A DNA stretch of 64,000 bases from Dehalococcoidia bacterium (GTDB lineage Bacteria; Chloroflexota; Dehalococcoidia; Lucifugimonadales; CAZENU01), in the NCBI GenBank assembly GCA_965222125.1, contig CBDCTC010000002.1, forward strand, positions 41,270-105,269, given 5' to 3'. The notes beneath the pieces are model-generated. The model searched no databases. It saw only the letters and a program-made list of their open reading frames with translations, and was not told the origin of the DNA. How positions within the stretch are numbered: position 1 is the stretch's first letter; each line of letters opens with the position of its first letter. The position numbers and the translations under genes were made by a program. This document shows, in pieces, positions 1 through 64,000 of the stretch.

Positions 1-552
1 CGGGCAGGGACCGTTCCAGCCTATGTTGCGGTCGTCGTTGGTCCCCTGCCTGGCCGCCGGTCCTACGGACGCCGCCTCGTGGGTCTTCGCGAGGTCGGCG
101 GGCAGGCCGACCTCGTCGGCAGGAATGCCCCACATCACCCAGTGGGACCAGGGGGCGCCGGGGTTCTGGTTGCTTTCCAAGACGATGGCTATGCTGACGG
201 TGCCCTCGGGCGCCTGGCTCCAGGTGATCGGGACCGAGATGTCTTTGTCTGAGCAGCTGTACTCTCTTGGGATGCGTCGTCTGTGGTCGAACTTGGTGCT
301 GGTCACCGTCATGGTCAACTCGTACGTCTGGGTGATCAGGTACTCCTCAAACTCGCCCAGTCCTGTGGCGCCGCCGCGAGTGTTCGAGTCGACGACCTCG
401 GCCGGTGCCTCCGACGCGGCCATCCGTGTAGCAGCCGCATCCGACGCTGCGGCCGGCGCCTCGGTGCCGTCGTCGCTGGAGCAGGCGAGCGCTGCGGCCG
501 CCAGTACTATCGCGGCGAGAAGTGCGGTCCAGACTGAAAACGCCTTGGTCAT
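1..552 (-). CDS. YbhB/YbcL (PEBP/Raf kinase inhibitor-like) lipoprotein, copy 1 (runs off window start)
   Basis: ATG at 552 after GAGGAGG; near-identical to the two adjacent paralogs (lipobox LAC, NQNPGAPWSH, WGIP, GPCP). Confidence 0.8.
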   Translation of the reverse strand, partial: MTKAFSVWTALLAAIVLAAAALACSSDDGTEAPAAASDAAATRMAASEAPAEVVDSNTRGGATGLGEFEEYLITQTYELTMTVTSTKFDHRRRIPREYSCSDKDISVPITWSQAPEGTVSIAIVLESNQNPGAPWSHWVMWGIPADEVGLPADLAKTHEAASVGPAARQGTNDDRNIGWNGPCP

Positions 553-702
553 CTTAGTCCTCCTCGTCAATCCATACCCGGGGGCGAGCTGCGCAGCCGC
601 TATCGCCGTGGAGCTTCGCCGCTGCCGGGTAGCTCACCCTATGGTATCAGCGCCGCGCAAGCCGCGCCCGCCCTAACCCGCTACCGGGCTCCGGCAATGC
701 CG

Positions 703-1479
703 CTATTGGGCCATAGGATCGCGCTTCCGGGACACGTGCTCGCCGACGGCCTCTCCCGCGCCGACGATATTGCCGTCGATCGCCTTGAGCAGGTCGTCCT
801 TGGTGGCCTCCTGCCCCAAGCTGATACCCGTACTCAGCGCGAATACCCTGAACGTGTACTGTTTGACGGGGTCCTCCAGCGCGCCTCCGCCGGACCACAC
901 GTGGCGCACCTCGGGCGGGCAGGGGCCCGTCCACCCTATGTTCCCGTCGTCGTTGGTCCCCTGCCTCGCGGCGGGTCCCAAGGGAGCCGCCTCGTGGGTC
1001 TTCGCGAGGTCGGCGGGCAGCCCGACCGCGTCGGACGGAATGCCCCACATCACCAAGTGGGACCACGGGGCGCCCGGGTTCTGGTTGCTTTGCACGGCGA
1101 CGGCTATGCTGACGGTGCCTTCGGGTACCTGGCTCCACGTAATCGGGACCGAGATGTCGTCGTCCGAGCAGCTGTACTTCCTTGGGATGCGTCGTCTGTG
1201 GTCGAACTTGGTGCTGGTGACCGTCATGGTCAACTCGTACGTCTGGGTGATCAGGTACTCCTCGAACTCGCCCAGTCCTGTGGCGCCGCCGCGAGTGTTC
1301 GTGTCGACGACCTCGGCCGCTGCCTCCGGTGCGGGTGTCGGAGCGGAGGATGCCTCCTGCGCGGCCGCCGGCGCCTCGGCTGGCGCGTCGGTCCCATCGT
1401 CGCTGGAGCAGGCGAACGCTGCAACCGCAAGCACCAGCGCCGCGAAAAGGGCGGTCCGGACAGAAAACACTTTGGTCAT
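703..1479 (-). CDS. YbhB/YbcL (PEBP) family lipoprotein, copy 2
   Basis: Signal peptide with AFAC lipobox, Ala/Pro linker, PEBP domain (S.PI.W...P.GT.S.A, H.V.WGIP, W.GPCPP, Y.F.VFAL). Confidence 0.85.
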   Translation of the reverse strand: MTKVFSVRTALFAALVLAVAAFACSSDDGTDAPAEAPAAAQEASSAPTPAPEAAAEVVDTNTRGGATGLGEFEEYLITQTYELTMTVTSTKFDHRRRIPRKYSCSDDDISVPITWSQVPEGTVSIAVAVQSNQNPGAPWSHLVMWGIPSDAVGLPADLAKTHEAAPLGPAARQGTNDDGNIGWTGPCPPEVRHVWSGGGALEDPVKQYTFRVFALSTGISLGQEATKDDLLKAIDGNIVGAGEAVGEHVSRKRDPMAQ

Positions 1480-1630
1480 CGTAGGCCTCCACATCCCTCC
1501 ACGTCTTGGAACAGGCTGCTGCAGTCGATATCGTCGTGGAGTCTCGCTGCTGTCGAGTGGCTCACCCTATGGTATCAACGTCGCGCAAGCCGCGTGTGAC
1601 CTCACCCGCTACGGGGCTCCCGCGACGCCG

Positions 1631-2407
1631 CTATTGCGCCATCGGGTCGCGCTTCTTCGACACGTGCTCGCCGACCACCTCCCCGGCGCCGACGATCTTG
1701 CCGTCGATTGCTTCGAGCAGGTCATCCTTGGTGGCCTCAGGCCCCAGGCTGATCTCCGCATCCAGCGCGAATACCTTGAACGTGTACTGTTTGACGGGGT
1801 CCTCCAGCGCGCCTCCGCCGGACCAAACGTGGCGCACCTCGGGCGGGCAGGGGCCGTTCCAACCTGTCTCTTGGTCGTCGTTGGTTCCCTGACGAGCGGC
1901 GGGTCCTACGGACGCCGCTTCGTGGGTCTTCGCGATGTCAGCCGGCAGGCCGACCGCGTCGGACGGAATCCCCCACATCACCAGGTGGGACCACGGCGCG
2001 CCCGGGTTCTGGTTGCTCTCCACGACGACGGCTAAGCTGACAGTGCCCTCGGGCGCCTTGCTCCAGGTGATCGGCACCGAGATGTTGTCGTCCGAGCAGC
2101 TGTACTTCCTGGGGATGCGCCGCCTGTGGTCGAACTCGGTGCTCGTGACCGTTATGCTCAGCGCGTAGGTCTGGGCGATCAGGTATTCCCCGAACTCGCC
2201 TGGGCCCGTGGCGCCGCCGCGGGTGTTCGTGTCGACGACCTCGGCCGCCGCCTCCGGTGCGGTCGTCGGCGCGGAGGCCGCCTCCTGCCCGGCCGCTGGC
2301 GCCCCGGCCGGGGCGTCGGCTCCATCGTCGCTGGAGCAGGCGAACGCCGTGACCGCGAGTACTGTCGTCGCGAGAATGATCGTTCGGACTGAGTACGCCT
2401 TGGTCAT
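1631..2407 (-). CDS. YbhB/YbcL (PEBP) family lipoprotein, copy 3
   Basis: Same architecture as copy 2; start MTKAYS. Confidence 0.85.
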   Translation of the reverse strand: MTKAYSVRTIILATTVLAVTAFACSSDDGADAPAGAPAAGQEAASAPTTAPEAAAEVVDTNTRGGATGPGEFGEYLIAQTYALSITVTSTEFDHRRRIPRKYSCSDDNISVPITWSKAPEGTVSLAVVVESNQNPGAPWSHLVMWGIPSDAVGLPADIAKTHEAASVGPAARQGTNDDQETGWNGPCPPEVRHVWSGGGALEDPVKQYTFKVFALDAEISLGPEATKDDLLEAIDGKIVGAGEVVGEHVSKKRDPMAQ

Positions 2408-2529
2408 CTTACGCCTCCGCATCCATCCACGCGTTGAGAGGGGCTGAACAGCCGATATCTTTGATGATATCAGCGCCGCGTCAACCGGGCACCCGCCTCC
2501 CGCGCTGCGGGGAGGCCCGCCGCGTGTGC

Positions 2530-3009
2530 TTACCGGCCCCGCGGGCCTTCAGGCCGTGTCAATCTGTTGTTGCCGGCTGCGAAATAGGCGTCCATCGGGC
2601 GAAAGTATCGGCTCTCCCACCAGTCCGGTGAGAAGGCGGTGTCGCCGGCGTCGACGCCGGTGTGGCGCAGGATGATCGTCGTGCCGTCGTCCTGTGGGTT
2701 CCCGATGCCGCCGTAGTGGGGCCCGGTGGCGAGGCTGACCTCGACGCGCGTGACCCTCCCGTCTTCCCACTCCTGGGCCGTGTTCAGCTCGTGGACGATG
2801 CGCTGGTAGGGCTCCATCTGCAGGACTCTACCGAGAACCGCGCCGTCGAGCAGGCTGACCGGACCGTCGACGGAGGCGTCGATCGTCGCCCGCCCTCCGG
2901 TCATGTCACCGTGCTCGCGGCTGTCCAGCCAGGCTTCGAACAGCCTTTTCGGCGTGGCCGGCACGATTCGGGTCACCGCGTAGCCGTCTTCGAAGTTGGT
3001 CACAATCAT
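2530..3009 (-). CDS. SRPBCC/AHSA1-like domain protein
   Basis: PATPKRLFEAWLDS.EH..MTGG, PYQRIV, T.I.LRH, WWE..YF.PM..YF typical of AHSA1/START. Confidence 0.75.
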   Translation of the reverse strand: MIVTNFEDGYAVTRIVPATPKRLFEAWLDSREHGDMTGGRATIDASVDGPVSLLDGAVLGRVLQMEPYQRIVHELNTAQEWEDGRVTRVEVSLATGPHYGGIGNPQDDGTTIILRHTGVDAGDTAFSPDWWESRYFRPMDAYFAAGNNRLTRPEGPRGR

Positions 3010-3050
3010 GACGAGACGCTACCCGTGTCCAGCCCGTTCGGCCGCACGCC

Positions 3051-3395
3051 TTAGCATCGCCCCTGCCTGGGCACCACGACCAGGCTCGTGGGGTTGACGA
3101 ACCACAGGTTCTTGGTCACGCCGTCTTCCTGCATCTTGACGTACCACTCCTGCCCCCGGTCCAGGAGCTCCGCGGTCCAGACGCCGCGCAACAGGAGCTC
3201 CGCGCAGGCGACGCTCTTGGCGTTGAGATAGTTCTGCACGATCTCTACGACTATCTCCTCCGTCAGCGGCCCGTCGATCGGCGTCGGCGTCGGGGCCGCC
3301 GCCGCGTCCGGAGTGTCGCTGCCGCAGGCCGCCTGCGTCAGCAGGAGACACAGGGCTACGACTGCCAGGACCAGGGCTAGTGGACTCTTGCGCAT
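3051..3395 (-). CDS. Hypothetical lipoprotein
   Basis: GGAG RBS, hydrophobic N-terminus, AAC lipobox, PTPTP linker, two further Cys. Confidence 0.6.
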   Translation of the reverse strand: MRKSPLALVLAVVALCLLLTQAACGSDTPDAAAAPTPTPIDGPLTEEIVVEIVQNYLNAKSVACAELLLRGVWTAELLDRGQEWYVKMQEDGVTKNLWFVNPTSLVVVPRQGRC

Positions 3396-3583
3396 CGTTC
3401 TCCTCCAGGGCAGAGTCGCTGGCGGGACTCGAGGGTCGCCGCCAGCTCGGTGAAGGCAGTGTGGGATGCTACGCTACGACATTCGCCCTGAACGGTCAAC
3501 CGCACGTCCGGAGCACTCGCCGATTGAGTTGCCCGGCGATTGAGCGTAACATCCAGCGAAAATCAGCCGAGCGAGGAAACCCA

Positions 3584-5335
3584 ATGCGCGGTTCGACAAC
3601 TCTCGACGTAGACAGCCCAATGACCCCGCCTCAGTGGGCGCTGCTTCAGCGGACGCTCCTCCGCAACGAGGCACAGGCGTGCCAGGCCTTCTTCGAGCAC
3701 TACTTCGACGAGCGCGGCTACCTGCTGTGCGTGCCCAGGTGGGGAGGCGACGACGGCCCGGACGACGCGGCGGAAAACATGCTCAACTGGACCATGCTTC
3801 ACGCTCTCGGCGCCTCGGACGTCGTCCTGGAGCTGTACAAGAAGGGTTGGGAGGGCCATCTCCGGCAGTACACCGAGGCCAAGACAACCGACGTGCCCTT
3901 CGCCCGCGACGGCATGTACTACAAGGAATTCCCGGTCATGTTCGACTGGTTCCACAACGGCGAGGGGTTCTCGGTCTTCTTTCTCCAGGGGCTGTCGGAC
4001 CCATACGACGACGCCCTGGAAGTCCGTACGAGACGTTACACGGGCTTCTACATGGGCGACGACCCCGCCGCGCCCAACTACGACCCGGAGCACAGGATCA
4101 TCCGCAGCATGTTCAACGGCAGCCGGGGCCCCCTGATGCGCAGGGCCACGGCCCTGGACTGGGCCGGAGACCCCATCGAGATCGAGGGCCGCTTCGATCC
4201 CGGACACGGCGAGCGAAACTATCAGGAGATGCTCCAGCACTTTCAGGACTACAACGACATCGTCGGCGACCATCCGCTCAACATGGGCGCGACGACGCTG
4301 GCCTTCAACGCGTACGCCCTGACCGGCGAGCGGCGCTACCGCGACTGGCTGGTCGACTACATCGAAGCCTGGGTCGAGCGCACCGAGGCGAACGGCGGGA
4401 TCATCCCGAGCAACATCGGCCTGGACGGGTCCATCGGCGGCGAGTGCGACGGCAAGTGGTACGGCGGCGTCTACGGCTGGGGATTCTCGGTCTACGATCC
4501 CGCCAGCGGCAAGACCGCGCACCGCCGGTCCGCGACCGGCCGCGCCCCCTACAGCTTCGCCAACGCGCTGCTGATGACCGGAGACCGGCGGTACGTCGAC
4601 GTCTGGCGCGGCGTCATCGAGGCCGTCAACGCGAACGCGAAGACCGTCGACGGACGGCGGTTGTTCCCGCAAATGCACGGCGACGACGGCTGGTACGAAT
4701 TCAGGGAGGACCCCTTCGACGACGGGGCGCTGGAGGTCTACTACTGGTCGATGGACCGCGCCGACCGCGAACGTGCGACGGGCAGCGGATGGCTCGACTT
4801 CCTGGACGGCCGCAATCCCGGCTACCCGGTCGATGCGCTGAAGGGCGATCTGGAGACGGTCCGGGCGAGGATGGAGGGTGTCCGGCGGGACACCGCATCG
4901 GCTGACACCCGGATGTCGGACGACATGAACGGCCTCACGCCGGCCTTGACCGTGTCTCTGACGGAGCTGATGCTGGGCGGGCTGCCGACCGGCAGGGTGG
5001 GGCACCCGCTGCACGCGCGCCTTCGCTACTTCGACCCCGAGCGGCGCCGGGCCGGCGTCCCCGAAGACGTTGCCGCCCTGGTGACCCACATGACCGACAC
5101 CGAGACGTCGGTGACGCTGGTGAACGTCAACCAGGTAGAGGCGCGCACAGTCGTCGTACAGGGTGGGGCCTACGGGGAGCACCGGATCGTCACTGCGCAC
5201 GCCGACGGCGCGGCGGTCGACGTCGAGGGCAGCAGTTTCGCCGTCCGCCTCGCGCCGGGCTCCGGCGCGGACGTCACGCTCGCCATGCGCCGGTACGTCA
5301 ACAAGCCGACGCTGGCGTTTCCTTGGGGGCGTTGA
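3584..5335 (+). CDS. Conserved hypothetical protein (~583 aa), possibly an (alpha/alpha)-barrel carbohydrate-active enzyme
   Basis: Long ORF with strong GC3 bias, GAGG RBS, Trp/Asp/Gly-rich motifs (RWGGDDGPDD, DWFHNGE); function is a guess. Confidence 0.6.
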   Translation: MRGSTTLDVDSPMTPPQWALLQRTLLRNEAQACQAFFEHYFDERGYLLCVPRWGGDDGPDDAAENMLNWTMLHALGASDVVLELYKKGWEGHLRQYTEAKTTDVPFARDGMYYKEFPVMFDWFHNGEGFSVFFLQGLSDPYDDALEVRTRRYTGFYMGDDPAAPNYDPEHRIIRSMFNGSRGPLMRRATALDWAGDPIEIEGRFDPGHGERNYQEMLQHFQDYNDIVGDHPLNMGATTLAFNAYALTGERRYRDWLVDYIEAWVERTEANGGIIPSNIGLDGSIGGECDGKWYGGVYGWGFSVYDPASGKTAHRRSATGRAPYSFANALLMTGDRRYVDVWRGVIEAVNANAKTVDGRRLFPQMHGDDGWYEFREDPFDDGALEVYYWSMDRADRERATGSGWLDFLDGRNPGYPVDALKGDLETVRARMEGVRRDTASADTRMSDDMNGLTPALTVSLTELMLGGLPTGRVGHPLHARLRYFDPERRRAGVPEDVAALVTHMTDTETSVTLVNVNQVEARTVVVQGGAYGEHRIVTAHADGAAVDVEGSSFAVRLAPGSGADVTLAMRRYVNKPTLAFPWGR

Positions 5336-5344
5336 CGTCCGCCG

Positions 5345-6241
5345 CTAGCGTGCGGGGTCGGCGCTTCGCTGCTTGTCCTTGTCGTACTGGCCGCCGCCGC
5401 GGCTCGGCTCCGCCATCTTCTCCCGTGACTGCCTGGTGAGCTCGGAGAGGAGGTCGTCGTTGGCAAGCCTCTGCTCCAGGTGCCGCATCCGGCCGGGTCC
5501 GGCGGTACGGATCATCGTCTCGCCGTAGGCACGCTCGCACCAGAAGTTCGATAGGTTGCCTATCTCCTGGCGCAGGGCGGGCAGGTCTTCGTCGGCGTGG
5601 CGCTCCTGCATGTTGATGGTGAACATGCGGCGGCGCGTGCCCCCGCCGAACGAGGCATGCTTGACGCCGTGATTGAAGAGGACCATGTCGCCGGGTTCGG
5701 ACTCGAGCGGCACGGCCGGGACGTGGGCTCCCGTGATGCCCCACGCGCCCTCCGGGTTGGATTCGGCCGATCGGGGCGCGGCCCGGTGGAGCTCCTCGGC
5801 GAAGGCGTCCCCGAAGTGGTGGCTGCCGGGGATCACCCTCAGGCAGCCGCCGTCCTTCTTGACCACGTCCAGGTAGAAGGCGATCTTGAGCGACGTGTAA
5901 CGGGCGTCCTTGTACCCGTCCGAGTGCCACTGGGTGTCGCCGACGTAGAAGTTGCCGTCGCTGCCCGTGTAGTTGAAGTCGTCGCCCAACAGCGACGCGA
6001 CGACGTGCTCGATGCGAGAGTCGTCGATCAGCGAGCAGAGGTACTCGTCCTGGTCTATGAACGGCACCAGCGCCGATCGGTGCTGGTGGTCGTGCTGCCG
6101 GCCGTCGTGTCCGCCGCCGTGGTCGGCCCAGACCTTCTCGAACGCGTCCGTGATGTCGCCGATCCCGGCGGCGAAGTGGCCCGGAAAGACGAGGTAGCCG
6201 AAGGTGCGGAAGCGGTTGATCTCGTGCTCGGTGAGTCTCAT
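5345..6241 (-). CDS. Phytanoyl-CoA dioxygenase (PhyH) family Fe(II)/2OG dioxygenase
   Basis: F...GYLV, WHSD (HxD), GCLRVIPGSH, PGD.VLF....H...R motifs. Confidence 0.88.
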   Translation of the reverse strand: MRLTEHEINRFRTFGYLVFPGHFAAGIGDITDAFEKVWADHGGGHDGRQHDHQHRSALVPFIDQDEYLCSLIDDSRIEHVVASLLGDDFNYTGSDGNFYVGDTQWHSDGYKDARYTSLKIAFYLDVVKKDGGCLRVIPGSHHFGDAFAEELHRAAPRSAESNPEGAWGITGAHVPAVPLESEPGDMVLFNHGVKHASFGGGTRRRMFTINMQERHADEDLPALRQEIGNLSNFWCERAYGETMIRTAGPGRMRHLEQRLANDDLLSELTRQSREKMAEPSRGGGQYDKDKQRSADPAR

Positions 6242-6298
6242 GTCACTCCTGTCGCGGCCTTTCTGGATGCGTGCGAATGTCTGTCTGCCAGACTGCCG

Positions 6299-7564
6299 CT
6301 ATATTCGGTTCTCCCGGTCCACTTTGTGGCCGGCCTGGAAGACGTCCACGACGTCGCGCAGAATCTTGACGTCGGTGGACGGGTCTCCGTCGACGACGAG
6401 AAGGTCGGCCTGCTTGCCCGGCTCAAGGGTACCGACTTCGTCGTCGATCCAGCACGAGCGCGCCGAGTCGCTCGTGGCCGAAACGATGGCCTCCATGGCG
6501 GACATTCCCGTGTCGACGTGGGCTTCAATCTCGCTTTGGAAGTCGCCGAGCTTGTAGTAGGACCACGACGCGTCCGAGCCGCACACGAGCCGAACCCCGG
6601 CCTCTCTCATCCGCGCCGCGTGCTCGAAGATGACGTCGTTCTTGCCCCTGATGTCGTCGAGCTGCGTCCGCTCTCGGTCGGTGAGGCCGACGGTCTCCGC
6701 CTTGAGCTTCAAGTTCGCCTCGGCGTCGCGGCCCTGGTACAGGGTCGGGTTGACGAAGACGCCGTCTTCCGCGATGCGCTCCGTGATCTCAGGCCGGTAG
6801 CGGTGGGAGCCGTCGGGATCCTTGTGGTAGCCGTGGATGAGCGTGTCTATGCCGGCTTCCAGCGCGTTGACCATGCCCTCGGACGAGGCGCAGTGGGCGG
6901 CGGCGTGCTTGCCGAACTTGTGGGCCTCGTCGACGATCGCCGTCAGCTCGTCGACGTCGAACGACGGCCTCAGGGAGTGAGACGTGCGCGTGCTGCCGCC
7001 GGTCGCCGTGATCTTGATGAAGTCGGCGCCCTCCTTGACGAGCTGACGCACGGCGGCGCGACATTCGACGGCGCCGGTAGCCTCGACCCCGAAGTAGCTC
7101 AGGTGGCCGCCGATAATCGCCATCGGCCGGCCCGACAGCACGAGCCGCGGCGCCGGCGTAATGCCCATCTCGACCGCCTGACGCAGCATGAACGTGGTCC
7201 GGTTCTTGGCGCCGCAGTCGCGCACGGTGGTGACGCCTGAGTAGAGGTGGGCGCGCGCGTTGCGGGCCGCCTGCAGGGTCAGCACCTCGTCGGGCAGGGT
7301 GGTGAGCTCGTCTCCCATGCGTCCGTCGCCGATGCCGATGAGGTGCACGTGGCAGTCGATCAGTCCGGGCAGTACCGTCTTGTCCTCGTAGTCGAGCTCG
7401 ACCACGCGGGCGCCCTCCGGCGGCACGACCGCCTCCTCGGTGCCGACCGCCGCGATGCGGCCGTTCTCGATCAGCACGGCGCCGCGCTCCAGCGGCGGAC
7501 CGCCCCCACCGTCGATCAGGCGCGCGGCCCGGATAAGCGTGAGTCCGCCGTCGCCGTCTGTCAT
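6299..7564 (-). CDS. Amidohydrolase family protein (prolidase-like)
   Basis: LPGLIDCHVH, GVTTVRDCG, GADFIK, AAHC, IHG, GSDA, GTLEPGKQADLLVVDGDP. Confidence 0.9.
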   Translation of the reverse strand: MTDGDGGLTLIRAARLIDGGGGPPLERGAVLIENGRIAAVGTEEAVVPPEGARVVELDYEDKTVLPGLIDCHVHLIGIGDGRMGDELTTLPDEVLTLQAARNARAHLYSGVTTVRDCGAKNRTTFMLRQAVEMGITPAPRLVLSGRPMAIIGGHLSYFGVEATGAVECRAAVRQLVKEGADFIKITATGGSTRTSHSLRPSFDVDELTAIVDEAHKFGKHAAAHCASSEGMVNALEAGIDTLIHGYHKDPDGSHRYRPEITERIAEDGVFVNPTLYQGRDAEANLKLKAETVGLTDRERTQLDDIRGKNDVIFEHAARMREAGVRLVCGSDASWSYYKLGDFQSEIEAHVDTGMSAMEAIVSATSDSARSCWIDDEVGTLEPGKQADLLVVDGDPSTDVKILRDVVDVFQAGHKVDRENRI

Positions 7565-7592
7565 GGGCCCCTCCTACGGAACTGGCGTCCCA

Positions 7593-8903
7593 TTATACGC
7601 CGCCGGGCGCGCCGGGCGGATGCTGCCGGAGCGACGACAGCGATTCCGCAGAGCCGCGCTCGATGCGCCGGCCCGCCAGGAACACCTCGGCGACGTTTCA
7701 CAGGTCCTGGATGCGTTCGGCAGGGTTGCCGTCCACGACGATCAGGTCGGCGGCCTTCCCGGGCCCGAGCGTCCCGGTCACGCCGTCGATGCCCAGAGAC
7801 GCGGCCGCTTCGCCCGTCACCGAGACGACGCCCCGCATCGGGGATAGCCCGGCCATGACCAGACATTCCGTCTCGTACGGCGTGTTCCCAAGCTGGTAGT
7901 TGCCCCAGGACGAGTCGGAGCCGGTGATCATCTTGACGCCCATGTCGATCATCCGCCGGCAGTGCTCCAGGTGAGTCTCGAAGTTGCGCTCGTACTGGTC
8001 GAGCAGCGCCCGTTCGCCCGTCGTCAGCGGACGGCGCTCCTGGACGGCCTTCAGCGTCCAAATCCTGGCCCTGAATACGTGAAGGGTAGGGTTGACGTAG
8101 GCGCCCTGTCGGGCGATGCGTTCGGCGACGTCCGGCCTGAAGCAGTCGGAGCCGTCGGGCTCTTTGAAGACGCAGTGGATGATCATGTCCACGCCGGCTT
8201 CCAGCGAGTTGGCGATGCCCTGCGACGACAGGCAGTGGGTGGCGGTCAGCTTGCCGAACTTGCGGGCCTCTGCCGTGATGGCGGTCAGCTCGTCCACGTC
8301 GAACGCCGGGAGCAGTCGGTGGGAGGTCGCGGTGCTGCCCCCGGTCGCCGTGATCTTTAGGTAGTCGGCGCCCTCCTTGATGAGCTGCCTGGCCATCGCC
8401 CTGGCCGCGTTGGGGCCGGTGACCTCGGATCCGAAGTACCACATGTGGCCGCCGACGATCGAGATCGGCCGCCCGCAGAGGACCATGCGCGGCCCGATCT
8501 CCCGCCCCTCGCGGACCGCGTCACGCAGCCTGAACATGGTGACGTTCTTGGGCCCGTTCTCGCGGATCGAGGTGACGCCGGACAGCAGCGACGTGCGCGC
8601 GTTACGGGCGGACTGCAGCGTCAGCACCTCGTCGGGGAGTGCGGCCACGTCGTCGCCGGGACGCCCGTCGCCGAAGCCGTTGTTATGCGTGTGGCAGTCG
8701 ATCATGCCGGGCATCAGGGTCTTGGCGCCGAAGTCGAGGACCTCGACCGGAGCGCCCTCGGGCGCTGCGACGTCGGCCTGGCGTCCGACCGCGCGTATCG
8801 TCCCGCCTTCGACGAGCACGGCGCCGTTCTCGATGGGCCGGCCCCCGGCGCCGTCGAGCAGACGGGCGGCTTTGATCAGCGTGAGGGCGCCGGGTTGGTT
8901 CAA
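7593..8903 (-). CDS. Amidohydrolase family protein, paralog of neighbour, with in-frame TGA at 7698-7700
   Basis: MPGMIDCHTH, GADYLK, GSDS, GKAADLIVVDGNP; homology continues past TGA (NVAEVFLAG) to TAA at 7593. Confidence 0.8.
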
Positions 8904-8996
8904 CGTGGGTCTGCCAAAAGAATCAAGCCAAGCTCGATGTTTCGGAATGGCGGGAGCGCCACGGGAAGAGGGCTCTTGGGGGCGCGCCTTCTTTGT

Positions 8997-9073
8997 TGGT
9001 CGGGGTGACTGGACTCGAACCAGCGACCCCCTGCACCCCATGCAGGTGCGCTACCAAACTGCGCCACACCCCG
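8997..9073 (-). tRNA. tRNA-Pro(GGG)
   Basis: CGGGGTG...CACCCCGACCA acceptor, GGTTCGAGTCC T-arm, CCTGC-ATGGGGT-GCAGG anticodon arm. Confidence 0.95.
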
Positions 9074-9124
9074 ACGCCGGCCAGCATATCACAGGGCCTT
9101 GGGGCCAACAAGCTGAGCGGGGCT

Positions 9125-10530
9125 CCCAGATTCCCCACCTAGATAAGAGGAAGACCTCGTTGGAGCCCGACGCGATGCGGGCTAAGATGGTTGTTGAGCA
9201 AACGAACCGATCACCAACGAGGTGCATCTATTATGAAGCAAGGCTTACTGGCATTCCAGTACGAGCAGGAGAAGGGCTCGACAGGTATGACGGGACTGTC
9301 CGGGCTGATGACGTACCTGGAGTTGATGCAAGCAGCGGGTTTGACACAGCTACAAGAAGTACAGGGCCTACCAGCCGCTGACCACCTACTGGGCAGAGGC
9401 CGACCAGATTGTGCATTCTGAGTTTCGGGACGGCAATGTACCGGCGGGCCATCAGCAGTTGCGAGTGTTGATTGAAGGGCTGGGCCGTCTGCCTGCGGGG
9501 GTGGAGAAGGTGATGCTGAGGTCGGATACGGCGGGGTACCAGCGGGAGTTGCTGCGGTACTGCGCGGAGGGTAGAGACGAGCGGTTCGGGGTGATCGAGT
9601 TCGCGGTTGGGGTCGACGTGACGACAGAGTTCCGCCGTGCGGTGTCCGAGGTCGCCGAGCAAGACTGGCAGACGCTGTACCGCAAGGTTGGGGAGCATCG
9701 TGTGGACACGGGTCAGCAGTGGGCTGATGTGAACTTCGTACCCAACTGGATAGGGCACTCCAAGAACAGCCCTGAGTATCGGTTCATAGCTACCAGGGAG
9801 CGGTTGATCGAACAGCCTCTGCCGGGAATGGAGGGGCAGATGGAGCTTCCGTTCCCCGCGATGGAGTTGTCCAACAGAGGCTGGTACAAGGTCTTCGGAG
9901 TGGTGACCAACCGGAGCATTGCGGGAGATGAGTTGATCTGGTGGTCGAGGCAGAGATGCGGCAAGGGCGAGGAGGTCCACGGCGTCCTCAAGAGTGACCT
10001 TGCCGGGGGCAGGCTTCCGTCGGGGCTGTTCGGAGCCAACGCAGCATGGTGGGCGATAGCAGTGTTGGCCTTCAACTTGAACTCTGCCATGAAGCGGCTG
10101 GTGTTGGGCGGACAGTGGGTGGGCAAGCGTCTCAAGGCGGTGCGCTTCGCCCTGATCGCCCTACCGGGCCGTGTGGTGCGTCACGCCAGGAGGTTGATCA
10201 TCCGTCTTGCCCGTGGCCATCCCTCATACGAGTTGCTGCTCAGCGCGCGGCAGAGGATATTGGCGCTGGCTGCCGAGCCGTATCGGGCATAGGCGACCCT
10301 GCCTGGAGCATCGGTTTGTAGGCGACTCTGCCGAGTTGCCAGGCCGGGCCATGCCTTCTTCGGCCTGACAACAGCCACAATTGGCAGCGAACCGCTGCCG
10401 ATACCCTCAAAGACGGCACCCGAGACCCTGTCCGATGCCGATCATGTCATGCGTCACCCCAAGTCGACACCCGGACACCCCCTGAAAGCACACCAAGCAG
10501 CTCCCAACCATGTCAGGTGGGGAATCTGGG
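9125..10530 (+). mobile_element. IS1380-family element, internally deleted
   Basis: Terminal inverted repeats CCCAGATTCCCCACCT (9125-9140) / AGGTGGGGAATCTGGG (10515-10530); transposase homologous to the 33120 copy. Confidence 0.85.
9233..10292 (+). pseudogene. IS1380-family DDE transposase with ~470-bp internal deletion and frameshift near 9345
   Basis: N-terminus MKQGLL jumps directly to YRAYQPLTTYW region relative to the second copy; RSDTAG, GEE.HGVLK, F.ANAAW motifs. Confidence 0.85.
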
Positions 10531-10546
10531 AGTCGGCGTAACTGTT

Positions 10547-11282
10547 CAGTCTTGGAGAGAGGAGGTACTCGGGCGCCGCCGCGCCCGCCTTCGGAGACTT
10601 TGGCAGGCCTCCGGACGTGGACCGGGCCTGGGCAGCAGCGGGGGCGGTATCGAACCTGACCTCCCAGCCATGGATTCCGGCTCGGGGGCCGGAATGACGA
10701 CGACCGTTCACGTGCAAGGCAGGCATACCCTATCGCCATGCCCGCGCAAGCGCGAATCTCAGTCTTGGTGAGAGGGGGTACTCGCGCGCCGCCGCGCCCG
10801 CCTTCGGAGACTTTGGCAGACCTCTGGACGTGGATCAGGCCTCGGCAGCAGCGGGGGCGGTATCGGGCTTGGTCTCCCGACCCTGGATTCCGGCTCGGGG
10901 GCCGGAATGACGACGACCGTTCACGTGCAAGGCAGGCATACCCTATCGCCATGCCCGCGCAAGCGCGAATCTCAGTCTTGGTGAAAGGGGGTACTCGCGC
11001 GCCGCCGCGCCCGCCTTCGGAGACTTTGGCAGACCTCCGGGCGTGGACCAGGCCTCGGGAGCAGCGGGGGCGGTATCGGGCTTGACCTCCCGACCCCTGG
11101 ATTCCGTCTCGGGGGCCGGAATGACGACGACCGTTCACGTGCAAGGCAGGCGTATCCGGTCGTCATGCCCGCGAAAGGAGACCTTTGCATAAATCCCCAA
11201 GCGCGGCAACGTCGCGGGGCCAAGCGGTGTCATCCAACCTGGACTCTCTATTTCTGGATTCCGGCTCAAGGCCGGAATGACG
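10547..11282. repeat. Tandem array of ~213-bp units containing CGTC-type REP-like palindromes (BIME-like)
   Basis: Units start 10547, 10760, 10973; TGGATTCCGGCTCGGGGGCCGGAATGACG-like hairpins at 10671, 10884, 11098, 11255 alternate with oppositely oriented CGCCATGCCCGCGCAAGCGCGAATCT. Confidence 0.85.
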
Positions 11283-11329
11283 GTTGTGCAACGGGTCCGA
11301 TAGCGGGCATCCACGGATCTGGAGGGGCA

Positions 11330-12949
11330 TCAACCTTGAACAGTTGCGCGTTTCGGCCCCGTGCCGGCTTTGGCACGCGGCATCCTGAGTATCCGGCGGG
11401 CGTTGTCCGCCATTATCAGACGGTCTTCCTCGGGCGACAGGTCCGCTTCGTGGTAGATTCCCAGCGCGAATGCGGGCAGGATCAGGTCCATGTCCGTCCC
11501 GAACACTATCCGGTCGGCCCCGACGGTGTCGATGGCCCGCCTCAGCACGTCGCGGTAGGGGTACGTGCCCGAGAGCTCCAGGTAGACGTTGGGCGTGTCG
11601 GCCGCGAGGCGTATGCCGTCCTCGCCCAGACCGTGACCGATGATTATGGGTAGACTCGGGTGGCGGCGCCCGACCTCACGCAGCATGGTCAGGTCGGCGG
11701 CGCTGCCGCCGCGCACGAAGGGCGCGTAGCCTGGGGCCGAGGAGTAGCGCGGCAGCCGGGTGAAGTCCCAGTTGGGGCCGTTGTAGAAGATCGGCACGCC
11801 CCGCTCGGCGGCTTCGGCGAAGAGCGCCATGTAGCCTTCCGAGCCGCCGCGGTCCAGGACCGTGTCCGGGGTGATCGTCGCGTGGGCCAGCCGGTCGTTC
11901 TTCGCGAACATGTCCAGCCAGCGGACCGACGCTTCGAGATGCGTGGGATTGACGACCGGGCTTCCCAGCAGGCCGGGCCGGCCCTCGATCTTCTCGAGCA
12001 TCTCGCGGTTGCCGGCGTCCATGTCGTCGTAGTAGGCAAAGTAGGACGAGCAGACCGAGTACTCGAACCCGGCCCGGCGGGCGTAGTGCTCGATGGCCTC
12101 CACGTCCCGCGTCGAGGCCGACAGCATCGGTATCTCGCCGAAGTGGTTGTGGACGTCGATGGCGGGCGTCTCGGGTGTCTCGACGGCCGGCAGCGGCTCC
12201 GCCGAGGCTTCGGCGCGGTCGGCCTCGTCGCGCCGTCCGAACAGCCTCAACGCGTTGGCGGCCAGTATCTTCCGCTTGACGGCCTCGTCCAGGTCGGCGT
12301 CGAGCACGAGGTTCAGCGCGGGCCGCATGGGACGCAGGGTAGCGCCGGAGGCGTAGAGCACCCGGTCGGGGCCGGCCCGCTCGACCAGCAGTTCCACCGC
12401 GCCCGGCGTCGGGAACCAGGACGGGTCGACGTAGACGTGATCATGCTCCTCGACGACGGCCAGGACCTCGTCGAACAGGTAGTAGAAGGTTCCGGCGAAG
12501 TACAGCGGGCAGCCCAGCTCCGCGGTTATTTCCGCAAGCTGCGTGGGCAATCCTCCGCCGACGAGGCTGCAGGCGACCAGGGGCAGGCCGGGCCGGGCGA
12601 TCTCGGCGAACGCCCGGCGCGACGCCAGCGACGCCAGCGACGTGTTCGGCGGCACGTGGAACGCCAGCCCCGCGGACCCGTTCGCCACGCAGCTCGCGAC
12701 CACCGACGGCAGCTCGGCGGCGGAAACCTTGGGGCCGACGACACCGACCGGGATCAGCCGTTCGTCCGAGGCCGCGCCGGAGAACAGGTGGTCGTTGCCC
12801 TTGCGGGCGTCCGCGTTGAGGCCGCGAAGGCTGGTGACCGCGGCGCGGCCCACGCCGGCCTTGGTCATCTGGCCGAATAGCTCCGCGAACCCCATGGGCT
12901 CCGGCCGTACCGTGAGCCCGCCGACCAGTGTGTACGCGTCTACGATCAT
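11330..12949 (-). CDS. Tandem two-domain amidohydrolase (Amidohydro_2)
   Basis: Two TIM-barrel repeats: ...DRVLYAS...KILAANA.RL and IDVHNH...GH...NVYLELSG...DRIVFGTD...NARRIL. Confidence 0.85.
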   Translation of the reverse strand: MIVDAYTLVGGLTVRPEPMGFAELFGQMTKAGVGRAAVTSLRGLNADARKGNDHLFSGAASDERLIPVGVVGPKVSAAELPSVVASCVANGSAGLAFHVPPNTSLASLASRRAFAEIARPGLPLVACSLVGGGLPTQLAEITAELGCPLYFAGTFYYLFDEVLAVVEEHDHVYVDPSWFPTPGAVELLVERAGPDRVLYASGATLRPMRPALNLVLDADLDEAVKRKILAANALRLFGRRDEADRAEASAEPLPAVETPETPAIDVHNHFGEIPMLSASTRDVEAIEHYARRAGFEYSVCSSYFAYYDDMDAGNREMLEKIEGRPGLLGSPVVNPTHLEASVRWLDMFAKNDRLAHATITPDTVLDRGGSEGYMALFAEAAERGVPIFYNGPNWDFTRLPRYSSAPGYAPFVRGGSAADLTMLREVGRRHPSLPIIIGHGLGEDGIRLAADTPNVYLELSGTYPYRDVLRRAIDTVGADRIVFGTDMDLILPAFALGIYHEADLSPEEDRLIMADNARRILRMPRAKAGTGPKRATVQG

Positions 12950-13148
12950 CGTGTGCCTCCAAGGGCGGCCGCCGCGGCCGGGCAGCCGAGTATATTGCCG
13001 GCCTCCGGCGGGGTCAATTTCACGGCCGGCCGTGGCGGGTTACTTGCAGCCGAGCCGGTGGTATCATAAGGGCCGCTCGAACGGCAGGCACTCTGAGCGC
13101 ACCCACCGGAAGAATGGTAGGGGAGCAGCCCGCAGGAGGATTCCACAG

Positions 13149-14561
13149 ATGAAGATGTACATCAGCGGCGAGTGGATCGACAAAGACGACAAGATCGAGG
13201 TGATGAACTCCTACAACGACACGGTGATCGACACGGTGCCCAGCGCGGACCTCAAGGACCTGGAGGCCGCCATTGCCAGCGCCGAGCGCGGCGCCAGGGT
13301 CATGGCCGATATTCCCGCCTACGACCGCTACCTGATGCTCAAGAAGACGGCGGAGATCATTGAGGAGCGTCAGGAGGACTTCGGGCGCACCATAACCCTC
13401 GAGGAGGGCAAGGTGATCACCGAGGGGCGGATGGAGGCCAACCGGGCCATCCAGACGATGACGCTGTCGGCCGAAGAGGCAAAGCGGCTCTACGGCGAGA
13501 CGATTCCATTGGACGCCGCTCCCGGCTGGGGCGGCCAGTTGGGCTTCACGCTGAGGGTGCCCTGCGGCGTCGTAGCGGCGATCAGCCCGTTCAACTTTCC
13601 GCTCAACCTGGTGTGCCACAAGGTCGGCCCGGCGCTCGCGGCCGGTAACTCGGTCATCATCAAGCCCGCCTCGGACACGCCGCTGTCGGCGATCAAGCTG
13701 ACCGAGGCGCTGCTGGACGCAGGCGTTCCCGCCGAGGCGGTGCAGTGCGTCACGGGCTCCGGTGGCAAGATCGGAGACGCCCTCGTCGCCGACGAGCGCG
13801 TCAGGAAGGTGACCTTCACGGGCAGCCGCGACATAGGCGAGCGGATCTGCCGGACGGCGGGGCTGAAGAAGGTCACGATGGAGCTGGGCTCCAACTCGCC
13901 GCTGATCGTCATGCCGGACGTCGACATGGACAAGGTCGTCAAGGGCACCATCTCCAGCGGCTTCGCCAACGCGGGCCAGGTCTGCATATCCGCGCAGCGG
14001 ATCATCACCAGCAGGGAGGTGTACGCCGACTATCTCGACGCCCTGACCGAGGGAGTCAAGCAGATCAGCACCGGCGACCCGCTGCGGGAAGACGTCAATA
14101 TGGGGCCGATGGTCAGGGCGCAGGACGCCGTGCGGGTCAACGAGTGGATCGTGGAGGCCGTCAGCGGAGGCGCGCGCACGGTAGTTGGAGGCGAGTACGA
14201 GGGGGCGATGCACCAGCCGACCATCGTGGCCGACGTCAAGCCGGAGATGCGCATCTCGTGCGACGAGCTGTTCGGTCCGGCCGTGGCGGTCACGCCTTTC
14301 TCCGACATCGACGAGGCCATCGAGATGGCGAACGACAGCAACTACGGCCTGAGCGCGGGGATCTTCACCCAGAACATCGACTGGGCCATGCAGTTCGCGC
14401 GGCGCGTCCACTCCGGCAACCTGATGATCAACTCGGGGCCCCAATGGCGCGCCGACATGATGCCTTACGGCGGCGTCAAAGAGAGCGGGATGGGCAAAGA
14501 GGGCCCGCGATACGCCGTCGAGGAGATGACCGAGCTCAAGATGGTCGTCTACCACCCGTAA
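13149..14561 (+). CDS. NAD(P)-dependent aldehyde dehydrogenase
   Basis: PFNFP, KPAS.TP, FTGS, ELGSNSP, NAGQVC, ELFGP, PYGGVKESG.GKEG. Confidence 0.95.
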   Translation: MKMYISGEWIDKDDKIEVMNSYNDTVIDTVPSADLKDLEAAIASAERGARVMADIPAYDRYLMLKKTAEIIEERQEDFGRTITLEEGKVITEGRMEANRAIQTMTLSAEEAKRLYGETIPLDAAPGWGGQLGFTLRVPCGVVAAISPFNFPLNLVCHKVGPALAAGNSVIIKPASDTPLSAIKLTEALLDAGVPAEAVQCVTGSGGKIGDALVADERVRKVTFTGSRDIGERICRTAGLKKVTMELGSNSPLIVMPDVDMDKVVKGTISSGFANAGQVCISAQRIITSREVYADYLDALTEGVKQISTGDPLREDVNMGPMVRAQDAVRVNEWIVEAVSGGARTVVGGEYEGAMHQPTIVADVKPEMRISCDELFGPAVAVTPFSDIDEAIEMANDSNYGLSAGIFTQNIDWAMQFARRVHSGNLMINSGPQWRADMMPYGGVKESGMGKEGPRYAVEEMTELKMVVYHP

Positions 14562-14630
14562 GCGCGCTGCGGGAGACTACGGCCTTCTACCAGCCGGCGT
14601 ACGGACAACACCAATGCACCGGGGAACGGC

Positions 14631-15617
14631 ATGAATCGGGCAACCAACCCAAGCTGGGTCTTCGAAACCGCGAACCCAATGGGCGGAGCACGGGCTACCG
14701 CGTATCACCACACGTTGGAAGGCGCCGATCTGTCCGTTGCGGCGCGTCTGGCCCGCGAGGCGATACAGAACAGCGTCGACGCCACGCTGGACGGTCAGAG
14801 GACCGATGTGCTGGTGTGGGACAAGCCGCTTTCGCCCGAGGAAGCGTCAAAAGTCAGGCGGCTGCTTGCGCTGAGTTCCCAGCACCCGCCAATTAACAGG
14901 CTCAAGAAGCTGGGAATCCGGCATGGCAATCTCTTTGAACGAATGCGGAGAGACGACGCCGGTGAGACCCGGGTTACGATTGTCGAAGATCGCAAGACCT
15001 GTGGACTGGGCTTCGACAGTGGCGACGGCAAGGACCGCTTCCGGGAACTGTGCCTGTTCCTGGGCCAGGAGAGTACAACCGTGGACGGCAGCCGTGGCGG
15101 CTCGTACGGTTTCGGCAAGACCGTGTACCAATCGGCCTCGGACTGCAGCACTTTTCTCGTGTACAGCGTCTTCGAGCCCACAAGCGAAACGGGCGACCAC
15201 CACGCTCGACTGTTCGGGTGCTCGTCCTTCGACGGCCACGACATCGGCGACGAAAAGTACACCGGTCGGGCCTGGTTCGGAATACCGGAAAGCGAGGCAA
15301 CGGGCCAGACAACGTGTGGTCCGATTGTGGACGAGGCAGCGCACGACTTGGTGCAGCGCTGGGATTCATGAGGCGCGATAGAGAGACAACGCGCCCCTGG
15401 ACAACGCCGTGGCGCACATGTACCTTAGCCCAACAATCGTCCTGGACGACAACAAAGAAACGCACACATTCCGACCGCCTGTGTTTGACCTCAGTGATTG
15501 TGAACGGCGACCAAGTCGATCGTTCCTCCCCGATCACACTGGAGATATCCAAAGAGAAGACGGTCTCGGTCGAAGTAGAGTCGGAGGCATTCGACCGAGA
15601 CCTGTACGCAGACCTAG
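14631..15617 (+). pseudogene. Degraded GHKL/HATPase-like protein (defence-island type), frameshifted, internally deleted and IS-truncated
   Basis: REAIQNSVDA (N-box), VED..T.GL (G1), GGSYGFGK (G2); frame break at ~15360; C-terminal fragment runs into IS5 end. Confidence 0.6.
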
Positions 15618-16958
15618 CAGGCTGCGGAAGAATAGGTTCTGGCAGTTCGAAGTAGCTGGTTGAGTGAACAGTGACGGCGTTTTCATGACACGGAGGGTGG
15701 GTTTGGAGCCCCTATGGACGGCTTAGGAGGTGATTCGCAGGGCTCGCAGGCCCCGTCAGATCATTTTGGACGCACTGCGACCCGGGCAGATCACACCGAC
15801 TGAATGGCCCGAGTCTGCCGGGGCCACAACAGCTTCGCCATCCGCACGAGGTTGTAGGCGGTAGCTACGAAGTACCCCGCCAGCCCAGTCCGCTCAACAC
15901 CACGATACCGAGTGCGACGGAACCCGCCCACCGTCTTCATCCACCCGAAGACTTCCTCCACTCGCTTGCGAATCTTCTGGCTCACCCCATAGCCTGGATG
16001 CCGTGTCGTTCGACCATCTATCGCAGAGTGAACTCGCTGTGCCACGTGCGGCGTCACTCCACGATCACGCGTATCCTTCACACACTGCCGCGTGTCGTAG
16101 CCCTTGTCACCTCCCAGCGTCCTGGGACGGAAGCCACGCTCCCACGCATCGTCCAGCAGTATGGGTACAGCGTCACGCTCCGCCGTGCCTGTCGCGCTAC
16201 TGACCACAAAGTCCATCAGCAGCCCGTTGCGGTTCTCCATCAGCGCGTGCCCCATGAACGCCAGCTTGGCCTCCTTCCCTTTGCCTTTGCGCATCAACCG
16301 CGCCTCAGAGTCCGTCCTGCTCTCGTGAGTCTCGTTCCGCAGCCGCTCTCCATGAAAGTCCACCGATGGGTTGCCGGGATCGTCGTCGGACCGATGATCT
16401 TCCTCTTCTCGCCGCCTGAAGCTCTTGATGCTCGCAGCAGCCTCTATCAGCGTCCCGTCCACACTGAAGTGCTCATCCGACAGCAGTCCCTTCCGGTCTG
16501 CCTCCACCACCACCTCGTCGAACAAAGCCTAGCCTATCCTGTGCTCCAGCAGACGACGCCGGTTCTTCGTGAACACCGTCGGGTCGAAGCTGCGCTCCAT
16601 CATGTCCATGTCCAGGAACCAGCGGAACAGGAGGTTGTATTCGAGCTCCTCGCAGAATGCTCTCTCGCTGCGCACAGAGTAGAGGGAGATCAGCAACGAT
16701 GCCTTCAGCAGCCGCTCAGGCGGCACCGACGCTCGGCCCACCTTCGAGTACATCCGGTCGAACTCCGGCGAAAGGCGCTCCAAGGCCTCGTCCGCCACCG
16801 CTTTGATGGTCCGAAGAGGATGGTCCCTTGGAACTCGCTCCTCCAGGTCCACGAACGCCAACATCGTTGCCTGAGGGTCCTGTCTTCCTCTCATGGGACG
16901 ACCACCTCCATTCCAGTGTGACGTATCCTATCTCACAAAATCATTTTTCCGCAGCCTG
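15618..16958 (-). mobile_element. IS5-family element (DUF772+DDE type), flanked by CTAG
   Basis: TIR CAGGCTGCGGAA / TTCCGCAGCCTG; CTAG at 15614-15617 and 16959-16962. Confidence 0.9.
15791..16894 (-). pseudogene. IS5-family transposase interrupted by in-frame TAG at 16529-16531
   Basis: MRG...DHPLR, SVRSER, VDGTLIEA, GDKGYD, RKRVEEVFGW; two ORFs in the same frame separated by one stop. Confidence 0.88.
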
Positions 16959-17391
16959 CTAGGTTGACCGTCTTCCTAGAAAAGGAACCTGGAGTGTTGG
17001 CCTCGCCGGACAGGATCCGAGACCACAGACGTTGCATGTCGTCATCTGAGACGGACCTGCACTTGTCGAAGAAATTCGCTATCCAGTCGTCTTGCACGTC
17101 CTCTGTAGGCGCATTAGGGTCGACATCCCCGATGGCCTTACCGACTATGCTCTCCATATTCAGTTGCTTTCGCGTCTCCTCCTCAACAAAACGGTGCGCA
17201 ACTCTCCGCTGAACCTCGTCGATCTCGATGTCGCTCTTGGCCAAGGTCATCGCCGCGTCGGCCTTGGCTTGCGCGACTCGACGGATCTGATTTGGTTCCC
17301 ACAGGACCCCGACAGCGTTCGAAATCTTCTCTATCAAGACAGTGGCAGGCTTTGTTAGCTCCCCCGTGTTGATAAGCGAATAGTCAGGCAT
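16959..17391 (-). pseudogene. DUF2806-like protein, C-terminally truncated by IS5
   Basis: KQ.N.ESI, DDW...FFDKC..VSD..MQ.LWSRIL.GE...PGSFS.KT motif; reading frame enters the IS at CTAG. Confidence 0.75.
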
Positions 17392-17526
17392 GGTCTCGAA
17401 CTCCTACTGGTCCGACAGCGTCGGCGTGACTTGCTCGCAGCCGGGGCGAGGGACATCAGAATGCCTGGGTCTTCCCCTCAGCAATCTCGTCATCGTATCC
17501 GCAGGAGCAAGGTTCAGGCCTCTCAT

Positions 17527-17795
17527 CTATTGGAATCTCATCGGGAGGCGAAGCCTGTAGCCTCCACAGTCATGGCATAGAATCTCTGGGTCTAGGGCCC
17601 AACATATCGCTCCTATCATTCGGGATTTGGCAACAAATTCCTCAAGCTTTTCTTCGTCTACGATAGAAGACGAAGCGTTCAGCATTAAGGCCTCTGTCGC
17701 TGCCACGATGGAGAGCGATGTAAGATCTGCGGGTCCTGACAGTCCGCCGTCTACGGGTCCGACCACCAATACCGCAAGGTTGTCTCCCACCTCGA
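17527..17795 (-). pseudogene. C-terminal fragment of a hypothetical gene, truncated at the IS5 remnant junction
   Basis: Open frame with protein-like composition and lower GC, no clear start; abuts transposase fragment. Confidence 0.4.
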
Positions 17796-18790
17796 GGGGT
17801 TTCCCAATGCTGGCCGAGGTCGGCGTCCCTACGAGTTGTCGGCGATGCTACGGATACACTGCGTGCAGTTGTTCTACAACCTGAGCGACCCTGGGATGGA
17901 GGACATGCTCTACGAGGTCGAATCGGTGAGGCGGTTCGTAGGGCTGAGACTGCCTGGGCCGCTGCCGGACGAGACGACGATTCTGAACTTCCGCCACCTG
18001 CTGGAAGAGCATGAGTTGGGCGCGAGTCTGTTCGAGGAGATCAACCGCTATCTGGAGTCCAAGGGACTCCGTCTTCAGGAGGGGACGATAGTGGACGCGA
18101 GCATCATAGCGGCGCCCTCATCGACGAAGAATCGTGCTAAAGAGCGCGACCCCGAGATGCACCAGACCAAGAAGGGTAACGAGTGGCACTTCGGGATGAA
18201 GGTGCACATCGGTGTGGACTCGCAGACGGGAGTGGTGCACAGCATGACCACGACATCTGCGAACGTGCATGACCTGACTGAGTTGCCCCGGTTGCTGCAC
18301 GGTGGGGAGTCTCAGGTGTGGGGAGATGCTGGGTATCAGGGAGTTGACAAGAGGCCGGGCAACCGGGGCTTGGATGTGGAGTGGCAGATGGCGATGAGGC
18401 CCGGCCAGCGTCGGAAGCTGGAGCCTGAGAGTCCTGAGGCGGTGTCGGAGAAGCGCAAAGCGTCGGTCAGAGCCAAGGTGGAGCATCCGTTCCTGTACAT
18501 CAAGCGGCACTTCGGCTACGCCAAGGTCCGCTACAGGGGACTGTCCAAGAACACGCAGCGGCTGATGACGCTGATGGGGTTTGCCAACTTGATGAGGGCC
18601 GAACAGTACCTGGCGGCGTGAAACCTTGCATAAGTGCGCCCAAAATCAGGCCTGACGGCGGCGAAACGCCCTGTCAGGGCCGGTTGTAGGCCGACAATAA
18701 CCCCCACCACGGCGCCATCAGGCAATTCAACGCCCCCAAAACCACTCCGGTCAACTCGGCCCAGCCTGAAGCCGATTGTTCAGAGCATCC
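17796..18790 (+). mobile_element. 5'-truncated IS5-family (IS5 group) element; transposase ends at 18621
   Basis: GRGRRPY.L..MLRIH, PDETTILNFRH, VDASII, HFGMKVHIGVD, GDAGYQG, RAKVEHPF; right end TTGTTCAGAGCATCC followed by CTAG; left end absent. Confidence 0.85.
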
Positions 18791-18910
18791 CTAGACGAAG
18801 CAATGTCCCGATGGGATATCCGGGCGTCGGCCACGGCTTGACCGGCCCTCGCGCTCCGCCTATCGTTGACGCCGTCTCGGCCGCAGCCCCTACTCGTGGA
18901 GGAACCAGTC

Positions 18911-20068
18911 ATGAAGGTAACGAACATCAAGAGCATGAACGTCATGGGCGAGCACGGGCGGGCGATGTTCTTCGTGAAGGTCGAGACCGACGCCGGCATC
19001 TACGGCCTCGGCGAGGTCGGCATGATCCGCTGGGGCGCCGCCATCGCGAAGGCCGTCGAGCATCTCTCTGAGCTCGTGATAGGCGAGGACCCGTTCGCCA
19101 CCGAGCGGCTGTGGCAGCACATGTTCCGCGGCTCGTTCTTCCCTGCGGAGGGCGTCTACTCCTGCGCCGTCAGCGCCATAGACATAGCGCTGTGGGACAT
19201 CAAGGGCAAGGCGGTCGGTCTGCCCGTCTACAAGCTGCTCGGCGGACCGGTGCGCGACAAGGTCGTCTGCTATCCGCACGCCGGAGGCGACAGCACGGCC
19301 GAGCTCGTCGAGGACTGCCGCGCGCTGGTCGACGAGGGTTGGAAGTTCGTCCGCTGGGGCCAGTCCGAGACCGGCATCGCCGACGACGGAGCGAGCCGCC
19401 TCGAGCCCGTCGAGTCGATGCACATCGCGGTGGAGGAGATGGCTGCGGTACGCGAGGCCGTCGGCCCCGATATCCAGATCTGCCTCGACGTTCACACCCG
19501 TTTGGACACGGCCCACGTCCTGGCAATGTGCAAGGACCTGGAGCCGTACAGGCCCTTCTTCATCGAGGACCCTCTCCGCTCCGAGAACCACGGCAGCTAC
19601 CGCACGCTGGCCCGTCACGTGAGCCTTCCCATCGCAGCCGGCGAGCAGTGGACGAGCAAGTGGCACTTCCGCGAGGTGGTCGAGGAGGAGCTGATCAGCT
19701 ACGCCCGGATCGACGTCTGCAACGTGGGCGGCCTCACCGAGGCGCTGAAGATCACTCACTGGTGCGAGACCCACTACATCGACATCGCGCCGCACAATCC
19801 GCTGGGCCCGGTCAGCGCAGCCGCCTGCGTCGCGCTGTGCATGGCCTCGACCAACGTTGGCGTGCAGGAGATGCCCCGGCGACCGGGGAGCGAGCACCGC
19901 GACCTCTTCCCGGAGCAGATCGACTGGGCCGATGGCTACGCCTTCGCGCCGGACAGGCCCGGCCTCGGGGTGGAGATCGACGAGTCGGTCGCGGAGGCCA
20001 GGGCGGCCAAGCCGGGCGGGTGGCCGCCCCTGCTCCGCAGGAACGACGGCGCCTTCACGAACTGGTAG
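18911..20068 (+). CDS. Mandelate racemase/muconate lactonizing enzyme family (galactonate dehydratase-like)
   Basis: VETDAGIYGLGE, SAIDIALWDIKGK, D.H, EDP, GE, APHNP.GP. Confidence 0.9.
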   Translation: MKVTNIKSMNVMGEHGRAMFFVKVETDAGIYGLGEVGMIRWGAAIAKAVEHLSELVIGEDPFATERLWQHMFRGSFFPAEGVYSCAVSAIDIALWDIKGKAVGLPVYKLLGGPVRDKVVCYPHAGGDSTAELVEDCRALVDEGWKFVRWGQSETGIADDGASRLEPVESMHIAVEEMAAVREAVGPDIQICLDVHTRLDTAHVLAMCKDLEPYRPFFIEDPLRSENHGSYRTLARHVSLPIAAGEQWTSKWHFREVVEEELISYARIDVCNVGGLTEALKITHWCETHYIDIAPHNPLGPVSAAACVALCMASTNVGVQEMPRRPGSEHRDLFPEQIDWADGYAFAPDRPGLGVEIDESVAEARAAKPGGWPPLLRRNDGAFTNW

Positions 20069-20081
20069 CCCAAAAAGTGAT

Positions 20082-20097
20082 TGTGATATATTGCACA
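20082..20097 (+). promoter_or_regulatory. Extended -10 (TGaTATATT) overlapping an imperfect CRP/Rex-like palindrome TGTGA-N6-GCACA upstream of ccmC
   Basis: Seen directly; -10 ends 6 nt before the ATG at 20099 and no SD is present. Confidence 0.45.
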
Positions 20098-20098
20098 C

Positions 20099-20815
20099 AT
20101 GGCGCTGACTGAGAAATTGGCCCCGGCTCGGCCTGCCGGCCGCAGCCTGTACATGGACGGCGTCCTCCTCTTGACCGCCGCCCTCATGGGACTCACGCTG
20201 TATCTGGTCTTCCTATGGGTGCCCACCGAGGTCAACCTGGGCGTTTCCCAGCGGATCTTCTACTTCCATGTGCCCATCTCGATGTTGGGCCTCAGCTCCA
20301 TCGTCGTCCCCGCCGCCGCCAGCATCGCCTATCTCGTCACGAAGAAGAACAGGCAACGCTGGGACAGCCTGGCCTACGCTTCCGCGGAGGTCGGTCTGCT
20401 CTTCGCCACCCTCAGCCTGGTGACCGGCGTGCTCTGGATCAAGCCGGTGCAGGGCGTCTGGTGGACGTGGGAGCTGAAGCTGACGCTCACCCTGATCGTC
20501 TGGTTCATCTACGCGGCCTATCTGATGCTCGACAACTACGGCCCGCAGGGGTCTCAGGGAGAGCGGTTCAGGGCCGTCGTCGCCGTGATAGGCGTCATGG
20601 CCGCCGGCATGAACTGGGTATCGACCAAGATCGTCGACCGCAGGGCCCACCCGGACACCATCGTGCTCAACATGGACCTTGACGGGCGGATGGCCGCCGT
20701 CGTACTCCTATCCCTGGTGGTCTTCACGCTGCTCTTCGCGTACCTGCTGACCGACCGGTACCGACTCAGGCGCGCGGAGAGGGACATAGACGGGTTGTAT
20801 CGGCATGTCCAGTAG
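20099..20815 (+). CDS. ccmC: Cytochrome c biogenesis heme chaperone CcmC
   Basis: RIFYFHVP, Trp-rich W.KP..G.WWTWE..LT motif, HP motif, six TM helices; upstream of ccmE. Confidence 0.85.
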   Translation: MALTEKLAPARPAGRSLYMDGVLLLTAALMGLTLYLVFLWVPTEVNLGVSQRIFYFHVPISMLGLSSIVVPAAASIAYLVTKKNRQRWDSLAYASAEVGLLFATLSLVTGVLWIKPVQGVWWTWELKLTLTLIVWFIYAAYLMLDNYGPQGSQGERFRAVVAVIGVMAAGMNWVSTKIVDRRAHPDTIVLNMDLDGRMAAVVLLSLVVFTLLFAYLLTDRYRLRRAERDIDGLYRHVQ

Positions 20816-21437
20816 CCCCGTGCGCCGCGCGGCCGCGGCCGCCGCCGTGTTGGGCCTGCTCTCGGCGCTCGCGCTCCACGGAAGCGCGGAAGCCATGGTC
20901 GAGGAACCGGATACTGCCGACGTCCGCCGGTGGGACGGGCAGGCGAACGCCGCGCCGGAGATACACGCCGGCAGCGCTTCGGTGCGGGAGAAGGCGGGAG
21001 AGGTCAGGCTGATCGTCGCGCTCGACAGGACCGTCGACCACGACGTCAGCGTCAGATACGCCACGGAGGACGGCACCGCGAAGGCCCCCGGTGACTACAC
21101 CAGCGCGAGCGGTGTCGCGACTGTACCCGCCGGGGCGACGTCGACCGCGATCGTGCTCGTCATCGTCGACGACACCGACAAGGAGCCGACGGAGACCTTC
21201 AGCGTCAGGCTGTCGGACGCGCAAGACGCTATAATGCGGGCAGGCGGCGAGAGCGGCACCGTGACCATCGTGGACGCCGACCCCGGCCCCAATCTCGGCT
21301 ACCTGTTTGCCGTGTACATGGTCACCTGGGCCGCGTTCTTCGTCTACGTGTTCATGATGTCGCGACGGCAAAGGGCCATGCGGGACGAAATAGAAGCCCT
21401 GCGCGCAGCAATCACCGGGAACGACGACACGGACTGA
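20805..21437 (+). CDS. CcmD-like protein with N-terminal signal peptide and Calx-beta domain
   Basis: V.Y.T.DGTA.APGDY...SG...DD...E..ETF.V.LS (Calx-beta); C-terminal YLFAVY.VTW..FF.Y...RRQR..R.EIE.L (CcmD); between ccmC and ccmE. Confidence 0.7.
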   Translation: MSSSPVRRAAAAAAVLGLLSALALHGSAEAMVEEPDTADVRRWDGQANAAPEIHAGSASVREKAGEVRLIVALDRTVDHDVSVRYATEDGTAKAPGDYTSASGVATVPAGATSTAIVLVIVDDTDKEPTETFSVRLSDAQDAIMRAGGESGTVTIVDADPGPNLGYLFAVYMVTWAAFFVYVFMMSRRQRAMRDEIEALRAAITGNDDTD

Positions 21438-21438
21438 C

Positions 21439-21885
21439 ATGGCGCACGCTACGAAGACGATAACCGCCCAGCCGGTGGGCGACCGGGAGGGCTCGGGGCT
21501 ATTCTCACTCGCCGTCGGCGGCGCGGTGGTCGTCGCTGCCCTGGCCTACTTCGCCTTCATGGCATTCCAGAGCGCGACGGTGTACTACTACACCGTTGGC
21601 GAGCTCCAGGACCGGGGGGCGACAGCCACTGGCGAGACCGTCCGCGTGAGCGGCAAACTGATAGACGGCTCCTTCAGCCGAGACACGGACTCCACGCTGG
21701 CGCGATTCACCCTCACCGACGGTGCAACGGACCTTCTGGCGACCCACGACGGCGTGCTGCCGGAGCTCTTCTTCAACGAGCACTCGGAGATCATCCTCGA
21801 GGGCAACTACACCCCCGAAGGCGTCTTCCAAAGCCACAACGTGATCGTGAAGTGCCCGTCCAAGTACGCCGGCGAGGATGGGTAA
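21439..21885 (+). CDS. ccmE: Cytochrome c maturation protein CcmE (CxxxY variant)
   Basis: N-terminal TM, VYYYTV.E, VRVSG, LPELF, KCPSKY. Confidence 0.9.
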   Translation: MAHATKTITAQPVGDREGSGLFSLAVGGAVVVAALAYFAFMAFQSATVYYYTVGELQDRGATATGETVRVSGKLIDGSFSRDTDSTLARFTLTDGATDLLATHDGVLPELFFNEHSEIILEGNYTPEGVFQSHNVIVKCPSKYAGEDG

Positions 21886-21934
21886 GGGGCCGGATCAGTC
21901 CGACCGGGGCGTGGATACCCTGCCGGGCGGCCTG

Positions 21935-22207
21935 CTAGCCTTCCTCTGCGTCGCGGAGTTTGGCGCTCACGCGGTCGGCGAATTGCGGAGGGGCCGGGGT
22001 GCTGTCCATGTTGCGAAGCAGCCCCAGGGTCGCTCGCAGCGTGTTGAAGAACGATACGCACGGGCCGCACTTCTCCAGGTGGTCGCGTACACGGCGCCTG
22101 AGGTCAGGCTCGACGTCTTCGTCGAGGTAGTCCGAAGCGATGTTGCGGGTGTCGGCGCACCCGACGTCGGCGTTTCTCCTGAAGACGCTGAGTAACCACG
22201 ATAGCAT
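21935..22207 (-). CDS. zf-HC2 anti-sigma factor
   Basis: C...SDYLD.......HLEKCGPC (Hx3Cx2C); divergent from ECF sigma. Confidence 0.85.
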   Translation of the reverse strand: MLSWLLSVFRRNADVGCADTRNIASDYLDEDVEPDLRRRVRDHLEKCGPCVSFFNTLRATLGLLRNMDSTPAPPQFADRVSAKLRDAEEG

Positions 22208-22391
22208 CTGCCTCCCCTCCGGCCCGACGACTTCTACTTTTGGCTGCGTGCCCCTACAATAGGTGTGACACTAATATGATGCGCCATTTCCTGCAAGGGT
22301 TCTCATGAATCTCTGCGGCTGAGTCCGCGCCCTCGTCATTGTAGACGACCGGGAGACCGCGGGGGCGCCGGACTCCCCTCGCGCTAGCAAT

Positions 22392-22928
22392 ATGGCAAAC
22401 GACGACACGACAGATCGTCCAGACTTCGAGTCCCTGGTCAGGGAGCACGCCGACTTCGTATACAACGTCGCGTTCCGGATGATGGGCAACCACGAGGACG
22501 CGGAGGACGTCGCCCAGGAAGCCTTCCTGTCGGGCTACCGGGCCTTCGACCGCTTCCGCGGCGACTCCAGGACGACCACTTGGCTGTACCGGATCACAGT
22601 AAACGCCGCACTGATGCGGCTGCGCAAGACGAAGCTCGCACGCTCGTTGACGCACACCGGGATCGACGATCTCGAGGTCGCCGACTGGAGCCAGACGCCC
22701 GACCGCGCGGCCCAGAACTCCGAGCTGCAGGACAAGCTGAGGCAGGGGCTCGACCGTCTCGAGCCCGACCTGCGCGCCGCCGTGGTGCTGCGCGACGTAC
22801 AGGGACTGTCGAACGCGGAGGCCGCCGACGTGCTCGATCTGTCGGTCCCCGCGCTGAAGTCGCGGCTCCACCGGGCGCGGGTGCTGCTCCGGGGATTCCT
22901 CTCCGACTACGCCGCAACGGCCGCTTAG
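22392..22928 (+). CDS. ECF (sigma-70 family) RNA polymerase sigma factor
   Basis: DAEDVAQEAF, TWLYRITVN, GLS..E.A..L.....KSRLHRAR. Confidence 0.92.
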   Translation: MANDDTTDRPDFESLVREHADFVYNVAFRMMGNHEDAEDVAQEAFLSGYRAFDRFRGDSRTTTWLYRITVNAALMRLRKTKLARSLTHTGIDDLEVADWSQTPDRAAQNSELQDKLRQGLDRLEPDLRAAVVLRDVQGLSNAEAADVLDLSVPALKSRLHRARVLLRGFLSDYAATAA

Positions 22929-23138
22929 CAGCAGCGGGCCGGCCGGCGACGATTCGCGCAGGCCCGTACGCGCCTACTCTGCGTCAGGGCGCCAGACAGC
23001 CGTTCACCCCGAGTAGCGCTGATGGGTCATCGGCGCGTATCGAGGGGCGCGCGCAGGTCTCACACCAAGACATGAACGCCTACGCCTGAACCGGCTTCTT
23101 GTAACCGCGGGCCCGGCGACTTATCATCGTCGAGAGAT

Positions 23139-23213
23139 CGGGGTGTAGCGCAGCGGAAGCGCGCCTGGTTTGGGACCAGGAGGTCGCCGGTTCGATCCCG
23201 GCCACCCCGACCA
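23139..23213 (+). tRNA. tRNA-Pro(TGG)
   Basis: CGGGGTG...CACCCCGACCA, CCTGG-TTTGGGA-CCAGG anticodon arm, GGTTCGATCC T-arm. Confidence 0.95.
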
Positions 23214-23259
23214 GAAAAGGCCATACAGTCCGTATTCCGTGAACCGGAGGTCATTCGCC

Positions 23260-24738
23260 GTGGCACTGATCGACATTGGTTCCCGTAAGCAGCTCTTCGT
23301 CGACGACTACCTCATCGAAAGCATGACCAACACCAGGCAGGTGTTGAACCCGGCCGAAAAGGTCGAGAACAATCCGGTCCTCAAGCCAGAGCGGCCGTGG
23401 GAAGGCAACGACGTCCGCCCCCGCCGCATCGTCTTCGACGACCGAGACGGCGTCTACAAGATGTGGTACGAGGGCCGCCTGAACAGCGCCCGTCAGGGAG
23501 ACGGCGAGATCATCGTCACCGGCGAAGCGGACGATTCGCCGATGAAATGTCTGGCCCTCTCGGAGGATGGCGTGCACTGGGAGCGGCCCAACCTCGGCCT
23601 CGTCGAGTTCCGAGGCTCGACGAACAACAACCTGCTGCCCCGGACTCACATGCTGCCGTACGGCCCGGACATGACGACCTACTTCTTCAAGGACACCCAC
23701 GAGGAAGACCCGTCGAGGCGCTACAAGGGACTCGTCCGCACGGGCTCCACGACCACTCCCGGGATGGTCTTCGACCTGTACTTCTCGGAAGACGCCTTCA
23801 AGTGGTTTCCCTACAAGGACAACCCGGTCATCGACACGTCGCCGAAGGTGGGCCGCTGGGGGCCGACGAACTTCATGGGCTGGGACCCGATACGCGAGGT
23901 GTACGCCGTCCACATCGAGAACTGCCTCCACCGGCGCGCTCCGCTGGGCAAGCGGCTCATAGGCCGTGCGGAGAGTCCCGACATGGTCCACTGGAGTGAG
24001 CCGGAGACGATCCTCGTGCCGGACGAGCAGGACACTCCGGACACCGAGTTCTACGCGATGCCGACGATCACCTACGAGGGCATGTACGTCGGCCTGCTGT
24101 GGATATTCCGCACCACCAACACGACGCACCACCCGGAGGTCGTGTTCAGCCGGGACGGCATCCACTACAACCGGCAGTACCGCGAGCCGTTCATCCAGCG
24201 CGGGGCCCGGTGGGAGTTCGACTGCACGTCGATCTACGCCCGTACGCCCGTCGTGCAGGACGACCGCATCCTGTTCTTCTACGAGGCGACCAACTGGAGA
24301 TCGCCGGAGACGCTTCTCGCGCTCGGCGACAGGGCCACCGCGGCCGTCGGGCTGGCCGAGCTGCCGCTGGACGGATTCGTCTCGCTCGACGGCGCCAAGG
24401 GGCCGCCCGGCAACCGGGACACGGCGAGGGTCGCGCCCTACAGCGAGATGGTGACACGGTCGTTCGGCTTCACCGGCTCGCGGCTCCACGTCAACGTCGC
24501 GACCGCGCTGCAGCAGTGGGGAGCCGAGGCGCCTGAGCTGCGGGTCGAGGTGCTGGAGCCCAACCACGACACGATCGCCGGGTACACCTTCGACGACTGC
24601 GATCCGGTAACGGAGTCGGGCCAGTCCCGGGTCGTCTCGTGGGGAGGCGACGCGGACGTCGGGAGGTTAGCGGGCAAGGCCGTAAAGCTGCGGTTCTACT
24701 TCAAGAACTGCAAGCTCTACTCCTTCCAGTTCGCTTAG
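23260..24738 (+). CDS. Putative five-bladed beta-propeller glycoside hydrolase-like protein
   Basis: QLFVDD, NPVL.PERPWE, repeated S.DG.HW boxes, DGFVSL, LYSFQF terminus. Confidence 0.7.
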   Translation: MALIDIGSRKQLFVDDYLIESMTNTRQVLNPAEKVENNPVLKPERPWEGNDVRPRRIVFDDRDGVYKMWYEGRLNSARQGDGEIIVTGEADDSPMKCLALSEDGVHWERPNLGLVEFRGSTNNNLLPRTHMLPYGPDMTTYFFKDTHEEDPSRRYKGLVRTGSTTTPGMVFDLYFSEDAFKWFPYKDNPVIDTSPKVGRWGPTNFMGWDPIREVYAVHIENCLHRRAPLGKRLIGRAESPDMVHWSEPETILVPDEQDTPDTEFYAMPTITYEGMYVGLLWIFRTTNTTHHPEVVFSRDGIHYNRQYREPFIQRGARWEFDCTSIYARTPVVQDDRILFFYEATNWRSPETLLALGDRATAAVGLAELPLDGFVSLDGAKGPPGNRDTARVAPYSEMVTRSFGFTGSRLHVNVATALQQWGAEAPELRVEVLEPNHDTIAGYTFDDCDPVTESGQSRVVSWGGDADVGRLAGKAVKLRFYFKNCKLYSFQFA

Positions 24739-24765
24739 CCGAGCGAGCCCGGCGTTGCGCCGCGG

Positions 24766-25755
24766 CTAGAGGATGTCGCGCACGACCCGCGAAGCCAACG
24801 CCTCGAACTCGCCATACGCCGCGCTGGCGGCTGCGGCATGGCTGCCCAGAGCGCCGTCCGCGACCTTCAACTCGAATATCGGTTTGCGCGCTTCCTGAGC
24901 CATGGGCACGAGGCTTCTGTAGTGCTTGACCGTGGCCAGAGCGTTCTCGTCATACTGGGGAGATAGCGGATAGGGACCTTCCGCATTCCCCAACATGTTG
25001 ACGGCGTACTCTTCCGGCATTCGGTTTGTCCACCTGTCGTATGCCCTTACCGGACGACCCAAACGCACGCCGTGCTGCTGCACGATGTAGCCGACCGGCT
25101 GCATCCCTCCCTCGGGAATAGCGATGCCGTCGGAACTCGGGTTGCGACCGCGTCGATCGTCCCACTCCTCGCGCCACTTCCCAAGCGTTGGGCCGAGATT
25201 TCGGAGCCCCTGCAGCGAGAACAGGTCCGCGGCAAGCGGCACCACCACGTAGTCGGTGGCTACCAACACCGCTCTGTTCAGGGCCCCGAGATTTGGGCCT
25301 ACGTCTACGAGAACGACATCCGCCCCGCTGTCCGCGGCCGCCGTCTGTACGATGCGCCATAGCGCCGAGATAACGCGGAACGCGCGGGGTTGCCGGTCGA
25401 GACAGGCCGGCCACTGGCTCGACAACTCGTCCTCTGCCAGGGATAACTTAATGTCTCCGACGACGAGGGCAAGGCCATCCTTGGGTACCTCAACGTGAGG
25501 AGGCCCGATGTCTCCCGTTCCGTCCAGGAGTGGCTGTAGCGAGCCGTAGACCGTGCCCCTACGTCCCCTTTCGGGCCAGAGACGTTCCAGGTTGTCCTCG
25601 TCCAGAAACATGCCCGTGAGGTTGGCTTGCGGGTCCAGGTCGGCTGCAACGACTCTGAGCCCCAGATTGGCGTACATCCACGCGAGGTGATACACGAGGG
25701 AGGTTTTCCCGACGCCGCCCTTGTTGTTGAAGAACGTGAGAACCGGAATAGGCAT
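24766..25755 (-). CDS. ParA/Soj-like ATPase (AAA_31)
   Basis: FFNNKGGVGKT deviant Walker A, DLDPQANLT, VDVGPNLG. Confidence 0.88.
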   Translation of the reverse strand: MPIPVLTFFNNKGGVGKTSLVYHLAWMYANLGLRVVAADLDPQANLTGMFLDEDNLERLWPERGRRGTVYGSLQPLLDGTGDIGPPHVEVPKDGLALVVGDIKLSLAEDELSSQWPACLDRQPRAFRVISALWRIVQTAAADSGADVVLVDVGPNLGALNRAVLVATDYVVVPLAADLFSLQGLRNLGPTLGKWREEWDDRRGRNPSSDGIAIPEGGMQPVGYIVQQHGVRLGRPVRAYDRWTNRMPEEYAVNMLGNAEGPYPLSPQYDENALATVKHYRSLVPMAQEARKPIFELKVADGALGSHAAAASAAYGEFEALASRVVRDIL

Positions 25756-25774
25756 CTCAGAGACCCTTCCTTCG

Positions 25775-26977
25775 CTAGGCGGATCGTATGGTCGCGACTA
25801 CGCGACTCTGGCTGGTCTCGAACTCCACTTCGGGATGGCTCGCTTCCCGCAACAAACGCTGAGCCGTGAGTATTCCGAGGCCGAAACGCTGGACGAACCC
25901 CAACGTCTTCATGGCGTCCGCCAGATTTGGGTTGCGGTAGTCGACCTCCCCGCGCGTCCCAAAGTTGTCGGACGTCACTCTTCCGAAGGGCCCGCCCGGA
26001 CTGCTGACCTCTATTCGGTCTCGAAGCCAGTGGACGTGTACGGGCGCGTTGGTCGATTCGTACGTGCGGTGCATGACCGCGTTCCGTGTGATCTGCTGCA
26101 CCGCCTGCATCGGATATAGACTGATCCTTCGTTCGAGATCCGCCGACGTGAAGTCGACGGCAGTCCGATTGTAGGCGCTCAGCTTCTCATCCAGACGGCG
26201 AACCACATCCTGAACGGAGCCGAGGATTTCCGCGCTATCGACTACATCGCTGTACGTATTCGTTCCTCCGAATGCTAGGAATTGCACGTAGGCGCCCGGC
26301 AGGTAGTCCTGCGGGGTCTTGCCAAGTACCAGCATGCCCAACACAGTCGGAGTCGGATCGTCGACCGACGCGATCATCTTCGTGGTGGCTAGCTGCTCTT
26401 CCAGCCCGCGGTCGTTGGCGTCGAGCACGTCGCGCGCGAACGCCTGCCGCAGATACTCACGTTCGAAGAAGAGCCGGTCCAGGTCGCCCAGCGTGGCGGA
26501 AGGGATCGGGCGTACGTCGAAAGGGATGTCCCTGTAGCGGCGTTTCTCGTTCAGAACTCGTTCGTCCTGCGCGGTAGCAATCCCCCGGCGGGGCCCAGTC
26601 CTAACGTGAACTCTTCCGTTGTAGCGCACGGGCGGAGAGTCCGACGGCTGCACGATCACCACCGCCACCTCCTTCCCGCTTACGGTGCGCCTTTCTACCG
26701 TGATTGATGGCGGCGGAAGGATATTGCCGTCCGTCTTGATGTCGGCCAACTGCCGAAGCAACTTGTCGGTGACTTGTAGTCCCACAACGGCACCGTCGCC
26801 CCGCACTCCGACAAACGCCACTCCCTGCTCGCGGCGATCGGGAAGGTCGTTCGCGAAAGCGCAGATAGCTTCCCGTATCCGTCGCGGACTGTCGCCCGAC
26901 AGCGACTCCTTGAACTCGACTCGATCCGACTCCTGTTGACCGAGCAGTCGGACTAGCGCCTCGTCTTCGAGCGTCAT
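25775..26977 (-). CDS. AlbA_2 (Schlafen-like) domain plus RecG C-terminal HATPase-like domain protein
   Basis: ES.RVEFKES, ICAFAN, FVGV..DG; NAVMHRTY, I.SPGG, YRNP.LA..M..LGFVQRFG.G. Confidence 0.85.
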   Translation of the reverse strand: MTLEDEALVRLLGQQESDRVEFKESLSGDSPRRIREAICAFANDLPDRREQGVAFVGVRGDGAVVGLQVTDKLLRQLADIKTDGNILPPPSITVERRTVSGKEVAVVIVQPSDSPPVRYNGRVHVRTGPRRGIATAQDERVLNEKRRYRDIPFDVRPIPSATLGDLDRLFFEREYLRQAFARDVLDANDRGLEEQLATTKMIASVDDPTPTVLGMLVLGKTPQDYLPGAYVQFLAFGGTNTYSDVVDSAEILGSVQDVVRRLDEKLSAYNRTAVDFTSADLERRISLYPMQAVQQITRNAVMHRTYESTNAPVHVHWLRDRIEVSSPGGPFGRVTSDNFGTRGEVDYRNPNLADAMKTLGFVQRFGLGILTAQRLLREASHPEVEFETSQSRVVATIRSA

Positions 26978-27255
26978 CGCCGTTCCATTCTCCAATCGGC
27001 GCATCCGAAATAACCGGCGCGGTGCCGTGTCGACCGCACTTGCCTGCCAAGTATACGCTACCTGAGAAGGTGTGCGTGGAATCGAGTACAATGCCGGCGT
27101 CTATGGGCGAGGAGGCGTGAAGTGGATCCGCCCCGGGCATACGTTGCCTGGGGATGGCGGCGTATCTCCTCGGCTCCGCGTCGTCCTGCGACCCGTCGTG
27201 GCGAGGTTCGCAGGATTCCGAATCCGAGACTTGGGGGCGCGCTACTCGGCCGCGG

Positions 27256-27622
27256 TGTTCGAGTTGGACCGACGCCGGGCCAGCCGAGGTCGAAATAACC
27301 GACCATCACTGAAGAAGGAGGCACCAATGGTACGCATTCCAGGCGACCGCGAGCCGACGCACCCGGGCGATGTGCTGCTGAACGATTTTCTCATCCTCTC
27401 GAGATGACCCAGCACGATCTGGCCGGCGCCATCCACGTGCCCTACCAGCGCGTCAACGAAGTCGTCCGCGGCCGCCGTGGGGTAACGCCGAGCACGGCGC
27501 TGAGGCATGCCAGGTTCTTCTGGATGAATCTGAAACCTCGTTGGGACCTCTACAACGCCCAACGCACAGAGGCGGAGCAGATCGAAAGCATCCGGCCGCA
27601 TGAGTTGGTTGAAGTCTCGTAG
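27256..27622 (+). pseudogene. Decayed higBA locus: HigB C-terminal remnant plus frameshifted HigA
   Basis: CSSWTDAGPAEVEITDHH* (27256-27312) resembles the HigB end at 35228; HigA PTHPG.VL (ATG 27327) is split by a frameshift near 27400. Confidence 0.75.
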
Positions 27623-27644
27623 AGGAGCGTAGGCCTCTCGCCAG

Positions 27645-28127
27645 CTAGGCCTTTTCGAGGTCCTCGAAGCGGCCGTCGAAGAACACCAGCGGCTCGCCGC
27701 CCTCGACGACGGCATCCATGACCGCGCCTACGAAGATCGTGTGGTCGCCGTAGGGGTGCGAGCCGACCACCTCGCAGTCCAGGAAGGCAATCGAGCCAGT
27801 CACCTTGGGGCTGCCCCGCTCCGTCATTGTGAACTCGACGGGGGCCGGCCCCGCGCGCCGCATATGTTCGTCTGCGAAGTACTCGGCAGCGGGCGCCTGA
27901 TCGTCGGCAAGCACGTTGACGCAGTAGCGGTCCGTGCTGTCGATGTGCTGGTGGGTGTTGCGGCCGTGGCCGACGCACACGAGCACAAGGGGTGGATCCA
28001 GGGATATCGACGTCACCGAGTTCGCCGTCATCGCCTTGACCGACCCGTCGTCCCTCAACGTGGTCACCAAGGTGACGCCGGTCGTGAACTTGCGCATCGC
28101 TGTCCTGAGTTGTTCGCCCGAAACCAT
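27645..28127 (-). CDS. Flavin reductase family protein
   Basis: F.TGVT.VTT, TANS.TS.SLDPPLVLVC, GDHTIFVG. Confidence 0.92.
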   Translation of the reverse strand: MVSGEQLRTAMRKFTTGVTLVTTLRDDGSVKAMTANSVTSISLDPPLVLVCVGHGRNTHQHIDSTDRYCVNVLADDQAPAAEYFADEHMRRAGPAPVEFTMTERGSPKVTGSIAFLDCEVVGSHPYGDHTIFVGAVMDAVVEGGEPLVFFDGRFEDLEKA

Positions 28128-28222
28128 ACAGGCCCCAATTCCGTCGACTCAACGTACCAGCGGTTGCGTCGCGACGGGCGGCAGCGTAGTCTACTCGCCT
28201 GCAACTTGCAAGGAGCGTTCCC

Positions 28223-29473
28223 ATGAAGATCACCGACGTGAGAAGCTTGTATCTGGAGGGGCCGCGCAACCACATGCCGGGCGGAGGCGCAGGCGTCGCC
28301 AGAAAGCTGGTCGTCCGGGTTGAGACGGACGAGGGCGCCTACGGCCTGGGCGAGGCGTCGTACTTCACGGCGTCGCCGATGGGCATACGAGACGCCGTCG
28401 AGTACATCCGGATGATGCTGATCGGCAACGACCCGCTGGCGATCCGTCCGGCGCTGTCCGAGATCATGTACGGCACGCTGCCTCCCCACCCTCGATCCCG
28501 CCGCGAGTCTCCGCCTGACGCGCCGCCCGGGCTCTTCCCGATGTACCCGTGCTCGCCAACGGTCATTCAGCCCGGCCCGGTGACCTGGGGCATGTCGGGC
28601 GTGGAGATGGCGCTCTGCGACCTGGCGGGCAAGATTCTCGGCACGCCCGCCTACAACCTCCTGGGCGGCAAGTTCAGGGACGCCGTCCGCATCTACCTGG
28701 ACCGAAGCTCGCCGATCGACGTCGAGAACCTCGACTCGTGGAAGCGAATGGGCGAGCAGGTCGTCGAGGACGGCTTCACGCACATGAAGTTCGACATCGA
28801 CTACGCCGCGCCCGACCACACCGACGACGTCTGGAACCGGTCGATCTCGGCGGGCCAGATGAACCGCATCGTGGAGCGCATAGGCGCCGTGCGCGAGACG
28901 GTGGGCTGGGACATTCAGATCGCGGTCGACTGCCACATGCAGTACAACGTCGTCGACGCGATCCGGCTGTCCTACGAGCTGGCGCCGCTGAAGCCGTTCT
29001 GGCTGGAGGACCCGACGCCGCTGTACAACCCCGGCGCGGTCGTCCAGATACGCGAAAAAAGCCCGATACCGATCTGCATCGGCGAGCAGTTCATCGCCCC
29101 GGAGCTGCGGCAGTTCATCGACGCCGGGGCCTGCGACATCATCCACCCGGACATCCTGTACGACGGTGGCGTCTTTGAGACGCGTCGAATCGCCGACTAC
29201 GCCGATCTGCACTTCATCCCGCTGGCGCTGCACGGCGGCGGCGGCGCGCTCGCGACGATCGCGGCGGCCCACGTAGCCGCGGCCACGCGAAACTTCCTGG
29301 CGCTTGAGTACCACCACGTCGAGACGCCGTGGATCGGCTCCTTCGTCCGCCGCGACGGCGCCCCGCTGTTCGAGAACGGCCACGTCGTCCTGACCGACGC
29401 GCCGGGCTTCGGAGTGGAGTTGGACGAAGAGGTGTGCGCCGCCAACCTGGGACCGGGAGAGTCGCTCTTCTAG
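28223..29473 (+). CDS. Mandelate racemase/muconate lactonizing enzyme family protein
   Basis: VETDEG..GLGE, SGVEMALCDLAGK, K.D, DCH, EDP, GEQ, PG.GVE. Confidence 0.9.
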   Translation: MKITDVRSLYLEGPRNHMPGGGAGVARKLVVRVETDEGAYGLGEASYFTASPMGIRDAVEYIRMMLIGNDPLAIRPALSEIMYGTLPPHPRSRRESPPDAPPGLFPMYPCSPTVIQPGPVTWGMSGVEMALCDLAGKILGTPAYNLLGGKFRDAVRIYLDRSSPIDVENLDSWKRMGEQVVEDGFTHMKFDIDYAAPDHTDDVWNRSISAGQMNRIVERIGAVRETVGWDIQIAVDCHMQYNVVDAIRLSYELAPLKPFWLEDPTPLYNPGAVVQIREKSPIPICIGEQFIAPELRQFIDAGACDIIHPDILYDGGVFETRRIADYADLHFIPLALHGGGGALATIAAAHVAAATRNFLALEYHHVETPWIGSFVRRDGAPLFENGHVVLTDAPGFGVELDEEVCAANLGPGESLF

Positions 29474-29528
29474 CAGCAGTCCGGAATCAGCGGGAGAGAG
29501 TCCTTGGAACGCCCGACGCCTCCCTGCT

Positions 29529-30350
29529 TCAGGACGTCCCGAAGTAGCTGCGTTCCGCGTAGTAGGAGTCGCCCAACCGCTTCACGCCACCTGCCCACAC
29601 CACGTGGTGCGTGGTCTCGATCTCGCCCGACGGAGTCGTGTAACGCTCCGCGAACAGTGCGAGCCTCGGATCGTCAGGCGGTGGCAGCGACCCTCCGCGC
29701 CAAGCCCATATGCCGCACTGGAACTGCAGCCAATCGTAGATGCTGGGGTAGTAGCGCTTCGTCACGATCTCGGAAGCAATCCGGATGCTGACTCCGTTGC
29801 GCTCCAGGACAACCCGCGCCTGGTCCATAGTCCGTACCACCTGGTTGCGCGGGACGCCTGGGCCGAACACTGCGGCCACCTCCTGGTGATGAAGGTTGCC
29901 GATCATCTCGCAGAATAGAAGGCCGTCGTCCTTCAGTACCCTCAGCGCCGCCTGGATGCCGTAGCTGTCGTACCCGATCGGGCCGCGTTCCGAGAACACG
30001 AAGTCGAAAGACTCTGCTTCCAGCTCGTGGCCGTCCTCTGGAAAGTCGAGCAGTCGGAACTCAACGTTGTCGCGGCCGCTGCGTCGCAGCGGCTCCTCGG
30101 CCAGGCGGATGTGGGCCGGGTCGTCGTCGATCCCCAGGCCCGAGGCAAACCGATGGCCGTTCTCCAGGAGGGTGGCGCCGCTGCCGCAGCCAACGTCAAG
30201 GACACGCATGTCCGGGCTGAACTGCGAGGCGATGAAGTCGGACGCACCGGTCGCCAGGCGGTCGTCTATACGGGTCCAGGGAGCGTGTGAGCCGTAGTAG
30301 GAGTGGGACGCCTCCAGGATCGCCCTCAGGCGGTCTCGGTCCAGCTCCAT
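29529..30350 (-). CDS. Class I SAM-dependent methyltransferase
   Basis: VLDVGCGSG, SFDFVFS, RVLK.DG. Confidence 0.88.
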   Translation of the reverse strand: MELDRDRLRAILEASHSYYGSHAPWTRIDDRLATGASDFIASQFSPDMRVLDVGCGSGATLLENGHRFASGLGIDDDPAHIRLAEEPLRRSGRDNVEFRLLDFPEDGHELEAESFDFVFSERGPIGYDSYGIQAALRVLKDDGLLFCEMIGNLHHQEVAAVFGPGVPRNQVVRTMDQARVVLERNGVSIRIASEIVTKRYYPSIYDWLQFQCGIWAWRGGSLPPPDDPRLALFAERYTTPSGEIETTHHVVWAGGVKRLGDSYYAERSYFGTS

Positions 30351-30387
30351 GTCGAGGACTCCAGGCCGCGGAGTCGTCCGGTGGCGG

Positions 30388-31119
30388 CTACGCCCCGGTC
30401 CGTTGGCCCCGGTTGTTGGAGATGTACTCCTTGGCGGCCGTGAGGAACAGGCCGGTGAAGCGCTGCGCGACGAGAATGTCGCCGGTCAGCTTACTGCCGC
30501 CCGCCTTGACCACCCTGGCCACCTGCGCCTCGACCTCCTTGAGCTTCGGGTGTTCGATGTCGCCCGGGTAGCCGAGAGAACCCGCCATGTCCTTGGGGCC
30601 GACGTGGTAGGTGTGTATGCCGTCGACCTTGACCATCTCCTCCAGGTTGTCGAGCGCCTCGGCGTCCTCGAGCAGGACGGTGACCAGCATTTGCGAGTTG
30701 GTCTCTGCCATGTACTCGGTGTCGGACTCGTTGGTCAGGTAGTTGGCGCCCCGGCCCGCGCCCAGGCTGCGGTTCCCGATCGGGCTGTAGTAGCACGCCT
30801 CGACGAGACACTCGGCGTCGGCACGCGTGCTTATATGGGGACCCTCGATCCCCTGGATGCCGCGGTCGAGGTATTGGCCTATGGTCGAAGGCTCGATGTT
30901 CGGCGCGCGCGCCCAGGTCGTGACGCCATACAGATCGGCCACGCGCACCAGGTTGTCCAGGTCGTCCAGCGAAAAGGTCCCATGCTCACCGTCGAGATAG
31001 ACGAAGTCGAAGCCCGCCATCCCGATCAGCTCCATGTCCGTCGTCGACGTGTGGGTGTAGGCGCAGCCCACTGAGACCACGCCCGCCTTCATGTTCGCCA
31101 GTATCTTGTTCGTCCTCAT
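30388..31119 (-). CDS. HpcH/HpaI aldolase family protein
   Basis: GFDFVYLDGEH, LD.G..GI..P, Y.P.G.R, GP.DM..SLG. Confidence 0.88.
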   Translation of the reverse strand: MRTNKILANMKAGVVSVGCAYTHTSTTDMELIGMAGFDFVYLDGEHGTFSLDDLDNLVRVADLYGVTTWARAPNIEPSTIGQYLDRGIQGIEGPHISTRADAECLVEACYYSPIGNRSLGAGRGANYLTNESDTEYMAETNSQMLVTVLLEDAEALDNLEEMVKVDGIHTYHVGPKDMAGSLGYPGDIEHPKLKEVEAQVARVVKAGGSKLTGDILVAQRFTGLFLTAAKEYISNNRGQRTGA

Positions 31120-31144
31120 CGATCCTCCAATCGCGAATGGGGGC

Positions 31145-31999
31145 TCAGGCCAGGAGCATCCGCTCCAGCCACTTCTCTTCCACCCCGTGGTCTATGAATC
31201 CGCGGCCCGTGCGCAGCTCGATCTGCGCCTCGCCGTGCATGGCCTCAACAACCGGCTCGACGTACTTCAACTCGTCCCGGCCGCAGGTGAAGAGCGCACG
31301 GGCGCCGATGCGCGGCGCGAAGGCCAGCGGATCGAACAGCGACAGCGTGTCGGCAGCCTCTTTGGCGTCGCCGGGGTGAGTCCTGGCGTAGTTGTTGAGC
31401 TCCTGCAGCGGGTACGCCCGGGTCAGCGGCGCGCGTTCGGCCGCCGCGCGCAGGGTCATCGCAGTGACGAGCATCAGCGGCGTCTGCGGCCGCAGCGCCG
31501 TTGTGATAGCCGCCAGGTCCATGCCGGCCACGGCCAGCCTGGCCGGGTCGACCTCCGGCCGCGCGGTGAAGACGTCGAGGGCCCGCAGGCAGTCGGCCAC
31601 GACACCGCGGTAGACGTAGGTGTCGGCGCCCGGGAGACCGTCCGTCAGCAGGCCGGGGTACGCGGCGGAATAGCCGGAGTCGGACAGCCGCTGGCCGCGG
31701 TGGCACAGGGCCATCACGGCGTATCGGCTGCGGCGCTCGTAGGCGGGCACTCCAACCACGCTGCCGTAGCCGGGCGTCTGAAAGAGCGCCGGGAAGGGGC
31801 CCTCGCCCCTCGGCATCGTGAAGTAGGCGAACAGGGGATAGCCACCGACGCCCTCGAACCGGAGGCCGTGCACGACGGACGTCTCGTTCGAGCGCATCGG
31901 GAGGCTCTCGATCGCGACGGCGCCGTTCGACAGGGCCGACACCTCGTCGAGGATCGTCTGCCAGTACGCCGGGAGCTCCTGGGGTTCGTTTGTGTTCAC
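31145..31999 (-). CDS. Acetylxylan esterase (CE7)-like protein lacking the GxSxG nucleophile
   Basis: PGYG, YVYRG..ADC.RA.D....PEVD.R.AV; AGMD replaces GxSQGG. Confidence 0.75.
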   Translation of the reverse strand: MNTNEPQELPAYWQTILDEVSALSNGAVAIESLPMRSNETSVVHGLRFEGVGGYPLFAYFTMPRGEGPFPALFQTPGYGSVVGVPAYERRSRYAVMALCHRGQRLSDSGYSAAYPGLLTDGLPGADTYVYRGVVADCLRALDVFTARPEVDPARLAVAGMDLAAITTALRPQTPLMLVTAMTLRAAAERAPLTRAYPLQELNNYARTHPGDAKEAADTLSLFDPLAFAPRIGARALFTCGRDELKYVEPVVEAMHGEAQIELRTGRGFIDHGVEEKWLERMLLA

Positions 32000-32003
32000 G
32001 GGA

Positions 32004-32936
32004 CTATGCCTCGAGATGGTCGGCGAGGAACCGGTCGATGATGGCGCCGTGTCCGGTGCCGCCGCCCGCGTCGTGGGCACAGTCCTCGTACGGGTAGAGA
32101 CGTTTGTCGCCGCTGCCGATGGCGCGGTAGACCGCGTAGCCGGTCTCCGGAGGGCACACGTCGTCCCTCAGGCCGATGTTGACGATAATCGGGCAGCGTA
32201 TCCGATCGACGAAGTTGTGAATATCGTAGTAGTTGAGAACGTCGGTCATTGCCTGCCGGCGCTCGGGGTACGTCCGGACATAGTCGTTGATCTCCTCGTA
32301 CGGGTACGAGCGGGTCAGCGACGCCGCGTCCATCATCGAGCACAGGTAAGGCGCGCCGGCCGACGCCGCCGCGACCTTCCCCGCGCGAAGGGCCGCGACG
32401 AGCAGCGTCAATGCGCCGCCCTGGCTGGAGCCCCGCACGGCGACCCTCCGCGGATCGACCTCCGGAAGGCTCAGCAGCAGGTCGAAGGCGCGCACCGCGT
32501 CCATGTAGAAGCCGCGGTAGCCGTACGTGTCGCGGTCCGTGGTGTTGTGCACCAGCAGGCCGGGGTAGCCGGGGTTGAAAACGCCGTTGCTGCGCAGCTT
32601 GCCCCGAGGCGCCGCCGAGATGGCAGCGTAGCCCTGCGCGGCCAGGTCCGTCGGCATCGTCGGCTCGCCGACGTAGCCGGGCACGATGAGGACGGCGGGA
32701 AGCGGGCCCGACGCGCCGCGGGGCCTCGCGTACCAACACGCGATCTCAAGGCCGCCGTAGCTCCGGTAGTGGCCCTCGAACACCTCGATGTCGTCCGTGG
32801 AGCGCATCTCCACCGGTTCGAGTCTGGACTCCAGCGGCACCGACTCGGTCGCGGCCATCGTCTCGTCCCAGAACGCGTCGAAATCATCGGGCCTGACGAC
32901 GCTGCTGACGAAGCTTTCGGGTCCGCCGTTAGTCAA
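32004..32936 (-). CDS. Acetylxylan esterase / cephalosporin C deacetylase (CE7)
   Basis: RPDDFDAFW, GSSQGG, YPYEEI, D.VCPP.T, AH. Confidence 0.9.
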   Translation of the reverse strand: MTNGGPESFVSSVVRPDDFDAFWDETMAATESVPLESRLEPVEMRSTDDIEVFEGHYRSYGGLEIACWYARPRGASGPLPAVLIVPGYVGEPTMPTDLAAQGYAAISAAPRGKLRSNGVFNPGYPGLLVHNTTDRDTYGYRGFYMDAVRAFDLLLSLPEVDPRRVAVRGSSQGGALTLLVAALRAGKVAAASAGAPYLCSMMDAASLTRSYPYEEINDYVRTYPERRQAMTDVLNYYDIHNFVDRIRCPIIVNIGLRDDVCPPETGYAVYRAIGSGDKRLYPYEDCAHDAGGGTGHGAIIDRFLADHLEA

Positions 32937-33011
32937 TCGAGGGGTCCTCCGTCGAAGAAGCCGGGGCGACTATAGATTAGGCCGCCCCCGCTGTCAACGG
33001 AACCGCAGCTA

Positions 33012-34898
33012 CCCAAATCCACCGGCTAAATGAGTGGGAGACCTCGTTGGAGCCCGACGCGATGCGGGCTAAGATGGTTGTTGAGCAAACGAACCGATCA
33101 CCAACGAGGTGCATCTATTATGAAGCAAGGAGTTCTGCCGTTCCAGTACGTCGAGGAGAGAAGTTCGACAGGTATGACGGCCATGGCGGGTCTGGGAGTC
33201 TACCTGGACCTGTTCGAGGCAGTTGGCCTGAGAGAGTCGGTGGACCGTCACGTGGGCGTGAGGAGTGAGGCGCAGGGCTGGACGGACAGCCAGGTGGTGA
33301 CCTCGTTGATAGTGCTGAACCTGGTGGGCGGGGAGTCGGTGGGCGACCTTCGGATACTGGAGAAGGATGCTGGGTTGGGTAGGATGTTGAGTATGGCCGA
33401 GCGTCACGGGATGCCCGGTGGAGAGCGAAGGGCGCTTCGGAGGAGGTGGCGCACCGAGCGTCGTCGGAATGTCCCATCGCCTTCGTCAGTGTTCCGCTAC
33501 CTGTCTAGCTTCCATGACGAACAGGAGGAGGCCAAGCGTGAGCCCCACAAGGCGTTCATACCCGCTGCGACCGATGCTCTGGTTGGTCTGAGGAGGGTGA
33601 ATGCGGAGACGATAGGCTTCGTTCAGAGCCATGCTGGGCATAAGCAAGCAACGTTGGATATGGACGCGACGCTGATCGAGACCCACAAGAGGCAGGCGAG
33701 CTATTGCTACGACAAGTACAGGGCGTATCAGCCTCTGACGACGTACTGGGCCGAAGCCGACCAGATTGTGCACTCGGAGTTTCGAGACGGCAACGTACCT
33801 GCGGGCCACCAGCAGCTTCGGGTGCTGCGGGAGTCATTGGAGTATCTGCCCAGAGGAGTCGAAGAGGTGATGCTGAGGTCTGACACGGCGGGGTACCAGC
33901 GGGAGTTGCTGCGGTACTGCGCGGAGGGTAGAGACGAGCGGTTCGGGGTGATTGAGTTCGCCGTCGGCGCCGATGTTACGCCGGAGTTGAAGCGGGCGAT
34001 CGACTCTGTGCCGGAGGGCGATTGGCATGAACTCAAACAGAGTGTGGTGGCCCATGAGTTGGAAACGGGACAACAGTGGGCGGAGGTGAACTTCGTACCC
34101 AACTGGATAGGTCACAAAAAGAGTAGTCCTGAGTACCGTTTCATAGCGATCAGAAAGTTGCTGCGCAAGCCGCCTATGCCAGGGATGGAGGCTCACCTGC
34201 AGTTGTCGCTCCCCGTCATGGAGATTCGGGGCGAGGGTGGTACAAGGTCACAGCATTGGTGACCAACCGTGCTCTCCCAGGGGACAAGCTGATCGGGTGG
34301 TACAGGCAGAGGTGTGGGAAGGGTGAGGAGGTGCACGGGGTGCTCAAGGAAGACCTCGCTGGCGGTCGGCTGCCGTCGGGTCTGTTCGGGGCCAATGCCG
34401 CGTGGTGGGCGATAGCGGTACTGGCGTTCAACCCCGTATGGGGCTACGGGGCAGCTCTCAACTCGGCGCTGAAGCGCTTGGCGTTGGGCGCCGAGTGGCT
34501 AAGAAGACGGCTCAAGGCCGTGCGATTCGGCCTGATCGGGCCTGCCGGACGAGTCGTGCATCATGCCAGGAGCATGATCATCCGCCTGCCCAGAGGACAC
34601 CCTTCATACAACCTGCTACTCAAAGCTCGCGCCAAGATGCTGGCACTACCAGCCCCACCGTAGTTCGACCTTCCCACAACCAAATCATCTCGACCCGAAG
34701 CGGCCGGATCCCGTCCGGTGGATGCGCCTCGCCATCCTTCTACCCCGGAAGGGCCGCAGACGCCCTCAACATCCCCAAACGGCCTTCCCAGACCACCTCG
34801 ACACGCATCTCCGAACGCCCAGACGGCCCCCTAACCGCCCCGACATCCGTCGAAGTGCCACCAACAACCGCACACATCAATCTGCCGGTGGATTTGGG
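33012..34898 (+). mobile_element. IS1380-family element
   Basis: TIR CCCAAATCCACCGGC (33012-33026) / GCCGGTGGATTTGGG (34884-34898). Confidence 0.88.
33120..34663 (+). pseudogene. IS1380-family transposase, frameshift near 34230 and 24-bp in-frame insertion at 34433-34456
   Basis: TLDMDAT, YQPL, RSDTAG; WYKV..VTN continues in another frame; compared with the 9233 copy. Confidence 0.85.
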
Positions 34899-34949
34899 CC
34901 GCGCACTCACCATTGACGGTATTAATGTCACTCGTCACTATAGTGGACG

Positions 34950-35228
34950 GTGTATCGATTCAGGGACAACGATGCCGAGCGTCTCTTCAACGGACTGCCG
35001 GTCCGTCGCCTGCCCCCTCACCTTCAGCGACGGGCGCAAATGAGGTTGCAGCGCGTCGTCGCTGCAGCGGCGCTAACCGACCTTGGGGTGCCGCCCTCAC
35101 ATCGACTTGAGGCGTTGCGAGGAGACCGTAGGGGCCAATACAGCATACTCGTCAACGATCAATGGCGTATATGCTCTAGTTGGACAGATCGAGGCGCTAT
35201 GGACGTCGAGGTGACCGACTACCACTGA
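34950..35228 (+). CDS. higB: HigB toxin (RelE/ParE superfamily)
   Basis: DL.VPPS.RLEAL.GDR.GQYSI.VNDQWRIC..W....DVE..DYH. Confidence 0.88.
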   Translation: MYRFRDNDAERLFNGLPVRRLPPHLQRRAQMRLQRVVAAAALTDLGVPPSHRLEALRGDRRGQYSILVNDQWRICSSWTDRGAMDVEVTDYH

Positions 35229-35239
35229 GGAGGATCCGA

Positions 35240-35545
35240 ATGGCCGCAGGTGCGCCGATCCACCCTGGAGAGCATCTAGCCGAGATCTTGGATGAGCTCG
35301 GTATCAGCCAGTACCGTCTGGCTAGGACGATTGGCGTGCCGCCGATACGTGTCAACGACATCGTTCGGCGTCGCAGATCCGTCACGGCAGACACTGCGCT
35401 GCGAATCGGCCAAGCTCTAGGCACCACACCGGAGTTCTGGTTCAACCTCCAGCGGATGTACGATCTGGAAATCGCCCGGGCCTCCACCGACACCAGCTCT
35501 ATCAAGCCGCTCGTCACGGCGTCCCAAAGCGAAGCACCAGCCTGA
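35240..35545 (+). CDS. higA: HigA antitoxin (HTH-XRE)
   Basis: PIHPGE.L, SQY.LA, R..VTADTALR, FW.NLQ..YDL. Confidence 0.9.
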   Translation: MAAGAPIHPGEHLAEILDELGISQYRLARTIGVPPIRVNDIVRRRRSVTADTALRIGQALGTTPEFWFNLQRMYDLEIARASTDTSSIKPLVTASQSEAPA

Positions 35546-35620
35546 GGCGCAGACTCGAAACCAGTTGATGCCACCGCCTGACATAGTCTTGAGTATCGGG
35601 GACTGACGCCAAGGGGTACG

Positions 35621-35697
35621 TGGGGTGAGCGAAGGGATTCGAACCCTCGATCTCCAGGGCCACAACCTGGCGCCTTAACCTCTTGGCCACGCTCACC
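35621..35697 (-). tRNA. tRNA-His(GTG)
   Basis: G-1 GTGAGCG...CGCTCACCCCA, CCAGG-TTGTGGC-CCTGG anticodon arm, GGTTCGAATCC. Confidence 0.95.
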
Positions 35698-35915
35698 GCG
35701 CCACTCATCGAGTCTAGCATCGGCGAGAAGCGTGGGTCAAACCGGGGGACGTCCTCTCGAAGGCCCCCACTTCAGGTCCCTCACTTAGCTCGGGACGACA
35801 GATCGAAGGCCGTCCCGGGACTACGCGGGGACCGCTTGTCTACCGGTTGGGGATGAAATCGTGCCGTGGATGGCGCATAATTGGGCCATCCAGCCGTCGG
35901 AGCCGACCACCTGAC

Positions 35916-37343
35916 ATGCTTTCGACCCGCCCCAAGACCAAGATAGTCTGCACCCTCGGGCCCGCTTGCGCGTCCCAGGAGACTGTCGGGGCCCTGGTGC
36001 TCGGCGGGATGAGCGTCGCCCGGATGAACATGTCCCACGGGACGGAGGAGGAGCACGCGCGGGCGATCGAGTACGTCCGGAGAGCCTCCGACCGTCTCGG
36101 CGTGCCGGTCGGCATCATGGTCGACGCACCTGGCGCCAAGTACCGGACCGGGCCGATCGGAGTCGGCGCGCTGAACCTCGAAAACGGCAACCCTCTGACT
36201 CTCACCAGCCGCGACATCGTCGGGTCCCGCACGGCCGTGACGGTAACTCCGCCCGGGATCCACCGCGACGCTGCCGTCGACCGGCCCGTTCTCCTGGACG
36301 ACGGGCGCATCGAGCTTCGCGTCGACAGCGTCGTCGGGACCGACGTTTCCTGCACGGTCGTCCGCGGAGGCAGGCTGACCGAGCGGCGGGGTGTGGCTAC
36401 GCCCGGCAAGGCGCCCACGCAGCACTTTCCCGACGCCGCCGCGACGAGGGCCATCGAGTTCGCGGCCGAGCAGCGGGTGGACATGCTGGCACTGTCGACC
36501 ATCGTCTCCCCGGACGACGTGAGGGCGGCGCGGGAGATCGTCTCCCGAGGCGGTCACGAGCTCGAAATCATCTCGAAGATCGAGCGCACGGAGGCGATAG
36601 CCCGCTTCGACGAGATACTCGCCGTCAGCGACGCGGTCATGGTAGCCAGAGGCGACATGGGCGTCGAGGTGGCGTTGGCGAGGGTCCCGGTGATCCAGAA
36701 GGACCTGATCGCCCGAAGCAACGACAGCGGCAAGCCTGTCATCACGGCGACGCAGATGCTGGAGTCGATGGTCGAATCGCCGGTGCCGACCCGGGCCGAG
36801 GTCACGGATGTCGCGAACGCGGTCTTCGATGGCACGGACGCGATCATGCTCTCCGGCGAGACATCGGTGGGCCGGTACCCCGTCGAGGCGGTCAAGGTGA
36901 TGGCCGAGGTAGCCGTCGAGGCGGAGGCCGCCCTACCCTACGAGCATATGATCGTGGAGAAGCGCCGCCACCTGGTCCCGCAGACCGACGACGCGATCAG
37001 CTACAACGCCTGCCAGACGGCGCAGCAGATCGGTGCAGGCCTGATAGTGGCTTTCACCGAGTCCGGCAGCACCGCGGGACGGGTCTCCCGCTACCGCCCG
37101 ATGGCCCCGATACTCGCCCTCACGCCCAGCGACGCCGTCCTTCGCCGCCTGACGCTGAGGTGGGGCGTCACGCCGATAACCATCCCGCGGATCCAGAATG
37201 TGGAAGACTTCTTTGCCATCGGCGAGCGGATGGCGAAGCAGGAGGCTGGACTCGAGCCCGGTAGCCTCGTCGTTCTCGTCGCCGGCCTGCCGATCGGGGT
37301 GAAGGGCGGCACCAACCTCCTTCGCGTGCTCACCGTCACTTAG
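35916..37343 (+). CDS. pyk: Pyruvate kinase
   Basis: TKIVCTLGPA, ARMNMSHG, KIE, MVARGDMG, TATQMLESM, PTRAE, MLSGET. Confidence 0.96.
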   Translation: MLSTRPKTKIVCTLGPACASQETVGALVLGGMSVARMNMSHGTEEEHARAIEYVRRASDRLGVPVGIMVDAPGAKYRTGPIGVGALNLENGNPLTLTSRDIVGSRTAVTVTPPGIHRDAAVDRPVLLDDGRIELRVDSVVGTDVSCTVVRGGRLTERRGVATPGKAPTQHFPDAAATRAIEFAAEQRVDMLALSTIVSPDDVRAAREIVSRGGHELEIISKIERTEAIARFDEILAVSDAVMVARGDMGVEVALARVPVIQKDLIARSNDSGKPVITATQMLESMVESPVPTRAEVTDVANAVFDGTDAIMLSGETSVGRYPVEAVKVMAEVAVEAEAALPYEHMIVEKRRHLVPQTDDAISYNACQTAQQIGAGLIVAFTESGSTAGRVSRYRPMAPILALTPSDAVLRRLTLRWGVTPITIPRIQNVEDFFAIGERMAKQEAGLEPGSLVVLVAGLPIGVKGGTNLLRVLTVT

Positions 37344-37348
37344 CTGCC

Positions 37349-39535
37349 ATGAAGCTCTACGACTCACTGACAAAGCAGCTGAAGCTCGTCGAGCCGGCCG
37401 AGCCCGGAGTCGTCAAGATGTACACCTGCGGCCCCACCGTGTACCGCGACGCCCACCTGGGCAACCTGCGGTCGTACCTGATGGCCGATTGGATCCGGCG
37501 CACGATGGAGATTCAGGGCGTCCGGGTACTGCACGTCAAGAACATCACCGACGTCGGCCACATGCGCCAGGAGGTGCTCGAACAGGGCGAGGACAAGGTG
37601 ATCGCGGCGGCGATCGCGGCGGGAAAGACGCCAGGGGAGATCGCCGAGACGTACACCGACCGATTCCTGCGCGACGAACAGACGCTGAACATCACCCCGG
37701 CGGAACATTTCCCCAGGGCCACGGCCCACGTCGACGAGATGCTGGAGATCGTCGAGGACCTCGTGGCGAAGGGCCTCGCCTACGAGGTCGAAGGCAACGT
37801 CTACTACAGCGTTTCGGCGTCGCCGAGCTACGGCGCGCTGTCGGGCAACATACAGGAGGAAGCGCTGCTCGAGGCCGTCCGAATCGAGGCCGACCCGCTC
37901 AAGCGAGACGTGCGCGACTTCACGCTGTGGAAGAGGGCCGAGCCTGGACGCGAGCTGAAGTGGCCCAGCCGATGGGGTGACGGCTTCCCCGGCTGGCACA
38001 TCGAATGCTCGGCCATGTCGATCAAGTACCTGGGCCCGCGGTTCGACATCCACACCGGCGGGGTCGACAACATCTTCCCTCACCACGAAGGCGAAATCGC
38101 CCAGAGCGACGGTTTCACCGGGGGGCCGGTCGTCAGCACCTGGGTGCACGGTCAACACCTGCTCGCCGACGGCGTGAAGATGGCCAAGTCGACGGGCAAC
38201 TCGTTCATCCTGTCCGACATCGAGAGCCGCGGCATCGACCCGCTCGCCTTCCGCTACCTGTGCCTCACGACGAACTACAAGACCAGGCTGAACTTCACGT
38301 TCACCTCGCTGCGGGCGGCGCAGCGCGCCCTCCACCGCCTGCGCAACCGCGTCTGGGAGTGGGAGTCATCCGCGGACGCCGGCGTACCTGACGACGGCGC
38401 GGTCGCCGAGTGGCACGGGCGCCTTCTGGAGCGGGCCAATGACAATCTCGACATGCCAGGCGCTCTGGCCCTGACGTGGGAGGCCGCGCACTCGGACCTG
38501 CCCTCAGCCGACAAGCTGGCCGTCATTCGCGACTTCGATAGGCTGCTCGGCCTCGGTCTCGCCGACATGCGAGATCGCTACCGGGTGCCCGACGAGACCA
38601 TCGCCGCGGTTGCCCGCAGGGCGGGTCTCCGCGAGGAGCGCCGTTACACCGAGGCCGACGAGGAGAGAAACGGCCTCGACCACGCGGGCTTCGTCGTCGA
38701 GGACGGTCGAACGGCGACGCGGGTGCGTCCCAAGACCGACTGGGAGAAGCGGCAGGAGGCCTGGCAGACGGTCTCCGCCGCCGCCGAGGTGCGGTCCCTG
38801 CACGAACAGGTCGACGCGGCCGACTTCACCTTCGCGGTCGTCGCCCACAACTACGTCGACGACGTCCGCCGCTGCATCGAGTCGGCGGTGCGCTGGTCGG
38901 AGGACCGCGACGTCGAGGTCGTTGCCGTCGACAACGGCTCGACGGACGGGACCGAGGAGTGGCTGGAGCGGTCGGCCTCCGAGGACGCCAGGATAAGGGT
39001 GATACACACCGACCACGCCCTCGGGGAGGGCGCGGCGCGCAACATTGCGCTCAAGCAGTGCCGCGGACGCACCATAGTGATGCTCGATACGAGCGTCGAG
39101 GTCACCGGCGACCTGCTCGGCCCGCTCGAGCGCATCCTCGACGACGATAGCGTGGGAGTCGCGGGGCCCTTCGGGCTCCGCACCGGCGATCTGCACCACT
39201 TCCACGAGGGCGAGGGCGAGGCCGGCGACATGGATGCAATGCAGGCCTACTGCTTCGCGTTCCGCCGCCGCCGGCTGCGCGACGTTGGCTTCATGCGCGA
39301 GACCTTCAGGTTCTATCGCAACCTGGACCTCGACTACAGCTTCCACTTCAAGGACCGGGGCTATCGCATCGTCGCCGATCCGACGCTGCCCGTCCGGCTG
39401 CACGAGCACCGGGTCTGGAGCGAGTTGGCCGAGGGCGAGCGGGACGAGCTGAGCCGCAAGAACTACCGGCGGTTTCTCGACAAGTGGGGCGACCGCACCG
39501 ACCTGCTGGTCAGCAACCGGCGCATCGATCGATAG
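37349..39535 (+). CDS. cysS: Cysteine--tRNA ligase fused to a C-terminal GT2 glycosyltransferase domain
   Basis: YTCGPTVY, HLGN, PGWHIECSAM, DIHTGG.D..FPHHE, KMAKS, anticodon helix; then VVAVDNGSTDG, G..ARN..L...RG, DLDYS. Confidence 0.88.
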   Translation: MKLYDSLTKQLKLVEPAEPGVVKMYTCGPTVYRDAHLGNLRSYLMADWIRRTMEIQGVRVLHVKNITDVGHMRQEVLEQGEDKVIAAAIAAGKTPGEIAETYTDRFLRDEQTLNITPAEHFPRATAHVDEMLEIVEDLVAKGLAYEVEGNVYYSVSASPSYGALSGNIQEEALLEAVRIEADPLKRDVRDFTLWKRAEPGRELKWPSRWGDGFPGWHIECSAMSIKYLGPRFDIHTGGVDNIFPHHEGEIAQSDGFTGGPVVSTWVHGQHLLADGVKMAKSTGNSFILSDIESRGIDPLAFRYLCLTTNYKTRLNFTFTSLRAAQRALHRLRNRVWEWESSADAGVPDDGAVAEWHGRLLERANDNLDMPGALALTWEAAHSDLPSADKLAVIRDFDRLLGLGLADMRDRYRVPDETIAAVARRAGLREERRYTEADEERNGLDHAGFVVEDGRTATRVRPKTDWEKRQEAWQTVSAAAEVRSLHEQVDAADFTFAVVAHNYVDDVRRCIESAVRWSEDRDVEVVAVDNGSTDGTEEWLERSASEDARIRVIHTDHALGEGAARNIALKQCRGRTIVMLDTSVEVTGDLLGPLERILDDDSVGVAGPFGLRTGDLHHFHEGEGEAGDMDAMQAYCFAFRRRRLRDVGFMRETFRFYRNLDLDYSFHFKDRGYRIVADPTLPVRLHEHRVWSELAEGERDELSRKNYRRFLDKWGDRTDLLVSNRRIDR

Positions 39536-39642
39536 CCTTCGTTTCACATGAATCTTGCGCGGCGGGCGTGTATAATCTCGTCGCGCGTCAGATCGCGACA
39601 AGGTCCCCACTCTACCCGCCAATTGGCACGATCCATACGTCA

Positions 39643-39735
39643 CATAGCAGGTCTCGCTTCGCCCGTCATTGTCCTCGCGTGGGGCGGTACAAGACGGCGC
39701 GCCGGCCTGATGTTCAAAGGCGTCTCCCCATGACC
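39643..39735 (-). ncRNA. yybP-ykoY (Mn2+) riboswitch-like element, antisense to the adjacent transporter
   Basis: Minus strand reads GGGGAGACGC...AACATC...hairpin...GCGAGACC, like the GGGGAGUAGC...GCGAGACC hallmark; not tested with a covariance model. Confidence 0.45.
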
Positions 39736-39755
39736 AACGCGGATTCGGAGTTGTC

Positions 39756-40973
39756 GTGTCGCCGTTAGAGGCCATCCGCCACCGGTCGCTTCTGTGGATG
39801 TGGGTATTCGCGCTGTTCGCAGTCCCGGGGTTTCTCGTACGGTTCACCGACGTCCATATCGAACCCCCGGTCCTCGCCCTGATATTCGGGATCGGCATCG
39901 TAGGCGGGGCCTTCCTGCTCTCCTGGGCCGCCGAGGTGGCGCAGATCGACATCTCCGCGTCGCTGGCCATTGCCGTGCTGGCGTTGATCGCGATTCTGCC
40001 CGAGTACTCCATCGAGGCGGTGTTGGCCTGGAAGGCCGGCGCGAGCTTCGACCTCGTGACCCGCGAAGTCACGGAACGCATGGAGCTCGTCGCCGCCAAC
40101 GTCACCGGCGCCAACCGGCTGCTCGTCGGCCTCGGTTGGCCTGTGGTCATCCTGATCTTCTGGCTGAAGAGCCGCAACCCGCTCGACCTCCGGGGCAAGA
40201 TCTCCCTGGAGCTGATAGTGCTTTTGCTGGCCACGCTGGTAACCTTCTCGATCTTCTTCATGGGGCAGGTACACCTGGTGGTGGCGGGGGCGCTGATCTG
40301 CATGTACCTCGTCTACCTGTGGATCAGCTCGACCCACGACACCGAGGAGCCTGAGCTGGCAGGCCCGGCGGCGACGATAGGCTCGCTGCCCACGCACGCT
40401 AGACGTATCGCCGTCCTCACGCTGTTCGTCTACTCGGCCGTGATAATAGTCATGGCCGCCGAGCCGTTCGTCGAGGCGCTCGTGGAGACGGGCGAGAAGC
40501 TGAACATTGACGAGTTCATCCTCATCCAGTGGATCGCTCCGCTGGCATCGGAGTCCCCGGAGATCATCGTGGCCGCGCTCTTCAGCCTGAGGGCCAACCC
40601 GCAGGCGGGGCTCACCACGCTGATCTCGGCCGAGGTCAACCAGATGACCCTGCTCATCGGCAGCATGGTCCTGATCTTCAGCCTGTCCGCGGGCCAGGCC
40701 CTGAACTTCCCCCTGGAGGAGCGGCAGACGATCGAATTCCTGCTGACCTCCGCGGTATCGGGGTTCGCCCTGGCGCTCATGCTGCCCCGGGTGGTCGGCT
40801 GGAAGACCGGGGCCGTGCTGCTGGGCCTGTTCCTCGTCCACCTGCCGTTTGTGGACCCCGAGCAGCGGCGCCTGTTCACCTACCTGTATCTGACACTGAC
40901 CGTCGTAGTCACAGCCTGGAACTGGCGGATCCTGCGCGACATGGTCGGCCGATTCCGAACCCGTTCGGCGTAA
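39756..40973 (+). CDS. Ca2+:cation antiporter (CaCA / Na_Ca_ex) family protein
   Basis: Alpha repeats A.LPEY...AANVTGAN and PLASESPE...S..NQ.T; about 11 TM helices. Confidence 0.88.
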   Translation: MSPLEAIRHRSLLWMWVFALFAVPGFLVRFTDVHIEPPVLALIFGIGIVGGAFLLSWAAEVAQIDISASLAIAVLALIAILPEYSIEAVLAWKAGASFDLVTREVTERMELVAANVTGANRLLVGLGWPVVILIFWLKSRNPLDLRGKISLELIVLLLATLVTFSIFFMGQVHLVVAGALICMYLVYLWISSTHDTEEPELAGPAATIGSLPTHARRIAVLTLFVYSAVIIVMAAEPFVEALVETGEKLNIDEFILIQWIAPLASESPEIIVAALFSLRANPQAGLTTLISAEVNQMTLLIGSMVLIFSLSAGQALNFPLEERQTIEFLLTSAVSGFALALMLPRVVGWKTGAVLLGLFLVHLPFVDPEQRRLFTYLYLTLTVVVTAWNWRILRDMVGRFRTRSA

Positions 40974-41119
40974 CGACGTCAGCCCTCCAGCGGAGTTGCG
41001 GCTTCAGAGGATCCGGGGTCGGACCCGCTGGCGTTCCTCGTTCACCGATTGCACGCCCTTTGCTACACTGTGGCCGGGATGGGATGGCCGCCTGTCGGGC
41101 GGAGAGTTGAGGCGACGAG

Positions 41120-41482
41120 GTGACCAGGGTGCTGACAAAAGAGCACGCGCAAACGGCGCGAGAGTTTCTGCACGCCGGGGCGCGTGAGCTCGCATCCGGG
41201 GACGAACTGCAGGGATCGGAGAAGATGTGGGGAGCGGCGTCCCACGCGATCATGGCGGTCGCCCAGCAAAGGAGTTGGCCGTATGGGAACCATCGTGCGA
41301 TGGTCAACGCCGCCCGCCGCATAGCGGACGAACTGAACGATGACGGCCTGCGGGCCGGGCTGGCGGCGGCCCAGCACTTCCACGCCAACTTCTACCACGG
41401 TTTCATGGAGAATGAGGACGTGGAGCCCAACGCCGAGCTCGTGCGCCGGTTCGTCGACCGGATGCTGACGCTCTCCGCGTGA
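41120..41482 (+). CDS. PaREP1/HEPN-like small protein
   Basis: GD.LQ.SEK.WGAA.....AVA..R.W...H, A...H.NFY. Confidence 0.7.
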   Translation: MTRVLTKEHAQTAREFLHAGARELASGDELQGSEKMWGAASHAIMAVAQQRSWPYGNHRAMVNAARRIADELNDDGLRAGLAAAQHFHANFYHGFMENEDVEPNAELVRRFVDRMLTLSA

Positions 41483-41502
41483 CGGTACGAGAACTCAGTG
41501 AC

Positions 41503-41887
41503 ATGGGACAGCTCAGCGTAACGATAGAGATCGGCGACGTCGGCGCGGAGAACTTGGAGGAGATGGAGGCGCTGGTAGACACCGGCGCGACCACTACCGT
41601 GATTCCGGGTTCCGCGCTGAGGCGGCTCGGCATCTCCCCCGCCCAAGCGTGAGACGTTCGAGTACGCCGGCGGCGAGCGCGTCGAACTGGACATGGCCGA
41701 GGCGAGGGCGCGAGTTGCCGGCCGCGAAACGACGACGTGGGTCATCTTCGGCGAGGAAGGAACGTCCGCACTGCTGGGGGCGTACACGCTGGAAGGCGTG
41801 TTCCTGGCCGTCGACCCTTATGGCCAGAAGCTCATCCCCGTGCGTGGACTCTTGAAGACGTCCGCGCATCCGTTGTCGCGGGGTTAG
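41503..41887 (+). pseudogene. Clan AA (retropepsin-like) aspartyl protease, +1 frameshift at ~41641-41644
   Basis: ALVDTGAT in the first frame, LLG..TLEG..L.VDP in the second; extra C in a C-rich tract. Confidence 0.75.
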
Positions 41888-42010
41888 TCTCAGGCCAACC
41901 GCCGCGGGCGGCCGAAGCGCTTTTCCCGCACGTTCCTCGACCACCGAACCGGGTGACATACCCCGTCTCCCCGTCAATTCGGTGCGACGGACGGACGAGC
42001 CCGGAGTCTT

Positions 42011-43000
42011 CTAGCTGCGGCGTTCCAGCACGTAGCCGACGAGCATCTCCAACGACTCGGCATGGGCGTTGCGGTCGAGGCCTGCCAAGCATTCTACGGC
42101 TTTGACGCCGTAGTCTCGAGCCTGCGAGTAGGCCTCTTCGATGACCGAGCTGTCGCTTGCGGCCGCTACCGCTGCCGCGAGGGTGCGCTGGTCCTCAGGG
42201 TCGTTGAGGTAGTCCAGGATCGGGCTCGCGCCGTTGCCGCGCTCCATAGCTATCAGCGCCGGCAGCGTCAGGATGCCGTGCGCGAGGTCCTGGCCGACGG
42301 GCTTGCCGAACTCCTCGGGGTCTCCCTCGAAGTCGAGGATGTCGTCCACGATCTGATAGGCCATCCCGACGTTGTAGCCGTACCCCCGAAGCTTGACCAC
42401 AATGTCTTCCGCGGCGCCGCTGAGAATCGCGCCCGACTCCGCCGCCGTCGTGAACAGAGACGCGGTCTTGTTGTAGATTCGGTCGAGGTAGGAGCCCATG
42501 TCCTTCGCGGCGTCGTACACGCCGGCGCTCTCCTCAAGCTCGCCCCGGGAGAGCTCCATGATCGTCTCGGCGAACCGCTTGATGACGCGGATGTTCTCCG
42601 TGTCGCAAACGAGCGTCGCGGACGCGGCGAAGATGTAGTCGCCGACCAGCACTGCCGCGGTCGTGCCCCACCTGCTGCTCACGGTAGGCCTGCCCCGGCG
42701 GGTGTCCGCCTCGTCCACCGTATCGTCGTGCACCAGCGTCGCGACGTGGAGAAGCTCCACCGCGGTCGCCATGATCTCGGCCGTGCGCCCGTCGGTCCGG
42801 TGAAAGCCGGTCGCCAGCAGCGTTATCGTCGGACGCAGCCGCTTGCCCGTGCGCTGCAGCACGTGGTCTAGCAGCTCGACCAGCAGCGGCTCCTTCTTGG
42901 CGGCCAGGCTGCGGAGACGGTCGGCAGAGCGTTCGAGCCCCTCCCGCACCGGCTCGCAAACGCGGTCGAGCGTGGTAGACGTCGTGATGCTAGCGGCCAA
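42011..43000 (-). CDS. Polyprenyl diphosphate synthase
   Basis: GKRLRP, LVHDDTVD...RRG, KTASLF, YQIVDDILD, GKPVG.DL. Confidence 0.93.
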   Translation of the reverse strand: MAASITTSTTLDRVCEPVREGLERSADRLRSLAAKKEPLLVELLDHVLQRTGKRLRPTITLLATGFHRTDGRTAEIMATAVELLHVATLVHDDTVDEADTRRGRPTVSSRWGTTAAVLVGDYIFAASATLVCDTENIRVIKRFAETIMELSRGELEESAGVYDAAKDMGSYLDRIYNKTASLFTTAAESGAILSGAAEDIVVKLRGYGYNVGMAYQIVDDILDFEGDPEEFGKPVGQDLAHGILTLPALIAMERGNGASPILDYLNDPEDQRTLAAAVAAASDSSVIEEAYSQARDYGVKAVECLAGLDRNAHAESLEMLVGYVLERRS

Positions 43001-44657
43001 TGCGATGACTCTCTTCCTCGATAATCGACTCGTCGAGCTTGACGAACAGCGGCTCCGGATTCTGAAGTCGAGAAGAGCCCACGAGCGCCTCGGGATCCCA
43101 GGACCAGCCCTGGTCCTCGACACCGCCGTCAAGGCCCAGCATGGCGTGCAGTCTCGCCGAGCTGAACGGCAGGACGGGATAGAGCGCGATCTTCAGACAG
43201 TTGATCACGGCCAACGACACCCAAAGCGTGGTGGCCGCCGACCGCCTATCTTCCTTCACCGCCTTCCACGGCTCCTTACGGTCGAGGTATCGATTGGTGG
43301 CTTGGGCCAACGACATTGCCGCGCTCAGGCCTGCGCGGAAACGGCACGCGGCGATGTTATCCCCCGTCTCGTCGAAGCGCCGCCGCGCGGTCGCCAGCAG
43401 CTCATTCGCATCGGCGTCCAACTCTCCTCGATTCGGCACGGCGCCGCCGAAGTTCCGGTAGGACATCGTCAGGACGCGATGCACCAGGTTGCCGTAGGTG
43501 GCAACCAGCTCGTCGTTGTTGGCGCGCACGTATTCCCGCCACGTGAAGTCGGAGTCGCTCGTCTCCGGCATGTTGGACGCGAGCACGTACCTGAGCGGAT
43601 CGGGCTCGTGCCGGTCCAGGTATTCGGGCAGCCAGATGGCCCAGTTGCGGCTGGTCGATATCTTCTGCTCCTCCAGGTTGAGGTACTCGTTTGCCGGCAC
43701 GTCGTAGGGCAGATTCAGGTTGCCGTATCCGAGGAGCATGGCCGGCCAGATGATCGTGTGAAACGGGATGTTGTCCTTGCCCATGAAGTAGTAGGCCCGG
43801 CAGTCCTTCTGCCAGAAGTCACGCCATCGGTCCGGCTCTCCGGCGCGGGACGCCCACTCAATCGACGCCGAGAGATAGCCGATGACCGCCTCGAACCAGA
43901 CGTAGATGCGCTTGCCCTCGTAGCCGGCCAATGGGACGGGCACGCCCCAGTCGATGTCCCGGGTTATCGCTCGGTCCTGGAGCCCACCTCCGAGGAATCC
44001 GACGGAGAAGTTCCGCACGTTCGGCCGCCAGTGCCCGCGCTCGCCGACCCACTTGAGCAGCTGGTCTTCGAAGGCGGTCAGCTTCAGGAAGAAGTGCTCG
44101 GTGTCCCTGATCTCCGGGGTGTCGCCGCAGAGCAGGCACACCATGTTGACCAGCTCTTCCGGGTCCAGAGTGCGGCCGCAGTTATCGCACTGGTCGCCCC
44201 GCGCGCTCTCGAAGTCGCAGTGTGGGCAGACGCCTCCCACGTATCGGTCGGCCAGGAAGCGGCCGTCCGTGACGCAGTACGGCTGCGTCATCGTGTCCTT
44301 GTAGATGTAGCCGTTCTCGTGCAGCCGCAGGAACATGTCCTGTGCCACGCGTTGATGGTTGTCCGTGTGAGTTGAGGTGAACAGATCGAAGCCGATGCCC
44401 AGCCGACGCCAGTTGTCGACGAACTCGTCGTGGTACCGGCTGAACACCTGCTCAGGCGAGACGCCGCGCTTCTCGGCCTCGAGGGTGACCGGCGTCCCGT
44501 GGGAGTCGCTGCCCGATACCATCAGCACGTCGTTGCCCTTGAGCCTGTGGTAGCGGGCGAAGATGTCCGCCGGCAGATAGCAACCGGCGGTCTGGCCGAG
44601 GTGAATTGAACCGTTGGCGTAAGGCCAGGCGACTGCTACGAGAATGCGCTCTGACAT
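42990..44657 (-). CDS. metG: Methionine--tRNA ligase
   Basis: AWPYANG..HLG, SGSDSHG, zinc knuckles, YVWFEA, GKDNIPFH, KISTS. Confidence 0.96.
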   Translation of the reverse strand: MSERILVAVAWPYANGSIHLGQTAGCYLPADIFARYHRLKGNDVLMVSGSDSHGTPVTLEAEKRGVSPEQVFSRYHDEFVDNWRRLGIGFDLFTSTHTDNHQRVAQDMFLRLHENGYIYKDTMTQPYCVTDGRFLADRYVGGVCPHCDFESARGDQCDNCGRTLDPEELVNMVCLLCGDTPEIRDTEHFFLKLTAFEDQLLKWVGERGHWRPNVRNFSVGFLGGGLQDRAITRDIDWGVPVPLAGYEGKRIYVWFEAVIGYLSASIEWASRAGEPDRWRDFWQKDCRAYYFMGKDNIPFHTIIWPAMLLGYGNLNLPYDVPANEYLNLEEQKISTSRNWAIWLPEYLDRHEPDPLRYVLASNMPETSDSDFTWREYVRANNDELVATYGNLVHRVLTMSYRNFGGAVPNRGELDADANELLATARRRFDETGDNIAACRFRAGLSAAMSLAQATNRYLDRKEPWKAVKEDRRSAATTLWVSLAVINCLKIALYPVLPFSSARLHAMLGLDGGVEDQGWSWDPEALVGSSRLQNPEPLFVKLDESIIEEESHRIGR

Positions 44658-44738
44658 TTTCCCAAACAGGACCCCGCTTTCGTTGGTTGTTCATGCTATC
44701 ACAATCAAGCGGGCGCCAAGGGACTCCGGCAGCGGCCG

Positions 44739-45563
44739 TCAGCCGTATGCATCGATCCAGAGCCGGTAGACCTCGCCGCGCGGCAGTCCTGTCTGTTCGG
44801 CGACCAGATCGACGGCCCCGCGGGCGCGCATCCCACCGTCCTTGAGACGTACAAGCAGCTTCACGGCCTCCTCGCGGTTTTGGGGCTCGGGCGACCGGGG
44901 AGAGGCTCCCTCGATCACAAGCGTGACCTCGCCTCGTGGCTCTTCGAATCGGTCTATGGCCTCGGACAGCGAGCCGCGGAAAATCTCTTCGTGGAGCTTC
45001 GTAAGCTCCCGGGCCACGACGACGCGGCGGTCCCCGAGAGCGGTCAGCAGGTCGACAAGGGCGGCCTTCAGTCTGTGAGGCGTCTCGAACGCCAGCAGCG
45101 GCCTCGTTCCCGCCGCCTCCGACTCGAGCAGCAATAGCCGGTCCCTACGCCGCCTCGGCAGGAATCCCAGGAAGACGAACCCGTCCATCGCCATTCCCGC
45201 GACGGAGACGGCGGCCGTCGGCGCGGATGCGCCCGGGACTGCGACAACCTCGAAGCCCGCCGCGGCGGCCGCAGTGACGAGCTGAGCCCCCGGGTCGTTG
45301 ACGGCCGGCGTGCCCGCGTCGGACACCAGTGCAATATTATGACCCGCGGCAAGCATCTCCAGCAGCTCAGGCGACTTCTTCGCGGCGTTGTGCTCGCGGT
45401 AGCTGGTCAGCGGCGTGTCGATTTCGTAGCGCGCCAGGAGCTTCCGGGTGACCCTCGTGTCCTCGGCCGCGATGAGGTCAACCTCGCGGAGCACGCGAAG
45501 CGCCCTCACGGTGATGTCTTCAAGGTTGCCGATAGGCGTGGCCACGACGTAGAGTGTAGACAT
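44739..45563 (-). CDS. rsmI: 16S rRNA (C1402-2'-O)-methyltransferase
   Basis: LYVVATPIGNLEDIT.RA, AEDTR, SDAGTP, ARELTKLHEE. Confidence 0.95.
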   Translation of the reverse strand: MSTLYVVATPIGNLEDITVRALRVLREVDLIAAEDTRVTRKLLARYEIDTPLTSYREHNAAKKSPELLEMLAAGHNIALVSDAGTPAVNDPGAQLVTAAAAAGFEVVAVPGASAPTAAVSVAGMAMDGFVFLGFLPRRRRDRLLLLESEAAGTRPLLAFETPHRLKAALVDLLTALGDRRVVVARELTKLHEEIFRGSLSEAIDRFEEPRGEVTLVIEGASPRSPEPQNREEAVKLLVRLKDGGMRARGAVDLVAEQTGLPRGEVYRLWIDAYG

Positions 45564-45662
45564 AGTGCACGCGGAGGGGGAGTTGGCGTATTTTATCAGA
45601 GTGACTCTATCGCGGTTGACGCGCCGGCGCCGCGCGTCAACGCGGACACCGATGCATGGAAC

Positions 45663-47228
45663 ATGACCGACGAAAACCTGCACCCGTCCGATCTTGCGCC
45701 CCGTCCCCGGGCGATGTCTGCAATCGCGGGCCTCGCGGCCGGGCTCGCCATGGTCGCGTACACGCTCGCCGTGCGCGTCGCGTTCGGCGCGTTGACGATC
45801 ACCGAGCTGGCAGCCGACTGGTTCACCTCCGTGCTGCCGCCGGAGATGATCGACTACCTGCTCGAGAGCCTCTCGTACTCCGCAAAGCCGCTGATGTTCG
45901 CCGGCATGCTGGTCGCGCAGGTGCTGGTGGGCGGCTTGGTCGCGCTCGCGTTCGTCGCCATCCCAAAGTCGTGGCCGACGACGGGCCTGCCGGGATGGGC
46001 GCGGGCGCCTCTCTTCGCCACCGCGCTGTGGCTCGTCAGCATGTTGACTCTGGTGCCTGCGTTCGACGGCGGATTGTTCGGAACGTCTGCGCCCGGAGGC
46101 GCCGGCGGATTCGCGCTGGCAAGCCTGGGCGCGTACCTCGTCTATGGCGTCTCGCTCGCCTACCTGATGTCGTGGATCGCGAGGCAGTCCCAGGAGGGTC
46201 CGACTCACCCTACGAGAAGGCTGGTCATCAGGCGCATCGCGACGTGGGCCATCATCGGCGTCGTGCTCGGTGCGGGAACCAAGGTCTTGCTCGACCGCCT
46301 CGGCTCGAGGATAAGCACCAGCGGCGCGTTCCGGTCCCACGGGGCCCTGTCCACGCTGGTCACGCCGAACGAGGAGTTCTACATCGTCTCCAAGAACATC
46401 TTCGACCCCGAAGTCGACGCGGCGGGCTGGGTGCTGGAGATAGACGACCAGGTCGAGGAGCCGATGTCCCTGACGTACGACGACCTCCTGGCCCTGCCGT
46501 CCTTCGAGGAGTTCGTCACGCTGGAGTGCATCAGCAACGAGGTGGGCGGAGACCTCATAGGCAACGCGAATTGGAAGGGCGTGGCCCTCAGGGAGATACT
46601 CCAACGGGCCCGTCTCCGGCCCGGAGTCGTCGACATATCGTTTGCGGCCTCGGACGGCTACTCGGAGAGCATATCGGTCGACCGGGCCCTCAACACCGAC
46701 GTAATAGTCGCCTACGAGATGAACGGCGAGCCGCTCTCCAGCAGGCACGGGGCCCCTGCCCGCCTCATCGTGCCGGGCTTCTTCGGCCTCAAGAGCGTCA
46801 AGTGGCTGACGAAGATTTCCCCGATCGACCGCGACTTCCAGGGCTACTGGCAGCAGCGCGGCTGGACCGACAACCCGATAGTGAAGACGATGTCGCGCTT
46901 CGACATCCCGGCGACCAACTCCAGCGGTGTGGTGGGCGCGGTCGACCTCGGGGGCGTCGCCTTCGCGGGAACGCGCGGCATATCGGCGGTGGAGTTCAGC
47001 CTGGACGAAGGGCAGACATGGACCGAGGCCGAGCTGACCGGGCCGCTTTCGCCCTATACGTGGGTCATATGGACGGCATCGGCGTCCGTGGAGCGCGTCG
47101 GCGAGATACGGGCGGTGGTCCGGGCGACCGACGGCGACGGCAACGTTCAGACGGAGGCCCGACAGGGCACCCTGCCCAACGGCGCGACAGGCCACCACAC
47201 GATCCGCGTCCGCTATCGCGAGGCCTAG
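45663..47228 (+). CDS. Membrane-anchored sulfite oxidase family molybdoenzyme
   Basis: N-terminal TM helices; TPNEEFY, TLECISN, W.GV.L, HG.P.RL.VPG.FG.KSVKW, GYW..RGW. Confidence 0.88.
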   Translation: MTDENLHPSDLAPRPRAMSAIAGLAAGLAMVAYTLAVRVAFGALTITELAADWFTSVLPPEMIDYLLESLSYSAKPLMFAGMLVAQVLVGGLVALAFVAIPKSWPTTGLPGWARAPLFATALWLVSMLTLVPAFDGGLFGTSAPGGAGGFALASLGAYLVYGVSLAYLMSWIARQSQEGPTHPTRRLVIRRIATWAIIGVVLGAGTKVLLDRLGSRISTSGAFRSHGALSTLVTPNEEFYIVSKNIFDPEVDAAGWVLEIDDQVEEPMSLTYDDLLALPSFEEFVTLECISNEVGGDLIGNANWKGVALREILQRARLRPGVVDISFAASDGYSESISVDRALNTDVIVAYEMNGEPLSSRHGAPARLIVPGFFGLKSVKWLTKISPIDRDFQGYWQQRGWTDNPIVKTMSRFDIPATNSSGVVGAVDLGGVAFAGTRGISAVEFSLDEGQTWTEAELTGPLSPYTWVIWTASASVERVGEIRAVVRATDGDGNVQTEARQGTLPNGATGHHTIRVRYREA

Positions 47229-47237
47229 GGCGACAGG

Positions 47238-48146
47238 GTGTCCGCCGCTCTGCCTCTGTACCTCGACCACGTCCTCATCGGCGTTCGTAACCTGGGGTCG
47301 TCAGCGAGCGTTTTCGCGAGCCGGCTCGGATTTACGCTGACGCCGGAAGGAGTCCACCCCGGCAGGGGTACGCACAACCGACTGGCCGTCTTCGCAAACG
47401 AATACCTCGAGCTGATCGCCGTTCGGGACTTCGCAGAAGGCGTATTCCGACCGTCCTTGAACACCTTCCTCAAGTCGAGCGAGGGCCTGTACATGTTCGC
47501 CGTCGGCACCCATGAACTCGACGGCACTGTGTCAGAGCTGCGGCGGCGAGGCGTCGACGTCTCCGACCCGACGCCGGGGGCGCGATCGGCCGGCGACGGC
47601 GGCCCCGGCTACACGTGGCGGTCGGCGACGATCGCAACGGACGCCACGCCGGGCAGCGAGACTTTCCTGATTCAACACGACGTTGCAATTGGCGAACGGT
47701 ACACCGTACCGGCGAACCCAACCAGGCACGCCAACAGGGCGACGAGGGTCCACAGACTCGTTCTGGCCGTTCACGACGCCGACAGCGCGGGCGCGGCCTG
47801 GGCCAAGCTGGGTCGGGAAAGGGCCGCGCCGACCCCGAACGGGGCCGCCGGGCGCGTGCGGATGGCGCTGGCCAACAGCTACCTGGACCTGGCGGCGCCA
47901 ACGGGGCCCGGCGCCATGGCGGACTTCCTGCAGGAGCACGGGGAAGCGCCGTACGAGCTCGTCTTGGAGGTAGCGGACGCAGCGGCGACCGTGGAGCTGC
48001 TGAGGACTTCCGGAGTAACAGTCACGGAGTCGACGAGTGAGGACGGAACAGCCGAACTCAGGCCGGAGCCGGCGCAGGCCTGCGGAGTACGGCTGGCGTT
48101 CCGACAGCGGACGGTCGGCAGAGCGGCCGCAGTCAGCGGCGAATGA
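47238..48146 (+). CDS. VOC family protein (Glyoxalase_3)
   Basis: LDHV.I.V..L, G.HPG.GT.N, YLELI, FLIQ. Confidence 0.82.
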   Translation: MSAALPLYLDHVLIGVRNLGSSASVFASRLGFTLTPEGVHPGRGTHNRLAVFANEYLELIAVRDFAEGVFRPSLNTFLKSSEGLYMFAVGTHELDGTVSELRRRGVDVSDPTPGARSAGDGGPGYTWRSATIATDATPGSETFLIQHDVAIGERYTVPANPTRHANRATRVHRLVLAVHDADSAGAAWAKLGRERAAPTPNGAAGRVRMALANSYLDLAAPTGPGAMADFLQEHGEAPYELVLEVADAAATVELLRTSGVTVTESTSEDGTAELRPEPAQACGVRLAFRQRTVGRAAAVSGE

Positions 48147-49065
48147 TCTTGCCGCCGTCCCGCTTCCAGCGCGCGCTGAGGAATTCGCTCGCGCGGAGCA
48201 GGCGCTCCAGCGTCTTGTAGGTCGAGTCCTTGAGCTTGCCCACTCCCAACGCCGTGGCCGCGGCCGACGCCGCCGTATTGCCATAGACCGATTGGCCCGT
48301 ATTCGGCGCTCTTCTCGCCCAGGCCGCGTCGACTTCCGGGCCCCACGTCTCAGGGTCCACTCCCTCGCCGCCCTCGCCGTTCGACTCGAGCAGCCTGACC
48401 GACACGTCTCCCTTTCCGCGGGGCCGGATCACGCTGACGGCCGGCGCCGCCTCCAAGTACTTCGTGAACGTCGAGTGCCCCAACGTCCTGAAGTCGAAGC
48501 TCGGATCGAGGCGCTGCATCGCCTGATGGAGTCGGCTGCCCGTGGCAACGCCGTCGTCGTCCATAGACGCCCGGACGGCGCGGACCAGGAGCCCGACGTC
48601 CTGCACCTCGTCCGGCGCCGCCGCGGTCGCGGAGGCGGTCTTCGGATCCAGGTAGAAGTATCGGTCGCACGATCCGACCAGCGTACGCGAGGCCACCGCG
48701 CTCGGCCCGGCGCCGATGACCGTCTTGCCCGCGGCGCGCAGCTTGCCGACCAACGGGACGAAGTCGCTGTCCGACGACACGACGACGAAGGTGTCCACCG
48801 GCGACTGGAAGGACAGCTCGATGGCGTCGATCGCCAGTCGGATGTCGGCGGAGTTCTTGCCGGTGCCGGAGTGGAATACGTGAATCGGCTCAATGCCGAG
48901 CGCCTGCAAGCGGTCTCGGTCTCTGGTCCTCGTGCCCGACCAGTCCCCGTATGCACGCTTGACGATGATCCGCCCAACGTTGGCGAGCTGGTCGAACAGC
49001 TCCTGCACGGGACTCAGTCCGACGTTCTCGACGTCTATCAGTACTGCTATTTGCCCCTCGGCCAT
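48133..49065 (-). CDS. NYN domain protein with OST-HTH/LOTUS domain
   Basis: AVLIDVEN, RAYGDW, GKNSADI.L.IDA, SSDSDF, DPSFD.R..G..F. Confidence 0.9.
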   Translation of the reverse strand: MAEGQIAVLIDVENVGLSPVQELFDQLANVGRIIVKRAYGDWSGTRTRDRDRLQALGIEPIHVFHSGTGKNSADIRLAIDAIELSFQSPVDTFVVVSSDSDFVPLVGKLRAAGKTVIGAGPSAVASRTLVGSCDRYFYLDPKTASATAAAPDEVQDVGLLVRAVRASMDDDGVATGSRLHQAMQRLDPSFDFRTLGHSTFTKYLEAAPAVSVIRPRGKGDVSVRLLESNGEGGEGVDPETWGPEVDAAWARRAPNTGQSVYGNTAASAAATALGVGKLKDSTYKTLERLLRASEFLSARWKRDGGKIIRR

Positions 49066-49216
49066 ATGGTATCTCTCCGCTGTCGGTCCGCCATCGTTGG
49101 ACGTAGAAACGCTCAGGCGAGGCTTGAGCCGCGCTCGACCGGGACCGACCTGTTCAATAGTACCCGATTTCCCAGCTCCCGTTTTCCGCGCAGCGAGCGA
49201 TCGGCGACGAGGCGGG

Positions 49217-49576
49217 CTATCCCATGCGGCCGAGGCGTCCGCCGCCGAGAACGTGCAGGTGGAGATGGGCTACCTGCTGCCCGGAGTCGTTCCCCTGGTT
49301 GATGACCAGACGGTAGCCGGTGTCCTCGATGTCCGTGAGCCTCGCCGCCTCGGTGGCCGCCTCGAACATGCTGCCCAGCATCGTGTGGTCGAAGATGGAC
49401 AGGTCGGTCAGATAGGTGAAGTGCTTCCTGGGTATGACGAGCAGATGGACCGGCGCGGCCGGAGCGATGTCCCGTACCACGAAGCACACGTCGTCCTGGT
49501 ACAGGACTTCGGCGTCCAGGACCCCGGACTCTACCCTGCAGAAGATGCAGTTCTCGTCCGACAGGCGCTGCGTCAT
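49217..49576 (-). CDS. Histidine triad nucleotide-binding (HIT) protein
   Basis: CIFC, DI.P.AP.H.LVIP, GQ.V.HLHLHVLGG. Confidence 0.93.
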   Translation of the reverse strand: MTQRLSDENCIFCRVESGVLDAEVLYQDDVCFVVRDIAPAAPVHLLVIPRKHFTYLTDLSIFDHTMLGSMFEAATEAARLTDIEDTGYRLVINQGNDSGQQVAHLHLHVLGGGRLGRMG

Positions 49577-49962
49577 GCGTACTGCAGCAGCTCGACGCGG
49601 ACTCCGCCCGGCGCCTTGATGAACGCGATCCGCATGCCGCCCGCAAGCGCGATGGGCCCCTCGAGGAGCTGCGCGCCGAGCTTCGACAGGCGGTCTATCT
49701 CGGCCTCCATGTCGTCTACCTTGATGCCTATGTGTTCCAGGCCCCAATGAGCGCTGGCGTCCGAGTCGCCCATCTTCTCGTCTGTGCGGGAGCCGGAGAT
49801 GTTGACGATGGTGCCGTCGGTCGTCTGGCACCGGACGAACCGGTCGCCCCAGGGCCTGACGGCGTCGGAGATGATCTTGAAGTCGAACGCGCGGACGTAC
49901 CAGTCCGCGGTGGCGGCGGGGTCCTGCGCCTTCATGTGGACGTGGTCGAATTCGTGGGCCAT
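49573..49962 (-). CDS. VOC/glyoxalase family protein
   Basis: FDHVH, GLEHIG..VDD, F...P.G..VEL. Confidence 0.85.
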   Translation of the reverse strand: MAHEFDHVHMKAQDPAATADWYVRAFDFKIISDAVRPWGDRFVRCQTTDGTIVNISGSRTDEKMGDSDASAHWGLEHIGIKVDDMEAEIDRLSKLGAQLLEGPIALAGGMRIAFIKAPGGVRVELLQYA

Positions 49963-50132
49963 GTGGTGCTCCCCCTTGGTGGGCGGTGGGTTGATTCTCA
50001 CTGAGAGGCTAGGCCATGAGTCGAAGGACTGTCAAGGGATTGTGCAGGCTCGTCGTTCGGCGAACAACCCGAGCGTAGGCGTGCGACTGTTCAACGAATA
50101 TGTCAGTCCTCCAACGGGCCGGCGGCGGTGCG

Positions 50133-51641
50133 TTAACGGCCGGCCGCAAGGTCCTCGGCCAGGCGGACGAGCGTGCGCACAGGAACGCCGGTGGCGCCCT
50201 TGGGGTTGTAGCCCTTCAGCTTGTCCGTCTTCGAGGTGCCGGCGATATCCAGGTGCACCCACGCGGCGCCCGTCGCGAACTCGCCGATCAGCTGAGCGCC
50301 TGTGATCGAGCCCGCGGCCCTGCCTCCGGTGTTCTTGAAGTCGGCCACGTCGCTCTTGTACTGCCCGCGGTAGTCGTCGTAGGTCGGAAACTGCCAGATA
50401 CGCTCCCCAACGGCCTGCCCGGCCTCCAGAACGGCGTCGATCAGCGGCTGATCGCTGCCGAAGGCCCCGGTTGCGACGTCGCCCAGAGCCGTAATCATCG
50501 CGCCTGTCAGGGTGGCCACGTCGACGATCCGCTCGATGCCCATCGTCCGGGCGTACGACACTGCGTCGGCAAGGACCAGACGCCCTTCGGCGTCCGTGTT
50601 GTCGATCTCGATTGTCTTGCCGTTCATGACGGTCACGATGTCGCCAGGACGCTGTGCGCGCCCGCCCGGCATGTTCTCAGTAGCCGCGACGATCGCCGTA
50701 ACGTTGACCTTCACGCCCAGCCTGCTGATCGCCTTGATCGCCGCGATCACGGAGGCGCCGCCCGCCATGTCGCCCTTCATCGCGCCCATGTTGGCGGCCG
50801 GCTTGATCGAGATGCCGCCGCTGTCGAACGTGATCCCCTTGCCGATCAGCCCCAGATTGTTCCCCGGGTCCCCGGGGTCGCCGCGGTAGTCGAGCACGAT
50901 GAGTTTCGGCGGCTCGACGCTGCCCTGCGCGACGCCGAGCAGGGCGCCCATGCCCAGCTCCCGCATGCGGTCCGCCTCGAGCACGTCTATGTCCAGGCCG
51001 CACTCGGACGCGACGTCCCGCGCGATCTCGGACATGCGGGTAGGGTTCATCTGATTGGCGGGCTCGTTGACCATGTCGCGGCACAGGTTTGCCGACTCCG
51101 CCAACAGGACGCCTTTCTGCACGCCAGACCGGATATCGCCCACCTTGTACGCGTCGAACTCCACGATGACGAGCTCGTCGAGCGCGGGCCCGCCGTCGTC
51201 CAGGGACTTGTACTTGTCGAACCGGTAGAGGCCAAGAAGGGCGCCCTCGGCTACGGCCTGGCCCGCGGCGCCGGCATCCATACCGCCGACGCCAGCTCCG
51301 TGGGTTACCGTCGCGGCGGTCGACACGCCCACCTCACGCAGACGCCGGCACGCCTGGGCCGTCACGTCGCGCACGGTGTCCTGCGAGAAGTCGGACTTCC
51401 TGCCGAGCCCTGCGACGAGCACGCGTGCCGGGGCGATCTTGCCCAGGGTGTGAATCAGCGTCGTCTCGCCTCGCTTCCCACGTATCTCGCCGTCGGCGAT
51501 GAGCTGGGATATGGCGCCGTCCAGGGCCGAGTCCACCGCACCCGTCGCACCGCCCGGCGCCGTCACGCCCTGGAACAGATTGACGACAACGGCCGGTAGC
51601 GATTGCAGCGCTATGTCGCCGGACACTACTTTGATGTCCAT
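50133..51641 (-). CDS. pepA: Leucyl aminopeptidase (M17)
   Basis: GKGITFDSGG.SIK, MKGDM.G, NTDAEGRL.LAD, HLDIAG. Confidence 0.95.
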   Translation of the reverse strand: MDIKVVSGDIALQSLPAVVVNLFQGVTAPGGATGAVDSALDGAISQLIADGEIRGKRGETTLIHTLGKIAPARVLVAGLGRKSDFSQDTVRDVTAQACRRLREVGVSTAATVTHGAGVGGMDAGAAGQAVAEGALLGLYRFDKYKSLDDGGPALDELVIVEFDAYKVGDIRSGVQKGVLLAESANLCRDMVNEPANQMNPTRMSEIARDVASECGLDIDVLEADRMRELGMGALLGVAQGSVEPPKLIVLDYRGDPGDPGNNLGLIGKGITFDSGGISIKPAANMGAMKGDMAGGASVIAAIKAISRLGVKVNVTAIVAATENMPGGRAQRPGDIVTVMNGKTIEIDNTDAEGRLVLADAVSYARTMGIERIVDVATLTGAMITALGDVATGAFGSDQPLIDAVLEAGQAVGERIWQFPTYDDYRGQYKSDVADFKNTGGRAAGSITGAQLIGEFATGAAWVHLDIAGTSKTDKLKGYNPKGATGVPVRTLVRLAEDLAAGR

Positions 51642-51784
51642 TCCGTACCTCGCGCCGGCCGCGTTCGGCGGCCGCGGGCCCATTATAGGCCACGACGCGG
51701 AGCGCTGTCCGCCGATCATGGACTGCTATAATCGACGCCGATCCGAAGAAACGAGCGGCCGCGCACGCCGCAACGGAGGTACCC

Positions 51785-53065
51785 GTGGGACGTAGAACGG
51801 CTGGGCGCGGTGAGCGCGAACTTCACGCGCGGGCGGCGAGAGTCCTGCCGGGCGGGAGCCTTGGCAACCTCTCTTCCGGTCCGATCATTCGCCGCGGGCT
51901 CGGGTCGCGGGTGTGGGACGTCAGCGGCAACGAGTACGTCGACTACATGTTGGGATCGGGCCCAATGCTGATCGGCCACTCGCACCCCGACGTCGTCGCG
52001 GCGGTCGTCGATCAGGCACAGCTCGGCACGACCTTCTTCGCCCTGAACGAGCACGCGATCGCCCTGGCCGAGGCGGTCGTAGACGCCGTCCCGTGCGCGG
52101 AGGAGGTCCGGTTCGTCAGCACGGGGTCGGAGGCCACCCTGTACGCCATGCGGGTGGCGCGGGCGTTCAGGGGCCGCGACAAGGTGTTGAAGTTCGAGGG
52201 CGGCTTCCACGGGATGAACGACTACGCGCTGGTCGCGGTCATGCCCGGCGAGCCGACCCAGTTCCCGCACGGCAAGCCGAGCTCGGCCGGCGTGCCCGCG
52301 TCCGTCGCGTCGGAGATGCTCGTGGCGCCGTTCAACGATCTGGAAACCACGACGGCGATCATCGAAAGGCACCACGACGAGATCGCCGGCGTCATCGTCG
52401 AGCCGTTCCAGCGGGTGATCCCGCCGGCGCCGGGATTCCTGGAGGGGCTGAGGGAGGCCACCCTCCACTACCGCATCCCGCTGATCTTCGACGAGATCGT
52501 GACGGGCTTCCGGTTCGCCTACGGCGGGGCCCAGGAGTACTACGGCGTTACGCCGGACGTGTGCACTCTGGGCAAAGCGGTCGCAGGCGGATTTCCGCTG
52601 GCCGCCGTCGCCGGCAAGTCGGAGATAATGGAGCACTTCGACCGCGGCCGGGTGTCCAAAGAGGAGCACCTGGTGCAGGTCGGGACCCTGAGCGGCAACC
52701 CGGTCGCCGCCGCAGCCGGGCTGGCGACGCTCGCGGTGCTCAGAGAAGAGGGCACCTACGAGCGGCTGTTCGCCACGGGGCGTCGAATCAGGGAGGCGCT
52801 GCAGCAGCAGATCGACAGGGCGGAGATACCGGCGCAGGTCGTGGGCGAGGACCCGCTGTTCGATGTCTACTTCACCGATGGGGAGATCGTCGACTACCAG
52901 TCGACCCTGAGCGCCGACAGGGACAAGTCGTTCAGGCTAACGAGGCTCCTGCTCGAGCACGGGGTCTTCAAGGGCGAGACCAAGTACTACGTATCGACCG
53001 CACACGACGACGAGGACGTGGAGCTGACCGCCAACGCGTTTGCGTCGGCGATAGAGGATCTGTAG
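51785..53065 (+). CDS. Class III aminotransferase (glutamate-1-semialdehyde aminomutase-like)
   Basis: D..GNEYVD, S.GSEAT, F.G.FHG, IFDEIVTGFR, LGK..GGFP, GTLSGNP. Confidence 0.88.
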   Translation: MGRRTAGRGERELHARAARVLPGGSLGNLSSGPIIRRGLGSRVWDVSGNEYVDYMLGSGPMLIGHSHPDVVAAVVDQAQLGTTFFALNEHAIALAEAVVDAVPCAEEVRFVSTGSEATLYAMRVARAFRGRDKVLKFEGGFHGMNDYALVAVMPGEPTQFPHGKPSSAGVPASVASEMLVAPFNDLETTTAIIERHHDEIAGVIVEPFQRVIPPAPGFLEGLREATLHYRIPLIFDEIVTGFRFAYGGAQEYYGVTPDVCTLGKAVAGGFPLAAVAGKSEIMEHFDRGRVSKEEHLVQVGTLSGNPVAAAAGLATLAVLREEGTYERLFATGRRIREALQQQIDRAEIPAQVVGEDPLFDVYFTDGEIVDYQSTLSADRDKSFRLTRLLLEHGVFKGETKYYVSTAHDDEDVELTANAFASAIEDL

Positions 53066-53087
53066 GCCCGCGGGCCCGACGCACTCC

Positions 53088-53116
53088 TTGACAAAAGCCC
53101 GCGTTGCGAATAACGT
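53088..53116 (+). promoter_or_regulatory. Sigma-70-like promoter TTGACA-17 bp-TAACGT
   Basis: Consensus -35 and optimal spacing at the start of a 395-bp intergenic region. Confidence 0.6.
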
Positions 53117-53118
53117 TC

Positions 53119-53295
53119 GGGGTAGGGGGAGTTCGAAAACAGAGCTAGCCGAACCTGTCCCTCGCGGATGGTCCGGCGACCTGACTGCCAGGCGCATAGC
53201 ATTGCTAGAGGCCGTCGGTTCGTCGGCTGTAGCGGCCCGCCACAATCCGCCCTAGGGCACCGCGTTGTGGGACCGGCCGTGAGCAGCCTACCCTT
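53119..53295 (+). ncRNA. Candidate structured RNA or long leader (family unassigned)
   Basis: 5' GGGTAGG pairs with CCTACCC at 53287-53293; internal GTCCC/GGGAC, CGCGG/CCGCG, AGCCGA/TCGGCT stems. Confidence 0.35.
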
Positions 53296-53460
53296 CGCCT
53301 CCTGCCGAGGACCGGCGTACGCTTGCGCCCGCCATTCGGCCCATAGGTTGAAGGCCTGCCGCGTCTCGGCGGACTCATTCTTCCGAAATCCGCGCTCCGG
53401 AACACGCGGCTCTACAAATCGGTACCCGGTTGCCCACGATGGGAGGGAGGGAAGGCTAAA

Positions 53461-54297
53461 GTGAAACTAGGCGCGATCTCCGTCGACATCGTCAGCGACG
53501 GCAGCTTCATGTTGGACGGCGGGGCGCTGTTCGGTCAGGTGCCACGGACTTTTTGGGAACGCCAGATGAAGCCCGACCGCAAGAACCGCGTCCGCATGGG
53601 GCTGAACTGCCTTCTGGTCCAGACCCCGGCCGCGAATATCCTGGTCGATACCGGAGCGGGCTCCAAGAGGTCGGAGCGACTGAAGGACGCCTACGGCCTG
53701 AGCGGCAACAAGCTCGTCAGCGGACTCAGAAGACACGGCCTGACCGCTCGTGACATCGACAAGGTGGTGTTGACGCATCTCCACTTCGACCACGTCGGCG
53801 GGTGCACGAAGCTGGACCGCTCCGGCGCCGCGATACCGGCCTTCCCCAAGGCCGATTACGTGGTCCAGCAGGCCGCGTGGGACGAAGCGAACGCGCCCAA
53901 CGAGCGCGGCCAGCAATCGTTCCACCCCGGAGACTTTGTCACCCTGCAGGAGAACGGCGTCCTGACGTTAGTCGACGGCGACGCCGAGCTGGCTCCCGGC
54001 GTCAGCGCGAGGGTGACGGGCGGCCACTCCGACGGTCACCAGATAGTGCTGATCGAGGCTGGCAGCGAGCGGATAGCATACCTGGGAGACCTGGTACCGA
54101 CTCCGTTCCATCTGCCGCTGCCGAACATCGCAGCGTTCGACCAGTCGCCCAACGACACGTTGAGCCAGAAGCGCGATCTGCTCGGCATGGCCCAGGACGG
54201 CGGCTGGCTCCTGGTGTTCGGGCACGCCTGCGAGCAGCAGTCGGGCTACCTCGACCAGCGGAGCGGCCAGCCTCAGTTCACGCCTCGGGAGCTCTAG
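53461..54297 (+). CDS. MBL-fold metallo-hydrolase (YtnP-like)
   Basis: LDGGA.FG.VP..W, LVDTG.G, THLHFDH.GG, GHS.GHQ, GDL.P. Confidence 0.9.
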   Translation: MKLGAISVDIVSDGSFMLDGGALFGQVPRTFWERQMKPDRKNRVRMGLNCLLVQTPAANILVDTGAGSKRSERLKDAYGLSGNKLVSGLRRHGLTARDIDKVVLTHLHFDHVGGCTKLDRSGAAIPAFPKADYVVQQAAWDEANAPNERGQQSFHPGDFVTLQENGVLTLVDGDAELAPGVSARVTGGHSDGHQIVLIEAGSERIAYLGDLVPTPFHLPLPNIAAFDQSPNDTLSQKRDLLGMAQDGGWLLVFGHACEQQSGYLDQRSGQPQFTPREL

Positions 54298-55637
54298 CGT
54301 CCCGGTTTCTGGGCCGGTGCGCCGTCGGCGCTTGGGACCACGGCTCTTATCGCGGCGGCGTCGAGCCGCAGCAGCACGGCGTCCGTGATCCTGTTCGTGA
54401 GGTCGTAGACGCTCTCGGCGGTCACTCTCAGGTAATTGTCGGTCAGGCCCGTCCACGCGCCGTCCTCGGCGTCCCCTGCTCTGCCCTCCCACAGCACCGG
54501 TCGCGTCGCGCCCAGGAAGCGCCTGCGGAAGGCCGCCGCGCCGTCTATGGCTATCGACGTCAGCTCCCTGAGACGCCCGGCCTTCGTGGACGGATCGACC
54601 GCGTCCTCGAAGTGCGCCGCGGTGGTGCCCGGCCTGGTCGAGTACGGGAAGACGTGAATCGCCGCGAATCCGACCTCCTCGCAGAGTGAGGCCGTCGCCC
54701 GGAAGTCGGCATCCGTCTCTCCCGGAAACCCCACGATGACGTCGGCGGTGATCGCGACATCGGCGACCGCCGTCCTCACCCTGTCGACCGCGTGGAGGTA
54801 CTGCTCGGGCGTGTAGCGCCGCCGCATCCTGCGGAGCACCGGCCCGCTACCGCTCTGCAGCGGTATGTGGAAGTGCGGGCACAGCCGTTCGTCGGCCCAC
54901 AGCGCGAGCAGGTTGGGGCCGATCTCCTGTGGCTGCAGCGACGAGACTCGCAGGCGGGCGACCTCCGTCTCGTCCAGCACGCGCCATATCAGGTCGACAA
55001 GCCCGAAGTCCGGCAGCTCGTGGCCGTACGTCCCCAGCTGCGTACCGGTCAGGACGACCTCCCGGCGGCCCTCGGCGACGCGTTCGCCGACCATGCGGAC
55101 GAGCTCTCCGGGCGGGACGCTGCGCTCGCGGCCCCTGACCTTCGGAACGATGCAGTAGGCGCACACCTGGTCGCAGCCCTCCTGGATCTTGACCATCGCC
55201 CGGGTCCTGCCGTCCCGGGCAGCGAGCGCCCGCGGCTCCTCGCCCTCGGCGCACGGCGTCAGCGAGTTTCCGCGCGCGTCGACCACGCGGCGCACCAGGT
55301 CGACTTTCTCCTTGTTTCCCAAGACCAGGTCGATCTCGCCGATCGAGGCGAGCGCATCCGGGTCGCGCTCCGCGTAGCAGCCGGTGGCGACGATGGTCGC
55401 CCGCGGGTGCCTCCGCCGAGCGGCCCGTAACGCCTGACGGGCCTTCCGGTCGGCAACGTGGGTCACGGTGCAGGTGTTCACGACGTACACGTCGACGTCG
55501 CCGCCGTCCGACGCAAGCTCGAACCCGGCGCGGAGGAAGTCCGACGCCAGTACCGAGGTGTCGGCCTGGTTGAGCTTGCAGCCGTGGGTCTCGATGGCGA
55601 CCGTCGGGCCGCCCGGCGCTGTCGTCTGTTTGGTCAT
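54294..55637 (-). CDS. mtaB: tRNA t6A37 methylthiotransferase
   Basis: T.GCKLNQ, NTCTVT, KIQEGCDQVCAYC (CxxxCxxC), IVGFPGET, HVFPYS.RPGT. Confidence 0.92.
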   Translation of the reverse strand: MTKQTTAPGGPTVAIETHGCKLNQADTSVLASDFLRAGFELASDGGDVDVYVVNTCTVTHVADRKARQALRAARRRHPRATIVATGCYAERDPDALASIGEIDLVLGNKEKVDLVRRVVDARGNSLTPCAEGEEPRALAARDGRTRAMVKIQEGCDQVCAYCIVPKVRGRERSVPPGELVRMVGERVAEGRREVVLTGTQLGTYGHELPDFGLVDLIWRVLDETEVARLRVSSLQPQEIGPNLLALWADERLCPHFHIPLQSGSGPVLRRMRRRYTPEQYLHAVDRVRTAVADVAITADVIVGFPGETDADFRATASLCEEVGFAAIHVFPYSTRPGTTAAHFEDAVDPSTKAGRLRELTSIAIDGAAAFRRRFLGATRPVLWEGRAGDAEDGAWTGLTDNYLRVTAESVYDLTNRITDAVLLRLDAAAIRAVVPSADGAPAQKPGR

Positions 55638-55723
55638 GATCGTCGAACGGGAGTCCTGGCCCCGCGAATTATAGCCTTTCCGAAACCGGTGCACGTCGGC
55701 ACGGCGGGTGCTACACTCTCGAT

Positions 55724-57064
55724 ATGATGCGCTGGCTTAGCCGACTCCTGATCGTCGTCGGGCTGGGCGGCGCCATGATATCGCAGGCGGCCGGCGCATT
55801 CGCTCAGGCTCAGTCGCCTCACGCGGCGCTGATCGAGATCGACGGCCTCGTCAATCCCATCTCGGCGCGCTTCCTGAAGCGGGCGCTCGACACCGCGGCC
55901 GAGGACAGCGCCACGCTCGTCGTCGTCACACTGGACACCCCCGGCGGCTTGTGGGACTCCACCCGGGAGATGGTGGGCGCGATCCAGGACTCACCAGCGC
56001 CCGTCGTCGTCTACGTCTCCCCTTCGGGTGCCAGGGCGGCTTCGGCCGGAACCTTCATCGCCGCGTCCGCGCACGTAGCGGCAATGGCGCCCGTGACCAA
56101 CATCGGAGCCGCCTCCCCGGTCGCCGGAGGAGGCGAGGACCTGCCCGACACGCTCGAGGCCAAGGCCACGCAGGACGCCGCGGCCTTCATGCGCCAGATA
56201 GCCGAAACCCGCGGCCGAAACGCCGAGGCCCTGACCGACACGATCCTGAAGGCGACCGCATACTCGGCCACGGAGGCCGTCGAAAATAACGTGGTCGACC
56301 TGATCGCCCGAGACCTCGACGATCTGCTCCGCCAGATCGACGGCCGGACCGTGGATGTCCGCGGGGAGAATGTGGTCCTCGACACGGCCGATCTCGACAT
56401 TCGCTCAATCAGTAGAACGCTGGTAGAGCGGTTCCTCGGCTTCATCGCCAACCCGAACATCGCCTTTCTGCTGTTCGTCGTCGGCAGCATCGGTCTCACG
56501 ATCGAGATCTTCGCGCCCGGACTGATCGGGCCGGGCGTCGTCGGACTTCTCTGCCTCGCGCTCGCCGTGCTCGCCTTCGGGTATCTGCCGGTGAACTGGG
56601 TGGGCGTCGCCCTGTTGGTCTTCGCCGCCATACTGTTCTTCTTCGAGCTCCAGGCGCCGGGAGTGGGTATCTTTGGCATCGTGGGGGTGATCAGCTTCCT
56701 GATCGGGGCGTTCTTCCTGTTCGGCGGATTTTCGCCGCCGCCGATCCCCACTCCGAGCTTCAGGGTGAGCATCTGGCTGGTGGCCGGTGTCGGGGCGGCG
56801 CTGGGCGGCGCTACGATCGTGTCCATCCGTTTCCTGGCCGCGGACAGAAGGACGGTCTACGTGTCGCCTTCCGAGGACATCGTGGGACGGACCGCCACGG
56901 TGCTGACGGCGTTGGACCCGAAGGGCTCAGTGCAAGTGATCGGCGAACAGTGGACCGCCGTGACGCAGTCGGGCCGGCCCGTCGAAGCGGGCAAAGAGGT
57001 TGTGGTGCTGGAAGTCGATGGGCTCACGTTGAAGGTATCCGAGGCCGACGGCTCGGGCGGCTAG
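55724..57064 (+). CDS. nfeD: Long NfeD (ClpP-like serine protease, TM and OB-fold domains)
   Basis: LDTPGG, ARAASAG, MAP.TNIGAA.P, TM block, G.V...GE.W.A. Confidence 0.92.
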   Translation: MMRWLSRLLIVVGLGGAMISQAAGAFAQAQSPHAALIEIDGLVNPISARFLKRALDTAAEDSATLVVVTLDTPGGLWDSTREMVGAIQDSPAPVVVYVSPSGARAASAGTFIAASAHVAAMAPVTNIGAASPVAGGGEDLPDTLEAKATQDAAAFMRQIAETRGRNAEALTDTILKATAYSATEAVENNVVDLIARDLDDLLRQIDGRTVDVRGENVVLDTADLDIRSISRTLVERFLGFIANPNIAFLLFVVGSIGLTIEIFAPGLIGPGVVGLLCLALAVLAFGYLPVNWVGVALLVFAAILFFFELQAPGVGIFGIVGVISFLIGAFFLFGGFSPPPIPTPSFRVSIWLVAGVGAALGGATIVSIRFLAADRRTVYVSPSEDIVGRTATVLTALDPKGSVQVIGEQWTAVTQSGRPVEAGKEVVVLEVDGLTLKVSEADGSGG

Positions 57065-57092
57065 GCCGGGCGGAAGAAAGGCGCGGAGCAAC

Positions 57093-57533
57093 GTGGAGAC
57101 CTCGCTGGGGCTGGGCCTCATAGCGTTCGGGCTGGCCCTCTACTTCGTGGACCTGGACTTCGACCTGGACATCCCCTTCGGGGACGTTCCGGGGATCGCC
57201 GGCGGCATCTGCGTGGTCGTCGGCGCGTTCCTGCTGTTCGACGACTGGAGGATCGGCGCGGGAGTCCTGGTCGCGTCAATTGCGCTGGTGGCGGCCAGGG
57301 TCGCGGTCAAGTCCAGGGTCGTCCACTACCCCACGCAGACACAGCAGCTCGTGAACGATACCGGTTATACTACGACGGCGCTGGACCCGAGGGGCAGCGT
57401 CCAGATGCCCAGCGGAATGTGGAGCGCCGTCTCCGACTCGGGCGAGTTGATCGAGGAGGGGGCCGAGGTGATCGTGATGGATATCGACGGACTGACGCTG
57501 AGGGTGATCAATGCCGACACGCCCGGGGAGTAA
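57093..57533 (+). CDS. Short NfeD family protein
   Basis: TM helices plus LDP.G.V....WSA.S..I..G..V.V...DGLTL.V OB-fold. Confidence 0.8.
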   Translation: METSLGLGLIAFGLALYFVDLDFDLDIPFGDVPGIAGGICVVVGAFLLFDDWRIGAGVLVASIALVAARVAVKSRVVHYPTQTQQLVNDTGYTTTALDPRGSVQMPSGMWSAVSDSGELIEEGAEVIVMDIDGLTLRVINADTPGE

Positions 57534-57545
57534 GGAGAGTAAAGG

Positions 57546-58406
57546 ATGATACCGTATATAAAAATCGTCACACAGTATGAACGTCTCGCGATCTTCAACC
57601 TCGGGAGATACGGGGGGCTGAAGCCCCCGGGCCTCAAGCTCCTATTCTGGCCCTTTCAGAAAGGGCTGAAGATAGACCTGCGGGAGGACGTGTTCGACAT
57701 TCCGAGCCAGACCGTGATCACGGCGGACAACGCGCCAATCGCCATCGACTTTCTCGTCTACCTCAGGGTGATGGAGCACGAGGCCGGAAAGTCGGTGCTC
57801 GAGGTGGTCAACTACCGCAGCGCGGTCGTTGGGATAGCCACGACGACCCTGCGTGCGGTAATCGGCAAGATAACGCTGGACGAGGTGCTGTCGCAGCGCG
57901 ACCGCATCAACGAAGAGCTCCGGTCCGAGCTGGACCAGGTCACCGAGCGCTGGGGCATCAAGGTGACACAGGTCGAGATCAGGGAAGTGGAGCCCACCCG
58001 CGACATCCAGGAGGCCATGAACCGGCAGATGTCGGCCGAGCGCCTCCGGCGCGCCGTGGTAACCGAGTCGGAAGGCACGCGCCAGGCCGCGATCACAGTC
58101 GCCCAGGGCGAGAAGCAGTCCGCGGTATTGAAGGCCGAGGGCGCCAGGCAGGCCGAGATTCTGAAGGCCGAGGGCGACCAGCAGGCGGCGATCCTGCGGG
58201 CCCAAGGCTTCGCGGACGCCCTGGAGCGCATCTACGGCGTCGCTCAGAATATCGATGCGAACACGATGAGTCTGCAGTACTTCGAGACGCTCAAGGAGCT
58301 GGGCAGCGGCGCGTCGACGAAGTTCATCTTCCCGTTGGAGTTCACCAATCTGCTCAGCCCGTTCTTGAAGGCGGTCAATCGCACGGGAGACGGCGCCGAC
58401 GGCTAG
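57546..58406 (+). CDS. SPFH/Band 7 (stomatin-like) protein
   Basis: YER...F.LG, IDLRE, IT.DN, TTLRAVIG...LDE.LS.R, WGIKV..VE. Confidence 0.93.
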   Translation: MIPYIKIVTQYERLAIFNLGRYGGLKPPGLKLLFWPFQKGLKIDLREDVFDIPSQTVITADNAPIAIDFLVYLRVMEHEAGKSVLEVVNYRSAVVGIATTTLRAVIGKITLDEVLSQRDRINEELRSELDQVTERWGIKVTQVEIREVEPTRDIQEAMNRQMSAERLRRAVVTESEGTRQAAITVAQGEKQSAVLKAEGARQAEILKAEGDQQAAILRAQGFADALERIYGVAQNIDANTMSLQYFETLKELGSGASTKFIFPLEFTNLLSPFLKAVNRTGDGADG

Positions 58407-58452
58407 GGCATCGGGCCGCCGTCCTCCCCGGCAGCGCGGATGATCGAGGTGC

Positions 58453-59394
58453 GTGGCCATGGCCGATAAGGAGTGCCCCAACTGCGGGCGGAAGACACGC
58501 CAGGAGGCGTCGTTCTGCCTCGGATGCGGCCAGTCGTTCGGCCGTGGCGCCGCACCCCGGCCTGCCCCCGAGCGGCGGGCAGCCCCTGAGCGCCAGCCGG
58601 CCCCTGAGCGCAAGCCGGCCCCCGAGCGTCAGCCGGCCCCCGAGCGTCAGCCGGCCCCCGAGCGTCAGCCGGCCCCCGAGCGTCAGCCGGCCCCCGAGCG
58701 TCAGCCGGCCCCCGAGCGCGAGCCACCGAGCCGTTACGAGCCGCAACGGCGGCAAGAGCCGCCCGCCTTCGTTCCCCGCCCGCCGGCGTCCGGCAAGCGG
58801 CTCACGGCCGAACAGCGCCGCGACCTCGCCAGACAGCGAGTCAAGGCCGACGACCGCGCGAGGGCCGAGAGGCCGCGGCGACGGTTCCGGCCCCAGCGCA
58901 TAGAGCTCGTCCTGGCGGCCGCTCTTCTGCCGACCACGGCCTTGCTCGCGTTGCTGGCTGGCATCTTCTTCAGCAGCGTCGCCGACTGGCTGAAACAGGA
59001 CGAGGGCGCCGACCGCGGCGAGTTCGTTGCGCCCGGAGACTTCGACGCGGGGCGCCTGCTGACGGTCGGCATGACGCAGTCCGCGATCGACTCCACCAGC
59101 TTCGAAGGGATCGCGGGCTGGAGGGTCGTATACCTCGAGGAAGCGTCCGCGCAGGACGCGACCGTGTCGGCCGGGGACGTGCACCTGACGACTCACGACG
59201 CCAACCCGGTGTACAGCCCGTACTACATGATGGTTGCGTTTCCCAAATCGGGGACGGGCGCCGTGCCCGTCGCGGCGTTCCTGAAGAGAGAAGACAAGAC
59301 GGTGTTCCACGTGATGGGCATAAGCTGTGAGGAAGCCGTCGCGGCGGTCAAGGCAACATCCAGGCTCGAAGCACCGCCCGGATCGATCTGCTGA
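58453..59394 (+). CDS. Zinc-ribbon membrane protein with APERQP repeats
   Basis: CPNCG...FC..CG, Pro-rich repeat, single TM helix, C-terminal domain. Confidence 0.7.
   Translation: MAMADKECPNCGRKTRQEASFCLGCGQSFGRGAAPRPAPERRAAPERQPAPERKPAPERQPAPERQPAPERQPAPERQPAPERQPAPEREPPSRYEPQRRQEPPAFVPRPPASGKRLTAEQRRDLARQRVKADDRARAERPRRRFRPQRIELVLAAALLPTTALLALLAGIFFSSVADWLKQDEGADRGEFVAPGDFDAGRLLTVGMTQSAIDSTSFEGIAGWRVVYLEEASAQDATVSAGDVHLTTHDANPVYSPYYMMVAFPKSGTGAVPVAAFLKREDKTVFHVMGISCEEAVAAVKATSRLEAPPGSIC
58564..58725 (+). repeat. 18-bp coding tandem repeat, about 9 units (GCCCCCGAGCGTCAGCCG)
   Basis: Seen directly; five central units are identical. Confidence 0.92.
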
Positions 59395-59451
59395 CCGCGA
59401 GTCGCATATCGCCGGGCGGCAGCCGTGCGCCCTACCCGACCGGCGACCGCG

Positions 59452-61317
59452 CTATAGGTACTCCTTGAGCCTCCGGGCGACAGTGGCTGTCATCCCGGGC
59501 ACGGCCGCCAGGTCCTCGACCGAGGCTTCCTTGACGCCCTTGACGGAGCCGAACCGCCGGAGCAGCATCTTGCGGCGCTTCGGCCCGATGCCTTCGACCT
59601 CGTCCATCACGGACGCGATGCTCTTCTTGGACCTGCGCTGGCGATGGTACGTGACCGCGAACCGGTGGGCCTCGTCTCGCGCGCGCTGCACGAGAAACAG
59701 CGCCTGGGACGAACGCGGCAACAGGATCGGCTCCTGCACCTGCGGGACGAACAGCTCCTCGTTCTCCTTCGCCAGGCTGGCCAGCGGTATGCGCTCGATC
59801 CCAAGCTCGAGGAAGACCTGCAGCGCCGCCGATAGATGGCCCTTCCCGCCGTCGATCAGCACCAGGTCCGGGACCGTCTGCCACGCCCCGTCCTCCGACC
59901 CGCCGCCGTTGGCGGACGACGCCTTCGCGGCCAACCGGCTGAATCGCCGCGTCAGCACCTCGCGCATCATCGCGTAGTCGTCCGGGCCGTCGCTCGTCTT
60001 GATCCTGAACCGCCGGTAGTGGGCGTTCTTGGGACGCCCGTCTTCGAACACCACCATGCTGCCGACGGCGTTGGTGCCCTGGATGTTAGATATGTCGTAG
60101 CACTCCATGCGCTGCGGCAAGTTCGGGAGGCTCAGGGCTTCCTGGAGCTCCTCCATCGCCGCGTCGACGTCGCCGCGCTCCGCCTCCCTGAGCTTGAGCT
60201 GCTCGATGCCCTCCGCCGCGTTCTCGGCGACCATCTCCATGAGCCGGCGCTTCTCGCCTCTCTGGGGGACCCGCAGCGCCACCCGTCCGCCGCGCTTCTG
60301 CGCCAGCCACGCCGCCACCGATTCGGAGCCGTCGACGGGATGCTGGGTGAGTATGGTCGGCGGCACGTACGGGTTGGCATTGTAGAACTGCTCGACGAAC
60401 GCCGCGAGAACGCGAGGCGGCTCGTCGTCCTTTGTGCCCGCCATGATGAAGTGGTCGCGGCCTATGAGTTTGCCGCGGCGTACGAAGAAGACCTCCACCC
60501 ACGTCTCGCCCATGAACGGGGCCAAAGCGATCACGTCCAGGTTCTCGGCGCCGAAGTGGAGGACCTTCTGGCCCTCGCCGACGCGCTCGATGGCGCGAAG
60601 CTGGTCCCGGAGCACGGCTGCCCTCTCGAACTCCAGGGCCTCGGCCGCCTCGTTCATGCGCCGCGCGATCGTCTTCGACACACGGTCAGTCTTGCCCTCC
60701 AGGAAGAGCACGACCTGATCGATCACCTCGGCGTACTCGTCCCTGTCGACGGCGCCTATGCACGGGCCCACGCAGCGGTTGATGTGGTAGTCGAGACACG
60801 GCCGGGCGTCCGTGCCCGTGATCGGCTTGGTGCACGACCGGTAGGGAAACAGTTTCTTCAGCAGGGCCAGGGTCTTGCGGACGCTGTGGGCGCTGGCGAA
60901 GGGTCCGAAGTAGCGGGCCCCGTCCCTGGTAGGGTTCCGCGTGATGTAGACGAGCGGAAAGTCCTCGGTCGTATCTATCTTGATGAACGGGTAGCTCTTG
61001 TCATCCTTCAGCCGCGCGTTGTAAACGGGCTTGTGATGCTTAATCAGGTTGCACTCGAGGATCACCGCTTCCTGGTCCGACTCCGTCAGGATGAAGTCGA
61101 AGTCCTCGACGCGGCGGACCAGGTTCCTGATCTTGGGCGCGAGGCCCGCCTCGCTGGCGAAATACGACCGCAGCCGGTGCCTGAGGCTGGCGGCCTTGCC
61201 TACGTAGAGTACGTCGCCGCCGACGTCGCGCATGATGTAGACGCCGGGCTTGGTGGGCACGGCGCACAGCCGTTCGGAGAACCGCTCGCGGCGCTCTGTC
61301 TCGGCCTTGGAAGTCAT
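59452..61317 (-). CDS. uvrC: Excinuclease ABC subunit C
   Basis: PGVY.M, YVGKA..LR.R..SYF, LKDDKSYP, ECYDISN, DGGKG, RDEAHRFA, HhH. Confidence 0.96.
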   Translation of the reverse strand: MTSKAETERRERFSERLCAVPTKPGVYIMRDVGGDVLYVGKAASLRHRLRSYFASEAGLAPKIRNLVRRVEDFDFILTESDQEAVILECNLIKHHKPVYNARLKDDKSYPFIKIDTTEDFPLVYITRNPTRDGARYFGPFASAHSVRKTLALLKKLFPYRSCTKPITGTDARPCLDYHINRCVGPCIGAVDRDEYAEVIDQVVLFLEGKTDRVSKTIARRMNEAAEALEFERAAVLRDQLRAIERVGEGQKVLHFGAENLDVIALAPFMGETWVEVFFVRRGKLIGRDHFIMAGTKDDEPPRVLAAFVEQFYNANPYVPPTILTQHPVDGSESVAAWLAQKRGGRVALRVPQRGEKRRLMEMVAENAAEGIEQLKLREAERGDVDAAMEELQEALSLPNLPQRMECYDISNIQGTNAVGSMVVFEDGRPKNAHYRRFRIKTSDGPDDYAMMREVLTRRFSRLAAKASSANGGGSEDGAWQTVPDLVLIDGGKGHLSAALQVFLELGIERIPLASLAKENEELFVPQVQEPILLPRSSQALFLVQRARDEAHRFAVTYHRQRRSKKSIASVMDEVEGIGPKRRKMLLRRFGSVKGVKEASVEDLAAVPGMTATVARRLKEYL

Positions 61318-61339
61318 GCAGCCCTCGGGGAGGGCCCGG

Positions 61340-61681
61340 CTAGCCTAGGACCACCGCCGCGACGGCCAGGATCACCAGGATCACGCCCGTGACCATGCCT
61401 ATCCGCAGCAGCTCCTTCGTCATGTACGGCTGCTGGGCCGCGGCGGCCGCGGCCGCCGACTGTGCCGCCTTCGACGCGCGGCTCGTCACTCGGGGGACCA
61501 TCACCGGCGGGGCAGCCGGACGCGTGGGTGCGGGCGCGGCATCCGCCGAGTCCTGTTCCTCGGCGGGTCGGGAAGAAACCGTCGGCCCCGTCGCGAAGAC
61601 CTGCGGCCCACTCTTGCGGTTCTTGCGGTGACTCTTCAGGCCCGCCTGTCTCGACGCGGCCTTGCGTCCTTTACTCGGCAT
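61340..61681 (-). CDS. Hypothetical protein with basic N-terminus and C-terminal TM helix
   Basis: GGAGG RBS, lies between xerD and uvrC in the same orientation. Confidence 0.6.
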   Translation of the reverse strand: MPSKGRKAASRQAGLKSHRKNRKSGPQVFATGPTVSSRPAEEQDSADAAPAPTRPAAPPVMVPRVTSRASKAAQSAAAAAAAQQPYMTKELLRIGMVTGVILVILAVAAVVLG

Positions 61682-61708
61682 CGGTCCCTCCGTGCGATAC
61701 GGCTACGG

Positions 61709-62611
61709 CTATCCGGCCCTTGGATGCGCTTTCGCGTACTCTGTCCTGACATGTTCGCTGGTCAGGTGCGTATAGACCTGCGTCGTCGTGATGCTCGCGT
61801 GCCCCAGCAGCTCCTGTACGTGCCTCAGCGGCGCGCCCCCTCGCAGCAGGTGCGTCGCGAAGCTGTGACGGAGCGTATGGGGCGTCACGCGTTTGCGGAT
61901 GCCCGTCTGCTCGGCCCACCTCTTCAGCACAAGCCAGAAGCCCTGCCGGCTCAGTCTCTTCCCGCGGCTGTTGAGAAACAACGCGGCGCCGGACTGCGCC
62001 TTCGCCAACGCCGGCCTGCCCCGCCCCAGATAGGCTCGGAGCAGGTCCGCCGCGCGGTCGTGTATCGGGACCACCCGCTCCTTCGAGCCCTTGCCGAAGC
62101 ATCTGATCGAACCCTGGTCCAGGCTGACGTCGTCCAGGTTCAGTGACACCAGCTCCCCGACGCGAATCCCGCTGGCGTAGAGCAACTCCAACATCGCCCT
62201 GTCCCGGTCGACCTCGGGGCTGTCCCCGGTCGGCGCGCTCAGCAGCGCGTCTACCTCGTCGACGGTCAGGGTATCCGGCAGCGACCGGCCCAGCTTGGGT
62301 GAGCTGACGTTGTCCGTCGGATCGGTATCGACGACGCCCTCTTCGATCAGGAAGGCGAACAGCGACTTCGCCGACGCCACCTTGCGGGCGCGCGTCGTAT
62401 CGGAGTATCCGCGGCTGTGAAGCTCGAGCAGATACGAGGCGATCGTGTGGGCGTCGACCGCGCTCCAACCCCTCGTCTCCGAGTCCGGCGCGCGCTCGCC
62501 TACGAACTCTGCGAGCTGGCCAAGGTCGTTGCGGTAGGCCGCCACGGTGTTCGGGGACACGCCTCGTTCCACCGTCATGTAGCTCAGGAAACGGTCGATG
62601 CTCTCGCGCAT
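61709..62611 (-). CDS. xerD: Site-specific tyrosine recombinase XerD
   Basis: S.NT..AYR.DL, RDRAMLELLYASG.RV.EL, GKGSKER, TPHTLRHSFATH, LGH....TTQVYTH. Confidence 0.93.
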   Translation of the reverse strand: MRESIDRFLSYMTVERGVSPNTVAAYRNDLGQLAEFVGERAPDSETRGWSAVDAHTIASYLLELHSRGYSDTTRARKVASAKSLFAFLIEEGVVDTDPTDNVSSPKLGRSLPDTLTVDEVDALLSAPTGDSPEVDRDRAMLELLYASGIRVGELVSLNLDDVSLDQGSIRCFGKGSKERVVPIHDRAADLLRAYLGRGRPALAKAQSGAALFLNSRGKRLSRQGFWLVLKRWAEQTGIRKRVTPHTLRHSFATHLLRGGAPLRHVQELLGHASITTTQVYTHLTSEHVRTEYAKAHPRAG

Positions 62612-62721
62612 GGTAGTCGTAGGGGCTCCTGTCCGTACGCCATTCTAGCACGGGGTTTCCCGGCTCCGGCAAGCGAATGGGGCCGTCCACCGCTTGGGCG
62701 AGCCGGCCGACGGGGCCGCCG

Positions 62722-63507
62722 CTAGATGATGTGCTTGGTGCCGCGCAGTCGGGGGAAGATCTGGCCCCGGATGACGATCCTGTAGATCAGGTAGGTGGCG
62801 ACGATCATGAAGCCGCTGACCACGGCGTCCATGATGTAGTGGTTGCCGGTCACGATGATCGACGCGAGCGTCGCGGTCGGGTAGACGACGCCGAGAACCT
62901 TCAGCACCGCGCCGCCGTGGCGGAACAGCAACACCCCCAGGAGCGTCGACCAGGCGAAGTGCAGGCTCGGCATCGCGGCGAAGATGTTGTAGTACGACAG
63001 CTCGTCGCGAACGTCGAACCACGCGGGGCCGTAGTCCTTGATCGAGTCGACGAAGCCGTCCATCATCCGCGGCGGCGCGAGGGGAAACAGGCTGAACACC
63101 ACGAGCGCCACCGCAAGGCTGAGCATAACGATGCTCCGGTAGTAGAAGTACCGGTCGCGGTCGCGTATGTAGTAGCCGAGGGCTATGGTCAGGATCGCAG
63201 GAACGAAGGTGATGATGTAGAGCCAGTTGAACAGCGCCATCAGCCACTGGCCGCTCTGGATGGCCCAGTTCTGGATCTGAGGCTCCCAGAAGAAGCCGCG
63301 GGACGTCTCGAAGGCGATCAGCGTGCCGGCGTTCTCGATGGCGGCCTCTTCGATGTCCGTCACGAGCACCTTGCGGACGCTCATGAACAGGAGGTAGCCG
63401 CCCAGGACGATGAAGACCTCTCGGACATGCGCAAGAGCGCCGCCCCGGTCCATCAGCCTTCTGAACAGATCTGTCAGCTTAGTCGAGTGTGTGATCTGCG
63501 CCCACAT
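62722..63507 (-). CDS. PAP2_3 (Aur1/IPC synthase-like) membrane phosphotransferase
   Basis: FPLAPPR, AAMPSLH, TGNHY.MD. Confidence 0.85.
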   Translation of the reverse strand: MWAQITHSTKLTDLFRRLMDRGGALAHVREVFIVLGGYLLFMSVRKVLVTDIEEAAIENAGTLIAFETSRGFFWEPQIQNWAIQSGQWLMALFNWLYIITFVPAILTIALGYYIRDRDRYFYYRSIVMLSLAVALVVFSLFPLAPPRMMDGFVDSIKDYGPAWFDVRDELSYYNIFAAMPSLHFAWSTLLGVLLFRHGGAVLKVLGVVYPTATLASIIVTGNHYIMDAVVSGFMIVATYLIYRIVIRGQIFPRLRGTKHII

Positions 63508-63624
63508 TGCGGTCGAACCCGCCGGACTCCTGAGACGGCCCGGCGGTGCATCCCCCCAACGGCCATACCAGGAAATTATAGGGTGGCGGGCTTGAACCGG
63601 TCAACACGCGTACGCCCAATAAGA

Positions 63625-63684
63625 AACCGATCGGTTGTGAGGTGCCGTGTACAAATTGACACCCGGCATGGGCCCTACTACGCT
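63625..63684 (+). promoter_or_regulatory. Palindrome AACCGATCGGTT and promoter TTGACA-17 bp-TACGCT
   Basis: Perfect 12-bp palindrome 63625-63636; -35 at 63656, -10 at 63679. Confidence 0.5.
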
Positions 63685-63723
63685 TGGGTTCACAAGCTCG
63701 CCAGCGGCATCGGAGAGGCGCGA

Positions 63724-64000
63724 TTGAGGCGAACCGCAAGTAGATTGGCCATGATCGTCTCGCTCGCACTCGCCGGATGCGATTCGAGGGCCGACGAGCC
63801 CATTGCCACACCCGTGGCGGATCGAACACCGGTCAGCGCCAATACCGACGCGATAGACATTCGGGACGGCGATTGCATCAATTCGACCATGGCCGAAGGC
63901 GTCAGCACCGAGTCGGCGGTGGTCGTGCCGTGCGGCGAGGCATGGCAGTACCGCGCGCTCAACTCGTTCGACGTCGCCGACGGCGACCGTTACCCGGGAA
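63724..64000 (+). CDS. Lipoprotein with septum-formation-like domain (partial, runs off window end)
   Basis: LAGC lipobox; GDCI...VVPC...W.Y pattern; frame open to the end. Confidence 0.6.
   Translation, partial: MRRTASRLAMIVSLALAGCDSRADEPIATPVADRTPVSANTDAIDIRDGDCINSTMAEGVSTESAVVVPCGEAWQYRALNSFDVADGDRYPG

Follow-up and report, generated by a model that had tools for sequence, protein, structure and literature searches.

A cysteinyl-tRNA synthetase fused to a GT-A glycosyltransferase in Chloroflexota, with a possible link to tRNA-Cys

Paralogues and fusions of aminoacyl-tRNA synthetases, among them MshC, LysX, ErdS and GluQRS, have repeatedly been a source of new amino acid and tRNA chemistry outside translation. 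LysX (LysRS-MprF) and ErdS (AspRS-DUF2156) carry a complete synthetase and a transferase on one polypeptide, and their transferases are acyl or aminoacyl transferases of a GNAT-like fold with lipid targets. MshC (3C8Z, 8HFM, TIGR03447) is a paralogue of cysteinyl-tRNA synthetase (CysRS) that uses the same Cys-adenylate chemistry and brings cysteine to a sugar; it has no anticodon-binding domain and is independent of tRNA (PMC2922099). Bacterial CysS itself (E. coli, 1LI5/1U0B; Borrelia, 3SP1) extends from the zinc motifs to the anticodon-binding domain. Among glycosyltransferases (GTs), the COG1216-type GT2/GT-A enzymes include SpsA (1H7L), TarS/TarP, RmlT, PcManGT (6YV7) and ppGalNAc-T, and QTGAL also belongs to GT2. 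The vertebrate enzymes QTGAL and QTMAN are RNA glycosyltransferases whose sugar acceptor is a nucleoside in the anticodon loop of tRNA (PMC12518689). They are eukaryotic, act on queuosine-34 of tRNA-Tyr and tRNA-Asp and have no anticodon reader derived from a synthetase. In bacterial tRNA-Cys, a nucleoside that carries a sugar is not known to us.

The gene described here lies in a window of 64,000 nucleotides (the whole stretch of DNA analysed) from a Dehalococcoidia bacterium. Residues 1-462 of its product form a full CysRS like those of E. coli and Borrelia, and compared with bacterial CysS there are about 265 more C-terminal residues, comprising a linker and a GT-A domain. Like LysX and ErdS, the protein joins a complete synthetase to a transferase, but the partner is a GT-A glycosyltransferase, and it is attached where the synthetase binds the anticodon. 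Like MshC it is a CysRS paralogue; in contrast to MshC, it has the anticodon-binding domain, which is conserved. With this domain present and a TIGR03447 score of 218 bits (cut-off 485), it falls outside the MshC family, and in our tree the MshC-like paralogues of Chloroflexota belonged to another CysRS subtype. QTGAL and QTMAN offer a functional precedent only; unlike their substrates, tRNA-Cys(GCA) does not contain queuosine.

The fusion gene and its relatives

An earlier note on this DNA had described one uninterrupted reading frame of 728 residues that begins 5 nt after the stop of the pyruvate kinase gene (pyk). Both statements agree with the sequence: all the motifs named in that note were located in the translation (table 1), and the pyk stop TAG (37341-37343), the gap CTGCC and the ATG at 37349 can be read directly. 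No terminator-like site was found between pyk and the fusion gene, and the two are probably co-transcribed. A search of positions 33000-42000 against Rfam at the gathering threshold returned only a tRNA, with no sign of a T-box or another leader. The full-length AlphaFold2 model of the fusion had a pLDDT of 86.7 and a pTM of 0.86.

Table 1. Position of the fusion gene, its domains and motifs, and the upstream gene
Feature	Nucleotides	Strand	Residues	Remarks
Pyruvate kinase gene (pyk)	35847..37343	+		Pfam PK 333 bits, PK_C 121 bits; directly upstream of fusion
CysRS-GT2 fusion ORF	37349..39535	+	728 aa plus stop	No internal stop
CysRS catalytic domain	37349..38323	+	1-325	Pfam tRNA-synt_1e
CGPT motif	37427-37438	+	27-30	CysRS catalytic domain
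HLGN motif	37454-37465	+	36-39	CysRS catalytic domain
WHIECSAM motif	37994-38017	+	216-223	CysRS catalytic domain
FPHHEGE motif	38075-38095	+	243-249	CysRS catalytic domain
KMAKS motif	38177-38191	+	277-281	CysRS catalytic domain
CysRS helical-bundle region	38324..38563	+	326-405	Covered by TIGR00435 alignment; model helices 318-400; matches CysRS structures
CysRS anticodon-binding domain CysS_C	38564..38734	+	406-462	Holds R424, R428, D437, R440, G447, D452
Linker	38735..38818	+	463-490	Short helix, conserved S483; pLDDT 82-94 in both models
GT-A / GT2 glycosyltransferase domain	38819..39532	+	491-728	Pfam PF00535
VDNGSTDG motif	38927-38950	+	527-534	GT domain
AARN motif		+	562-565	GT domain
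LDTSVEV motif	39083-39103	+	579-585	DxD position, D580-T-S582
FYRNLDLDYS motif	39311-39340	+	655-664	GT domain
LHEHR motif	39398-39412	+		GT domain
C-terminal helix LSRKNYRRFL	39449-39478	+		GT domain

At least 120 full-length relatives were found at 67-95% identity. The full-length fusion was present in 24 of the 41 genomes of the same order, a single copy having a TAA in frame, and a fragment at a contig end was found in a 25th. Altogether 93 long-form ORFs were collected, representing 85 unique sequences; these 85 long forms (42-95% identical to the window's protein), together with 55 short forms, made up the conservation set. The contig of run X1 matched 38161-39700 with zero differences, and contigs from two RNA-library runs of a different study, which do not prove transcription, covered 37538-39700 and 37544-39501. 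Contigs of an independent study thus bridge the junction, and the join is not chimeric. An assembly chimera or a missed stop codon is hardly conceivable in view of the relatives, the order genomes, the collected ORFs and the bridging contigs, and the doubt raised in the earlier note, that the fusion might be absent from relatives or be a chimeric join, is thereby settled. Apparent "joints" in the read lay-out and depth peaks at conserved CysRS motifs turned out to come from CysRS contigs of other organisms with 90% likeness.

No description of a CysRS-GT2 or CysS_C-GT protein was found in searches of openly available full texts or in PMC7278568, PMC2922099 and PMC5424206. The relatives, the order genomes and the literature searches all concur with the earlier claim of a genuine, conserved and apparently undescribed fusion. 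The CysRS-GT2 fusion is real and widely conserved and appears to be unstudied, and purifying selection acts on both of its parts.

The synthetase half and the second CysRS

The fusion scored 367 bits with TIGR00435 (cysS; cut-off 340) over model positions 1-463 of 466, and 291 bits with Pfam tRNA-synt_1e over residues 15-325. Its best NCBIfam model was PRK14536, with 399.9 bits, under the cut-off of 780. Residues 1-462 of the full-length model superposed on residues 2-461 of the E. coli CysRS-tRNA-Cys complex (1u0b_B) with a Z score of 38.0 (432 aligned, rmsd 3.0 A). The motifs CGPTVY, H-x-G-N, GFPGWHIEC, FPHHE-x-E and KM-x-KS were invariant or nearly so among the 85 long forms, in which the mean column identity of the catalytic domain was 0.75. 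H36, G38, N39, K277 and M278 were at least 90% conserved in the alignment of fusions, and the HLGN position corresponds to HIGN in Borrelia CysRS 3sp1. Among 52 aligned fusions C27, C220, H245 and H246 were invariant and E249 was at least 90% conserved, and the motifs that hold them line up with the same motifs of solved CysRSs; the zinc/cysteine-binding residues of E. coli CysRS are C28, C209, H234 and E238. The earlier identification of a complete class I CysRS is confirmed by the TIGR00435 score, the retained motifs and the structural match.

What had been described as an anticodon-binding helix is indeed present, but the superposition on 1u0b_B extends it to a whole anticodon-binding domain. 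This CysS_C region aligns to the C-termini of Borrelia CysRS 3sp1 and of the tRNA-complexed E. coli CysRS, and Borrelia CysRS was the sole match of a PDB sequence search with residues 340-474. The average identity of the domain was 0.44, and R424, R428, D437, R440 and D452 were conserved in 96-100% of the long forms and 85-91% of the short forms (87-100% and 85-91%, respectively, with G447 included). R428, D437, R440 and D452 are presumed to be anticodon-contact residues, by comparison with the 1U0B structure and from the offset of the 3sp1 alignment; a literature search for such residues in CysRS returned tRNA identity elements only. The Pfam model of the domain (PF23493) was below threshold on the window's own protein, though it was detected in relatives. 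Judged from alignments and models, the synthetase half keeps all catalytic motifs and the entire tRNA-binding architecture.

A separate canonical cysS, a point that the earlier note had raised for checking, was found in the source genome (493 bits). A separate CysRS was also present in 24 of the 25 order genomes carrying the fusion or its fragment, and beside the fusion in all five near-complete genomes from other families. In the tree, the CysRS part of the fusion grouped with stand-alone CysRSs of the same subtype, while the canonical cysS belonged to another subtype. All 44 sampled fused CysRS parts lay on one side of a branch with support of 98/96, and they may share a single origin. The source genome contains one ordinary-looking tRNA-Cys(GCA) with U73, and no second tRNA-Cys isoacceptor was found in it. 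CysRS recognises its tRNA mainly by GCA and U73 as identity elements (PMC9976931). Housekeeping Cys-tRNA would presumably be made by the separate canonical CysRS, and both enzymes would draw on the single tRNA-Cys of the genome.

The glycosyltransferase half and its module with the anticodon reader

Pfam Glycos_transf_2 (PF00535) matched residues 496-655 with 81.9 bits (cut-off 23.3). The model of residues 400-728 had a pLDDT of 95 and a pTM of 0.85, and its GT domain was structurally closest (Foldseek and VIA) to PcManGT 6yv7 (Z 20.4, 218 aligned, rmsd 3.3), with further matches to GalNAc-T1 (Z 20.2), K4CP (19.9) and SpsA 1h7l (18.4). The fold is thus that of the COG1216-type enzymes (Z 17-20), whose layout is also matched: a nucleotide-binding VDNGS-type motif, Dxx, FRR...G...D, the acid pair Y-R-x-x-D-x-D and a late His. 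There are differences as well. In place of the second Asp of the DxD stands a Ser, an invariant Glu follows four residues past the first Asp, a conserved C-terminal helix, ER..LS(K/R)(K/R)N(F/Y).RFL, is added, and CysS_C lies on the N-terminal side.

The earlier reading of the DxD as DTS is correct (D580-T-S582), so that the canonical motif is missing; the third position is Ser in 76 of the 85 long and 39 of the 55 short forms. D528, the classical uridine-binding Asp, is kept in 75 of the 85 long forms but in only 26 of the 55 short forms. In contrast, D660 is retained in every long (85/85) and short (55/55) form, and conservation in long and short forms, respectively, was 95% and 85% for D580, 95% and 98% for E584, 96% and 98% for H685, 100% and 93% for H687, and 100% in both for R640. 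R508, Y656, R657, S702 and N705 are likewise common to the two forms. The nucleotide-binding role of D528 and the role of D660 as catalytic base are presumed by analogy. The family-wide conservation of D580, E584, D660, H685 and H687 gives no support to a reading of DTS as the sign of a dead enzyme, and from sequence and model the GT looks active. The GT core has a mean net charge of about -8, and such acidity is unlike a broad RNA-binding surface.

We found that the commonest recurring unit is smaller than the fusion and consists of CysS_C plus this GT. Stand-alone short forms of about 300 aa occur in Chloroflexota and in a phylum labelled Actinomycetota, and one of them comes from a cultured Ktedonobacterium (4.4-Mb contig). 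Among 401 Chloroflexota genomes sampled, 105 (about one-quarter) carried the module, and among 301 genomes of the second phylum 64 (about one-fifth) did. Pfam found CysS_C followed by GT2 in 10 of 10 short proteins, in 8 of them over the cut-off. Residues 400-728 of the window's protein align with the 55 short forms, sharing R508, D580, E584, R640, D660, H685, H687, S702 and N705. In the ESM Atlas, 16 of the best 30 matches were in clusters with both families, and this region scored 0.98-0.99 against clusters automatically named [quoted passage not shown]. The window's protein is therefore a member of an unnamed CysS_C plus GT2 family. The spacing from D452 to R508 is 50-57 residues in 84 of the 85 long forms. 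GT-only relatives without CysS_C are a minority. They are clear at three loci in genomes, and a manual count put them in 9 of the 64 module-positive genomes of the second phylum; a regular expression missed the CysS_C-like pattern in 28 of 62 short proteins, some of which are fragments. The anticodon reader is thus not obligatory.

Gene neighbourhoods and candidate functions

The surroundings of the fusion were investigated at 16 loci, with 8 kb of flanking DNA in either direction. The conserved synteny was of housekeeping genes alone and gave no clue to function: a MetRS-like gene recurred at 7 of the 16 loci, and pyk (upstream), an rsmI-like gene and a polyprenyl synthase gene at 5 each. No sugar, deacetylase or thiol gene was a conserved neighbour. 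The surroundings of short forms in Chloroflexota (13 loci) and of GT-only genes were uninformative, and ORF calls were noisy in high-GC DNA. In one family (f88), 5 of 18 loci have another full-length CysRS, of the fusion's subtype, in convergent orientation to the short GT gene. This neighbour had been considered as the truncated catalytic half of a split gene, an idea abandoned because it translates to a full-length CysRS that ends in a CysS_C tail of its own. Elsewhere in Chloroflexota, the truncated genes resembling CysRS are MshC-like and of the other CysRS subtype, and they too were rejected as partners of the short form; such a gene was near a short form only at 10-19 kb, in two genomes. 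A DinB-like gene 30 nt upstream of the short form was set aside as a functional clue, since it was seen at four loci of family f88 only. At 18 short-form loci in genomes labelled Actinomycetota, which may be close kin, sigH was found in 13, rsrA in 10 and an LmbE-type deacetylase in 7. These genes are about 2 kb off, the rsrA neighbour being a "mycothiol system anti-sigma-R factor" (64.5 bits), and sigH is separated from the short form by one gene, a convergent FtsH, so that no operon is shared.

We tentatively propose, on the basis of sequence and models, a glycosyltransferase docked on tRNA-Cys that is joined, in this protein, to a functional second CysRS. Because the relatives mostly keep the anticodon-reading piece on the GT, the protein may be a bacterial enzyme acting on tRNA-Cys. 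The reader would dock the GT on tRNA-Cys, and the GT would use a nucleotide sugar and a metal, with D580, E584, H685 and H687 as candidate ligands and D660 as candidate base. The sugar would go onto tRNA-Cys, or else onto the cysteinyl group that it carries; given the tether point of the GT, the anticodon arm or its vicinity is the most plausible target on tRNA-Cys. In the long form, charging and sugar transfer would take place on one polypeptide. It is conceivable, though a bolder suggestion, that the fusion is the founder of a large family of bacterial RNA glycosyltransferases specific to tRNA-Cys. Here a GT-A enzyme would find tRNA-Cys with an anticodon reader taken from the synthetase and would act on this tRNA or its cysteine, with the long form coupled to charging by its dedicated second CysRS. 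If the GT does act on tRNA-Cys or Cys-tRNA-Cys, RNA glycosylation would extend to bacteria; it would be the first case of a bacterial tRNA being glycosylated, and would show a new route by which parts of a synthetase are made into tRNA-modifying enzymes. The GT-only relatives, the acidic GT core, the loss of D528 in many short forms, the Ser in the DxD, the ordinary tRNA-Cys, the lack of any glycosylated tRNA-Cys nucleoside known to us from bacteria, the PF23493 miss and the thiol-themed neighbours all speak against the proposal. Of the three functions offered in the earlier note, the two linked to tRNA (tRNA glycosylation and Cys-tRNA-dependent chemistry) are nevertheless favoured over a tRNA-free, MshC-like ligase, because the anticodon domain is retained, its presumed contacts are 96-100% conserved in the 85 long forms and the domain stays with the GT in most short relatives.

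The main rival, which we regard as doubtful, is the synthesis of a cysteine-sugar conjugate or low-molecular-weight thiol resembling mycothiol or bacillithiol, in which the GT would make the glycoside, and cysteine would be joined to it after activation by the CysRS part (as Cys-AMP or Cys-tRNA-Cys). Such a pathway would involve tRNA or would at least have retained the part that binds it. The thiol pathways known so far rely on GT4 (GT-B) rather than GT2 enzymes. The described parallel is MshC, which ligates cysteine to GlcN-inositol (PMC2922099) and superposes on model residues 1-404 with Z 35.5. The source genome, with six PIG-L/LmbE-type deacetylase genes, lacks the MshC-like truncated paralogue that is present in 9 of 10 other near-complete Chloroflexota genomes (four examined), so the fusion could fill its role. 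The sigH, rsrA and LmbE-type genes near short forms and the DinB-like gene in family f88 point the same way, but sigH-rsrA lies outside the short-form operon in genomes that are possibly close kin, and the fusion's own 16 loci have no such conserved neighbour. Moreover, short forms have no Cys-activating domain, and a tRNA-free enzyme would have no reason to conserve the presumed anticodon contacts so strictly. The glycosylated thiol suggested earlier finds weak thiol-themed neighbours in some relatives, set against the kept anticodon domain and the low MshC score. If a cysteine-sugar product were formed instead, this would bring to light the thiol chemistry so far missing for Chloroflexota that abound in the sea and in soil.

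It seems unlikely that the protein is an ordinary second CysRS whose GT2 acts on a substrate unrelated to tRNA, such as an envelope glycan or a compatible solute, with the tRNA-binding domain serving as a charging sensor or regulator or the fusion being mechanistically meaningless. The housekeeping neighbours, the GT-only relatives, the acidic core and the nearest structures, which are glycan- and protein-modifying GT-A enzymes, fit this view. However, a reader of about 55 residues is retained alone with the GT in two phyla with a fixed linker, which makes a role for tRNA-Cys hard to avoid; the fusion sequence showed neither transmembrane nor secretion features, and a meaningless fusion would not be expected to persist over the divergence of its single-clade tree. 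Even less probable is a GT domain that is no longer an enzyme and has a structural or tRNA-binding role as an add-on to a specialised (e.g., stress-condition) CysRS. The Ser in the DxD of most long forms and the loss of the uridine-binding Asp in about half of the short forms would suit such a domain, but the coherent polar set at typical GT-A active-site positions is conserved in both forms, and short and GT-only forms exist without any synthetase to assist.

Databases name such proteins just "cysteine--tRNA ligase" or "GT2 family protein". The "cysS" label should be read with caution in these genomes, where it appears to span two or three functionally different genes.

The fused gene and its shorter relatives

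The fusion occupies one open frame of 728 codons, and only five bases, CTGCC, separate its ATG from the stop of the pyruvate kinase gene (pyk), as the earlier note had read; no terminator-like site was found between the two genes. The synthetase and glycosyltransferase (GT) motifs listed in that note are all present, including DTS in the DxD position (D580-T581-S582, numbered as in the 728-aa protein). The NCBIfam cysS equivalog TIGR00435 matched with 367 bits (cut-off 340), model positions 1–463 of 466 being aligned, and the model for MshC, the CysRS paralogue that ligates cysteine in mycothiol synthesis, gave 218 bits, under its cut-off of 485.

An assembly artefact behind the fusion, a concern of the same note, is excluded: the fusion is kept in related genomes, and independent contigs cross the junction. 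Among 5.8 billion proteins, a word-indexed search turned up at least 120 relatives of full length (~728 aa, 67–95% identity), which, where named, were called only 'cysteine--tRNA ligase' and came from Chloroflexi/SAR202 bins. Full-length copies were found in 24 of 41 genomes of the same order (43–100% identity), the copy of G018 being interrupted by an in-frame TAA; in one further genome, the 25th, a fragment of the fusion lies at a contig end. One contig from sequencing run X1 equals window positions 38161–39700 with zero differences. In another study, two RNA-library runs gave single contigs of a strain ~96% identical (37538–39700 and 37544–39501), which extend from the catalytic to the GT domain; they are no proof of transcription, yet they exclude a chimeric join.

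Features and their coordinates (window positions, protein residues, or locus:positions)
Feature	Position	Strand	Remark
HigB/RelE-type toxin-like ORF	34950-35228	+	92 aa, by eye
XRE-family HigA antitoxin-like ORF	35180-35545	+	121 aa, by eye; overlaps toxin-like ORF
tRNA-His(GTG)	35621-35696	-	just upstream of pyk, opposite strand
pyk stop TAG	37341-37343	+	Pfam PK and PK_C
CysRS-GT2 fusion	37349-39535	+	
tRNA-synt_1e	aa 15-325		Pfam, 291 bits
Glycos_transf_2	aa 496-655		Pfam, 81.9 bits (cut-off 23.3)
Na+/Ca2+ exchanger family membrane protein	39756-40973	+	downstream; Pfam Na_Ca_ex 89.7 bits, two repeats
GT-only relative	L172:6021-6776	-	linker and C-terminal motifs kept
GT-only relative	L173:6108-6776	+	linker and C-terminal motifs kept
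GT-only relative	L174:6076-6966	-	linker and C-terminal motifs kept
ORF with alpha/beta hydrolase-like N-terminal part joined to the GT family, G666	L183:6228-7853	-	541 aa
Second CysRS of family f88	L130:9550-11688	-	divergent, long branch; also L132, L133, L134, L147

We found that the GT domain also recurs in a smaller unit. An exhaustive phmmer search with aa 470–728 against 1.84 billion cluster representatives recovered 127 proteins at E <= 1e-30. Besides fusions of ~730 aa (long form), many of these were 300–345 aa long (short form), with M or V as first residue, and consisted of ~55–70 N-terminal residues, the linker and the same GT domain. CysS_C (PF23493; Pfam title 'Cysteinyl-tRNA ligase anticodon binding domain') preceded Glycos_transf_2 in all 10 short proteins scanned and scored above cut-off in 8. 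The copy of Ktedonospora formicarum (WP_220194942.1) lies on a 4.44-Mb contig, which shows the short form to be a genuine gene and complete. When ESM Atlas was searched with aa 400–728, 16 of the best 30 matches fell in clusters bearing both families. In an even Chloroflexota sample this segment was matched in 105 of 401 genomes (E <= 1e-15; the unpublished G383 included); in about 91 of the 105 (hand count) an alignment starts inside CysS_C, and the open frames measured ~720–930 or ~300–460 aa, both occurring in at least 11 genomes. In the phylum to which G440 belongs ('Actinomycetota' by record title), 64 of 301 sampled genomes had matches, the unpublished G526, G532 and G592 included, and none of these lay in a fusion-length frame. 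The 80 named loci of a species-representative collection (~63 long, 13 short) belonged mostly to Dehalococcoidia, Anaerolineae, Ktedonobacteria, Chloroflexia, Limnocylindria and Thermoflexales bins, two being labelled Actinomycetota and one Steroidobacteraceae.

A GT-only form of 220–270 aa begins at the linker and retains the C-terminal LS(K/R)(K/R)N helix; clear loci were found in three genomes (G497, G554 and G582). Since such loci exist, and since a regular expression found a CysS_C-like pattern in 34 but not in 28 of the 62 phmmer proteins of 230–470 aa without KMSKS (some of the 28 being fragments), the anticodon-binding domain accompanies the GT in most members, not all. The GT-only neighbourhood differs, with dapA-like, FtsK-like and acyl-CoA dehydrogenase-like genes by eye. 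The hydrolase-like ORF of G666 was matched in two pieces, which may reflect a frameshift or another fusion. Giant proteins among the phmmer matches (P0147, P0165, P0178, P0180 and others; 1000–3800 aa) carry 3–8 tandem GT2-like stretches, 25–37% identical to the GT domain.

The synthetase half and its origin

In the full-length model (pLDDT 86.7, pTM 0.86), aa 1–462 superposed on E. coli CysRS from the tRNA-Cys complex (1u0b_B 2–461; Z 38.0, 432 aligned, rmsd 3.0 Å), whereas the structural match of MshC was limited to aa 1–404. Conservation was assessed in 85 unique long forms, 42–95% identical to the query, and 55 short forms. Among the long forms CGPTVY, H-x-G-N, NITDVGH, GFPGWHIEC, GGVD..FPHHE.E.AQ and KM.KS were invariant or nearly so, and the catalytic domain had the highest mean column identity of all parts (0.75). 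Because these motifs are almost invariant and the low-confidence model stretches (74–81, 170–180 and 278–281) are loops, the KMAKS loop among them, we infer that the CysRS half is active.

The earlier note had raised the question of a second, canonical cysS, and the window's own genome (G000; 3.75 Mb, 95.9% complete) does carry one on another contig (493 bits). Its single tRNA-Cys gene has the GCA anticodon, U73 and A37; GCA and U73 are described in PMC9976931 as the strongest CysRS identity elements. Altogether 46 tRNAs were noted in this genome, tRNA-SeC(TCA) among them. A separate CysRS also occurs in 24 of the 25 order genomes with the fusion or fragment, the exception (G028) being 81% complete, and a canonical full-length CysRS is kept in all five near-complete long-form genomes from other Chloroflexota families. 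A maximum-likelihood tree was built from residues 1–400 (60 rows). The 44 fused enzymes sampled all lay to one side of a branch (support 98/96), with stand-alone full-length CysRSs from three other genomes as sisters, and the canonical CysRS of G000 lay in the other major clade (100/100). Based on this split, the fusion derives from a second CysRS subtype, for which PRK14536 is the best NCBIfam model. Stand-alone CysRSs of Chloroflexota fall into two deeply separated subtypes in the tree (L001, L112–L121); those of the window's order belong to one, and those of G151, G178 and G074 to the other, the source of the fusion.

The anticodon-binding domain and the glycosyltransferase

The GT domain (aa 491–728) has a GT-A fold according to Foldseek and an all-against-all structural search, resembling PcManGT (Z 20.4), GalNAc-T1 (20.2), chondroitin polymerase (19.9), SpsA (18.4) and TarS/TarP (17.2–17.4). 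GT-A enzymes can bind the metal through a late His or through the residue four past the first Asp; since such ligands are known, a D580/E584/His metal site is plausible here. The GT domain does not look degenerate.

Conservation of GT-domain residues
Residue	Long forms	Short forms
R508	100%	96%
D528 (classical uridine-binding Asp position)	75/85	26/55
D580	95%	85%
S582 (replacing second Asp of DxD)	76/85	39/55
E584	95%	98%
R640	100%	100%
Y656, R657	100%	95%
D660	100%	100%
H685	96%	98%
H687	100%	93%
S702	100%	95%
N705	100%	96%

Within CysS_C (aa 406–462), R424, R428, D437, R440 and D452 were 96–100% conserved in the 85 long forms, against a domain average identity of only 0.44, and 85–91% conserved in the 55 short forms, where misses were mostly alignment gaps. 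Their counterparts in Borrelia CysRS are R, K, D, R and D. By alignment offset to 1li5 the E. coli equivalents of R428, D437, R440 and D452 are R427, D436, R439 and D451, which are putative anticodon contacts in 1U0B. All but one of the 85 long forms had a D452–R508 spacing of 50–57 residues, and what makes the 785–880-aa forms longer is mostly a C-terminal tail. Given this fixed spacing and a confident model of aa 400–728 (pLDDT 95, pTM 0.85), the anticodon-binding domain and the GT appear rigidly coupled.

Interpretation and genomic neighbourhood

The anticodon-binding domain, derived from the synthetase, is shared by long and short forms alike. Because it is shared, its putative contacts are especially conserved and its distance to the GT-A active site is fixed, a glycosyltransferase docked on tRNA-Cys is the simplest reading, which we hold tentatively, at somewhat less than an even chance. 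The domain would dock the GT on tRNA-Cys; in the long form a dedicated CysRS, taken as active, stands in the same chain, and the substrate may be the tRNA during charging, or Cys-tRNA-Cys itself. A target in the anticodon arm is favoured, since the GT would be tethered at the anticodon end. Glycosylation of tRNA anticodon loops exists, as PMC12518689 describes for vertebrate QTGAL and QTMAN. The net charge of the GT core is acidic (~-8), the C-terminal helices alone being slightly basic, which speaks mildly against an RNA-binding surface of broad extent. A GT whose acceptor is unrelated to tRNA, with a regulatory or incidental tRNA domain, seems quite unlikely to us, and a GT domain serving as a non-catalytic appendage very improbable.

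The main rival, rather unlikely in our view, places the enzyme in a pathway to a thiol or a cysteine-sugar compound, which might draw its cysteine from tRNA. No MshC-like paralogue was found in G000, and none of its six PIG-L/LmbE-type deacetylase genes lies near the fusion. Nine of ten other near-complete Chloroflexota genomes (G151, G204, G326, G312, G384, G178, G272, G380 and G074) carry a truncated CysRS-like copy, and the tenth (G420) has a divergent full-length second CysRS instead. The four truncated copies examined (L127, L128, L129 and L131; 394–475 aa) match the whole MshC model at 356–397 bits, short of its cut-off of 485. In the tree they group as a clade (support 100/99) within the 'canonical' subtype, and they may encode enzymes that ligate cysteine in the synthesis of an uncharacterised thiol resembling mycothiol. 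In 18 Actinomycetota-labelled loci, from genomes that may be closely related, the short gene lies after a gene for a cNMP-binding protein (8) and faces FtsH (14), past which lie sigH (13), rsrA (10; TIGR03988, 64.5 bits, cut-off 62.5) and an LmbE-type deacetylase gene (7). This is a thiol-stress theme, though not in the same operon as the short gene.

In the main texts of freely accessible papers that were searched, neither a CysRS-GT2 fusion nor a family of CysS_C-GT proteins was described. Joining an aminoacyl-tRNA synthetase to a transferase is a known type of arrangement; more boldly, these proteins could be a new class of tRNA glycosyltransferases in bacteria.

Within 8 kb to either side of the fusion at 16 loci, MetRS-like (7), pyk (5), polyprenyl synthase (5), rsmI-like (5) and Na/Ca exchanger (4) genes recurred, and nothing recurrent beyond housekeeping synteny was found. 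In 5 of 18 loci of family f88, the short GT gene is convergent, at 0.6–1 kb, with the gene of a second CysRS that is full-length and belongs to the same subtype as the fusion, an arrangement that preserves the CysRS-GT association without fusion. In this CysRS an insertion separates the catalytic domain from the helical bundle, and at L133 its match comes in pieces, as if frameshifted.
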